Shown: positions 1 to 14,095 of the stretch, in pieces | Layout of the letters: each line of letters starts with the position of its first letter | Numbering within the stretch: position 1 is the first letter of the stretch | Source: a virus | Taxonomy: Duplodnaviria; Heunggongvirae; Uroviricota; Caudoviricetes | Reading direction: 5' to 3' (one strand) | Virus record (IMG/VR): IMGVR_UViG_2609459852_000009 | Length of the DNA: 14,095 nucleotides | Program-made: the position numbers and the translations under genes | The notes under the pieces: generated by a model | Database searches by the model: none | The model's input: the letters and a program-made list of their open reading frames with translations, nothing else | Told to the model about the DNA's origin: nothing

Positions 1-12
1 TGTCAACGCCAA
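1..12. repeat. IS21-family terminal inverted repeat (istB-proximal end)
   Basis: TGTCAACGCCAA matches the reverse complement of 2114-2125 at 11 of 12 positions. Confidence 0.6.
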
Positions 13-57
13 GATTATTGGCCGTTTTTCGCCATTTTTAATGTCCGCTATTGGTCA

Positions 58-2024
<1,967 letters not shown>

Positions 2025-2097
2025 GAGTGTTCCCTTTGTGGTGTAGGAACCTTAAGGAAACAACATGTTGGGTGGAGCGGACAATCCAAATGGTGAA

Positions 2098-2328
2098 TTA
2101 CTGTCTTATATCATTGGCGCTGACATGTAAATCGCTGTTGTTTTTTTTCAGGCGAGCCATACATTCACAAATGATCATCGCGTCATCGTCACAGCATTGC
2201 GGACGAGATCTTACTTTTGAAGGAATTAATCCCTTAAAACCGGCGGCAATGGACGACCAGGTCACATCTTCATGATTATTAGCCGCCCATGCCCCCCAAC
2301 GCTCAAGAACCATCTGAATATCACGCAT
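2098..2328 (-). pseudogene. Q-like late-gene antiterminator, N-terminal fragment truncated by the IS21-family insertion
   Basis: ATG at 2326-2328 preceded by GGAGT; encodes [25 protein letters not shown]... The frame crosses the IS terminus at 2125 and stops 9 codons into IS sequence. Sits directly downstream of ydfU, where the Q homologue lies in K-12 Qin as I recall it. Only about 68 native codons are present. Confidence 0.55.
2114..2125. repeat. IS21-family terminal inverted repeat (istA-proximal end)
   Basis: TTGGCGCTGACA; its reverse complement TGTCAGCGCCAA matches positions 1-12 with one mismatch. Confidence 0.6.
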
Positions 2329-2345
2329 CAACTTACTCCACAAAA

Positions 2346-3395
2346 TTAGGCCAGCACACCAATTGCCAGCGCGCGATCGATAAATCGAAAAATCAGCTCC
2401 AGTTGGGAGCCATACTTCTCTTCAAATGCCACGGTATCCGTATGCAACTCGTCGTGATGCTTTCTGCACAAAGGCAACACAAAGAGATCATGTGCTTTGG
2501 TTCCCATTCCGCCCTGCCCGTGACCAATCAGATGATGCGGATCGTCGGCTGGCATACCGCAGCAAGCACACGGCTGTGTCTTAACCCAGCGTGTGTATTT
2601 CTCCTTAACCCAACGGTGACGTTTAGGCAGCTTCATGAAAGATTCCGGAGACTCTGGATCAACGGTGATGCTTACCACCGTCTTTTCCTGTGATGGGTTT
2701 TGTTGCTGGTGGGCGTGAGGCAACGGTGCAAGATTTTTTGTGCGCTGTTTCAATATGCTGGTGGCGGTCTGCTCTCCCGGTACGATGTCGCTTTCGCGGT
2801 ACACCGAGCAGTTTTTTTCCGCTGGTAATCCCAGCGAGCGACGTAATACCACTTCCGGTAGCGCGTCCGCCACCTGATTGCGGACCGCCCACCAGGATAA
2901 TTCAGCCAGAGATAATTCACGCTCCTGCGTACCGCTTATTGCGTGACCGATGACGTCAATCATCCATGCTGACAGGTTTTGATGAGCAAGTTGCTCGAGT
3001 GATTCGGATGTCTGGTCACGCAGCTGGTTGTCGCAGTGCCAGCACAACACCATTGCGCCGGTACCATAACGGTGAATAACGGTTTCGCTGTGATGATAAT
3101 CGCCGTGTGGCCACTGGCAGGATTTAATATGGCGCAACAGCCAGTCAGACAATGCACCAGCACCACCAGCAGCACGAATTACCCGTGCGTTACTGAAAAA
3201 CGGCAGCAATGTTTTGTCTTCCACCAGCGGCTGGCGAACGGCAGGAACGACCCCGGACGGCAGATTACGCATGCTTTTCGGTTCCGGCTCCACCAGTACC
3301 CGGGTATTGTGGAATACCGGCATGGATTCACGGCCCGGCTTAACGACCACCAGCCCGAGTTCCGGTACCAGAACAGGTCGAAGTAATACCCGCAC
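2346..3395 (-). CDS. ydfU: YdfU-like DUF968 prophage protein with C-terminal HNH-like Cys/His motif
   Basis: 349-aa ORF, GTG start at 3395 (a downstream ATG start is possible). C-terminal CACCG...DPHHLIGH...KAHD...CRKHH resembles an HNH/zinc-binding motif. Length and position match my memory of ydfU. Confidence 0.75.
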
Positions 3396-3396
3396 G

Positions 3397-3675
3397 TTAC
3401 CTCCAGATGCGTTGCTGGAATGTACGGGACGGACGCGGTGGGCGTTCGGAGTAAGGCAATCTGACTGAGATTATCCAGTGACGGTAGTCGAGACTAAGAG
3501 CTTTCTTAACCTCGTATCCGCGCCTGCGGTAACACTGAATTATCCATTCAGCCTGCTCTTCAGTGCATGGAGGGTGCTGGAACCATTCAGACTTGAATGC
3601 GTGAGAATACCGCTCGTGCGTGCAGGCAAGAACGGGCGAATTATCAGAATTGTAATATTTTACGTTGCGTGCCAT
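3397..3675 (-). CDS. Small prophage protein, unknown function (occupies the rem position)
   Basis: 92-aa ORF; ATG at 3675 preceded by GGAGA at about 6 nt; stop overlaps the ydfU start. Confidence 0.6.
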   Translation of the reverse strand: MARNVKYYNSDNSPVLACTHERYSHAFKSEWFQHPPCTEEQAEWIIQCYRRRGYEVKKALSLDYRHWIISVRLPYSERPPRPSRTFQQRIWR

Positions 3676-3741
3676 CGGTTTTCTCCGGTGGCACGGTGTT
3701 ACTCAGCGGGAGTTCAGCCCCGCGCAAGATTGTAGATGAGT

Positions 3742-4005
3742 TTATTCTTCTGCAAAAGCTGAAAAGCCTGCTTTTATTCCGATCTCTTTCAGTGCCTGTA
3801 ATGAAGTGACAAACTCACCTTCGCGCAAGATAAATCCGTCTGTCACTCGACCATCCACAAAATTAATTAACGCAGCCCCATTCTTTCGCAAACACATAAT
3901 GCGGTAATGACTAACAAGATTTCCATTTTCAACGCACACAGCATAGAGGCCATCTTCACAAAAATTTTTACGCAGTTCTTCGATGTTCATCATCATGTTC
4001 ATCAT
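3742..4005 (-). CDS. Hypothetical small protein with Met-rich N-terminus
   Basis: 87-aa ORF starting MMNMMMN; GGAAGGA Shine-Dalgarno about 7 nt upstream of the first ATG. Confidence 0.6.
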   Translation of the reverse strand: MMNMMMNIEELRKNFCEDGLYAVCVENGNLVSHYRIMCLRKNGAALINFVDGRVTDGFILREGEFVTSLQALKEIGIKAGFSAFAEE

Positions 4006-4120
4006 CAGAATCCTTCCGGATAATTAGCTCTCCCCTTTAAGGGACCATCCCTCTTCTCCCTGCGCGCTACTTAAGTATTTTTGATTCTATTCCGGCACCG
4101 TCCAGAACTTCAAACGCGTT

Positions 4121-4152
4121 GAAAATAAAAACAAAAACCCGCCGAAGCGGGT
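4121..4152 (-). terminator. Rho-independent terminator at the 3' end of the hok transcript
   Basis: On the minus strand: stem ACCCGC / GCGGGT with TTCG loop, followed by TTTTTGTTTTTATTTT. Confidence 0.7.
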
Positions 4153-4221
4153 TAAGTGCGGGTGCGTTGAGGATGCCTGCCACATCAGAGGTGGCGAGGG
4201 ATTTCTCCCTCGCCGGGTCTC

Positions 4222-4377
4222 TTACTCCTCAGGTTCGTAAGCTGTGAAGACAGCGACCTCCGTCTGGCCGGTTCGGATTCGTACCTCGCAAAGGTCTTTC
4301 CTCGTTACCAGTGCCGTCACTATGACGGTTAAACAGATGACGATCAGGGCGATTAACATCGCCTTTTGCTGCTTCAT
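4222..4377 (-). CDS. hokD: Hok-family type I toxin (HokD/RelF-like membrane peptide)
   Basis: Internal ATG at 4375-4377 with AAGGAG upstream gives MKQQKAMLIALIVICLTVIVTALVTRKDLCEVRIRTGQTEVAVFTAYEPEE, which I recognise as Hok family. The 70-aa track ORF is an in-frame upstream extension. Confidence 0.85.
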   Translation of the reverse strand: MKQQKAMLIALIVICLTVIVTALVTRKDLCEVRIRTGQTEVAVFTAYEPEE

Positions 4378-4555
4378 AGCCTGCTTCTCCTTGCCTTTCG
4401 GCACGTAAGAGGCTAACCTACATGTGTCTAGCATGAAATTGGCCTCAGATTAATGTTAAGCGTCTTGCAGGACGCGTAATGTTAACTGGGGCTTTTCTCT
4501 ATCTGCCGTTGGTGTTCATGCCCGAGGCAGATAGCCTCAAGCACCCGCAGCCATT
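4378..4555 (-). promoter_or_regulatory. hok mRNA 5' leader with conserved stem-loop (possible mok/sok regulatory region)
   Basis: Minus-strand GCTTGAGGCTATCTGCCTC (plus 4524-4542) forms a GAGGC/GCCTC hairpin and resembles the conserved 5' element of hok mRNAs as I recall them. Exact sok and mok boundaries are not resolved. Confidence 0.45.
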
Positions 4556-4842
4556 CTACTTAACTACCGTTACCTCGCCAATGTGAAATCAGTCAGAAAG
4601 GCGATCCATAAGAACAATAGCAAGACAATAAATCGCCATTACAGCCGTAATAGCCAGCGCACATTTGAGAACCAGCACCACAACCTCCTGTATTGGACGT
4701 ACACCAGTCCTGATGAATATGAGGCTGTCTCGTCAGTGATTCAATACAACTATTGGGTATAGTTTCTCTGATTTTTTCTGTGGAAATGGGGCTCAACCAC
4801 TAGTCATTTAATACGCAAAGTCCGACACAAGCTAACCTTCTA

Positions 4843-4866
4843 GTCCGCTTTGAGCGAGGAGCGGAC
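4843..4866. repeat. Hairpin GTCCGCT-N10-AGCGGAC at the left edge of the AT-rich island
   Basis: 7-bp perfect stem with a 10-nt loop; same architecture as the hairpin at 7332-7355; the stem contains the GTCCGCT motif found in the IS21-family termini. Confidence 0.5.
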
Positions 4867-5186
4867 CTTGTGTAAAAATCCCCATACCGGTTGATCGCGC
4901 TGAATGTTAGGTTCATAAACGACACAGGGTACATCGTAATGCTGCTCTATTGCTTCGTAAGTGATTCCCAATCGCTGCATCACTCGCTGAGAAGGAGTTC
5001 GACAACAGCCACTAAATAGTTGTGCATAGAGAACGACTGGAAAAGGCCGTAGGAACTTACAAATCTCAATTCACGGTAGAGTATGATATGGGTATTCAAT
5101 ATAAATACAGCCCTCAAAGGTTTAAATATGAACGGAAGTGTTAAAAACAATCTATCGTCAAAAAAGTACAAGCTAAAAGAAAAATT

Positions 5187-5474
5187 TTGAATTTGAATCG
5201 CGAGCTTTCTAATGGAAAGATCACTCAGGCTGATTATTGTCTATACAAAAAACTGTTTGAAGACTACATTCAGGTATTAACATTTCAACACACAAGAATT
5301 TTTGTGGAAAAAGATTTAATAGAACTATCAAATCATCGAAGTGGAGTATTCATTACAACTCAGCATGATACATTAGTAAATAGACTTGACAAAATTGATT
5401 ATGAAATTGACAGATTAAAAAACTGTTTAAATAAAAAAATTATCGATTACACAAAATTCACATCCCTATATTAG
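5187..5474 (+). CDS. Questionable small ORF (95 aa), TTG start only
   Basis: No ATG in frame and no clear Shine-Dalgarno; AT-rich; convergent with the 484-aa gene. Confidence 0.25.
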   Translation: MNLNRELSNGKITQADYCLYKKLFEDYIQVLTFQHTRIFVEKDLIELSNHRSGVFITTQHDTLVNRLDKIDYEIDRLKNCLNKKIIDYTKFTSLY

Positions 5475-5565
5475 GATTTTCTAAGAGTACGACACCGTCA
5501 CATTTAAATATTATTTGTAGAGGTAAAATGACAGCCTGACGGCGGTATTTCATTGCGAAATGCTA

Positions 5566-5590
5566 TTTAAAAGACCGCATTGAGCGGTCT
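5566..5590. terminator. Hairpin between convergent ORFs, likely terminator for the 484-aa gene
   Basis: GACCGC-ATTGA-GCGGTC stem-loop at 5573-5589; on the minus strand it is followed by TTTTAAA. Confidence 0.5.
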
Positions 5591-5626
5591 TATGTATCTC
5601 ACAACATATTACAGAATGACTTTAAA

Positions 5627-7081
5627 CTATTGTTTTAATAACATTTCAAAATCCTCATTCCAGTGCGTGTTTTGTGAAATACGGGTATCAATTTCATCAA
5701 GCAGCATATCATGAGAAAGTATGCTTAAAGGGTCATTCCCATTTTTACCAAAACGCATCGTAGTTTCTGCTATTTCCCAATCTTCTGCGCTGATTGATGG
5801 CTGTATTGCATGGCAGTAGATAGCCTTCACATCCTTTTCATGACAGTCAAAATTATTGATGCTTTCTGCAATTTTACGAGCTCTTTCAATTTCGACAACT
5901 GGACCATGTAAAGTTTCATATGATATATGCACAATTGTAGGGGTATTATCTGGAACCTGTCGTACCGCTTTGCTTAAGTGCGTTTTAATATCTTTTGCTT
6001 TTTTATTAATCGATTCCTCTGCTATACATTCCCAACGAGCACAGTAACCAGAGTGTATTCCAGTGCAAAAAATGTTAAGTATATCAACACCGTCGTCCGG
6101 ACCTACTCGTACAAGTCCTTTTGGGGCACAAAGATGAGTGTAATTTTCGCTGCTGCTAAAACTTCCGGCCAACAACGAAACCATCTGTGGAGAGTTCCAT
6201 TTAACCATGTATTTATCAAAATGCTCATTGATATTTTTCATATCTATTCTATTAATCAGTATTATAATTTCATCATTTTCTATTCTCAGTGACTTTCTCG
6301 TCGAGATATTAGACTTTATTTCATTGAAGATTTTTGCTAAAATATATTCATCTGTATCTTTTACTTCAACCTTGAAAAGCACGTCTAAAAATATGTTTTG
6401 TCTAGACTGAGTTAGAATAGGTACTAAATTGAGCCATCTTTGCCTCCATTCTCGACGCTCATTTTCAGAATATTCAGTCACTTTAGATAAACGCTTACAT
6501 TCCACAAAAAAGCTTTCTTCACCTTTAGTAACTTTTAAATCAGGAGTTTTATTTAATGCTGTTTCTGGAATAAATTCTACTCTATAACCATTGCGCGCAT
6601 ACATAATCGCAACAACTAATTCAAACAATGTTGAATCAGGTTGATTTATTTTACCGTTAAGAAATTCCGAAAGTTTTTCATCAATCCCAACAATTTTTTT
6701 TGCAAGCTCAATATGTCTTCCAACAGCCGCAAAAAAGGGAAATACTCGGGCTGATTGCGCTAACTCGCTAACTAAAGGCCGTTCATGTAAGCATTCTACA
6801 AGAAAAAGATACCATGCAACCCAATCCTCATGAAATGCCACCCTATTTTTTGGCTCTTCCATACTCTTCATTGCTTGGTCAAAATTCTTATAGGTGTTAT
6901 CTTCCTGTTCTCTGAAGTACTTGACTACATTTTTTTTGCGAGTCTCCCAAGTATCCTTTTCCAGATAAGATAAAAACCAGTCCAATGCAATTTTCGTATG
7001 ATGATGCCAGGGACTGGTATCCGTTGCTGCAAAAATCTCTTGTAGTTCTTTTGAATATTCCAATGTCTGTGTGTTAGCCAT
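5627..7081 (-). CDS. 484-aa protein with central PD-(D/E)xK nuclease-like signature; candidate defence or toxin nuclease
   Basis: ATG at 7079-7081 with GAGG 5 nt upstream; downstream hairpin. Motif E154 (FELVVAIMY), P180-D181 (TPDLKV), E194-C-K196 (FFVECKRL) at nt 6494-6622. GC content visibly lower than flanks. No named family recognised. Confidence 0.85.
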   Translation of the reverse strand: MANTQTLEYSKELQEIFAATDTSPWHHHTKIALDWFLSYLEKDTWETRKKNVVKYFREQEDNTYKNFDQAMKSMEEPKNRVAFHEDWVAWYLFLVECLHERPLVSELAQSARVFPFFAAVGRHIELAKKIVGIDEKLSEFLNGKINQPDSTLFELVVAIMYARNGYRVEFIPETALNKTPDLKVTKGEESFFVECKRLSKVTEYSENERREWRQRWLNLVPILTQSRQNIFLDVLFKVEVKDTDEYILAKIFNEIKSNISTRKSLRIENDEIIILINRIDMKNINEHFDKYMVKWNSPQMVSLLAGSFSSSENYTHLCAPKGLVRVGPDDGVDILNIFCTGIHSGYCARWECIAEESINKKAKDIKTHLSKAVRQVPDNTPTIVHISYETLHGPVVEIERARKIAESINNFDCHEKDVKAIYCHAIQPSISAEDWEIAETTMRFGKNGNDPLSILSHDMLLDEIDTRISQNTHWNEDFEMLLKQ

Positions 7082-7331
7082 TTTGACCTCATCATTGTTA
7101 ATTTATGAGATTTTACAACTTATAATGCATCTTCCAGATCGAGCCTCCAAGTAAGAAATCAGGCTAAATCAGACAGATATGTAATATATCCCTAGTCAAT
7201 TAGGCAGTCCACCCATAAATCCTAACAGTACGAAAATGGTTGGAACGTTATCCTAGGTTACTGCTCATCGTTTCCTTATGACCTCAATATATAAATATCC
7301 CAGCTCTTGCGGTTCGATTGTATGATTGACA

Positions 7332-7355
7332 GTCCGCTCTTGGCACAAAGCGGAC
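7332..7355. repeat. Hairpin GTCCGCT-N10-AGCGGAC at the right edge of the AT-rich island
   Basis: Same 7-bp stem and 10-nt loop architecture as 4843-4866. Reverse complement of 7346-7357 (GTTGTCCGCTTT) is identical to IS positions 63-74. Confidence 0.5.
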
Positions 7356-7452
7356 AACCACGCCAGATCTACCCTGTGCCATGAAAAATGAGAATGTCAA
7401 TTCACTCCTGAACTAATGCTTTTTAATCTAGTAACGTCTAAAATACCTAACA

Positions 7453-7854
7453 TTATCCCTGATAAAATGCCAGTATGCGCTGCATAACTTCACTCATCCG
7501 GCACTCGCGACAGATTATGTTTAGGCGACTGTCGTAGCGACGTATTTCTCCATCAGGTAACGACCAGATAAGGTCCGGATCAACCACAGCTGTTTTCTTC
7601 ACCTTTGCCCTCGATAGTTTTTTGCGGGCGTTTTGCCAGTCCTTACGCGCCTGTTCAGACGGGAATAACCCGTAGCCGGAGTTGTATACATCGCCACTGG
7701 CTACCAGCTCTCTGGCAAGAACGCTCATCAGATATCTAGTCGCACCTGTTTTAGCTTCCAGTTGCCGTAACGTCTCACGACCACTCTGGCGCACGAGTTC
7801 CACCACCTGCCCTTTAATTTTTTCCCGCTCTTCTTGTGTAAAAACTTTTGCCAC
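7453..7854 (-). CDS. Hypothetical prophage protein (133 aa) immediately downstream of the O-like gene
   Basis: GTG start at 7852-7854 with AAGGGGG 5 nt upstream; basic protein; function unknown. Confidence 0.65.
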   Translation of the reverse strand: MAKVFTQEEREKIKGQVVELVRQSGRETLRQLEAKTGATRYLMSVLARELVASGDVYNSGYGLFPSEQARKDWQNARKKLSRAKVKKTAVVDPDLIWSLPDGEIRRYDSRLNIICRECRMSEVMQRILAFYQG

Positions 7855-7894
7855 AAGTCCCCCTTAAAATTACCTCATGACCTGAAATCAAAAC

Positions 7895-8860
7895 TTATCC
7901 TCTGAAACCAGGCGGAATTTCTGTATCCGGTTCAGAAATATGATTCACACAACGCTGTACAGGTGAACGTCCCAGGCGGATGACCAGTTCGTCCCATTTT
8001 TCGCGGAGTTTTGACGGGCTCATGATGTTTTTTACCCAGAATGGATCCCGCTGTACCCGACCAAACATTTCGCAAATTTGTCTGTGGCTTCTGCCATCCA
8101 GCATCCGCATTGTGCGCACGTCATTGGCCCAGGCTGTCCAGTTAGGCTCTTTTGGTCGCATGATCTCTCCATCGTCGCTGGCAGCCTGTTCGTAAAGGTT
8201 CACGATCCGCCCCCAAATCCACTGCGCACACGCCAAATCCTCCCTGCTACCCCACTGGCGTTTTTTCACACTAAACACAACCGCGTCGGGGTTCCGAGTT
8301 AAAAAATCCTGTTCAGTCGTCTGCGGGTCCGGTTGCGAAGCTTCCGGACGAAAAGTGTTTTTATTCTCTGTAGTAATCTCTGTTGTATTTTCTGTAAGAT
8401 CATTGGGCCATTTTGACCCGATGACATTGGGTCGTTTTGAACCAATGGAGCGTTTCATTTTGACCTCTTCCATCGTGTCATTTTGACCTGATGGAGCGGC
8501 GCATTTTGAACCGATGGATTCGTTCAATTTGCCACCATCTAAAAGCTCGCTCCCATAGTTGATCGTGTAGAAATTGGTCATATCGCGCTTTGATTTATTG
8601 AGCTTTTCACAACGCAAAAGCCCCAGCGTTTTCAGACTTGCAAACGCGCGCTTTAACGTTGACTCTGACCAGAATGGGAACTGTTCCAGCCATTGTTCCG
8701 TTGTGTTATAAATCCAGCGAACACCATCACATTCCATACCGGAGTTGGTATCTCTCAACCAGTAGTGCAGTTGTTGCAAAACAATGGCTTCGTTTAAGCC
8801 GATTTTCATTGCCAGCTGCGTGTTTATAACCAGTGGGCGTTCAGCAAAAAGAAGACTCAT
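7895..8860 (-). CDS. Phage replication initiator (lambda O-like, N-terminal origin-binding type) with in-gene iterons
   Basis: N-terminus MSLLFAERPLVINTQLAMKIGLNEAIVLQQLHYWLRDTN is typical of phage replication-initiator N-domains as I recall them. Repeated IGSK peptide units are encoded by the tandem DNA iterons. ATG at 8858-8860 preferred over the upstream TTG at 8914. Confidence 0.8.
   Translation of the reverse strand: MSLLFAERPLVINTQLAMKIGLNEAIVLQQLHYWLRDTNSGMECDGVRWIYNTTEQWLEQFPFWSESTLKRAFASLKTLGLLRCEKLNKSKRDMTNFYTINYGSELLDGGKLNESIGSKCAAPSGQNDTMEEVKMKRSIGSKRPNVIGSKWPNDLTENTTEITTENKNTFRPEASQPDPQTTEQDFLTRNPDAVVFSVKKRQWGSREDLACAQWIWGRIVNLYEQAASDDGEIMRPKEPNWTAWANDVRTMRMLDGRSHRQICEMFGRVQRDPFWVKNIMSPSKLREKWDELVIRLGRSPVQRCVNHISEPDTEIPPGFRG
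8405..8525. repeat. Five tandem ~23-bp iterons (putative phage replication origin) inside the O-like gene
   Basis: TTTTGA(C/A) cores beginning at 8411, 8435, 8458, 8481 and 8504 (spacings 24, 23, 23, 23 bp); AT-rich stretch 8350-8400 lies alongside. Confidence 0.7.
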
Positions 8861-9362
8861 AATTCCATCCAGCTTTTTGTTGGTATTGCTGTCGATACGC
8901 AAGCTTGAAAGCAATTGCTTTTTCTATAAGTTCGTCAGTTTCACGATCTACAACGGCAGGATCTGCAAAAAGCAGTCCAGATTCCACCACATCGCCATAT
9001 TCTTTATTTAACCCGGCGATCATGTACGTAATACTTTTTCCATCACTGATCTCACGATACAACCTGAAATCACTAATCCGGATAGCCTCCATAATTGCAG
9101 GCACTAGCGCTGTGAACTTTTCACGCTTATCCCTGGTGTCGATAGCCTTCCAGCGTTCGAATATCTTCACTCGATTAACGCTAAGCGCTCGCTGATCAAC
9201 CGCGCCACCTTCATATGTGACACGCTGAACATCGATGTTCGGGCGCTCTTTCAAAGCCCAGAATGCTTCAGTGATTAATATCGTCGCCTGCTCCTGTGTC
9301 ATTCCTGGTCGACATATCCAGGCATCCAGAGCCTCACGAGCCTGTTCAGGAGTGATTTTCAT
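8841..9362 (-). CDS. YdaT-like protein in the cII position
   Basis: 173-aa ORF with ATG at 9360-9362. Overlaps the dicC stop by 17 nt and the O-like start by 20 nt. Conserved-looking KIFERW and ALVPAI segments recall YdaT-family proteins (memory only). Confidence 0.7.
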   Translation of the reverse strand: MKITPEQAREALDAWICRPGMTQEQATILITEAFWALKERPNIDVQRVTYEGGAVDQRALSVNRVKIFERWKAIDTRDKREKFTALVPAIMEAIRISDFRLYREISDGKSITYMIAGLNKEYGDVVESGLLFADPAVVDRETDELIEKAIAFKLAYRQQYQQKAGWNYESSFC

Positions 9363-9573
9363 TGTTCAACCGCCCCGCCCGCTTCGTCTTACGATATTCG
9401 TCATAAACTTTGGGATCATACTGAAGCTCCCCGCCAGATGCCTCCTGTAGACGCATCGCGCGACCTTCAGGAACCAGTATCCCCCAAGCAGCAACACTTG
9501 CCAGTCTCACTCCTGCGGCATTGGCAAGCTTTGTTTTGCTGCCAAAAAAAGTAATTGCGTCAACTTTAAGCAT
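9346..9573 (-). CDS. dicC: DicC-like Cro-type regulator
   Basis: 75 aa from the ATG at 9571-9573; HTH-like GSKTKLANAAGVRLASV; divergent from dicA across an operator-bearing 80-bp spacer; recognised as DicC. Confidence 0.85.
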   Translation of the reverse strand: MLKVDAITFFGSKTKLANAAGVRLASVAAWGILVPEGRAMRLQEASGGELQYDPKVYDEYRKTKRAGRLNNENHS

Positions 9574-9586
9574 CAAAGCCCCCTCT

Positions 9587-9604
9587 TGTTAGATTTTTCT
9601 AACA
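9587..9604. promoter_or_regulatory. Palindromic operator TGTTAGA-N4-TCTAACA in the dicC-dicA intergenic region
   Basis: Perfect 7-bp inverted arms separated by TTTT; the same consensus recurs downstream of dicA. Confidence 0.6.
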
Positions 9605-9653
9605 TTATTGTGCGCGGGATACCTAAGTCAAGAAAAATTAGAATTACCTAACT

Positions 9654-10061
9654 ATGGATACAAGAACCCTAGGCCAGCGAGTTCTGGCGCGACGAAAAGA
9701 ATTACGCTTAACACAACGAGAAGCTGCGCGCCTCGCTGGAGTTGCTCACGTCACAATTTCACAATGGGAAAGAGACGAAACCCAGCCAGTCGGAAAACGA
9801 TTGTTTGCTTTAGCGGATGCTCTGAAGTGCTCACCTACATGGCTAATGTTTGGTGACGAAGACAAGGCACCAGTGCCTGCACAAGAACTTCATGTGGAAA
9901 CAGAGCTAACTCCCAACCACAAAGAATTGATCGAATTATTCGATGCTCTTCCATCTTCCGAGCAGGAAGCCTTGCTGTCTGAAATGCGCGCAAGAGTAGA
10001 AAACTTCAACAAACTCTTCGAAGAAATGCTTAAAGCGCGTAAAAATAAATCAATAAAATAA
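9654..10061 (+). CDS. dicA: DicA-like Xre-family HTH repressor (cI analogue)
   Basis: 135-aa ORF; HTH LTQREAARLAGVAHVTISQWE; divergent partner dicC; followed by ydfA, dicF and dicB. Confidence 0.9.
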   Translation: MDTRTLGQRVLARRKELRLTQREAARLAGVAHVTISQWERDETQPVGKRLFALADALKCSPTWLMFGDEDKAPVPAQELHVETELTPNHKELIELFDALPSSEQEALLSEMRARVENFNKLFEEMLKARKNKSIK

Positions 10062-10096
10062 CATTCTTTTCAAGTGATTAGTTGCGCCCACTCTTT

Positions 10097-10116
10097 TTGT
10101 TAGACCAATCTAACAA
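10097..10116. promoter_or_regulatory. Second palindromic operator TTGTTAGA-N4-TCTAACAA upstream of the ydfA-dicB operon
   Basis: Perfect 8-bp inverted arms with CCAA spacer; a weaker half-site-like copy lies at about 10134-10150. Confidence 0.55.
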
Positions 10117-10229
10117 AAAACACTTGCCTCTCATGTTAGGTTATTCTAAATTACTTTCTATCAAGACACCGCACGGTGTTCTCAGCAAGCAGTTCCGCTA
10201 CCCCGGCGTTAAGGGGAAATGAGGTCAGC

Positions 10230-10382
10230 ATGGATACTATCGATCTTGGCAACAGCGAATCTCTGGTATGTGGCGTGTTCCCCAACCAAGACGGTACGTT
10301 CACCGCGATGACATATACCAAAAGCAAAACGTTTAAAACCGAATCTGGCGCGCGTTGCTGGTTAGCCAGAAACACTGACTGA
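10230..10382 (+). CDS. ydfA: YdfA-like small prophage protein
   Basis: Internal ATG at 10230 with AAGGGG upstream gives a 50-aa protein MDTIDLGNSESLVCGVFPNQDGTFTAMTYTKSKTFKTESGARCWLARNTD, recognised as YdfA-like. Confidence 0.8.
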   Translation: MDTIDLGNSESLVCGVFPNQDGTFTAMTYTKSKTFKTESGARCWLARNTD

Positions 10383-10759
10383 TGAGGCTGACGATGGAAT
10401 TTAAAGATTTACCGTCTGATGTACAGAAAACAGCAGCTCATACATTGCATTCTGTGCTGCGAGAAATCGGGAAAGATATTGCAAGCGAGCCAGCAAAAGA
10501 TCTGGCCCGGAAAATCAAGACCGCTTTCGTTGAGCTTTATAATGTTGGCACTGACTCTGAAACTGTCGAGACCAAGACCGTAAGTTCACCAATATTCTCA
10601 CTTGAGCCAGGCGTATTATCAGGTGAAATATGCACCGAGATTTCCAGCGAACTGCTTCCGGTAATACGAGAAGCAATTTGCCGTCGCGGTTTGGATGGAA
10701 GTTACGATCATGACGTCCTGCAAGTTCTCAGGACTATGGTGACTTCACTGGGGATTTGA
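10382..10759 (+). CDS. Hypothetical protein (125 aa; alternative start at 10394 gives 121 aa)
   Basis: ATG at 10382 overlaps the ydfA stop; the ATG at 10394 has GAGG 7 nt upstream. Occupies the ydfB/ydfC position of the dicB operon. Confidence 0.6.
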   Translation: MRLTMEFKDLPSDVQKTAAHTLHSVLREIGKDIASEPAKDLARKIKTAFVELYNVGTDSETVETKTVSSPIFSLEPGVLSGEICTEISSELLPVIREAICRRGLDGSYDHDVLQVLRTMVTSLGI

Positions 10760-10928
10760 TCCCTGCGTCCTCTAACCTTTTGATATAGCGGTCCTCCAAG
10801 AAGCGGTAAATTTTGTCGAAATCATCTTTCCCCTCTGGTTTATTCAGAGGATTACAGGACCCGTAAGTAGCGGCATACATTTCAACCGTTTTATCAAAAA
10901 TATAAGAGACAAATTCTTCTTTAGTCAT
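10734..10928 (-). CDS. Hypothetical 64-aa protein encoded antisense within the dicB operon
   Basis: ATG at 10926-10928 with AAGGAA 7 nt upstream; MTKEEFVSYIFDKTVEMYAATYGSC...; convergent with and overlapping the 125-aa gene by 26 nt. Confidence 0.45.
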   Translation of the reverse strand: MTKEEFVSYIFDKTVEMYAATYGSCNPLNKPEGKDDFDKIYRFLEDRYIKRLEDAGIKSPVKSP

Positions 10929-11203
10929 ATAGATTTCCTTCTTGGTTATTCGGGATAAGAAGGATACCACCTCGCCTGAAGTGGTTAAAAGCAGGCACAC
11001 AACACGAAAGCGCACGGCGAAGTTCGTCTCACTGTACGGTGTCGTTAAATTTAATTCGACCGTGCGCTTCCGGTTGTGGCAACCCGCGAAATGGCGCGGC
11101 GGTAAGTATGGCGGGGGTATTCCTTCCCCGTTGAGGACACCGAGTTGTCAGGTTGACCATACGCTTAAGTGACAACCCCGCTGCAACGCCCTCTGTTATC
11201 AAT

Positions 11204-11261
11204 TTTCTGGTGACGTTTGGCGGTATCAGTTTTACTCCGTGACTGCTCTGCCGCCGTTTTT
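11204..11261 (+). ncRNA. dicF: DicF small regulatory RNA (ftsZ-targeting sRNA) with terminator
   Basis: TTTCTGGTGACGTTTGGCGGTATCAGTTTTACTCCGTGACTGCTCTGCCGCC followed by GTTTTT matches DicF as I remember it; terminal GGCGG...CCGCC hairpin plus U-run; located just upstream of dicB. Confidence 0.8.
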
Positions 11262-11430
11262 AAAGTGAATTTTGTGATGCGGTGAATGCGGCTAAGCACA
11301 CGCGGAACAGTTAAAACCAAAAACAGTGTTATGGGTGGATTCTCTGTATCCGGCGTTAATTGTTAACTGGTTAACGTCACCTGGAGGCACCAGGCACTGC
11401 ATCACAAAATTCATTGTTGAGGACGCGATA

Positions 11431-11619
11431 ATGAAAACGTTATTACCAAACGTTAATACGTCTGAAGGTTGTTTTGAAATTGGTGTCACTATCAGTAACC
11501 CTGTATTTACTGAAGATGCCATTAACAAGAGAAAACAAGAACGGGAGCTATTAAATAAAATATGCATTGTTTCAATGCTGGCTCGTTTACGTCTGATGCC
11601 AAAAGGATGTGCACAATGA
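11431..11619 (+). CDS. dicB: DicB cell-division inhibitor
   Basis: Internal ATG at 11431 gives the 62-aa protein MKTLLPNVNTSEGCFEIGVTISNPVFTEDAINKRKQERELLNKICIVSMLARLRLMPKGCAQ, recognised as DicB. Confidence 0.9.
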   Translation: MKTLLPNVNTSEGCFEIGVTISNPVFTEDAINKRKQERELLNKICIVSMLARLRLMPKGCAQ

Positions 11620-11807
11620 ATTCAGCATTTGCGCTTGTTCTGACAGTTTTTCTTGTTTCCGGAGAGCCAGTTGATATTGCAGTCAGTGTTCACAGGACAA
11701 TGCAGGAGTGTATGACTGCAGCAACCGAACAGAAAATTCCCGGTAACTGTTACCCGGTCGATAAAGTTATTCACCAGGATAATATCGAAATCCCGGCAGG
11801 TCTTTAA
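11616..11807 (+). CDS. ydfD: YdfD-like small protein
   Basis: ATG at 11616 overlapping the dicB stop; 63 aa MNSAFALVLTVFLVSGEPVDIAVSVH... with hydrophobic N-terminus; recognised as YdfD. Confidence 0.85.
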   Translation: MNSAFALVLTVFLVSGEPVDIAVSVHRTMQECMTAATEQKIPGNCYPVDKVIHQDNIEIPAGL

Positions 11808-11900
11808 AACAGTTCCGTAATAAATATCCGGTTTCATTCTTATATGCCAGCAATGGCAGGGATTTGTTCATCCTTAAATCTGTCATGAGGTTAAAACAAA

Positions 11901-14095
11901 ATGAGTAAAGTCTTTATTTGCGCCGCTATTCCTGACGAACTGGCAACAAGGGAAGAAGGCGCTGTGGCTGTAGCCACAGCCATTGAAGCTGGCGACGAAC
12001 GCCGTGCTCGAGCAAAATTTCACTGGCAGTTCCTGGAACATTATCCGGCTGCTCAGGACTGCGCTTATAAATTTATTGTCTGCGAGGATAAACCTGGCAT
12101 ACCCCGCCCTGCCCTCGATTCATGGGATGCTGAATATATGCAGGAAAACCGCTGGGATGAGGAGTCTGCTTCTTTTGTCCCGGTTGAGACTGAATCCGAT
12201 CCGATGAACGTCACTTTTGACAAGCTGGCCCCTGAAGTACAGAACGCTGTCATGGTTAAGTTCGACACATGTGAAAACATCACCGTTGATATGGTTATTA
12301 GCGCACAGGAATTGTTGCAGGAAGACATGGCAACATTCGACGGACATATCGTTGAAGCGTTGATGAAAATGCCAGAAGTTAACGCCATGTATCCGGAGCT
12401 TAAGTTGCACGCCATTGGGTGGGTTAAGCATAAATGTATTCCTGGTGCTAAATGGCCCGAAATTCAGGCAGAGATGCGCATCTGGAAAAAACGTCGCGAA
12501 GGTGAACGCAAGGAAACCGGAAAATACACGTCTGTTGTTGATCTCGCCCGCGCCAGAGCCAATCAACAGTACACTGAAAATTCAACAGGAAAAATCAGCC
12601 CGGTCATTGCTGCCATTCATCGCGAATACAAGCAGACATGGAAAACACTGGATGACGAACTGGCCTACGCTCTCTGGCCTGGTGATGTGGATGCCGGAAA
12701 CATTGACGGCAGCATCCATCGCTGGGCAAAAAAAGAAGTTATCGACAACGACCGCGAAGACTGGAAGCGTATCTCGGCATCAATGCGCAAACAGCCTGAT
12801 GCCCTTCGCTACGACCGCCAAACTATTTTTGGCCTTGTCCGTGAGCGTCCGATCGACATTCACAAAGATCCCGTAGCACTGAACAAATATATCTGCGAAT
12901 ACCTGACGACAAAGGGCGTGTTTGAGAATGAAGAAACAGACCTGGGCACTGTTGATGTTCTCCAGTCATCAGAAACACAAACTGATGCAGTGGAAACTGA
13001 GGTATCTGATATCCCAAAAAATGAAACCGCGCCGGAAGCTGAACCATCTGTAGAGCGTGAGGGGCCGTTCTATTTCCTCTTCGCAGGTAAGGACGGAGAA
13101 AAATACGGTCGCGCAAACAAACTTTCTGGTCTGGATAAGGCACTGGCTGCTGGCGCCACTGAAATCACAAAAGAAGAATATTTTGCCCGAAAAAATGGCA
13201 CATACACGGGCTTACCGCAAAATGTAGATACCGCTGAAGATTCAGAACAACCAGAGCCGATAAAAGTTACCGCTGACGAAGTAAACAAAATTATGCAGGC
13301 AGCCAATATCAGCCAGCCTGACGCCGATAAGTTGCTTGCTGCATCACGTGGTGAATTTGTTGAAGGGATTAGTGACCCGAATGATCCGAAATGGGTTAAG
13401 GGGATCCAGACCCGCGATTCTATGAACCAGAACCAGCATGAATCGGAACGGAACTACCAAAAAGCGGAACAAAACAGCCCAAATGCGTTACAAAACGAGC
13501 CAGAAACGAAACAGCCTGAACCAATGGCGCAACAGGAAGTGGAAAAAGTCTGCACCGCCTGCGGTCAGACCGACGGCGGCAACTGCCCTGATTGTGGCGC
13601 GGTGATGGGCGACGCAACATACCAAGAAACATTCGATGAAGAGTATCAGGTTGAAGTTCAGGAAGATGATCCGGAGGAAATGGAAGGCGCTGAACATCCA
13701 CACAAGGAGAACACTGGCGGCAATCAGCATCACAATAGCGATAATGAAACTGGCGAGACGGCAGATCACTCAATTAAGGTGAACGGTCATCACGAAATCA
13801 CATCCACCAGCAGGACGTGTGACCATCTAATGATCGACCTTGAAACCATGGGAAAAAATCCTGATGCCCCGATCATCTCAATAGGTGCAATATTTTTCGA
13901 TCCGCAAACCGGAGATATGGGACCGGAATTTAGTAAGACTATCGATCTGGAAACTGCTGGCGGAGTCATTGATCGGGACACCATTAAATGGTGGCTTAAG
14001 CAATCACGCGAAGCGCAATCTGCCATTATGACCGATGAAATCCCGTTAGATGATGCACTGTTACAATTGCGGGAATTTATCGACGAAAACTCCGG
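11901..14095 (+). CDS. RecE/YdfE-like prophage exonuclease, 3'-truncated by the window end (at least 731 codons)
   Basis: Open frame from ATG 11901 (GAGG 10 nt upstream) to the last base, hand-translated with no stop; absent from the ORF track, presumably because it lacks a stop. Features: MSKVFICAAIPDELATREEG N-terminus, acidic linker, CxxC-x7-CxxC zinc-ribbon-like motif (CTACGQTDGGNCPDCG, about 13548-13598), then a DnaQ/DEDD-type exonuclease motif MIDLETMG...IISIGAIFFD from about 13830. Confidence 0.85.
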   Translation, partial: MSKVFICAAIPDELATREEGAVAVATAIEAGDERRARAKFHWQFLEHYPAAQDCAYKFIVCEDKPGIPRPALDSWDAEYMQENRWDEESASFVPVETESDPMNVTFDKLAPEVQNAVMVKFDTCENITVDMVISAQELLQEDMATFDGHIVEALMKMPEVNAMYPELKLHAIGWVKHKCIPGAKWPEIQAEMRIWKKRREGERKETGKYTSVVDLARARANQQYTENSTGKISPVIAAIHREYKQTWKTLDDELAYALWPGDVDAGNIDGSIHRWAKKEVIDNDREDWKRISASMRKQPDALRYDRQTIFGLVRERPIDIHKDPVALNKYICEYLTTKGVFENEETDLGTVDVLQSSETQTDAVETEVSDIPKNETAPEAEPSVEREGPFYFLFAGKDGEKYGRANKLSGLDKALAAGATEITKEEYFARKNGTYTGLPQNVDTAEDSEQPEPIKVTADEVNKIMQAANISQPDADKLLAASRGEFVEGISDPNDPKWVKGIQTRDSMNQNQHESERNYQKAEQNSPNALQNEPETKQPEPMAQQEVEKVCTACGQTDGGNCPDCGAVMGDATYQETFDEEYQVEVQEDDPEEMEGAEHPHKENTGGNQHHNSDNETGETADHSIKVNGHHEITSTSRTCDHLMIDLETMGKNPDAPIISIGAIFFDPQTGDMGPEFSKTIDLETAGGVIDRDTIKWWLKQSREAQSAIMTDEIPLDDALLQLREFIDENS

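Follow-up and report, generated by a model that had tools for sequence, protein, structure and literature searches.

The window, by which we mean the whole 14,095-nucleotide stretch of DNA analysed here, carries on its minus strand a hok gene with its own promoter, leader and terminator. The elements of this transcription unit are as follows:

4222–4377, minus strand: hok coding sequence, HokD allele, 51 codons for a product of 51 aa (Pfam, PHROG, identity to K-12)
4387–4392, minus strand: hok Shine–Dalgarno sequence, AAGGAG
4553–4581, minus strand: predicted hok promoter (−35 TTGGCG at 4576–4581, 17-nt spacer, −10 TAGAAT at 4553–4558)
4121–4546, minus strand: full-length hok mRNA of about 420 nt, with the 5′ end put at 4546, where position 1 of the Rfam model aligns
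4126–4153, minus strand: intrinsic terminator of the hok mRNA, a stem at 4136–4153 and then a T run (terminator scan)
4236–4239, minus strand: Tyr47 codon TAC followed by G (UACG), a TadA A-to-I editing motif read from the sequence

The product is a small hydrophobic Hok/Gef peptide of the expected size of about 50 aa; it matches Pfam HOK_GEF (PF01848) at 82.9 bits against a cut-off of 22 (E = 1.2e-23) as well as PHROG 251, and all 51 of its residues are identical to those of K-12 HokD. The first-pass annotation had described a hok ORF with an AAGGAG Shine–Dalgarno sequence, a 5′ hairpin element at 4524–4542 and a 3′ terminator at 4121–4152, and all three were recovered: the ORF and its ribosome-binding site lie at the positions listed, the hairpin element belongs to the tac/metastable hairpin with which the mRNA begins, inside the Rfam match described below, and the terminator has a G+C-rich stem of 7 bp with five G–C pairs, followed by TTTGTTTTTA. 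The promoter has 9 of 12 consensus matches in a consensus scan, and its end is separated by 7 nt from a conserved GGG 5′ end at 4546, a spacing between −10 and GGG that is kept at hok loci of other genera.

Rfam family RF01794 matches 4372–4546 on the minus strand over the full length of the model (115.3 bits, gathering score 59, E = 3.5e-26). This family bears the name "sok", yet it models the strand of the hok mRNA leader, and the match in the window is on the hok strand. A weak Rfam match of 4132–4213 to isrK (25.7 bits against a gathering score of 50) was rejected, as nothing is aligned beyond two hairpins of a generic kind, namely the 3′ hairpin and that of the terminator. At the UACG motif, the hokD mRNA of K-12 is reported to be edited from A to I by TadA at 6% (PMC12214031).

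For comparison, a scan with one genome per species gave 53 related hok loci, and the window locus was aligned with 34 related loci whose leader could be recognised, making a set of 35 loci from Escherichia, Shigella, Kluyvera, Citrobacter, Pseudocitrobacter, Pantoea and Photorhabdus. The first-pass annotation could not place mok or sok and suggested an alignment to characterised hok/sok loci; through mokC/sokC of K-12 and mokW/sokW of phage 933W, both were placed:

4222–4434, minus strand: mok ORF, 70 codons with an ATG start, in the hok frame and sharing its stop codon with hok (ORF list)
4443–4446, minus strand: mok Shine–Dalgarno sequence GAGG, invariant in the 35 loci
4391–4419, plus strand: putative sok promoter (−35 TTGCCT at 4391–4396, 17-nt spacer, −10 TAACCT at 4414–4419), read from the sequence
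4426–4502, plus strand: candidate Sok antisense RNA of about 71–77 nt, by homology to the annotated sokC and sokW

The mok frame thus overlaps hok from upstream with a Shine–Dalgarno sequence of its own, the GAGG lying 7 nt upstream of the ORF, and its coupling to hok translation is predicted. The layout matches the annotated mokC (K-12) and mokW (933W), both of which end at the hok stop codon. Among the aligned loci, the ATG start is present in 34 of 35; the ORF runs in the hok frame for 68–70 codons to the common stop in 24/35, out of the hok frame for 55–69 codons across the hok start in 8/35, and ends after 19 codons in 2/35. This variation in frame fits a need for translation across the hok start and not for the Mok protein itself.

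The antisense sok gene, with a promoter and a terminator, overlaps the mok start at the level of the sequence. Its −10 hexamer ends seven bases before 4426, and both hexamers and their spacing are conserved in the 35 loci. TAACCT is a poor match to the sigma-70 consensus, and the promoter falls below the threshold of a generic promoter scan. The region 4389–4418 is identical at 30 of 30 positions to the published hokW–sokW oligonucleotide YO-597, which includes the sokW −10. We place the Sok 5′ end at 4426 because the sokC and sokW annotations, from two independent homologues, transfer to the same base, while the 3′ end falls at 4496 (from sokW) or 4502 (from sokC). The predicted Sok fold comprises a single-stranded 5′ tail, a long terminator hairpin and a U run (−30.5 kcal/mol, z = −5.7).

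Folding of the hok mRNA, which the first-pass annotation had put forward as a check of the leader, assigned the remaining regulatory elements, all folds being predictions of a thermodynamic model:

4535–4546, minus strand: tac (translational activator element), GGGUGCUUGAGG, at the mRNA 5′ end, positions 1–12
4518–4546, minus strand: metastable 5′ hairpin of the nascent transcript (fold of mRNA positions 1–50)
4488–4497, minus strand: ucb (upstream complementary box, the anti-SD of mok), from the folds
4449–4486, minus strand: Sok target hairpin in the hok mRNA, from the folds, the hokC alignment and compensatory stem changes
4409–4413, minus strand: dcb (downstream complementary box), GCCUC, predicted to pair with the mok SD in the truncated fold
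4193–4214, minus strand: 3′ hairpin, from the folds and conserved in the 35 loci
4160–4172, minus strand: fbi (fold-back inhibition element), CCUCAACGCACCC, at mRNA positions 375–387, predicted to pair with tac

In the fold of the first 50 nt, tac pairs locally with 4518–4528. In the full-length fold (426 nt; MFE −170.6 kcal/mol, z = −8.08), tac and fbi form a long-range helix of 12 bp with one bulge in both the MFE and the centroid structures, and the mok SD is closed by pairing with ucb; the duplex between the 5′ end and the 3′ UTR was equalled or exceeded by 8 of 2000 shuffled 3′ UTRs. When fbi is left out (positions 1–362), the fold opens, with tac pairing to ucb, the mok SD to dcb and the Sok target hairpin set free, and this is the pairing of the RF01794 consensus structure. 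The predicted folds therefore correspond to the three conformations that the model of plasmid R1 describes (PMC9841398), and by analogy with R1 the hairpin at 4193–4214, which is suited to halting exonucleolytic trimming, would form the end of the processed (truncated) mRNA and make it stable (PMC9841398).

These helices are also supported by covariation. In the set of 35 loci, which includes clusters of close relatives, the closed structure has 87.5% of its cells paired compared to 38–48% with slid partners, and 12 pairs are changed on both sides, with the observed value reached by 1 of 500 shuffles. The open structure is 82.8% paired in the same 35 loci with 14 pairs changed on both sides, which none of 500 shuffles reached; across both structures the slid controls stay at 35–50%. 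The tac/fbi pairing, whose conservation in alignments the first-pass annotation had set as a test, thus covaries as well as forming its 12 bp: at tac position 4 the pair is U–A in 22/35 loci and C–G in 11/35, a compensatory change, and further compensatory changes occur at tac positions 11 and 12. The proximal 6 bp are paired in nearly all 35 loci, the tac/ucb stem is 99.6% paired and the mok SD/dcb pairs are invariant.

An apparent loss of distal tac/fbi pairing in the Photorhabdus group was traced to a one-base bulge that shifts the alignment register; a register-free duplex calculation keeps the pairing there and finds the 12-bp helix in 35/35 loci, at −17 to −24 kcal/mol. When the tac/fbi energies of each locus with its own partner were compared with those of crossed partners, a clear separation was seen for the Photorhabdus/Pantoea group only, and among the Escherichia-type loci, whose tac is identical, this comparison is uninformative. 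Taken together, covariation across genera supports the tac/fbi, ucb/SD, tac/ucb and SD/dcb helices as inferred from the aligned sequences.

Over 11.5 kb, identity between the window and the E. coli L725 chromosome is 99.95%; in L725 the locus is annotated as "hokD" only and lies inside a Qin-like lambdoid prophage. The order of genes in L725 is dicB, the repressor/Cro genes, a YdaT-family gene, a replication-region gene, DUF977, a 484-aa hypothetical protein, hokD, rem, a 92-aa ORF, ydfU and the Q antiterminator, and the DicF RNA lies at 11205–11256 of the window. The locus sits between the replication genes and rem–ydfU–Q of a Qin-like lambdoid prophage. The AT-rich island that the first-pass annotation had named as a neighbour is seen at about 4900–7200, where the GC content is 31–37%.

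To estimate prevalence, 5426 complete E. coli genomes were searched, a genome being counted if it held at least 80% of the query. The 521-nt locus (window 4100–4620) was found in 3842/5426 genomes, the 209-nt leader alone in 4115/5426, a count that includes paralogous copies of the subfamily in other prophages, and the relE–hokD junction of K-12 in 1167/5426. The phage record mEp460_ev081 carries the locus as well (99.6% identity), as do other lambdoid phages, and published surveys report hok to be enriched in prophages (10.1101/2025.08.07.668861). It is the complete form that is common in E. coli, and a prophage hok/mok/sok locus is ordinary, very common and already known; the first-pass annotation had understated both how common the complete form is in E. 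coli and how much was known of it. On its own the finding carries little weight, as this is a textbook module to which RefSeq gives the label hokD across thousands of genomes, and experiments have already characterised a phage copy with 94% identity. Its modest value lies in evolution, through the comparison with K-12 hokD given below, and in annotation: among the RefSeq records listed none annotates the leader, and mok and sok are likewise unannotated in the E. coli genome records inspected.

From the elements identified, we conclude that 4121–4581 is very probably a complete hok/mok/sok type I toxin–antitoxin module of the HokD allele, with the architecture and mechanism of the R1 type. This agrees with the free-standing module that had been proposed at first reading, since the promoter, leader, mok and sok are all present in the sequence. 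The mechanism is modelled on plasmid R1, where the mRNA passes through three states (PMC9841398), and all the sequence elements that it requires were found in the window. A stable mRNA of about 420 nt would be made from the hok promoter, and in the nascent transcript the 5′ tac would be kept in a local hairpin. In the finished transcript, tac would pair with fbi in the 3′ UTR and ucb would mask the mok Shine–Dalgarno sequence, so that ribosomes and Sok are both shut out. Slow 3′ trimming would then remove fbi, allowing tac to pair with ucb and the mok SD with dcb in an accessible hairpin, and translation of mok would drive the coupled translation of hok. Sok, a short, unstable and presumably constitutive antisense RNA from the plus strand (4426 to about 4500), would bind the processed mRNA across the mok start, blocking translation and triggering cleavage of the duplex by RNase III. 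Should Sok synthesis stop, for instance when the element is lost or the prophage is induced, the hok mRNA in store would be translated and the 51-aa Hok peptide would damage the inner membrane. The module may serve to maintain the prophage, to assist lysis as hokW does, or to exclude other phages. HokD, to which the product encoded here is identical, was the positive control for toxicity in an overexpression assay described in a preprint (bioRxiv 10.1101/2025.08.07.668861).

A module that is complete may still be physiologically silent in the lysogen, neither killing after loss nor responding to transcription arrest, and be carried as phage baggage. The complete sequences of hokA (E. coli C), hokB (K-12) and hokC (ECOR24) were reported to show no post-segregational killing or rifampicin activation (summarised in 10.1101/2025.08.07.668861), and therefore completeness of the sequence is no guarantee of activity; the sok and hok promoters of the window are also only moderate matches to the consensus. 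We nevertheless consider silence unlikely, given that all the regulatory elements are intact and covary, that 99.6% identity is kept in mEp460_ev081, and that the 94%-identical hokW–sokW was shown to be active and to increase the release of Sp5 phage about two-fold (PMC8621323).

The relation of this locus to hokD (relF) of K-12 was examined by BLAST and pairwise alignment. The first-pass annotation had stated that hokD lies downstream of relBE in K-12, which is correct, the order in Qin being relB–relE–hokD–rem–ydfU, and had seen no RelE or RelB ORF upstream of hok here; in agreement, relB and relE are without a significant tblastn match anywhere in the window, and the ORFs upstream of hok have no Pfam match. 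The arrangement is thus not that of the K-12 operon, in which relBE adjoins a hok that lacks its leader, as a complete leader is present. Homology between the window and K-12 spans ydfU, rem, the hok terminator, fbi and the hok coding sequence and stops at 4391, inside the hok Shine–Dalgarno sequence, beyond which the 3′ end of relE in K-12 faces the hok leader in the window. Both loci encode an identical Hok protein and are followed by rem and ydfU, and they are near-identical in coding sequence, 3′ hairpin, fbi and terminator, whereas K-12 lacks the hok promoter, tac, ucb, the mok start, the sok promoter and sok, and has relE–relB–ydfV–flxA in place of the leader. Since the break falls at the hok Shine–Dalgarno sequence, K-12 hokD has kept an fbi without its tac partner and has lost sok and the mok start. 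Judged by sequence, the relBE–hokD of K-12 is a derived and truncated form in which everything upstream of the hok Shine–Dalgarno sequence was replaced. This is consistent with the reports that K-12 hokD lost its activity through a rearrangement of the genome in which parts of the canonical system were removed (PMC12214031) and that relF/hokD is co-transcribed with relBE (PMC3598666), and the losses, followed base by base, explain both the orphan fbi and the dependence of K-12 hokD on the relBE promoter.

The order of events could in principle be the reverse, with the complete form being secondary and a relBE–hokD prophage having regained its leader by recombination with another hok locus. Templates for such recombination would be at hand, as genomes carry several hok loci of the subfamily, in up to 9 places, and Kluyvera likewise has relE–hok fusions, there with a different Hok allele. 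A partnerless fbi and 3′ hairpin in K-12 are, however, the signature of truncation, complete leaders are common to several genera, and the leader type occurs in 4115 genomes (paralogous copies included) compared to 1167 with the fusion, which leaves a regained leader very unlikely. There is hardly any probability, finally, that hok depends on read-through for all its expression, being the final gene on a longer transcript, as in relBEF, with the leader an untranslated spacer: the co-transcription in K-12 (PMC3598666) and an unannotated 29-codon ORF directly upstream on the same strand would favour it, but the promoter lies at a fixed distance from a conserved 5′ end, the covarying pairing with fbi requires tac to be the physical 5′ end, and the longer operon allowed for at first reading is contradicted by upstream DNA that varies by strain and often carries genes on the opposite strand. 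The reading of 4121–4581 as a module transcribed from its own promoter is the one we retain.

Upstream of the hok promoter, about 300 nt (approximately 4560–4866) travel with the locus in about 1700 genomes. This block contains the 29-codon ORF (4589–4678, minus strand), which is hydrophobic and unannotated and is preceded by an AGGAGG Shine–Dalgarno sequence; the ORF is open in five alleles, and its codon-position signal is weak. The block may encode a 29-aa membrane peptide that is co-inherited with hok and that could be a second small toxin or a modulator. The short Cys/Gly-rich ORF with a TTG start that had been listed as a neighbour of hok does exist (67 aa, 4593–4796), but we judge it to be spurious: it has no Pfam or PHROG match, it overlaps the better-supported 29-codon ORF in another frame, and in related strains a 1-nt indel lies inside it. 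The 484-aa neighbour belongs to a widespread family without a Pfam domain and carries a putative PD-(D/E)xK-like motif, read by eye from the sequence. When Hok, the 29-aa ORF and the 484-aa neighbour were scanned with PADLOC, the sole match was to a GajB fragment and was not significant (E = 0.0024).

Synteny breaks to the left of a small hairpin at about 4840–4866, with cargo that differs by strain. This break suggests a cargo hot spot, into which relBE–ydfV–flxA would also fit. We put forward tentatively that hok and the block of about 300 nt form the fixed right border of a cargo/defence hot spot in Qin/mEp460-like prophages; it is likewise possible, though doubtful, that relBE–ydfV–flxA of K-12 is cargo whose insertion overshot into the hok leader. 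If true, a type I toxin would have exchanged regulation by an antisense RNA for regulation by a type II operon.

The closest characterised relative is hokW–sokW of the Stx2 phage 933W and the Sakai prophage Sp5, a working type I toxin–antitoxin system (PMC8621323). Over 4160–4546 the window is identical to the hokW mRNA of phage 933W at 364 of 387 positions (94%), Hok and HokW share 47 of 51 residues, and the published hokW–sokW oligonucleotides match the window at 50/50 positions in the 5′ leader and 24/25 in fbi. The 933W record annotates mokW, hokW and sokW, and the two loci have in common the gene order, an in-frame mok of 70 codons, a hok of 51 codons, a Sok 5′ end at the equivalent base and a lambdoid prophage setting. 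They differ in the C-terminus of Hok, which is VDYESEK in HokW and TAYEPEE in the window, and in position, hokW lying near attR in 933W and the window copy between the replication genes and Q. In the Sok region, six of seven differences fall within 4428–4441, the Sok 5′ tail and mok start, which is the part where target recognition starts; we infer from this clustering that it lies where divergence of recognition between co-resident loci would be expected. Takada et al., working on the Sp5 copy, found that HokW is toxic and is neutralised by sokW expressed from its own promoter, and that a mutation of the sokW −10, at the place homologous to the sok −10 of the window, silences sokW and releases toxicity (PMC8621323). 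Mitomycin C causes sokW to be depleted and HokW to be induced in a way that depends on RecA, and deletion of hokW–sokW halves the release of Sp5 phage, the locus thus raising release about two-fold (PMC8621323).

The hokC/mokC/sokC locus (gef) of K-12 belongs to the same Rfam family (RF01794, 118 bits) and also has an in-frame mok, and its sokC maps to 4426–4502. Its Hok is about 82% identical to that of the window, its Sok target hairpin is 18 nt shorter, and it lacks fbi because IS186 cuts off the 3′ end.

The hok/sok (parB) locus of plasmid R1 is distant in sequence: blastn from the window gives only short pieces of plasmid hok at 77–82% identity. An R1-type plasmid locus, whose encoded Hok is identical to what we take to be the R1 Hok sequence, matches RF01794 at 87 bits, and tac/fbi forms in its predicted fold. 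HokW and R1 Hok are reported to be 44% identical (PMC8621323). The R1 system is plasmid-borne with proven post-segregational killing, whereas the window copy is prophage-borne; both have tac, ucb, the mok SD, dcb, fbi and an antisense Sok.

A conserved block upstream of hok (~4560-4866) is inherited together with the toxin gene in ~1700 of the 5426 complete E. coli genomes searched, and also in the phages mEp460 and HannyBb. It contains a small ORF, listed here with the other features considered:

4084-4113, (-) strand: promoter-like site immediately past the hok terminator, with the layout TTGAAG, 18 nt, TAGAAT
4589-4678, (-) strand: unannotated 29-codon ORF with a GTG start and AGGAGG 7 nt upstream
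5627-7081, (-) strand: 484-aa ORF, part of the AT-rich island, where GC is 31-37%
11205-11256, (+) strand: DicF sRNA, a full-length Rfam match (72.5 bits)

The stop codon of the 29-codon ORF lies 8 nt upstream of the hok -35, and its product would be a hydrophobic peptide, MLVLKCALAITAVMAIYCLAIVLMDRLSD, with no match to any family. The frame is open in all five alleles seen, and the coding signal is weak, with 13 variable sites distributed over third (6), second (4), and first (3) codon positions.

Synteny is lost at a small hairpin (GTCCGCT...AGCGGAC, ~4840-4866). The interval that separates the hok block from the DUF977 gene (~4840-7200 in the window) holds cargo that varies by strain, as comparison with loci L057-L063 shows.

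Cargo carried in this interval
Window: 484-aa ORF
Other strains: RelA/SpoT-domain protein; DUF262 protein; MFS transporter; two hypotheticals
Phage mEp460: 450-aa hypothetical
K-12 and E2865: relBE-ydfV-flxA

Such variation suggests a hot spot for cargo or defence genes in these prophages. The AT-rich island is rare, being found in only 11 of the 5426 genomes. Its 484-aa ORF matches PHROG 37220 (function unknown), with no match in Pfam, PADLOC, or PDB sequences, and has homologues ranging from Gammaproteobacteria to Bacteroidota, one of which is labelled a restriction endonuclease by one source. Judged by eye, its residues PDLKV...FVECKR resemble a PD-(D/E)xK nuclease motif.

The DicF sRNA confirms the Qin-like prophage context. 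The promoter-like site at 4084-4113 is positioned to drive rem (3742-4005) and the genes after it.

The Rfam family RF01794, named 'sok antitoxin', matches the hok mRNA strand (window 4372-4546, (-)), and the match stops at the hok start codon. What RF01794 models is the hok leader; therefore, automated annotation based on this family would put 'sok' on the wrong strand.

Fusion of relE to hok is not peculiar to K-12, as it is present in both Kluyvera sp. CHPC 1.2972 (L027) and E. coli ECMA0423 (L043). The Kluyvera locus has the K-12 type of fusion with a different Hok allele, and its relE–hok junction is ~3 nt shorter, which removes the hok Shine–Dalgarno sequence, while the hok of ECMA0423 is frameshifted.

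Finally, we compared the Sok region with sokW of the Stx2 phage 933W. The Sok hairpin is nearly identical in the two, whereas six of the seven differences fall in the Sok 5′ single-stranded tail and mok start (4428-4441), a pattern consistent with recognition specificity diverging between co-resident hok/sok loci.

Follow-up and report, generated by a model that had tools for sequence, protein, structure and literature searches.

Comparison across phages, prophages, and plasmids identifies the two hairpins of the window (by which we mean the whole 14,095-nucleotide stretch of viral DNA analyzed here) as the usual left and right borders of an exchangeable slot for accessory-gene cassettes, a slot present in many temperate phages, prophages, and plasmids of enteric bacteria. 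With moderate confidence, we regard these sites as most likely being DNA recombination sites for the exchange of cassettes.

The hairpin pair and its cargo

The pattern GTCCGCT-N10-AGCGGAC has exactly two matches in a search of the whole window, at 4843–4866 and 7332–7355, and none in any of 200 dinucleotide-preserving shuffles (0/200). The original prediction had described this pair as matching hairpins that bracket an island, and the two sites do enclose an AT-rich insert of 2,465 bp. It had also asked whether the 7-mer GTCCGCT exceeds chance frequency, which it does: the window holds 8 copies against 1.23 expected, at 43, 66, and 1927 on the plus strand and at 2076 on the minus strand, with the other four forming the hairpin arms. 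The site at 4843–4866, GTCCGCT-TTGAGCGAGG-AGCGGAC, is an exact pattern match with the loop that marks class A throughout the family. It consists of an outer arm (4843–4849), the core TGAGCGA (4851–4857), two loop bases linked to the cargo (4858–4859), and an inner arm (4860–4866). The site at 7332–7355, GTCCGCT-CTTGGCACAA-AGCGGAC, is likewise exact and has a class B loop, with the inner arm at 7332–7338, the cargo-linked loop bases at 7339–7340, the core TGGCACA at 7341–7347, and the outer arm at 7349–7355. Both cores have GC at their exact center.

The cargo (4867–7331; 2,465 bp) has a GC content of 0.29–0.39, compared with about 0.45–0.55 in the flanks. Its main gene, an open reading frame on the minus strand (5627–7081), encodes a protein of 484 residues that belongs to PHROG 37220 ("unknown function") and has no informative match in Pfam, PADLOC, NCBIfam, or the PDB; read by eye, its segment TPDLKV...FFVECKR might resemble a PD-(D/E)xK nuclease motif. 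A possible second gene on the plus strand (5187–5474; 95 residues) is uncertain, being drawn from the list of open reading frames only, and a family search with it gave no match. The full-length cargo is present at ≥99.7% identity in 11 of 5,426 complete Escherichia coli genomes, and in each of the three copies inspected the DUF977 gene is on one side and hokD on the other. An identical copy is found on IMG/VR contig L039.

The slot itself lies between a Ren-like gene and hok in a lambdoid (Qin/Rac-like) prophage, and in other phages it holds many alternative cargos. The backbone gene on the B side is the LygF/DUF977/Ren-like gene (7453–7854, minus strand; assigned by Pfam DUF977, PHROG 142, and phage annotations), which is the final gene of the replication module. 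On the A side are the hok/mok toxin gene and the sok antisense RNA (4222–4546, minus strand; hok/mok at 4222–4434, sok at 4372–4546); sok is supported by an Rfam match of 115 bits, and the hok side is named MokW/HokD in phage annotations.

The A/B site family and its grammar

The original prediction had suggested a search for the hairpin at the boundaries of other variable cassettes, and this search found it across 99 loci. These loci total about 0.98 Mb and comprise the window together with viral contigs, phages from GenBank, and prophages of E. coli. They contain 181 sites with arms GTCCGCT/AGCGGAC around a 10-bp center, in which the core TGAGCGA defines type A, the left site, and TGGCACA defines type B, the right site. 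Among 76 distinct pairs of neighboring sites, 51 run A>B across gaps of 541–4147 nt that hold the cargo; 18 run B>A, of which 16 are separated by 0–27 nt (mode 18). The other 7 pairs are irregular, and the arrays that break the grammar include B>B, A>A, and A->A+ arrangements. The grammar is thus A–cargo–B, extended in arrays to B–(about 18 nt)–A–cargo–B, and the order and orientation in the window are those of all 51 cargo-spanning A>B pairs (51/51). The outer flank of the window's A site (4827–4842; 16 nt, with TAAC at 4833–4836) resembles by eye the 15–18-nt spacers of B/A tandem junctions, as seen in loci L123, L038, L009, L042, and L083, and one could speculate that the sequence upstream of it, at 4803–4826, is a decayed B site.

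The host range was taken from BLAST searches against phages, E. coli genomes, and plasmids. Sites are present in 3,309 E. coli genomes (2,117 of 5,426 have none), with a median of 2 and a maximum of 8 per genome, and on 845 plasmid records, some with 5–8 sites. The family occupies known hot spots of variable accessory and anti-phage defense genes. The contexts are the slot between lygF and hok in lambdoid phages, the Z/fun region (including fun(Z) of P2 itself) and the TO region in P2, an e14-like prophage in which the sites adjoin intE, and arrays on plasmids. P2 has only two sites in its whole genome, and the arms in P2, P2-EC31/46/67, and phage 899 are as in the window sites. P4 itself has no A/B sites; a first assignment of some loci as P4-like was dropped when these proved to be lambdoid. 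The surveyed loci carry 37 distinct low-GC cargos, among them PD-T7-1, PD-T7-5, DRT reverse transcriptases, PDC-S15/S35, and TIR and HEPN proteins. Cargo genes occur on either strand, and the order of the sites relative to phage early transcription varies, with B first in the window and in P2 and A first in locus L106.

REP/BIME palindromes occur in hundreds of copies per chromosome, between ordinary genes. That the pair is a chance occurrence or a generic REP-like dispersed repeat unrelated to the island is scarcely credible, even though palindromes with 14 specified bases do arise by chance in very large databases, and all 120 matches (120/120) in a scan of genome contigs with the gapped pattern AGCGGAC-N14-19-GTCCGCT were chance occurrences in unrelated taxa. 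No match at all is expected in the window, and the family has two conserved loop classes and a strict grammar. Its copy number in E. coli genomes is low, and therefore the family is not REP-like. Where the original prediction had allowed for a REP-like repeat, we find a low-copy family that, though spread over mobile elements, is in every case located at cassette boundaries.

Cassette exchange and the position of the joints

Of the origins that the original prediction had considered, sites that mobilized or targeted the cassette is the one that fits the comparisons, because homology between related phages breaks exactly at the hairpins and identical cargo is found between hairpins in unrelated backbones. 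Comparison of the window with phages mEp460_ev081, Evi, and Tritos, together with per-position identity profiles, shows identical flanks and different cargo; in these three phages, site A has the same outer flank as in the window, and site B with its identical outer flank is joined to other cargos in many phages. A lambdoid locus (L082) and a P2-like locus (L113) have 1,033 bp in common at 99.7% identity and otherwise no homology, and the exact limits of the match are the first base of A and the final base of B. Homology between loci L001 and L019 likewise extends from hairpin to hairpin (1,966 bp).

The same comparisons bear on where the joints fall. In eight B-flank and four A-flank families, each with at least three cargo types, the backbone-proximal loop bases are set by the flank, whereas the inner arm and the two cargo-proximal loop bases vary with the cargo. 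When one cargo is found in a new backbone, the backbone-proximal loop base changes too. As judged from these comparisons, the exchange joints are inside the loop cores: the outer arm and the adjoining part of the loop stay with the backbone, and the inner arm and two loop bases travel with the cargo. Few independent transfers between backbone families fix the position of the joint: at B, two cargos are clearly resolved, and at A, two or three. Searches with exact flank patterns found no empty slot or hybrid site, and no cargo was found in flipped orientation.

We propose that the 24-bp sites would act as double-stranded, core-type recombination sites, in which the two arms would be half-sites for a protein dimer and the asymmetric core would be the crossover region. 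If A and B are heterospecific, A×A plus B×B exchange would replace the cargo with its orientation fixed and would never leave the slot empty, a scheme that can be likened to recombinase-mediated cassette exchange. The build of the sites and the location of the joints would suit such a role. Two other schemes were considered and rejected: transposition of the whole A...B unit as single strands in the manner of IS200/IS605, because the backbone-proximal loop bases remain with the backbone, and simple attP×attB integration, because the two ends differ in their cores. The 10-bp center of the sites exceeds the 6–8-bp overlaps typical of tyrosine recombinases, and this counts against the proposal. 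Nor does any recombinase gene regularly accompany the sites: the lambdoid, P2-like, e14-like, and plasmid contexts have no neighboring gene in common, and no integrase lies within 9–12 kb of the plasmid arrays. A small FimB-like tyrosine recombinase in the B..A junction of loci L255 and L019 was considered as the cognate enzyme and set aside as its occurrence is sporadic; no close relatives of it were found in enterobacterial phages.

It is possible, if rather doubtful, that the sites are conserved for other reasons, such as expression, insulation, or protein binding, and provide mere microhomology through which RecA, Red, RecET, or Rad52-like annealases exchange the cassettes. The lack of a linked recombinase in the surveyed contexts would agree with this explanation, as would the RecE-like exonucleases and other recombination genes that lambdoid hosts of the cassettes encode. 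Most of the exchanges are between phages with long homologous flanks, and general or phage-encoded recombination via short common homology would give a similar footprint. A 2026 survey of P2/P4 hot spots also considers homologous as well as illegitimate recombination, without settling on a mechanism. However, homologous recombination does not explain the dyad symmetry and the two distinct asymmetric cores that are strongly conserved across unrelated backbones and plasmids, nor why joints fall in the 7-bp core and not in the equally long identical arms, nor the absence of empty slots. In the transfer between lambdoid and P2-like backbones, moreover, there were just 24 bp of common sequence at each end.

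Sites in DNA or structures in RNA

An alternative is that the hairpins have their role in RNA or transcription, whether as stem-loops that process or stabilize transcripts at cassette ends, as weak bidirectional terminators or insulators, or as promoter elements. We consider this improbable. The perfect palindromic stems could fold in transcripts of both strands, but their stability is modest, and as single-stranded DNA the window hairpins fold at only −7.2 and −9.3 kcal/mol. The original prediction was right that they are not intrinsic terminators: with a 10-nt loop, neither hairpin has a T-run on either strand or a terminator call, and in P2 the annotated V-operon terminator lies about 300 bp beyond the site and differs in sequence. 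A scan of the window with Rfam 15 found sok and DicF, both away from the hairpins, and no match at either hairpin with E up to 1. Departures in the arms are mostly one-sided mismatches that disrupt pairs and do not compensate, compensatory double changes are not above the expectation for independence, and G-U pairs show no consistent strand bias. By this pattern of substitution, the arms are conserved as sequence and not as base pairs. Nor is the orientation of the cassette relative to phage early transcription fixed, and cargo genes occur on both strands.

Two more specific roles for the loops were considered. A weak promoter-like match in the window uses the B loop as a −35 element (7346–7317), but its spacing is not kept in other cassettes, and this role was rejected. 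In the outer flank of site B (7356–7380), the sequence CTGTGCC at 7374–7380 is complementary to loop cores of the GGCACAG type, and the same distance is kept in the unrelated G-gene flank of P2. Where CTGTGCC follows a terminal B site, it could pair with the loop. A third flank family, however, has the loop GGCACTC and no partner, with no covariation between CTGTGCC and these loops ending in CACTC, and tandem junctions lack a partner as well; the complementarity is therefore retained just as an observation, and the pseudoknot was set aside.

The neighboring IS21-like element

An ISEc62-family IS21-like element occupies positions 1–2129 on the minus strand (istB at 58–855, istA at 852–2024) and is outside the cassette system. 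The original prediction had raised the possibility that proteins of the IstA type bind the hairpins, or that these are what is left of IS21-like ends. The sequence likenesses behind this idea are largely as described: TGTCCGCT does recur at the IS termini (42–49, 65–72, and 2076–2083 on the minus strand), with a further copy at 7349–7356 on the minus strand, and the 12-mer GTTGTCCGCTTT does match the IS at 63–74 on the plus strand, although its position at the hairpin is 7347–7358 on the minus strand and not 7346–7357. The 7-mer, the 8-mer TGTCCGCT, and the one 12-mer common to IS and hairpins exceed the level in shuffles. The N terminus of IstA weakly resembles a resolvase-type helix-turn-helix (HTH_7, E 3.7e-4, below the cut-off), and a DNA-binding domain of a similar class might therefore read both the IS and the hairpin motifs; the resolvase half-site is TGTCYNNTA.

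The distribution of the sites nevertheless makes a functional link very improbable. Members of the hairpin family occur in 3,309 E. coli genomes, on 845 plasmids, and at about 100 phage loci; of these loci, just two, the window and L039 (its near-identical twin), contain istA and istB. The identical cassette with its hairpins is present in other E. coli strains that have an intact antiterminator Q gene, the gene inside which the IS sits in the window, and no IS21. The IS is a recent arrival, because it is 100% identical to plasmid copies, and it is a strain-specific insertion, missing from other copies of the window cassette. It lies 2.7 and 5.2 kb from the two hairpins. None of the hallmarks of IS21 ends (TGT...ACA termini, a direct-repeat arrangement, or target duplication) was found at the hairpins or cassette ends, and the bases that extend the 12-mer match beyond the 7-mer fall at positions that vary across the hairpin family. 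The terminal multiple repeats of IS21 do resemble the hairpins in the motif (T)GTCCGCT, but there the motif stands singly, in direct or inverted orientation and no more than about 80 bp from the tips of the IS, whereas the hairpins are 7-10-7 palindromes. The hairpins thus have no demonstrable connection with the nearby IS21-type element, and a role for IstA in mobilizing the island is not supported.

Relation to known systems

The closest record of the sites is in the Z region of P2-like phages. Three GenBank entries from 2004 (AJ512677, AJ512680, and AJ512685) annotate the same sequences as left and right inverted repeats that flank AT-rich "lysogenic conversion" open reading frames. In these annotations, the left repeat stops precisely where a B site has its inner edge (...AATCTGACA GTCCGCT CTGTGCCAGA AGYGGAM), and the right repeat begins exactly at an A site (GTCTGYT TTTCGCTCAA AGCWRAC TGTCAGATT...). 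The title of the associated paper by Nilsson, Karlsson, and Haggård-Ljungquist (2004; Mol Biol Evol 21:1) proposes site-specific recombination, and the two core classes, the array grammar, the loop joints, and the presence of the sites in e14-like prophages and plasmids may already be described there. In contrast to the P2-like Z (Z/fun) region repeats, the pair in the window belongs to a lambdoid prophage, with the replication module to one side and hok to the other. Searching the literature for the motif or for accounts of such repeats returned nothing relevant, and recent hot-spot papers do not mention the A/B sites.

Integrons offer an analogy in organization, with promoter-independent cassettes of foreign low-GC genes and structured sites between them. 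The attC site (59-base element) is made of two "simple sites," in each of which two 7-bp core sites form an inverted repeat, and a B–spacer–A junction shares this layout (7-10-7, spacer, 7-10-7). Neither the sites nor the spacers, however, contain the attC cores GTTRRRY/RYYYAAC, with only TAAC found in many spacers, and no intI or attI was found near arrays in the annotated neighborhoods sampled. The joints are in both sites of a junction and not at a single point as in integrons, and the A/B cassettes often hold 1–4 genes with their own promoters, in either orientation, in slots within phage genomes.

The pdif modules of Acinetobacter plasmids have 28-bp XerC/XerD sites (11-6-11) that are related to dif, with one site between adjacent modules. 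Like the A/B cassettes, they are discrete accessory modules with short dyad-symmetric sites, found in different replicons and without a recombinase in the module, but the A/B arms are unlike those of E. coli dif, cer, or psi, and each A/B junction has two sites of different type. Cassette exchange with heterospecific lox or FRT sites, in which the same arms and different cores flank the cargo, keeps orientation and cannot delete the cargo, and so matches the fixed orientation and the lack of empty slots seen here; lox/FRT exchange is an artificial system, however, and recombinase action at A/B sites is only putative. The PeSL (promoter-early stem-loop) elements of T4-type phages are mobile regulatory cassettes in which an early promoter is paired with a stem-loop, and they probably act through homologous recombination within one phage family. 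These elements and the "boundary/linker" sequences of lambdoid phages are similar in being short stem-loop motifs that border variable phage genes and for which modular shuffling has been proposed, whereas the A/B sites have no conserved promoter, are of two types, and are common to unrelated phage families and plasmids.

Overall, the A/B pair shows precisely where swapped DNA ends, on plasmids as well as in lambdoid, P2-like, and e14-like prophages, and the joints are within the sites. For the window, this result also removes a misleading link between the hairpins and the IS. The sites could be used as a search key to delimit cassettes and harvest candidate defense genes, such as the 484-residue orphan of the window, or to seek the protein that reads them, and they are possibly natural landing pads for cassette exchange. 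Hot spots of anti-phage defense in prophages and satellites are now heavily studied, and, according to the 2026 survey of P2/P4 hot spots, how systems swap, especially between unrelated elements, is not known; the A/B sites provide a concrete, testable handle on this swapping. Tentatively, they may belong to an undescribed, integron-like exchange system of the Enterobacterales, in which a putative trans-acting recombinase and paired heterospecific sites would move defense and other accessory cassettes between lambdoid, P2-like, and e14-like phages and conjugative plasmids. If true, such a system would explain the location of fun(Z) in P2 and probably that of lit in e14.

Results

The window is lambdoid prophage DNA of the Qin/Rac type, and its early rightward operon lies on the minus strand. 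Next to a repressor gene (9654–10061, +), this operon holds a cro-like gene (9346–9576), a cII-like gene (8841–9362), an O-like replication gene with iterons (7895–8914), and a LygF/DUF977/Ren-like gene (7453–7854). After the LygF gene, the reading order is hairpin B, AT-rich cargo, hairpin A (7355 to 4843), hok/sok (4222–4546), two small genes with ydfU/DUF968 (2346–3395), and an N-terminal fragment of the antiterminator Q gene (2098–2343), cut after 81 codons by an inserted ISEc62-family IS21-like element (1–2129). The hok/mok/sok type I toxin–antitoxin locus that adjoins site A is complete (4372–4546 and 4222–4434, both −; Rfam sok, 115 bits) and is a constant backbone neighbor of the cassette slot in many lambdoid phages. 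Elsewhere, several copies of CATTTTGA(A/C)C at about 8400–8540, inside the O-like gene, resemble origin iterons; a full-length DicF sRNA (11205–11256, +; 72.5 bits) is followed by an STnc100-like match below threshold (11254–11463, +), and a weak isrK-like match lies at 4132–4213 (−).

A pattern scan of the window found exact GTCCGCT-N10-AGCGGAC at 4843–4866 (site A) and 7332–7355 (site B) with no third copy, and shuffled window sequence gave zero matches in any shuffle. The 2,465 bp between them have a GC content of 0.29–0.39, compared with about 0.5 outside. The original prediction of two matching hairpins bracketing an island holds. The window has eight copies of GTCCGCT (1.23 expected): four hairpin arms, three copies close to the IS tips, and one within istA. 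The hairpins are also, as proposed, not intrinsic terminators; neither is followed by a T-run or called by a terminator scan, and single-strand folding gives only moderate stability (−7.2 and −9.3 kcal/mol). Their suggested role as cassette boundaries and exchange sites also fits, and relatives of the window show them to be boundaries between backbone and cargo. Phages mEp460_ev081, Evi, and Tritos have both flanks in common with it (89–99.8% identity) and other genes in between, and their similarity ends at or within a few bases of each hairpin's inner edge. All three carry both sites, with one arm mismatch in A of mEp460_ev081 and in A and B of Tritos.

Two further features of the window touch on these sites. 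A shorter palindrome, GTCCGC-CACCTGATT-GCGGAC (2865–2885), lies in the ydfU/DUF968 coding sequence, is kept in Evi, and is without the A/B loop cores; it is probably unrelated to the hairpin family. A 47-codon ORF (4840–4983, −) sits in normal-GC DNA just inside the cargo and extends across site A; past the hairpin, mEp460_ev081 has no more than the first 6 nt in common with the window. This ORF may be a leftover of an earlier cargo gene.

An exact-pattern scan of viral contigs gave at least 120 loci, most with loop core TGAGCGA (type A, the left site of the window) or TGGCACA (type B, the right site); about 19 matches with other loops, among the matches listed, look like chance. Allowing two arm mismatches and orienting each locus, we counted 181 A/B sites and 76 distinct neighboring pairs in 99 loci (about 0.98 Mb of viral contigs, GenBank phages, E. 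coli prophages, and the window). A is followed by B in 51 of the 76 pairs, at spacings of 541–4147 nt. B is followed by A in 18, and 16 of these lie 0–27 nt apart (mode 18) across a spacer that usually contains TAAC; seven pairs are irregular. From these counts, a cassette is A–cargo–B, and arrays of up to three or four cassettes run A–cargo–B–spacer–A–cargo–B. Terminal B sites, in B+ orientation, are followed after 18–19 nt by CTGTGCC(A) (window 7374–7380; P2 about 15308–15314), complementary to the loop sequence GGCACAG, across spacers that are unrelated between lambdoid and P2 flanks. A third flank family and the tandem junctions lack this partner, which might be what remains of a decayed A site or might pair with the loop.

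Locus contexts were assigned by tblastn with marker proteins. Lambdoid markers matched in 36 loci, mostly at the lygF–hok slot; about 25 loci fall in the P2-like Z/fun hot spot, between tail-fiber assembly gene G and sheath gene FI, and about five in the old/tin or TO hot spot of P2-like phages, between genes A and Q. The rest are partly chance matches and partly other phage contexts, where the sites follow, for example, a P-like helicase loader or an O-like gene with a small activator. In P2 itself, a B site (15335–15358) and a decayed A site (17432–17455) enclose fun(Z) and are the only two in that genome; P4 has none.

A B–spacer–A query matched at least once in 3,309 of 5,426 complete E. 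coli genomes (median 2 and maximum 8 matches per genome); every match falls between genes, in DNA without annotation. Three-cassette examples include an e14-like prophage, where they adjoin intE, and a Qin-like one. The family is dispersed among mobile elements yet, by its copy numbers and contexts, low-copy and tied to cassette boundaries, which rules out a REP-like dispersed repeat. In K-12, a decayed A-type site lies right after lit, the e14 T4-exclusion protease gene next to intE (L264 5597–5620; NC_000913 about 1199596–1199619), and Qin has a decayed B-type site alongside relBE/hokD (L263 15982–16005; NC_000913 about 1645981–1646004); RefSeq annotates neither.

The same grammar occurs on 845 plasmid records, with Klebsiella, Enterobacter, Pantoea, and Escherichia at the top of the list; about half are conjugative, and most of the cargo is metabolic or accessory. 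Three arrays, L259 (NZ_CP119171 130849–154914), L260 (NZ_CP155068 67030–91584), and L261 (CP074295 134054–152119), sit on large plasmids of Enterobacter, Pantoea, and Salmonella (IncF), with junction gaps of 14–18 nt. They carry mostly oxidoreductases, regulators, transporters, and ATPases, and there is no integrase within 9–12 kb.

The 37 distinct cargos among the loci listed have one to four genes on either strand and a GC content of 0.32–0.51. They include the defense proteins PD-T7-1, PD-T7-5, DRT reverse transcriptases with or without SLATT, PDC-S15, PDC-S35, TIR, and HEPN, along with GNAT, NUDIX, and HAD enzymes. The window cargo is rare, being found full-length at ≥99.7% identity in 11 of the 5,426 genomes. 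Its 484-aa protein (5627–7081, −) is an orphan of PHROG 37220 (function unassigned) with no match in Pfam, PADLOC, NCBIfam, or the PDB. By eye, its stretch TPDLKV...FFVECKR resembles a PD-(D/E)xK nuclease motif, which makes it a candidate new defense gene. Several unrelated cargos share about 30 nt, ATTGCTAACAGCrTyCTGTGyGAATCA, directly after site A (L008 3174–3205, L018 2829–2860, L085 1330–1360, L052, L019, and L118). The cargo-side half-sites extend to AAYGTCCGCT and AGCGGACRTT, short terminal inverted repeats of the cargo.

Discussion

Two of the readings in the original prediction linked the hairpins to the IS21 family, as IstA-type binding sites or as relics of IS21-like ends. That relationship is not borne out. 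Strain L725 carries this cassette with its hairpins, but its Q gene is uninterrupted and the IS is missing from that position; two further strains also lack the IS there. Among hairpin loci, istA/istB are confined to the window and one nearly identical contig, L039. The window IS is 100% identical to copies on many plasmids. The 8-mer and 12-mer matches to the IS are confirmed, the latter at 7347–7358, one base from where it had been placed. What the IS motif shares with the hairpin family is limited to the 7-mer; the bases completing the longer motifs vary within the family. This coincidence is real but a posteriori; at the most, DNA-binding domains of a similar class might underlie it. IstA has a weak, sub-threshold HTH_7 match. 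Resolvase half-sites have the consensus TGTCYNNTA, which we take both motifs to fit, as a lead only.

Comparison of loci places the recombination joints within the sites. Between a lambdoid locus (L082) and a P2-like locus (L113), the only homology is a 1,033-bp stretch of 99.7% identity that starts with the first base of A and ends with the last of B; L001 and L019 have 1,966 bp in common, likewise hairpin to hairpin. Where flanks agree and cargos differ, identity stays at random level until past the two loop bases nearest the cargo and is high from the core on toward the flank, and where cargos agree and flanks differ, the profile is reversed. The same holds for eight B-flank and four A-flank families, all represented by three or more cargos. 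The end of the B loop varies with the flank (always CACAA in lambdoid, mostly CACAG on the P2 G side, CACTC in the third family), and its first two bases follow the cargo, not the flank; one cargo has GTTGGCACAA on a lambdoid backbone but GTTGGCACAG on a P2 one. No empty slot, which would be a single hybrid site between the two flanks, and no flipped cargo were seen among the loci.

The arms deviate mostly by one-sided mismatches and are thus conserved as sequence. The sole recurrent double change, C–G to T–A at pair 4, occurs in four cases, as predicted for independent changes, and G–T versus C–A asymmetries run in opposite directions in A and B sites. A role of the hairpins in RNA is disfavored by this lack of covariation, by the absence of terminator features and of any Rfam match, and by variable orientation: A–cargo–B differs between loci in its direction relative to phage transcription, with cargo genes on either strand. 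The sites, which have GC at the exact center of the 24 bp in both cores, look instead like double-stranded binding sites for protein, with dyad symmetry around an asymmetric crossover region.

We infer that a dedicated enzyme makes the joints. A and B would be two non-interchangeable site versions, which would allow cargo replacement by paired A×A and B×B exchanges. A similar footprint would be expected from homologous recombination through 24 bp of common sequence, whether by host or by phage functions. Such recombination, however, would leave unexplained the dyad symmetry, the two conserved cores, and the arms without joints. Clearly independent transfers between backbone families are few. 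No recombinase is linked to the sites in the lambdoid, P2-like, e14-like, or plasmid contexts examined. A 200-aa FimB-like tyrosine recombinase (WP_023147793.1) lies between a decayed B and an A site (L255 4418–5020, −; L019 9384–9983); it is probably a sporadic insert, since enterobacterial phage records contain no close relatives.

In the GenBank "proviral Z-region" entries of P2-EC31, P2-EC46, and P2-EC67 (AJ512677, AJ512680, and AJ512685), the "left inverted repeat" ends exactly at the inner edge of the B site and the "right inverted repeat" starts exactly at the A site. Because they are annotated there, the sites as such are not new, and the window hairpins are the lambdoid-slot instance of this P2 kind. 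The title of the accompanying paper, Nilsson et al. 2004, proposes site-specific recombination. The accessible modern literature on P2/P4 hot spots, which calls the exchange mechanism unknown, makes no mention of A/B sites. The A/B grammar, the in-loop joints, the lambdoid/P2-like transfer, and the plasmid arrays may or may not have been described previously. Even allowing for the 2004 precedent, the sites are a tangible starting point for asking how defense cassettes pass from one mobile element to an unrelated one.

Follow-up and report, generated by a model that had tools for sequence, protein, structure and literature searches.

Prophage hotspots are now seen as a main reservoir of bacterial immune genes. 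Among the nucleases that act in defence, those of the PD-(D/E)xK type include Mrr and the type IV restriction enzymes, HamA of Hachiman, NucC of CBASS, and Can2/Card1. Cargo cassettes bounded by sites are known from integrons (attC), from the pdif modules of Acinetobacter, from T4-type PeSL and from engineered exchange at heterospecific lox or FRT sites. Lambdoid phages also carry morons, independent transcription units with their own promoter and terminator that lie between conserved phage genes; the concept is said to come from the Hendrix laboratory, and Cumby 2012 is reportedly cited for it. Defence hotspots have been described at old/tin (between gpA and the portal gene) and at Z/fun (between the tail-fibre assembly and sheath genes) in P2-like phages, and in P4 satellites (PMC9122126; Vassallo et al. 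2022; PMC13586616), whereas the mechanism of exchange with other elements was left open (Moura de Sousa et al. 2026, PMC13586616).

Here, we analysed a stretch of 14,095 nucleotides from a Caudoviricetes record (IMGVR_UViG_2609459852_000009), referred to as the window, and in particular its variable AT-rich block at positions 4867–7331 (2465 bp). Our main reading, with a probability of about 0.7 for the explanation as a whole, is that the block acts as an accessory cassette that can be exchanged in a fixed slot of a Qin/Rac-type prophage, and that its cargo would provide a nuclease defence. The slot lies in the early-right operon, between DUF977 and hok/sok, and two short sites, A and B, are its edges. 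The GC content of the block was 0.355, against 0.489 for the remaining window, a deficit that by our own arithmetic corresponds to z ≈ −13 (binomial standard deviation ≈ 0.010 for 2465 bp). In sliding windows, GC was 0.29–0.39 across ~4950–7350 and 0.45–0.58 in the flanks. Codon usage differed as well, with a GC3 of 0.29 in the gene of a 484-aa protein and of 0.42–0.65 in the DUF977 gene, the O-like gene, ydfU, hokD and YdaT. These values bear out the original prediction, made by eye, of an AT-rich island distinct from its flanks. The limits given there, 4870–7330, matched the homology breakpoints with related prophages (4866 and 7332) almost to the base; the edges were right, but the strongly AT-rich portion begins at ~4996, and 4867–4995 has intermediate GC and holds a gene remnant. 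The three elements assigned to the island, i.e. the 484-aa gene, a doubtful 95-aa ORF with a TTG start and a possible gene remnant, all exist.

The block had been placed between the replication module and the hok/ydfU/Q genes, and the annotated neighbours on both sides agreed: Cro, YdaT, the O-like gene and DUF977 on one side, hokD, rem, ydfU and Q on the other, in a lambdoid prophage of the Qin/Rac type. The sok antisense RNA of the hokD/sok module (4372–4546, minus strand; Rfam RF01794, 115 bits; hokD annotated in L001) is conserved backbone on the A side, outside the cassette, and so is the DUF977 gene (7453–7854, minus strand; Pfam PF06163, E = 6e-27) on the B side. Of 5426 complete E. coli genomes, 11 carried the full block, whereas 4436 matched the 3.5-kb query in part, mostly over the flanks. 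The block was sporadic and not universal, and at least eight other cargos filled the same slot: a 340-aa hypothetical protein, an acetyltransferase with an HTH protein, DUF4209, DUF5677, SIR2, QueH, a SAM methyltransferase with DUF7167, and an alpha/beta hydrolase. Similarity to prophages with other cargo stopped at 4857–4869 and restarted at 7332–7334. Moreover, a 2.36-kb copy (4859–7218) with 91.7% DNA identity was found in an island of Yersinia intermedia and at a prophage end of Serratia plymuthica, in unrelated contexts. Deviant composition, sporadic presence and a near-identical copy in other taxa are the marks of a horizontally acquired island, and the cassette was acquired horizontally from a different element of the enterobacteria. 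The rarity of the block beside common flanks, the other cargos and the Yersinia/Serratia copy thus support the earlier view of a recently acquired cargo. The acquisition stands, but the term “inserted” is better replaced by “swapped in”, because the slot is always occupied and its edges are fixed.

The left cassette edge is formed by site A (4843–4866), GTCCGCT-TTGAGCGAGG-AGCGGAC, in which inverted arms of 7 bp enclose an asymmetric centre that is conserved. Site B (7332–7355), GTCCGCT-CTTGGCACAA-AGCGGAC, forms the right edge and has the same arms and a different centre. These 24-bp sites did not figure in the original prediction. The A/B pattern matched twice in the window, with 0.04 matches expected by chance, and the general geometry comprised inverted arms of 7–9 bp and an asymmetric centre of 6–10 bp. 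In lambdoid and P2-like phages, at least 54 different AT-rich cargos, many of them without annotation, lie between the two sites in this polarity; the P2 Z/fun slot has the same sites, and in other phages DUF977 was the gene most often found beside B (10 of 47). The searchable literature, queried with the site sequences and for hairpins, palindromes and cassette exchange in prophage defence, yielded no description of the sites, and Rousset 2022, Vassallo 2022 and Moura de Sousa 2026 make no mention of boundary sites, hairpins or palindromes. Several identities were tried. Intrinsic terminators were rejected, as neither strand has a T-run, and so was a known RNA family, as no Rfam match was obtained even at E up to 1. 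Integron attC and dif/Xer-like sites were rejected by inspection, and a sigma-54 promoter or boxA/boxB nut was dropped, the resemblance being partial. The pairing hints faintly that the sites might be RNA or DNA hairpins under structural selection: in the sample seeded with exact arms, 85–87% of cells were Watson–Crick, with 3 and 1 compensatory double changes against ~40 one-sided mismatches.

Since comparison of prophages and phages revealed 102 pairs with the same flanks and different cargo, as well as one 984-bp cargo in three unrelated backbones, with similarity stopping at the sites each time, the sequences show that cassettes are swapped at A and B. Such breaks are consistent with a site-specific recombinase that would exchange A with A and B with B, without A–B deletion, in a natural recombinase-mediated cassette exchange between unrelated phages or islands. 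They also fit with passive homology handles, comparable to T4-type promoter/stem-loop cassettes, at which general or phage-encoded homologous recombination would swap the cargos and which would persist because their carrier cassettes spread. We hold the handles to be plausible, at somewhat less than even odds, and the recombinase to be rather doubtful. The latter is favoured by the inverted arms around an asymmetric centre and by conservation limited to 24 bp across 127–145 different contexts, strongest in the centres, although the sites were gathered with exact-arm patterns, so that the conservation of the arms is in part a product of the sampling. The strict polarity also speaks for it (of 163 consecutive pairs, 87 were A..B or its reverse complement, where chance would give 12.5%), as do the arrays, in which A follows B at 42 nt from start to start, and the degenerate A/B copies that flank the cassette in Yersinia and Serratia.

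However, no recombinase was identified, nor is one common to the lambdoid and P2-like backbones; the dissimilarity to dif/Xer and attC sites weighs in the same direction, and 24 bp of identity may suffice for homologous exchange of the Red/RecET type. The missing recombinase in turn favours the handles. Lambdoid prophages of this kind encode recombination functions, with an exonuclease gene in the early-left region of the window (L001 annotation), and remnants of old cargo, such as a GNAT 3′ end, together with indels near the edges, look like sloppy recombination. Nevertheless, 24 bp is very short for RecA-dependent exchange, and homology handles leave unexplained why the centres are better conserved than the arms and why the two centre types keep a fixed order and orientation. 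A broader proposal, which we put forward as speculative, would make A and B an undescribed heterospecific recombination-site pair. Lambdoid and P2-like phages as well as other enterobacterial elements would have this natural cassette-exchange system in common, it would carry anti-phage genes from one genome into other, unrelated ones, and the 484-aa nuclease would be one uncharacterised immune gene in the pool.

In PD-(D/E)xK enzymes, an aspartate lies on strand 2, the (D/E)xK motif on strand 3 and, usually, a glutamate on helix 1. The 484-aa protein of the cassette (WP_032341362.1), encoded by an intact ORF at 5627–7081 on the minus strand, has a helical N-terminal region, a PD-(D/E)xK core at ~aa 148–240 and a C-terminal α/β domain. 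It shows the catalytic residues E154, D181, E194 and K196 and the α-β-β-β-α-β fold of the superfamily; the local sequence is TPDLKV...FVECKR. D149 and the four catalytic residues were invariant in 37 homologues (32–73% identical to the query), and the AF2 model had a pLDDT of 88 and a pTM of 0.89. Motif and fold are thus those of the superfamily, and the protein is predicted, from sequence and model, to be an endonuclease. Its match to Pfam Mrr_cat (PF04471) stayed below the gathering threshold (13.2 vs 21 bits, E = 0.1) and covered only aa 151–200. PADLOC-DB 2.0 (2023) gave no significant system, and its best matches, GajB (E = 0.0024, 14.6 bits) and AbiEi (E = 0.02), we judge to be noise. 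Nothing useful came from NCBIfam and PDB sequence searches with the single sequence or the profile, and PHROGs returned only phrog_37220, a family of unknown function. The Mrr_cat score and the lack of significant PADLOC, NCBIfam and PDB matches count against the main reading. The searchable literature held nothing relevant on WP_032341362.1 or phrog_37220, and the protein is not listed in the supplements of Rousset 2022. We detected no helicase, CARF/SAVED or known modified-base-reading domain. The C-terminal domain gave no informative structural or fold match; its profile retrieved 338 proteins at E ≤ 0.001, and nearly all full-length ones among the best 150 of these had 430–495 aa and the same architecture, so domain shuffling offers no clue to function. 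The family is unannotated and patchily distributed: when representative genomes from 185,579 species were scanned with a pattern, only 28 loci were confirmed, and the cluster with > 90% identity includes members from Pectobacterium and Yersinia.

The possible gene remnant proved to be the 3′ end (last 33 codons) of a GNAT N-acetyltransferase gene at ~4897–4995, minus strand, with 29 of 33 residues identical to aa 137–169 of WP_148374987.1 (tblastn, E = 3e-18). It lies inside the block common to Yersinia and Serratia and hence travels with the cassette. The 95-aa TTG ORF is also present (5187–5474), but it is really a frameshifted copy of a real 118-aa gene that forms part of the mobile unit (5128–5474, plus strand; intact orthologues P0104, P0105 and P0107). 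The ATG at 5128 and the ORF lie in different frames, the 3′ end likewise differs from the intact orthologues, and the frameshifts appear, in our own reading of the sequences, to sit at poly-A runs. The small ORF had no tblastn match in phage records, and the partner protein had no relative in the PDB. In Yersinia and Serratia, the 118-aa gene is convergent with the 484-aa gene across a gap of 143 nt, compared to 152 nt in the window. A two-gene toxin–antitoxin or sensor–effector system would conserve its partner across the family; this partner accompanies only the > 90%-identical clade, was absent beside the 45–73% identical homologues examined, and is frameshifted in the window. As E. coli retains the partner only in decayed form, the nuclease can probably do without it; the broken gene could equally mean that the entire system is inactive in E. 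coli.

Between the convergent genes, 36 nt 3′ of the 484-aa gene stop codon, we located a terminator-like hairpin (5563–5591, minus strand), AAGACCGC-UCAAU-GCGGUCUU, followed by UU and an A/U-rich tail. A simple terminator scan missed it; the minus strand of 5545–5630 folded with −20.7 kcal/mol (z = −3.07). The AT-rich region upstream of the 484-aa gene (7082–7331, minus strand) carries a GAGG Shine–Dalgarno sequence 5 nt before the ATG, and weak sigma-70-like matches, e.g. at 7211–7183. The promoter scan was not above chance, with 14 matches vs 10.2 ± 3.7 expected, which we counted against the defence reading with regard to expression in the lysogen.

Homologues of the 484-aa protein recurred in defence settings. 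In Pantoea, a 73%-identical homologue is found beside PDC-M02A/B in a P2-like prophage, in the interval from gpA to the portal gene, which is the Rousset defence hotspot of P2-like phages (PMC9122126). A 29%-identical homologue occupies the P2 Z/fun slot of phage 899, a defence locus (Vassallo et al. 2022); another adjoins Abi_2 on a plasmid, and further ones lie at prophage ends or in small integrase islands. The neighbours of 23 distant homologues were richest in AbiL, Gabija, PARIS and OLD-type ATPases, as judged by crude ORF calling and without a background control. Elsewhere, the cargos between A/B sites included PD-T7-1, PD-T7-5, ThsA/ThsB (Thoeris), DarTG, Tmn, Lamassu LmuA and SIR2. 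Recurrence in defence hotspots or islands, combined with a patchy distribution on MGEs, is the context that marks an anti-phage gene, and we infer that the 484-aa protein is a candidate anti-phage nuclease. Standing alone, it would shield the lysogen from superinfecting phages. We propose that the conserved C-terminal domain would sense an infection cue and release the nuclease on phage or host DNA. Low GC would keep the gene under H-NS-type silencing, an idea drawn from a preprint (bioRxiv 10.64898/2026.09.05.749240).

The nuclease could also serve the phage or itself, as a recombination or replication accessory of a nin-type region, an anti-defence factor or a selfish homing-type nuclease. 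Its position in the early operon, in the orientation of the replication genes, would suit such roles, as would the RusA resolvase gene annotated further along the early-right operon, beyond ydfU, in L002. We consider this improbable, since homologues occur on plasmids, in integrase islets, in non-phage islands and in late-gene slots of P2-like phages, and of the E. coli genomes with prophages that have these flanks, only 0.2% carry the gene. Moreover, at 484 aa and with two further conserved domains, the protein does not look like a minimal resolvase, and validated defence systems are among the other cargos of the slot. Even a little less credible is a decaying, non-functional relic, whose low GC would merely mark foreign origin. 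The frameshifted partner gene and the GNAT fragment on board point that way, together with the IS2/IS3-family transposases annotated in 2 of the 11 genomes, under a two-piece match spanning ~4.8 kb. However, the 1455-bp frame has stayed intact in AT-rich DNA, with 99.6–100% identity across 11 diverse strains, and every catalytic residue is kept; 118 sequences belong to the protein cluster at 90% identity, whose representative was found on 283 contigs. An exchangeable cassette with a candidate defence nuclease remains our preferred reading.

In no fewer than three different phage backbones, the sites mark exactly where exchange takes place, which makes the movement of cargo a testable problem: does a protein act on the sites, and if so which one, and does exchange depend on the identity of the centre? 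The sites could also act as a simple sequence tag to harvest uncharacterised defence candidates. The family of the 484-aa protein is, for its part, a candidate for a new nuclease defence of the single-gene kind, whose C-terminal domain has no informative fold match.

Compared to the known PD-(D/E)xK defence nucleases, the 484-aa protein shares the E...D...ExK residues on an α-β-β-β-α-β core and, with type IV enzymes, the solo gene in a cassette without a methyltransferase. It differs from Mrr and its like in sequence-level membership (the subthreshold Mrr_cat score), and its C-terminal domain was found almost only in the 484-aa architecture (338 proteins, best 150 inspected). The cassette resembles morons in being an extra lower-GC gene between backbone genes, with its own terminator-like hairpin and an AT-rich upstream region. 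Its promoter-like matches (14 vs 10.2 ± 3.7) were not above chance. In contrast to morons, it is bounded by 24-bp sites common to unrelated phages, which are not part of the moron definition. With site-bounded cassettes it shares short, conserved, partly palindromic sites exactly at the edges of interchangeable cargo and tandem B-then-A arrays; as in heterospecific lox pairs, A and B have the same arms and different centres. Unlike in integrons, the sites measure 24 bp and not 57–141 bp, each cassette has two different sites instead of one, and the GTTRRRY/RYYYAAC boxes of attC are absent, A being followed by CTTGTGT or GTTGTGT and B by GTTGC on inspection. The sites do not resemble dif, in contrast to pdif modules, and no known or adjacent integrase accompanies them, none being annotated within the 15.5-kb L001 stretch. 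The P2/P4 hotspots differ from the present slot in that the latter is lambdoid (Qin/Rac-type) and lies between DUF977 and hok/sok. Like it, they are fixed slots between conserved genes, always occupied by one or a few AT-rich genes; even near-identical phages differ in this cargo, in which anti-phage systems abound. Moreover, homologues of the 484-aa protein occupy both P2 slots, and Z/fun is bounded by the same A and B sites.

The AT-rich block at 4867-7331 (2465 bp) is real, and the original prediction was right to interpret it as acquired cargo. Its GC content was 0.355 versus 0.489 in the remainder of the window. In a sliding window, GC was 0.29-0.39 across ~4950-7350 and 0.45-0.58 outside, in agreement with the earlier hand counts that had placed an AT-rich island at 4870-7330. 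Homology with related prophages broke at 4866 and 7332, which also agrees with that placement. GC3 was 0.29 in the main gene of the block, encoding a 484-aa protein, and 0.42-0.65 in the neighbouring genes of the prophage backbone. By megablast, window 4400-7900 matched in 4436 of 5426 complete E. coli genomes, and the whole block was present in only 11; the 760 bp downstream of the 3' end of the 484-aa gene (4867-5626) were found only in those same 11 carriers. The slot, i.e., the position between the DUF977 gene and hok/sok, otherwise held, between near-identical flanks, a 340-aa hypothetical protein, an acetyltransferase with an HTH protein, DUF4209, DUF5677, a SIR2-family protein, QueH with a methyltransferase fragment, a SAM methyltransferase with DUF7167, or an alpha/beta hydrolase. 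Most of these cargos were likewise low in GC (0.32-0.45). Moreover, window 4859-7218 (2.36 kb) has 91.7%-identical copies in two unrelated contexts. One is within a genomic island of Yersinia intermedia, next to CbtA/CbeA, RadC and an antirestriction gene; the other is at the integrase-bearing end of a prophage in Serratia plymuthica. The >90%-identity cluster of the 484-aa protein also includes Pectobacterium members. Given this rarity, the alternative cargos, the cross-genus copies and the compositional contrast, the block is neither universal in related prophages nor flank-like in GC or codon usage. In two of the 11 carriers (NZ_AP041809.1 and NZ_CP048107.1), the match was in two pieces over ~4.8 kb, and the annotation of the matched stretch includes IS3-family or IS2 transposases, so the slot accepts IS insertions too.

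The window is an E. coli lambdoid prophage of the Qin/Rac type, identical (100%) to strain L725 over the part compared, 4400-7900. On the minus strand the gene order is Cro, YdaT, O-like replication protein, DUF977, the island, hok/sok, rem, ydfU and Q; on the other side lie a cI-like repressor, DicF, dicB and an exonuclease. The DicF sRNA (11205-11256, plus strand, 72.5 bits) and the sok antisense RNA (4372-4546, minus strand, 115 bits), together with hokD, rem, ydfU, dicB and ydfD annotated in the matching E. coli locus, suggest a Qin-type backbone. We also observed a strongly hydrophobic 30-aa ORF, MVLVLKCALAITAVMAIYCLAIVLMDRLSD (4589-4681, minus strand), in the conserved stretch between sok and the left edge site of the island, which could be a small membrane peptide, a toxin or a chance ORF; at 4654-4635, also on the minus strand, a terminator scan located a hairpin that ends in a T-rich tail.

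Taken by itself, an AT-rich prophage moron is nothing unusual, and the interest here comes from the nuclease family that it carries and from the pair of sites at its edges. The cassette is bracketed exactly by two 24-bp sites, A on the left (GTCCGCTTTGAGCGAGGAGCGGAC, 4843-4866) and B on the right (GTCCGCTCTTGGCACAAAGCGGAC, 7332-7355). The common pattern GTCCGCT-N10-AGCGGAC occurred twice in the window versus 0.04 expected. For four other cargo types, homology with the window stopped at 4857-4869 and restarted at 7332-7334, that is, at A and B. Directly left of A, at 4813-4842, GCAAAGTCCGAC and a 16-nt spacer resemble the 3' half of B. This half-site may be what is left of a B-A array junction, which suggests the loss of an adjacent cassette. 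Within the O-like replication gene lies a third palindrome of much the same shape, GTCCGGTTGCGAAGCTTCCGGAC (8327-8349). Of eight related E. coli prophage loci compared, six conserve it (L001, L002, L044, L046-L048). Its centre is unrelated to those of A or B, and it could be coincidental, or else an origin or iteron-type element.

Exact-pattern scans of IMG/VR matched more than 120 stretches for each site type, as a lower bound. In the 224 viral loci examined (2.16 Mb), a part of the matches picked by exact site matches, we counted 192 A and 192 B sites. Consecutive sites were arranged A..B in one fixed relative orientation in 87 of 163 pairs (12.5% expected at random), and a further 13 were B then A with starts 42 nt apart, i.e., array junctions. 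Among the 88 A..B intervals we distinguished 54 unrelated types of cargo, 0.4-5.8 kb long and mostly more AT-rich than their flanks. With crude ORF calling, the cargos matched 62 PADLOC families, including PD-T7-1, PD-T7-5, ThsA/ThsB, DarT/DarG, Tmn, LmuA, PD-T4-2 and several PDC candidates; their Pfam domains included SIR2, RelA_SpoT, three HEPN types, GmrSD and the CAP12 TIR domain. Over 127-145 distinct contexts, conservation was limited to the 24 bp and strongest in the centres, TGAGCGA and TGGCAC. The backbone genes adjoining B were chiefly DUF977 (10) and tail-fibre assembly (9), then DinI and PerC, and those adjoining A were Hok (6), tail sheath (4) and lambda P (2); 37 of the 48 B-side genes pointed into the cassette. 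In P2-like phage 899, the sites flank a distant homologue of the nuclease and the next gene, in the order B, gene, A, 18 nt, B, gene, degenerate A.

A comparison of 81 cassettes with 400-bp flanks gave 102 pairs that had both flanks in common and different cargo, and 13 pairs that shared a 984-bp cargo and neither flank; similarity ended at the sites in both sets. This cargo, tied for commonest in the viral sample (10 copies), occupied slots in three unrelated phage backbones: P2-type sheath/tail-fibre-assembly, lambdoid DUF977 and PerC/DinI. Its 269-271-aa protein (loci L094 5809-6615, L148 11714-12520 and L143 8696-9508) matched nothing in Pfam or PADLOC and is a good candidate for an uncharacterised defence gene product. 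A and B are precise module boundaries common to unrelated phage families, and the pair seems to serve lambdoid and P2-like phages as a general system for docking defence cassettes. Near-exact copies of the window variants were present in at least 1923 of 5426 E. coli genomes, with 92 places on plasmids; the examples listed all lay within unannotated DNA. The Yersinia and Serratia cassettes are flanked by degenerate A- and B-like sites (L050 7667-7745 and 10093-10150; same region of L051), so the sites reach genomic islands, beyond phages. Their arms depart from the E. coli consensus, e.g., GnCAGCT/AGCTGAC, and in Yersinia a B-like site lies ~30 nt ahead of an A half-site.

Within the cassette, the 484-aa gene (5627-7081, minus strand) has a GAGG ribosome-binding site and a terminator-like hairpin 36 nt beyond its stop codon. 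A 95-aa TTG ORF, originally called doubtful, proved to be the remains of a real gene, with intact 118-aa orthologues in Yersinia, Pectobacterium, Serratia and Siccibacter. In Yersinia and Serratia this gene is convergent to the 484-aa gene, with a gap of 143 nt versus 152 nt in the window. In the window copy, the frame of the ATG at 5128 differs from that of the remainder, and the C-terminus is shifted too; both frameshifts appear to lie at poly-A runs. The possible gene remnant turned out to encode the C-terminal 33 residues of a GNAT acetyltransferase (~4897-4995, minus strand; 29/33 identical to WP_148374987.1). As it lies within the unit common to the window, Yersinia and Serratia, it was brought along from an earlier context.

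The 484-aa protein (WP_032341362.1) is labelled hypothetical wherever annotated, and one UniRef entry names a homologue 'restriction endonuclease'. It had no Pfam domain above threshold, no match in NCBIfam or PADLOC, and no relative in a sequence search of the PDB. A homology search gave 87 clusters, drawn from Gammaproteobacteria, Bacteroidota and a small number of further groups. When representative genomes of 185,579 species were scanned by pattern, just 28 loci were confirmed. E154...D181...E194-x-K196 is invariant in an alignment of 37 members, and in the confident AlphaFold model (pLDDT 88, pTM 0.89) these residues sit on an alpha-beta-beta-beta-alpha-beta core. The invariant signature and the modelled fold together establish a predicted nuclease core at the motif and fold level. 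The C-terminal half carries a second invariant polar cluster (K361, Q375, H385, E389, E397, R400, K403, E439, T440). This half had no informative structural neighbour, and among the relatives listed by profile search it was almost confined to the same architecture.

A 73%-identical homologue lies in the gpA/portal interval of a Pantoea P2-like prophage, the P2 hotspot of Rousset et al. 2022 (PMC9122126), adjoining PDC-M02A/B, a PADLOC candidate system. There (L003 6198-7825), it directly follows a DUF4365 protein and a 375-aa protein that match PDC-M02A/B with E 8.5e-55 and 6.7e-129, so one hotspot is common to two cargo units. In two phages, Escherichia phage 899 and Yersinia phage GMG73, a homologue with 29% identity fills the P2 Z/fun slot, which Vassallo et al. 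2022 call a second defence locus. Further homologues are on two plasmids, one of IncFII type, where Abi_2 and an AAA_13 ATPase lie alongside, and one of Serratia symbiotica, amid resolvases, as well as on a small Aeromonas integrase island and at a Vibrio prophage end. Near 23 distant homologues (128 neighbour ORFs, crudely called), the commonest families were AbiL, PARIS AriA, Gabija, Septu and OLD-type ATPases. No neighbour conserved across the family was found, which argues that the protein acts alone. As with every functional statement made here on the cassette and its sites, we infer from genomic context that the 484-aa protein is an anti-phage defence gene product, at a probability of roughly 0.6. 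The protein would be a gated endonuclease that cuts phage (or host) DNA upon infection and, since a methyltransferase is absent, a type IV-like or abortive mode would be likelier than classical restriction. The AT-richness of the cassette would fit the H-NS silencing of AT-rich immune loci reported in a preprint (bioRxiv 10.64898/2026.09.05.749240). That an uncharacterised nuclease family has so consistent a defence-hotspot context raises the interest of the block.

As described by Rousset et al. 2022 and Vassallo et al. 2022, the P2 and P4 hotspots come without mention of boundary sites, as does the iLund4u preprint. A study of P2/P4 hotspot evolution (NAR, September 2026, PMC13586616) considers two possible routes, by transposable elements and by homologous recombination. 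It notes that the latter would require flanking homologous genes, which other MGE kinds are unlikely to share, and mentions neither hairpins nor palindromes. A literature search for the A and B sequences, covering few subscription journals, returned only an irrelevant fish genome paper; prior descriptions, e.g., in older P2 or lambdoid work, are possible. The arms can form a DNA hairpin (-7.2 to -8.4 kcal/mol), and covariation for it was weak, with 85-87% of cells paired and very few compensatory changes in a sample seeded with exact arms. The sites matched no Rfam family. An intrinsic terminator was rejected for want of a T-run, and neither attC nor dif fitted by inspection.

The simpler explanation of A and B is that they are homology handles, used by short-homology recombination through phage Red/RecET-type systems; we hold it tentatively, at somewhat under even odds. 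A dedicated site-specific system would agree with the arm and centre geometry, the two centre types and the fixed order, but no recombinase is in evidence, and we consider it unlikely. Other or mixed explanations take up the remainder. In both sites, inverted arms enclose an asymmetric, strongly conserved centre, and the two centre types share the same arms in a fixed order, a layout like that designed for recombinase-mediated cassette exchange.

Follow-up and report, generated by a model that had tools for sequence, protein, structure and literature searches.

The segment at positions 8350–8537 of the window, by which we mean the whole 14,095-nucleotide stretch of caudoviral DNA analysed here, very probably serves a Qin-like lambdoid prophage as its cis-acting replication origin, placed on sequence evidence in the linker-coding middle of the gene for the replication initiator and laid out much like ori-lambda. 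Such an element is ordinary and expected in kind, an origin inside the initiator gene being what phage biologists anticipate of lambdoid replication modules, and its value therefore lies in the details; the variant itself is uncharacterised, having no phage loader partner and carrying a DnaT-like tail on the initiator.

The initiator gene is an open reading frame on the minus strand (7895–8860, ATG at 8860) that encodes an O-like protein of 321 residues and contains the origin. The protein matches PHROG 391 ("replication initiation O-like") over its full length (E = 2.1e-92, residues 17–321 on profile positions 11–298 of 298), with zero matches in Pfam and nothing in NCBIfam beyond a 20-residue match to a DnaT tail; PADLOC returned no meaningful match for the initiator, the DUF977 gene or a 484-residue neighbour. 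In 1749 of 5426 complete E. coli genomes, about one-third, at least 80% of a query made up of the initiator gene and short flanks is matched, and the RefSeq name of the gene is "hypothetical protein". We propose the concrete annotation of initiator plus origin because the gene is so widespread and yet bears that name, and because its N-terminal domain family is without a Pfam match. Upstream in the same operon, all on the minus strand, are a pR-like sigma-70 promoter (9604–9631, TTGACT-16-AATAAT, 10 of 12 consensus matches, its function being predicted from the consensus), a cro-like gene (P22_Cro, 9346–9576) and a cII/YdaT-like gene (8841–9362). Downstream, at the position taken by P in lambda, lies a DUF977/Ren-like gene (7453–7854, minus strand), which is no helicase loader.

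The iteron array is composed of six 19-bp units on the minus strand with the consensus TcGGGTCAAAATGAcCCaA and dyad flanks, 14 of the 19 positions of the consensus agreeing with its reverse complement and the centres lying 23, 23, 23, 23 and 24 bp apart. Iteron 1 (8519–8537, TGGTGGCAAATTGAACGAA, that is, the sixth unit GGCAAATTGAAC) is degenerate but keeps the register, lying 23 bp from iteron 2 (8496–8514, TCGGTTCAAAATGCGCCGC), which is followed by iteron 3 (8473–8491, TCAGGTCAAAATGACACGA), iteron 4 (8450–8468, AGAGGTCAAAATGAAACGC), iteron 5 (8427–8445, TTGGTTCAAAACGACCCAA) and iteron 6 (8403–8421, TCGGGTCAAAATGGCCCAA), the most symmetric unit, adjoining the AT-rich block. The sequence-only reading had placed five TTTTGA(C/A) cores at 8411, 8435, 8458, 8481 and 8504, and all five are found exactly there on the plus strand; the 23–24 bp periodicity, named with it as a computational check, was reproduced by TRF (period 24 at 8401–8447, period 23 at 8435–8518), and the repeat families of a second repeat search gave the same spacings of 24, 23, 23 and 23 bp. 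Its location of the repeats inside coding sequence also stands, whereas its count of five and its end at 8525 give way to six units and an array of 8403–8537, because of the degenerate unit at 8519–8537. Likewise, the IGSK peptide ascribed to the repeats is encoded by three units (iterons 2, 5 and 6), while iteron 3 is read as SGQN and iteron 4 as EVKM, since the period is 23 bp. The window has seven matches to the core GKTCAAAAYG where 0.26 would be expected, and none of 200 shuffles reached seven; five of the seven matches are those of the array, all on the minus strand. Of 81 homologous genes, 58 have at least three iterons spaced by 22–24 bp; these genes range from Enterobacterales to Staphylococcus, Lactobacillaceae and Clostridia, and their iterons share a CAAAWTG centre with lineage-specific flanks. 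In natural alleles of 290 residues, 93 bp between iterons 2 and 6 are cleanly deleted.

The neighbouring stretch at 8350–8400, called AT-rich from the start, is indeed so (27% GC against 47% for the window), if only moderately over its 51 bp, and its duplex is the least stable in the gene, within the top ~2% of the window for instability. It is additionally built of three tandem 12-mers (ACAGAAAATACA / ACAGAGATTACT / ACAGAGAATAAA, 8360–8395, minus strand) with the repeat unit ACAGARAWTAMW, which we propose to be the DNA unwinding element. The 12-mers after the iterons are kept in 57 of 81 homologous genes and are also present in other initiator families. The first 12-mer of the window holds the sole GAA, a G-to-A change, among the Glu codons of tandem TExT repeats, of which 93 were counted, and this origin element may for that reason be slightly impaired. 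Single-strand folding of 8240–8420 gave a z of −0.5 and therefore no special hairpin; a weak inverted repeat is seen at 8261–8306. A scan for DnaA boxes found four matches in all against 1.6 expected, none of them in the origin core, and thus no sign of DnaA dependence. The sequence-only reading had overlooked that the repeats read on the minus strand, that there are six units, that the AT-rich stretch is made of 12-mers and that no P-like partner is present.

The lambda-like interpretation advanced in that reading is supported by the layout, by the homology of the C-terminal domain to that of lambda O and by selection at the DNA level. The layout of the lambda and Stx origins has been described (PMC7466680); ori-lambda, in gene O, has four iterons and an AT-rich region, whereas the Stx phages 933W and P27 have six iterons, as here. 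In common with these origins, the iterons are dyad units of ~19 bp with a TCAAAAYG-type centre at a spacing of 20–24 bp. Along transcription, an A-rich, AT-rich block comes after them; both elements lie in the middle of the initiator gene, where the linker is encoded, and downstream of pR-cro-cII. The helical C-terminal domain (aa 183–296, 7973–8314, minus strand; delimited by BLASTP and AF2) is homologous to that of lambda O (aa 147–294 against 135–270, 34% identity, E = 9e-28, BLASTP), and in both genes the alignment begins at the last iteron and the AT-rich block. In clear contrast, the N-terminal domain has no detectable homology to that of lambda O (hhalign probability 0.04%; no PF04492 match; BLASTP aligns the C-terminal half only), the iteron flanks are GGT...ACC instead of the CCC...GGG of lambda, the AT-rich block consists of three regular 12-mers, and no P gene comes next, the initiator having a DnaT-like tail. 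The origin in P22 gene 18 (annotated rep_origin, 32840–32984) also has CGGTAAAAC-type iterons and, after them, an A-rich block in which ACAAAAGACAAT units recur, but its initiator is paired with the phage's own DnaB-type helicase, gene 12, whereas the window has neither helicase nor loader. In SPP1 gene 38 (oriL) and in the lactococcal phages Tuc2009 and TP901-1, origin repeats inside a "replisome organizer" gene likewise give rise to a low-complexity protein stretch, although the repeat sequences and initiator families are others and a helicase loader and/or a helicase is encoded.

The presumed reader of the iterons is the N-terminal winged-helix-like domain (aa 1–105, 8546–8860, minus strand). 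An AlphaFold2 model from a 12-sequence alignment was used for the domain layout only, and the domain boundaries are approximate because the model is of low confidence (mean pLDDT 53); at that confidence, the N-domain elements are H14–20, H22–38, E42–49, H54–60, H66–78, E82–86 and E96–100. A profile search of the PDB with this domain gave at best weak PadR-like winged-helix matches (E = 0.14), and its 10,302 relatives at E ≤ 1e-3, counted as cluster representatives, match no Pfam model. Residue 67 co-varies with the base flanking the iteron core, Ser going with T, Asp with G in 15 of 15 and Lys/Arg with A in 8 of 8, the mutual information being 1.44 of 1.71 bits over 53 genes with kinship and mosaic recombination ignored. 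This covariation supports cognate iteron specificity of the N-domain and offers a directly testable residue-to-base rule, in which Ser, Asp or Lys as residue 67 goes with T, G or A, respectively, beside the core.

In the predicted mechanism, rightward early transcription from the pR-like promoter (9631–9604) would express the cro-like, cII-like and O-like genes and cross the origin. Dimers of the N-terminal domain would then bind the six dyad 19-bp iterons to form an O-some-like complex, and the resulting strain, by analogy to lambda, would open the adjoining block of three 12-mers. Host DnaB may be brought in without a phage P, DnaC or DnaB, the DnaT-like tail and the lambda-O-like C-terminal domain presumably attracting host proteins for restart or loading; this last step draws on the mutual exclusivity of tail and loader described below.

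The prophage as a whole may be defective, given an IS21-family insertion downstream in the late-regulatory region, and it is conceivable, although we consider it unlikely, that the origin is recognisable in structure but non-functional, a decaying remnant. Besides the insertion, such decay would fit the loss of the whole module from K-12 Qin, which misses the window segment 4392–9082 including the initiator gene (bearing out the remark in the sequence-only reading that K-12 Qin is without replication genes), the circulation of deletion alleles lacking four iterons, the degeneracy of iteron 1 and the G-to-A change in the first 12-mer, which is absent from every other gene examined. The insertion nevertheless leaves the replication module untouched, the initiator frame is intact and shares 96–98% identity with the copies that deposited phage genomes carry, and the iteron and 12-mer block differs at few positions from that of HannyBb, a complete phage genome with the same module at ~96% identity as its sole replication gene. 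Moreover, unwinding in lambda needs just two iterons and the AT-rich region (PMC7466680). From the 96–98% identity to the phage copies, the origin may be intact.

A second alternative is that regulation or titration is the main role of the iterons, by which the initiator would control its own expression or related phages would be excluded or rendered incompatible, and not the start of replication. Inhibition of related replicons is known for iteron arrays on plasmids and for cloned fragments of the lambda origin (PMC3349717 and PMC4488673), and a resident prophage might gain from such an effect. We regard this as very improbable, because iterons always coupled to an adjacent unwinding-type block, and sited within the initiator gene, make up the layout of an origin, because phage genomes with this module alone must start replication somewhere, and because titration would add to the origin role, not replace it.

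As to the origin reading itself, suppressed synonymous change, codon choice and frame-independent conservation show, on comparison of the homologous genes, that selection acts on the DNA itself, to which the recurrence of the layout in relatives from Enterobacterales to Firmicutes and the covariation of residue 67 with one iteron base also testify. The iterons and 12-mers encode aa 108–167, within the inter-domain linker (AF2, at low confidence, leaves aa 84–175 unstructured). Given an identical amino acid, the frequency of an identical codon is 0.46 in the N-domain, 0.78 in the iterons, 0.90 in the 12-mers and 0.44 in the C-domain (kinship and mosaic recombination being ignored), whereas amino-acid identity is lower in the iterons (0.49) than in the N-domain (0.68). 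In tandem TExT peptides, defined on the protein sequence only so as to avoid a circular DNA-based motif definition, 92 of 93 Glu codons are GAG, and all 93 codons for the first Thr are ACA. In nine relatives, the first 12-mer stands in another reading frame than the remaining ones because the units are 11 bp apart. The notion that the repeats are a protein feature alone, a low-complexity flexible linker (IGSK, TExT) with no role as DNA, can draw on the lack of AF2 structure in the encoded segment and on the repeated peptides that some units yield (IGSK three times; TENT/TEIT), but it is scarcely tenable, being already contradicted by the 23-bp period that puts one core into three frames (IGSK, SGQN, EVKM), by synonymous sites far more conserved in the repeats than in the folded domains although the amino acids of the repeats are less conserved, by the essentially fixed GAG and ACA codons and by the frame change of the 12-mers in those nine relatives.

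The most distinctive part of the variant is the C-terminal tail of the initiator, 21 residues (VQRCVNHISEPDTEIPPGFRG, 7898–7960, minus strand) that are 70% identical to the C-terminal tail of E. coli DnaT (tblastn, 20 residues). Residues 302–321 match DnaT 160–179, the identity over the last 20–21 residues being 65–70% with the same IPPGFRG end, and the motif IPxGF(R/K)G is kept in relatives, the tail being seen, among those examined, only in Enterobacterales loci. The initiator as a whole was rejected as a DnaT, with 16.3 bits against a cutoff of 201 for NCBIfam NF002770 and with the DnaT N-domain and three-helix bundle unmatched; the name "Primosomal protein I", which phage copies bear as a RAST-style label, is thus misleading, because the similarity stops at the tail and the score is far below that cutoff. 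The tail of DnaT is a flexible 20-residue segment (PMC5778457), and the DnaT and preprimosome literature searched assigns no partner to its last 20 residues. Searches by tblastn with DnaC, DnaB and lambda P found no phage loader in the window, where the only DnaC-like match is IstB of the IS21 element (58–855), and no homolog of the three anywhere in the HannyBb genome. Among the relatives, a downstream DnaC, DnaB or P gene accompanies none of 22 initiators with the tail but 30 of 49 without it (Fisher p = 2e-7). This exclusivity of tail and loader suggests, as a pattern across loci, how such phages recruit the host helicase.

We tentatively put forward, as a possibility that we would not yet call probable, that these "solo-initiator" origins form a widespread and apparently undescribed class, in which a DnaT-like tail replaces the phage loader and is joined to a portable 12-mer module. 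A classification of such replication modules was reportedly given by Weigel and Seitz in 2006, and the literature searched yielded nothing relevant on solo initiators, on DnaT tails in phage initiators or on the 12-mer as DNA or peptide. If the proposal is true, the CAGAGAWTAC 12-mer array would be an unwinding or helicase-loading module swapped among unrelated initiator families from Proteobacteria to Firmicutes, and the tail would plug the initiator into the PriA/PriB/DnaT restart machinery of the host, or into DnaB–DnaC, at the origin, thereby providing a handle on the function of the DnaT tail and on the recruitment of DnaB–DnaC in replication restart.

The order of the elements, the homology of the encoded C-terminal half to lambda O and the constraint acting on the DNA itself all support the sequence-only reading, which took an iteron array and an AT-rich stretch inside an O-like gene for a probable prophage origin of the lambda type, and it is likely that the region 8350–8537 is such an origin. 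The gene is a minus-strand ORF (8860..7895) encoding, counted from its ATG, 321 amino acids; its product matches PHROG 391 ("replication initiation O-like", E 2e-92), gave no match in a Pfam search, and is named "hypothetical protein" in RefSeq. A query of 1,051 bp (7850–8900), comprising the gene with short flanks, is 99.7% identical to E. coli strain EC93; of 5426 complete genomes of E. coli, 1749 match at least 80% of it. The N-terminal domain (N-domain, residues 1–105; coding region 8546–8860, minus strand) belongs to a very large family: of 1.84 billion cluster representatives, 10,302 are related to it at E ≤ 1e-3. It has no match to any Pfam model; some relatives, of 400–880 residues, carry two copies of it. 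Judging from the secondary structure in a low-confidence AF2 model and a weak PadR-like match, the N-domain looks like a winged helix; residues 84–175, including the part encoded by the origin, are unstructured in the same low-confidence model.

The five TTTTGA(C/A) cores on the plus strand (8411, 8435, 8458, 8481 and 8504) lie exactly where they had been read, and their periodicity of 23–24 bp was reproduced both by Tandem Repeats Finder (8401–8447, period 24; 8435–8518, period 23) and by a repeat-family search of the window (spacings 24, 23, 23 and 23). Seven matches to the core GKTCAAAAYG are present in the 14-kb window, where 0.26 would be expected, and none of 200 shuffles had as many as seven; five of these matches, all on the minus strand, make up the array. 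In gene orientation, the units are 19-mers of consensus TcGGGTCAAAATGAcCCaA with dyad-symmetric flanks. Because a degenerate sixth unit (iteron 1, TGGTGGCAAATTGAACGAA; 8519–8537, minus strand) lies in phase upstream of the others, the array identified by repeat analysis comprises six units at 8403–8537 (minus strand), so that the five units first recognized stand, with one added and the extent carried slightly past the former end at 8525. The units had also been described as encoding repeated IGSK peptides, which holds for three of them; two others encode SGQN and EVKM. As the 23-bp period brings neighbouring units into different frames, the core is translated along the array as IGSK, SGQN, EVKM, IGSK and IGSK, and this reading of one DNA core as differing peptides argues for a repeat of DNA and against a repeat of peptide. 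A lone perfect core (GGTCAAAATG; 7079–7088, minus strand) overlaps the ATG of a 484-residue ORF, and may be a chance occurrence or a stray initiator site.

The adjoining stretch 8350–8400 is AT-rich as proposed (27% GC versus 47% in the whole window); at window sizes of 30–60 bp, no other duplex segment of the gene is as unstable, and within the window as a whole it falls among the top ~2%. It is made up of three tandem 12-mers, ACAGAAAATACA, ACAGAGATTACT and ACAGAGAATAAA (8360–8395, minus strand). No occurrence of the 12-mer DNA strings or of the peptide strings they encode was found in the literature searched.

Selection on the DNA was assessed in 15 aligned homologous genes (Enterobacteriaceae, Pantoea, Xenorhabdus and Edwardsiella) as the frequency of an identical codon where the amino acid is identical, set beside amino-acid identity. 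These two values are 0.46 and 0.68 for the N-domain, 0.78 and 0.49 for the iteron-coding segment, 0.90 and 0.72 for the 12-mer-coding segment, and 0.44 and 0.35 for the C-terminal domain (C-domain). Recent recombination alone is insufficient to explain this pattern, since the iteron segment is lower than the N-domain in amino-acid identity, yet higher in codon identity. In tandem TExT peptides, defined from protein sequence only and counted in 34 genes, 92 of the 93 Glu codons are GAG, against 48% in the remainder of these genes, and all 93 codons for the first Thr are ACA, against 25% in the remainder. The sole exception among the Glu codons is the GAA of the window's first 12-mer (8385–8394, reading CAGAAAATAC), which may be a slightly weakened copy. 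A spacing of 11 bp between the first and second 12-mers, found in nine relatives, puts the first in another frame, where it encodes RDY and not TETT.

The lambda origin is described as iterons together with an AT-rich tract, both situated midway along O; Stx phages have six iterons, and the minimal unwinding unit is two iterons plus the tract (PMC7466680). The lambda record, with four annotated iterons within O followed by an A-rich block, agrees with this plan, as stated in the earlier reading, and the window gene keeps the same order. Its residues 147–294 align with lambda O 135–270 (34% identity, E 9e-28), and in both genes the alignment starts at the last iteron and the AT-rich block; for the N-domain, in contrast, neither BLASTP nor Pfam nor a profile comparison revealed any resemblance to lambda O. 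The P22 origin annotated within gene 18 is laid out alike, its A-rich block containing repeats of the ACAAAAGACAAT type. The A-rich blocks of lambda (L002, 520–575) and P22 (L208, 32920–32960) each hold two ACAAAAGACA(C/A)TAT-like units, ~14–15 bp apart, which seem to be a less regular form related to the 12-mers of the window.

Scanning a single genome of each species yielded 80 loci encoding the N-domain, in hosts ranging over Enterobacterales, Pseudomonas, Acinetobacter, Photobacterium, Staphylococcus, lactobacilli, Bacillus relatives and Clostridia. Among the 81 genes including that of the window, 58 have at least three iteron units at 22–24 bp, sharing a CAAAWTG centre with flanks that vary by lineage (GGT..ACC, GGA..TCC, GGG..CCC, GAT..ATC and others), and 57 have at least two phased CAGAGAnTnC 12-mers directly downstream of the iterons. 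In a comparison of 53 homologous genes, the residue with which the predicted recognition helix begins (residue 67; S67 in the window, codon 8660–8662, minus strand) tracks the base beside the CA core: Ser with T in 19 of 26, Asp with G in 15 of 15, and Lys/Arg with A in 8 of 8, pairings seen again in unrelated hosts. With phylogeny disregarded, its mutual information is 1.44 of 1.71 bits (0.90 for the next-best column). Such covariation is the signature expected of a cognate initiator–iteron pair, and makes residue 67 a candidate specificity determinant. A natural variant of 290 residues (P0016–P0021; seen in L087, 3281–3440, against window 8330–8580) arises by a clean in-frame 93-bp deletion with ends in iterons 2 and 6, removing four repeat units and keeping two iterons and the 12-mers, a repeat-mediated change such as an iteron array would be expected to undergo.

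The exact string CAGAGAWTACWACAGAGAWTAC is carried by at least 120 IMG/VR contigs. In 48 of the 80 examined, it lies inside genes with the window-type N-domain, and in about 25 inside initiator-like genes that have a different N-domain, different iterons (AACGGAACA, AAGGGATTCCC, GACCCTCC and GTTAAGnnnCTTAAC) and a different C-domain (Phg_2220_C, lambda-O-C-like and others); in every examined case it directly follows the iterons, between the parts coding for the N- and C-domains. The CAGAGAWTAC tandem is thus common to initiator-like genes unrelated in N-domain, iteron sequence and C-domain, and by this distribution the block appears to behave as a portable origin module, free of any one initiator family. 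Intrinsic unwinding or loading of a host factor would fit the 12-mers better than recognition by the N-domain.

Downstream of the O-like gene there is no counterpart of lambda P, DnaC or DnaB; tblastn found none in the whole 45-kb genome of HannyBb, a complete phage with the same replication module, and none in the window except the IstB of an IS21-family element (istB, 58–855, minus strand; IstB_IS21), its only DnaC-like match. The last 21 residues of the initiator (VQRCVNHISEPDTEIPPGFRG, ending IPPGFRG; 7898–7960, minus strand) share 70% identity with the very C-terminal end of E. coli DnaT. The corresponding DnaT segment is a flexible 20-residue tail (PMC5778457), and a DnaT fragment lacking residues 154–179 has a roughly doubled Kd for ssDNA (PMC4132743). 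Among the 71 loci with enough downstream sequence, the 3 kb that follow the gene hold a homolog of DnaC, DnaB or P in 0 of 22 with an xPxGF(R/K)G terminus versus 30 of 49 without it (Fisher's exact test, p = 2e-7). All tail-bearing loci with a named organism (among L003–L082, the N-domain loci) are from Enterobacterales, the group possessing DnaT; a few others are in metagenome bins labelled otherwise or uncultured. The terminal motif is kept even where the preceding residues differ. From the exclusivity of tail and loader, the confinement to Enterobacterales and the persistence of the motif, we propose a loader substitution, in which the DnaT-like tail would dock onto a host restart or loading protein, replacing a phage-encoded loader.

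The window is a Qin-like lambdoid prophage. A 2.3-kb query spanning its replication region (7400–9700) matches the deposited genomes of phages mEp460_ev081, PhiR42_1 and HannyBb at 96–98% identity over 88–90% of the query length. The minus strand carries, in order, a predicted pR-like promoter (9631–9604), cro-like (P22_Cro), cII/YdaT-like, O-like and DUF977/Ren-like genes, with a DicA-like repressor gene divergent from this operon. On either side of 4392–9082, K-12 Qin (L086) runs colinear with the window, but it has relBE-ydfV-flxA-ydfW in place of this segment, which holds the 484-residue ORF, DUF977, the initiator with its origin and most of the cII/YdaT-like gene; the earlier reading was thus right that replication genes are missing from K-12 Qin. 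A hok/sok-type toxin–antitoxin (4222–4546; Hok/Gef ORF 4222–4434, sok RNA 4372–4546) and the DicF sRNA (11205–11256) are shared with K-12 Qin. The 484-residue ORF (5627–7081, minus strand; PHROG 37220, function unknown) has no Pfam family and a weak GajB-like match (E 0.002); its place, with the nin-like region on one side and the replication module on the other, is taken by different cargo in relatives, and it may therefore be a moron or defence gene. The IS21-family element (58–2024, minus strand), composed of istB and istA (852–2024, minus strand; rve and Mu-transposase C-terminal domains), adjoins the DUF968 gene and occupies the place of rusA and Q in relatives, so that late regulation is probably disrupted and the prophage as a whole may be defective.

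A lambda-type origin inside an initiator gene is of a well-known kind. Of the variant no description was found: it would combine a predicted non-lambda winged-helix initiator, a regular 12-mer block as putative unwinding element, and a solo initiator with a DnaT-like tail.

Follow-up and report, generated by a model that had tools for sequence, protein, structure and literature searches.

Two palindromes bracket the repressor gene dicA in the stretch of DNA analysed here (14,095 nucleotides, below called the window), and they are very probably operators of a P22-like immunity switch on a Qin-type prophage. They would almost certainly be sites at which DicA binds and keeps cell-division-inhibitor genes silent. 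The Cro-like regulator DicC most probably uses the same operators as DicA, as in lambda and P22.

The window is the immunity region of a Qin-type prophage of Escherichia coli. Several E. coli chromosomes, that of EC93 among them, carry a prophage region with 100% identity to it, and annotations of the EC93 locus were transferred by adding 299 to the locus coordinate. The annotated order in EC93 is rem, hokD, several other genes, a ydaT-like gene and a dicC-like gene on one strand, and an HTH repressor gene, DUF1391 (ydfA), dicB, ydfD, an exonuclease gene, xis and int on the other. The prophage is inserted next to rspB-ynfA, as is Qin. The following genes of the window are referred to in the text.

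3742-3993, minus strand: rem, antirepressor homologue (RefSeq annotation of the identical EC93 locus)
4372-4546: sok (Rfam)
9346-9573, minus strand: dicC, 75-aa Cro-like regulator, divergent from dicA (P22_Cro, E 4.9e-12; RefSeq annotation)
9654-10061, plus strand: dicA, 135-aa repressor with a Cro/C1-type HTH (HTH_3, E 1.5e-14; 57% identity to K-12 DicA)
10230-10382, plus strand: ydfA (DUF1391), first gene of the dicB operon (domain search and EC93 annotation)
11205-11256, plus strand: DicF small RNA, inside the operon controlled by the promoter dicBp (Rfam RF00039, 72.5 bits)

The labels dicA, dicC and ydfA had already been used in a preliminary description of this DNA, and they are borne out by homology to K-12 and by domain matches. 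DicC of the window is 86% identical to its K-12 counterpart. Because of the gene order, the insertion site and the identities of DicA and DicC to the K-12 proteins (57% and 86%), we regard the locus as a non-K-12 allele of the Qin dicA-dicC module. The recognition helix of DicA reads AHVTISQWER here versus SHVSVSQWER in K-12, and a sequence search identified the N-terminal domain of P22 C2 as the closest solved structure (E 1e-18). A Pfam search gave no Peptidase_S24 match in the 135-aa DicA. The K-12 protein likewise has no RecA-cleavable domain, and in that strain Rem acts as an antirepressor relieving DicA repression (PMC10448788).

Four sites sharing a common core flank dicA.

9586-9605: left strong putative operator, the homologue of K-12 Oc; 20-mer TTGTTAGATTTTTCTAACAT, exact match; 18-bp core at 9587-9604, built as 7+4+7
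9636-9653: weak "Oa-like" site; AATTAGAATTACCTAACT, core TTAG-N6-CTAA (repeat finder and core-motif search)
10097-10116: right strong putative operator O1; 20-mer TTGTTAGACCAATCTAACAA, exact match; 18-bp core at 10098-10115
10134-10151: right weaker putative operator O2; TGTTAGGTTATTCTAAAT (mismatch-tolerant search)

In the raw sequence and by pattern search, positions 9587-9604 read TGTTAGA-TTTT-TCTAACA and positions 10098-10115 read TGTTAGA-CCAA-TCTAACA. The arms of the two 18-mers are the same, so that 14 of the 18 bases are shared and every difference falls within the central 4 bp. The 20-mer of O1 (10097-10116) is composed as TTGTTAGA-CCAA-TCTAACAA, and according to the repeat finder its perfectly complementary arms measure 11 nt (10094-10104 and 10109-10119). 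O2 has three mismatches to TGTTAGA-N4-TCTAACA and two to TGTTAG-N6-CTAACA. The Oa-like site, which the repeat finder places at 9635-9652 with 89% complementarity to 10135-10152, ends at 9653 and directly adjoins the dicA ATG. The preliminary description had recognised the two near-identical palindromes, which are exact matches with identical arms at 9587-9604 and 10097-10116. It had also recognised a weaker related site at about 10134-10150, which we find at 10134-10151 with its three mismatches. Its inventory overlooked the fourth core-motif site at 9636-9653.

The motif search across the window that had been proposed there returned two perfect matches to TGTTAGA-N4-TCTAACA, at 9587 and 10098, and two matches with three mismatches, at 10134-10151 and 5469-5486. 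About 0.6 matches per window with up to three mismatches are expected by chance. For the shorter core TTAG-N6-CTAA, the 14-kb window has five occurrences versus 0.2 expected, a number reached in 0 of 200 shuffles. Four of these five cores flank dicA, only two on either side, and the fifth is at 5469-5486. Could such palindromes simply have arisen by chance in AT-rich intergenic DNA? Single exact 20-mer motifs do so in low-GC viral contigs. The paired exact pattern, however, was found in 0 of 200 shuffles, its positions are fixed across genera, and the two flanks of dicA co-vary (described below), which leaves a chance origin with a negligible probability. On the basis of permutations, shuffles and haplotype conservation it was refuted.

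The viral contigs of IMG/VR illustrate the same distinction between single and paired motifs. The paired exact motif with a gap of 480-510 nt was found in 94 viral contigs, and in 91 of them a DicA-like ORF is located between the two sites. The single motif TTGTTAG-N6-CTAACAA is much less specific: among the viral matches listed, 30 of 107 have a DicA-like gene at most 900 nt away, and the remaining sites, again among the matches listed, are on contigs of approximately 36% GC.

Polymorphism among close relatives fits a recognition of the arms. Loci were ascertained by the DicA protein and not by the motif. In 73 of them DicA is at least 90% identical to that of the window, and these 73 loci represent 18 upstream and 39 downstream haplotypes. 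Within this set, no haplotype departs from the core GTTAG/CTAAC. The arms show just two changes, each seen once and at an outermost base (A9604G and T10098C), and we read the apparent variation at 10115 as a gap placed by the aligner in an A run. Variability in the intergenic regions peaks at the central bases, with 0.20 per column per haplotype compared to a background of 0.04 upstream and 0.07 downstream, thus about 3-5 times higher. O2 has only two singleton variants in the 39 downstream haplotypes, and the Oa-like site has no variable column in the 18 upstream ones.

P22 C2 binds 18-bp operators whose central 4 bp are uncontacted (PMC4267663). The invariant arms and variable centre in the window agree with this geometry, when natural variation is taken as a proxy for contacts. 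By this analogy, a DicA dimer would read an 18-bp site consisting of a 7-bp arm, 4 uncontacted bp and a second 7-bp arm, TGTTAG(A)-N4-(T)CTAACA.

A role in RNA rather than DNA has also been considered for O1, as a hairpin that terminates or stabilises the dicA transcript. O1 lies 36 nt 3' of the dicA stop and can form an 11-bp hairpin of -10.2 kcal/mol (z = -6.6), and the terminator scan found no alternative terminator between dicA and dicBp. The scan also finds nothing at O1 itself, however, and the stem is A/U-rich and followed by A-rich sequence instead of a U tract; a role as terminator was rejected on these three grounds. Furthermore, identical arms are present in front of dicA, at a place that needs no terminator, and the loop bases change freely, whereas the arms keep one sequence and show no compensatory substitutions. 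We consider it most unlikely that O1 functions as an RNA hairpin. In the ydfA leader, RNAalifold gave no convincing consensus structure for a conserved hairpin-like element.

In more distant relatives, the palindromes vary together with the recognition helix of the repressor. A protein-based search with one genome per species yielded 21 loci (numbered L), and 13 diverged immunity types were compared. In loci with the recognition helix HV(T/S)(I/V)SQWE, found in Escherichia, Citrobacter and Rahnella, the same four-site layout recurs. The first site is strong and precedes the matched dicA start by 62-82 nt (by 67-68 nt in Escherichia), and the next, a weak one, immediately adjoins the ATG. Downstream, a site that may be strong or degenerate follows the stop of dicA at a distance of 37-60 nt, and the last comes 35-36 bp beyond it. 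Lineages with other recognition helices have different palindromes at the equivalent positions.

Helix S(H/Y)A(T/S)ISLWES, L010 and L015: palindrome of the TTGTTGAG type
Helix SGSSISLWES / SDSSISLWES, L012, L013 and L019: palindrome TTGAGTTTTCTCAA
Helix SSVSVFKWE, L014 and L017: palindrome TAACTTTTGTTA
Helix SHVTIFKWEN, L018 and L020: palindrome of the CTTAAC type

In L007 the HVTISQWE helix is retained, the preceding helix is different, and the palindrome is CCTTAGG-TTTT-CCTAAG. The sequence of O2 varies with immunity type too, being TGAGAAAACT in L012 and L019 and CCTTAGG in L007, and the Oa-like site shows little co-variation. The best 16-mer match across the two flanks of dicA has a mean of 13.6 within the own locus versus 11.7 with other loci, and 0 of 20000 permutations gave a match as high as that within the own locus (13 immunity types). 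Upstream and downstream sites should match in this way if both flanks are read with a single specificity, shared by the repressor and its Cro partner.

These data also bear on the identity of the protein that mainly occupies the sites, which could be DicC alone or the host regulator YjdC, with only an indirect role for DicA. In support of this alternative, DicC gives ChIP-seq peaks on both sides of K-12 dicA, with the palindromic motif TT(A/C/T)G...C(G/A/T)AA (PMC11430063), and YjdC has been reported bound at the dicC operator region (PMC9283627). Moreover, the gel shift of a 90-bp K-12 fragment was obtained with a DicA-containing crude extract (PMC3441716). On the other hand, Oc used as operator in vivo needs dicA in order to repress a reporter, and repression is restored by a DicA plasmid (PMC3441716). 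The tracking of the DicA recognition helix by the operator type across lineages, and the agreement of the 7+4+7 geometry with the P22 C2 homologue, likewise argue for DicA, and we judge another main binder to be very improbable, although DicC or YjdC may take the place of DicA at individual sites.

The half-site of the window operators is one for which DicA-dependent repression is documented in K-12. K-12 Oc, TTGTTAGTCATAACTAACAA at L001:566-585, has a half-site identical to that of the window, and it is the sole perfect match to TTGTTAG-N6-CTAACAA in the MG1655 locus (L001). The left site of the window (9586-9605) differs from the K-12 Oc pattern by one outer base as a 20-mer and matches it exactly as an 18-mer. 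The K-12 locus is known from Bejar et al. (1986 and 1988), Yun et al. (2012; PMC3441716) and Ragunathan et al. (2023; PMC10448788), the original description of the dicA operators reportedly being that of 1986. A single A-to-C change at position 16 of Oc abolishes repression, and cloning of the region at high copy number selects for point mutations in Oc (PMC3441716). Operators have been placed in both the dicA-dicC and the dicA-dicBp regions of K-12 (PMC10448788), and that paper relays from earlier work that there are three operators on each side of dicA. The Reg-Seq paper gives the DicA site for dicB in K-12 as "location unknown" (PMC7567609), and DicA and DicC are absent from the main text of a compendium paper (PMC12059191).

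The two loci share the gene order dicC, dicA, ydfA, dicF, dicB and the operator half-site TTGTTAG/CTAACAA. In both, 511 bp separate the starts of the strong upstream and the downstream site, and the strong site is 67 nt before the dicA ATG here and 68 nt before it in the K-12-type locus L009. The predicted promoter layout is alike, and a rem gene is present in the window locus. The loci differ in DicA, which is only 57% identical, and in O1, which is a perfect palindrome here whereas its K-12 counterpart, ATGTTAGCTATAGCATACAA at L001:1077-1096, has three mismatches. The K-12 counterpart of O2 (L001:1112-1131) has a perfect left half. Om and Oa, two sites near K-12 Oc that were predicted from sequence, showed no DicA binding in vivo (PMC3441716). 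In the window, nothing corresponding to Om is present in the spacer of the predicted dicC promoter. The Oa-like site at 9636-9653 is the positional homologue of K-12 Oa, and its status as an operator is uncertain since K-12 Oa did not bind DicA in vivo. Overall, our interpretation agrees with the published picture of the orthologous locus, because the half-site is the same as in K-12 Oc and operators are known at both promoters (PMC3441716, PMC10448788). The control of dicC and of the dicB operon by DicA, as assumed in the preliminary description, matches this literature.

How the sites would act depends on their position relative to the promoters, all of which are consensus predictions for this allele.

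9604-9631, minus strand: predicted dicC promoter (dicCp); -35 TTGACT (9631-9626), 16-nt spacer, -10 AATAAT (9609-9604)
9616-9644, plus strand: candidate dicA promoter; weak -35 GGGATA (9616-9621), 17-nt spacer, -10 TAGAAT (9639-9644)
10123-10151, plus strand: predicted dicB-operon promoter (dicBp); -35 TTGCCT (10123-10128), 17-nt spacer, -10 TAAATT (10146-10151)

The predicted dicC promoter was found by a generic scan and matches the consensus at 10 of 12 positions; its layout recurs in 11 of 14 representative loci. Its -10 abuts the left operator, so that the predicted dicC start (about 9597) lies inside the operator. Bound DicA would exclude RNA polymerase from dicC, since the left site overlaps the edge of the predicted -10 and the start.

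The -35 of the predicted dicC promoter falls within the span of the candidate dicA promoter. Its -10 is located 9 nt before the ATG and inside the Oa-like site. Hexamers of this kind (TAGAAT, TAAGAT or TATATT), 6-9 nt before the ATG, rank first or second among the scored candidates in 11 of 14 loci. By eye, the K-12-type locus has TAGCAT at the position of the dicA -10. No Shine-Dalgarno sequence is visible upstream of dicA in the window. This arrangement suggests that the dicA mRNA may be near-leaderless, with a predicted start at about 9651-9654, and that its promoter may interfere with dicCp. These two features would agree with the observation, reported for K-12, that DicA at Oc "activates" its own gene (PMC3441716).

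The predicted dicBp was not reported by the generic promoter scan and emerges from the comparative scan only. The pattern TTGnnn-17-TAnnnT is kept at this position in the window and in L004, L005, L007, L009 (K-12 type), L010, L012, L015, L016 and L017; L019 has TGGACA. Relative to the predicted start near 10158, O1 is centred near -51 and O2 near -15. O1 ends approximately 6 nt upstream of the predicted -35 and is outside the core promoter. O2 covers the predicted spacer and -10, with the -10 hexamer TAAATT as its right half. A -10 hexamer requires T as its final base, which would explain why the right half of O2 deviates from CTAACA.

This layout has to be weighed against the simplest form of the switch, in which one DicA dimer occupies each perfect palindrome, O1 alone represses dicBp and the weaker sites are irrelevant. 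No other site matches nearly as well as the perfect palindromes, and in K-12 Oc alone bound DicA in vivo, not Om or Oa (PMC3441716). Yet in the window it is O2 that lies over the spacer and -10 while O1 stops short of the -35. O2 is nearly invariant among close relatives and, unlike a mere -10 hexamer, changes with immunity type. In K-12 the position of O1 is the degenerate one, with three mismatches, and the left half of O2 is perfect. We therefore find it improbable that the two perfect palindromes suffice. The two-operator switch of the preliminary description thus stands as far as the sites are operators, with a half-site equal to K-12 Oc and flanks that co-vary; it falls short in number, since each strong palindrome has a weaker, conserved companion. 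The switch would have at least three sites, perhaps four, because the weaker right site covers the dicBp spacer and -10 and the right palindrome is upstream of the -35. The Oa-like site may be mainly a promoter element, or a site preferred by DicC.

For the operators of the P22-like switch we propose the following mode of action. DicA at the left site would free, or directly help, the weak, overlapping and near-leaderless dicA promoter. Repression of the dicB operon most likely requires occupancy of O2, which we consider the actual site of RNA polymerase occlusion, because O2 lies over the spacer and -10 and O1 upstream of the -35. O1 would be a high-affinity anchor acting through cooperative binding, the centres of O1 and O2 being 36 bp apart, and it may additionally block read-through from dicA. 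How O1 and O2 would share the task, their cooperativity, the promoter positions and the leaderless dicA mRNA are what we infer from this arrangement. The spacing of 35-36 bp (approximately 3.4 helical turns) speaks against the proposed mode of action, as it gives no obvious same-face arrangement of O1 and O2. O1 alone is also poorly placed for simple occlusion.

A two-tier device with four sites can be suggested as a tentative and rather less likely elaboration. The Oc homologue and O1 would be the anchors, and the degenerate sites would double as -10 elements and hence as the control points, with O2 as the -10 of dicBp and the Oa-like site as that of dicA. DicA would occupy the degenerate sites cooperatively, or DicC would do so by preference. 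O1 would form a roadblock halting read-through from dicA into the toxic dicF-dicB operon.

The reading as a P22-like immunity switch is consistent with what is known of related systems. In the c2/Cro system of P22 (PDB 2R1J, 3JXB), the N-terminal domain of C2 is the closest solved relative of the DicA N-terminal domain, and DicC matches P22_Cro. The half-site of P22 differs in sequence from that of the DicA operators, the 135-aa DicA is without the Peptidase_S24 or RecA-cleavable domain, and each promoter region here has two sites rather than three.

The arrangement also resembles OR and OL of lambda. In both, a repressor gene and a divergent cro gene have an operator region in common, and a second operator cluster downstream of the repressor controls a co-directional promoter, the early-left promoter in lambda. 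The lambda cI mRNA made from PRM is leaderless, and the predicted dicA mRNA would be leaderless-like in the same way. Bistability is a further likeness: K-12 DicA represses dicBp in a bistable system in which DicC is the Cro analogue (PMC10448788). In contrast to the tripartite operators of lambda (OR1-3, OL1-3), there are two sites per side here, and the candidate promoter of dicA shares sequence with that of dicC, whereas the lambda promoters lie side by side. Lambda is induced by RecA cleavage, whereas induction of the Qin type in K-12 is by the antirepressor Rem, heat or urea (PMC10448788). By mode of induction only, DicA can be likened to the Gifsy-type repressors GfoR/GfhR, which are also short, non-cleavable and displaced by a prophage antirepressor (PMC10448788).

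The DicA/DicC switch was already known from K-12 Qin, and so were, in kind, the operators at dicCp and dicBp. Our contribution is modest: it consists of the exact sites in this allele, a number of at least three, the perfect right palindrome upstream of the -35, the support from co-variation and polymorphism, and a dicA mRNA that is likely leaderless. This allele would be a cleaner substrate for footprinting than K-12, since a perfect palindrome lies beside dicBp and co-variation pinpoints the likely sites. The exact location of the repressor would explain how cryptic prophages stay in check, and how the switch is flipped by heat, urea or the antirepressor Rem.

A Shine-Dalgarno sequence for the repressor gene dicA was not found in window positions 9616-9656. 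Upstream of the dicA ATG, at a distance of 6-9 nt, lies a TAGAAT-like hexamer that is kept in most lineages. The conservation of this hexamer so close to the start codon suggests that the dicA mRNA is near-leaderless. The mRNA of lambda cI made from PRM is likewise leaderless, and the predicted dicA transcript would resemble it in this respect. The candidate dicA promoter is interleaved with the -35 element of the predicted promoter of dicC, the divergent Cro-like gene.

At the other end of the gene, a terminator scan did not detect an intrinsic terminator between the dicA stop codon and the predicted dicB-operon promoter dicBp (10062-10122). This promoter is co-directional with dicA, and transcription running past the dicA stop would reach the toxic operon if nothing halted it; repressor bound at O1/O2 is one example of such a block. 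Unlike the window, locus L007, which represents another immunity type, carries a GC-rich hairpin immediately downstream of the dicA stop codon. A further element is found in the leader of ydfA, the first gene of the operon:

10166-10183, short palindrome or hairpin with the core ACACCGCACGGTGT at 10168-10181, about 10-25 nt downstream of the predicted dicBp start.

In the locus comparison ACACCGCACGGTGT is kept in K-12, in the non-K-12 allele of the window and in L012, and the variants GTAACCACACGCAGTGATTAC and ATCACCGCACAGTGAT are present in other immunity types; some of the flanking changes are apparently compensatory. In its placement it is reminiscent of a nut/boxB-like element or of a site for protein binding. 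No convincing consensus structure came out of RNAalifold, and an Rfam scan returned no gathering-level match at 10166-10183.

Two features lie further away from dicA:

4372-4546, sok antitoxin RNA (Rfam, 115 bits), adjoining hokD.
5469-5486, fifth copy of the operator core TTAG-N6-CTAA, TATTAGGATTTTCTAAGA, from a motif search of the window.

Together, sok and hokD form the hok/sok module known from Qin-type prophages. The fifth core copy is located in an AT-rich stretch that has no gene annotation and is bounded by the hokD/sok region on one side and a 484-aa ORF of the dicC-side operon on the other. This copy may have arisen by chance or may be an additional DicA/DicC site.

Three of the compared dicA loci (L008, L012 and L013) are of enterobacterial type and come from metagenome-assembled genomes that bear the labels Collinsella, Bacillota and Veillonella parvula; the operators of L008 are K-12-like. 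Probably, prophage contigs of E. coli contaminated these genomes during binning. In L021, L022 and L023, from the E. coli/Shigella chromosomes ECGI0523, ECMA0423 and SFBU0723, dicA is interrupted by many small indels and the operators are damaged too, a pattern more suggestive of faulty sequencing or assembly than of genuine pseudogenes.

Comparison with phage records revealed that functional phages (mEp460_ev081, HannyBb, PhiR42_1 and PPompW/Stx2a phages) match window 9300-10450 partially and in two pieces. Such a pattern indicates that the immunity module is swapped mosaically between active lambdoid phages and Qin-type prophages.
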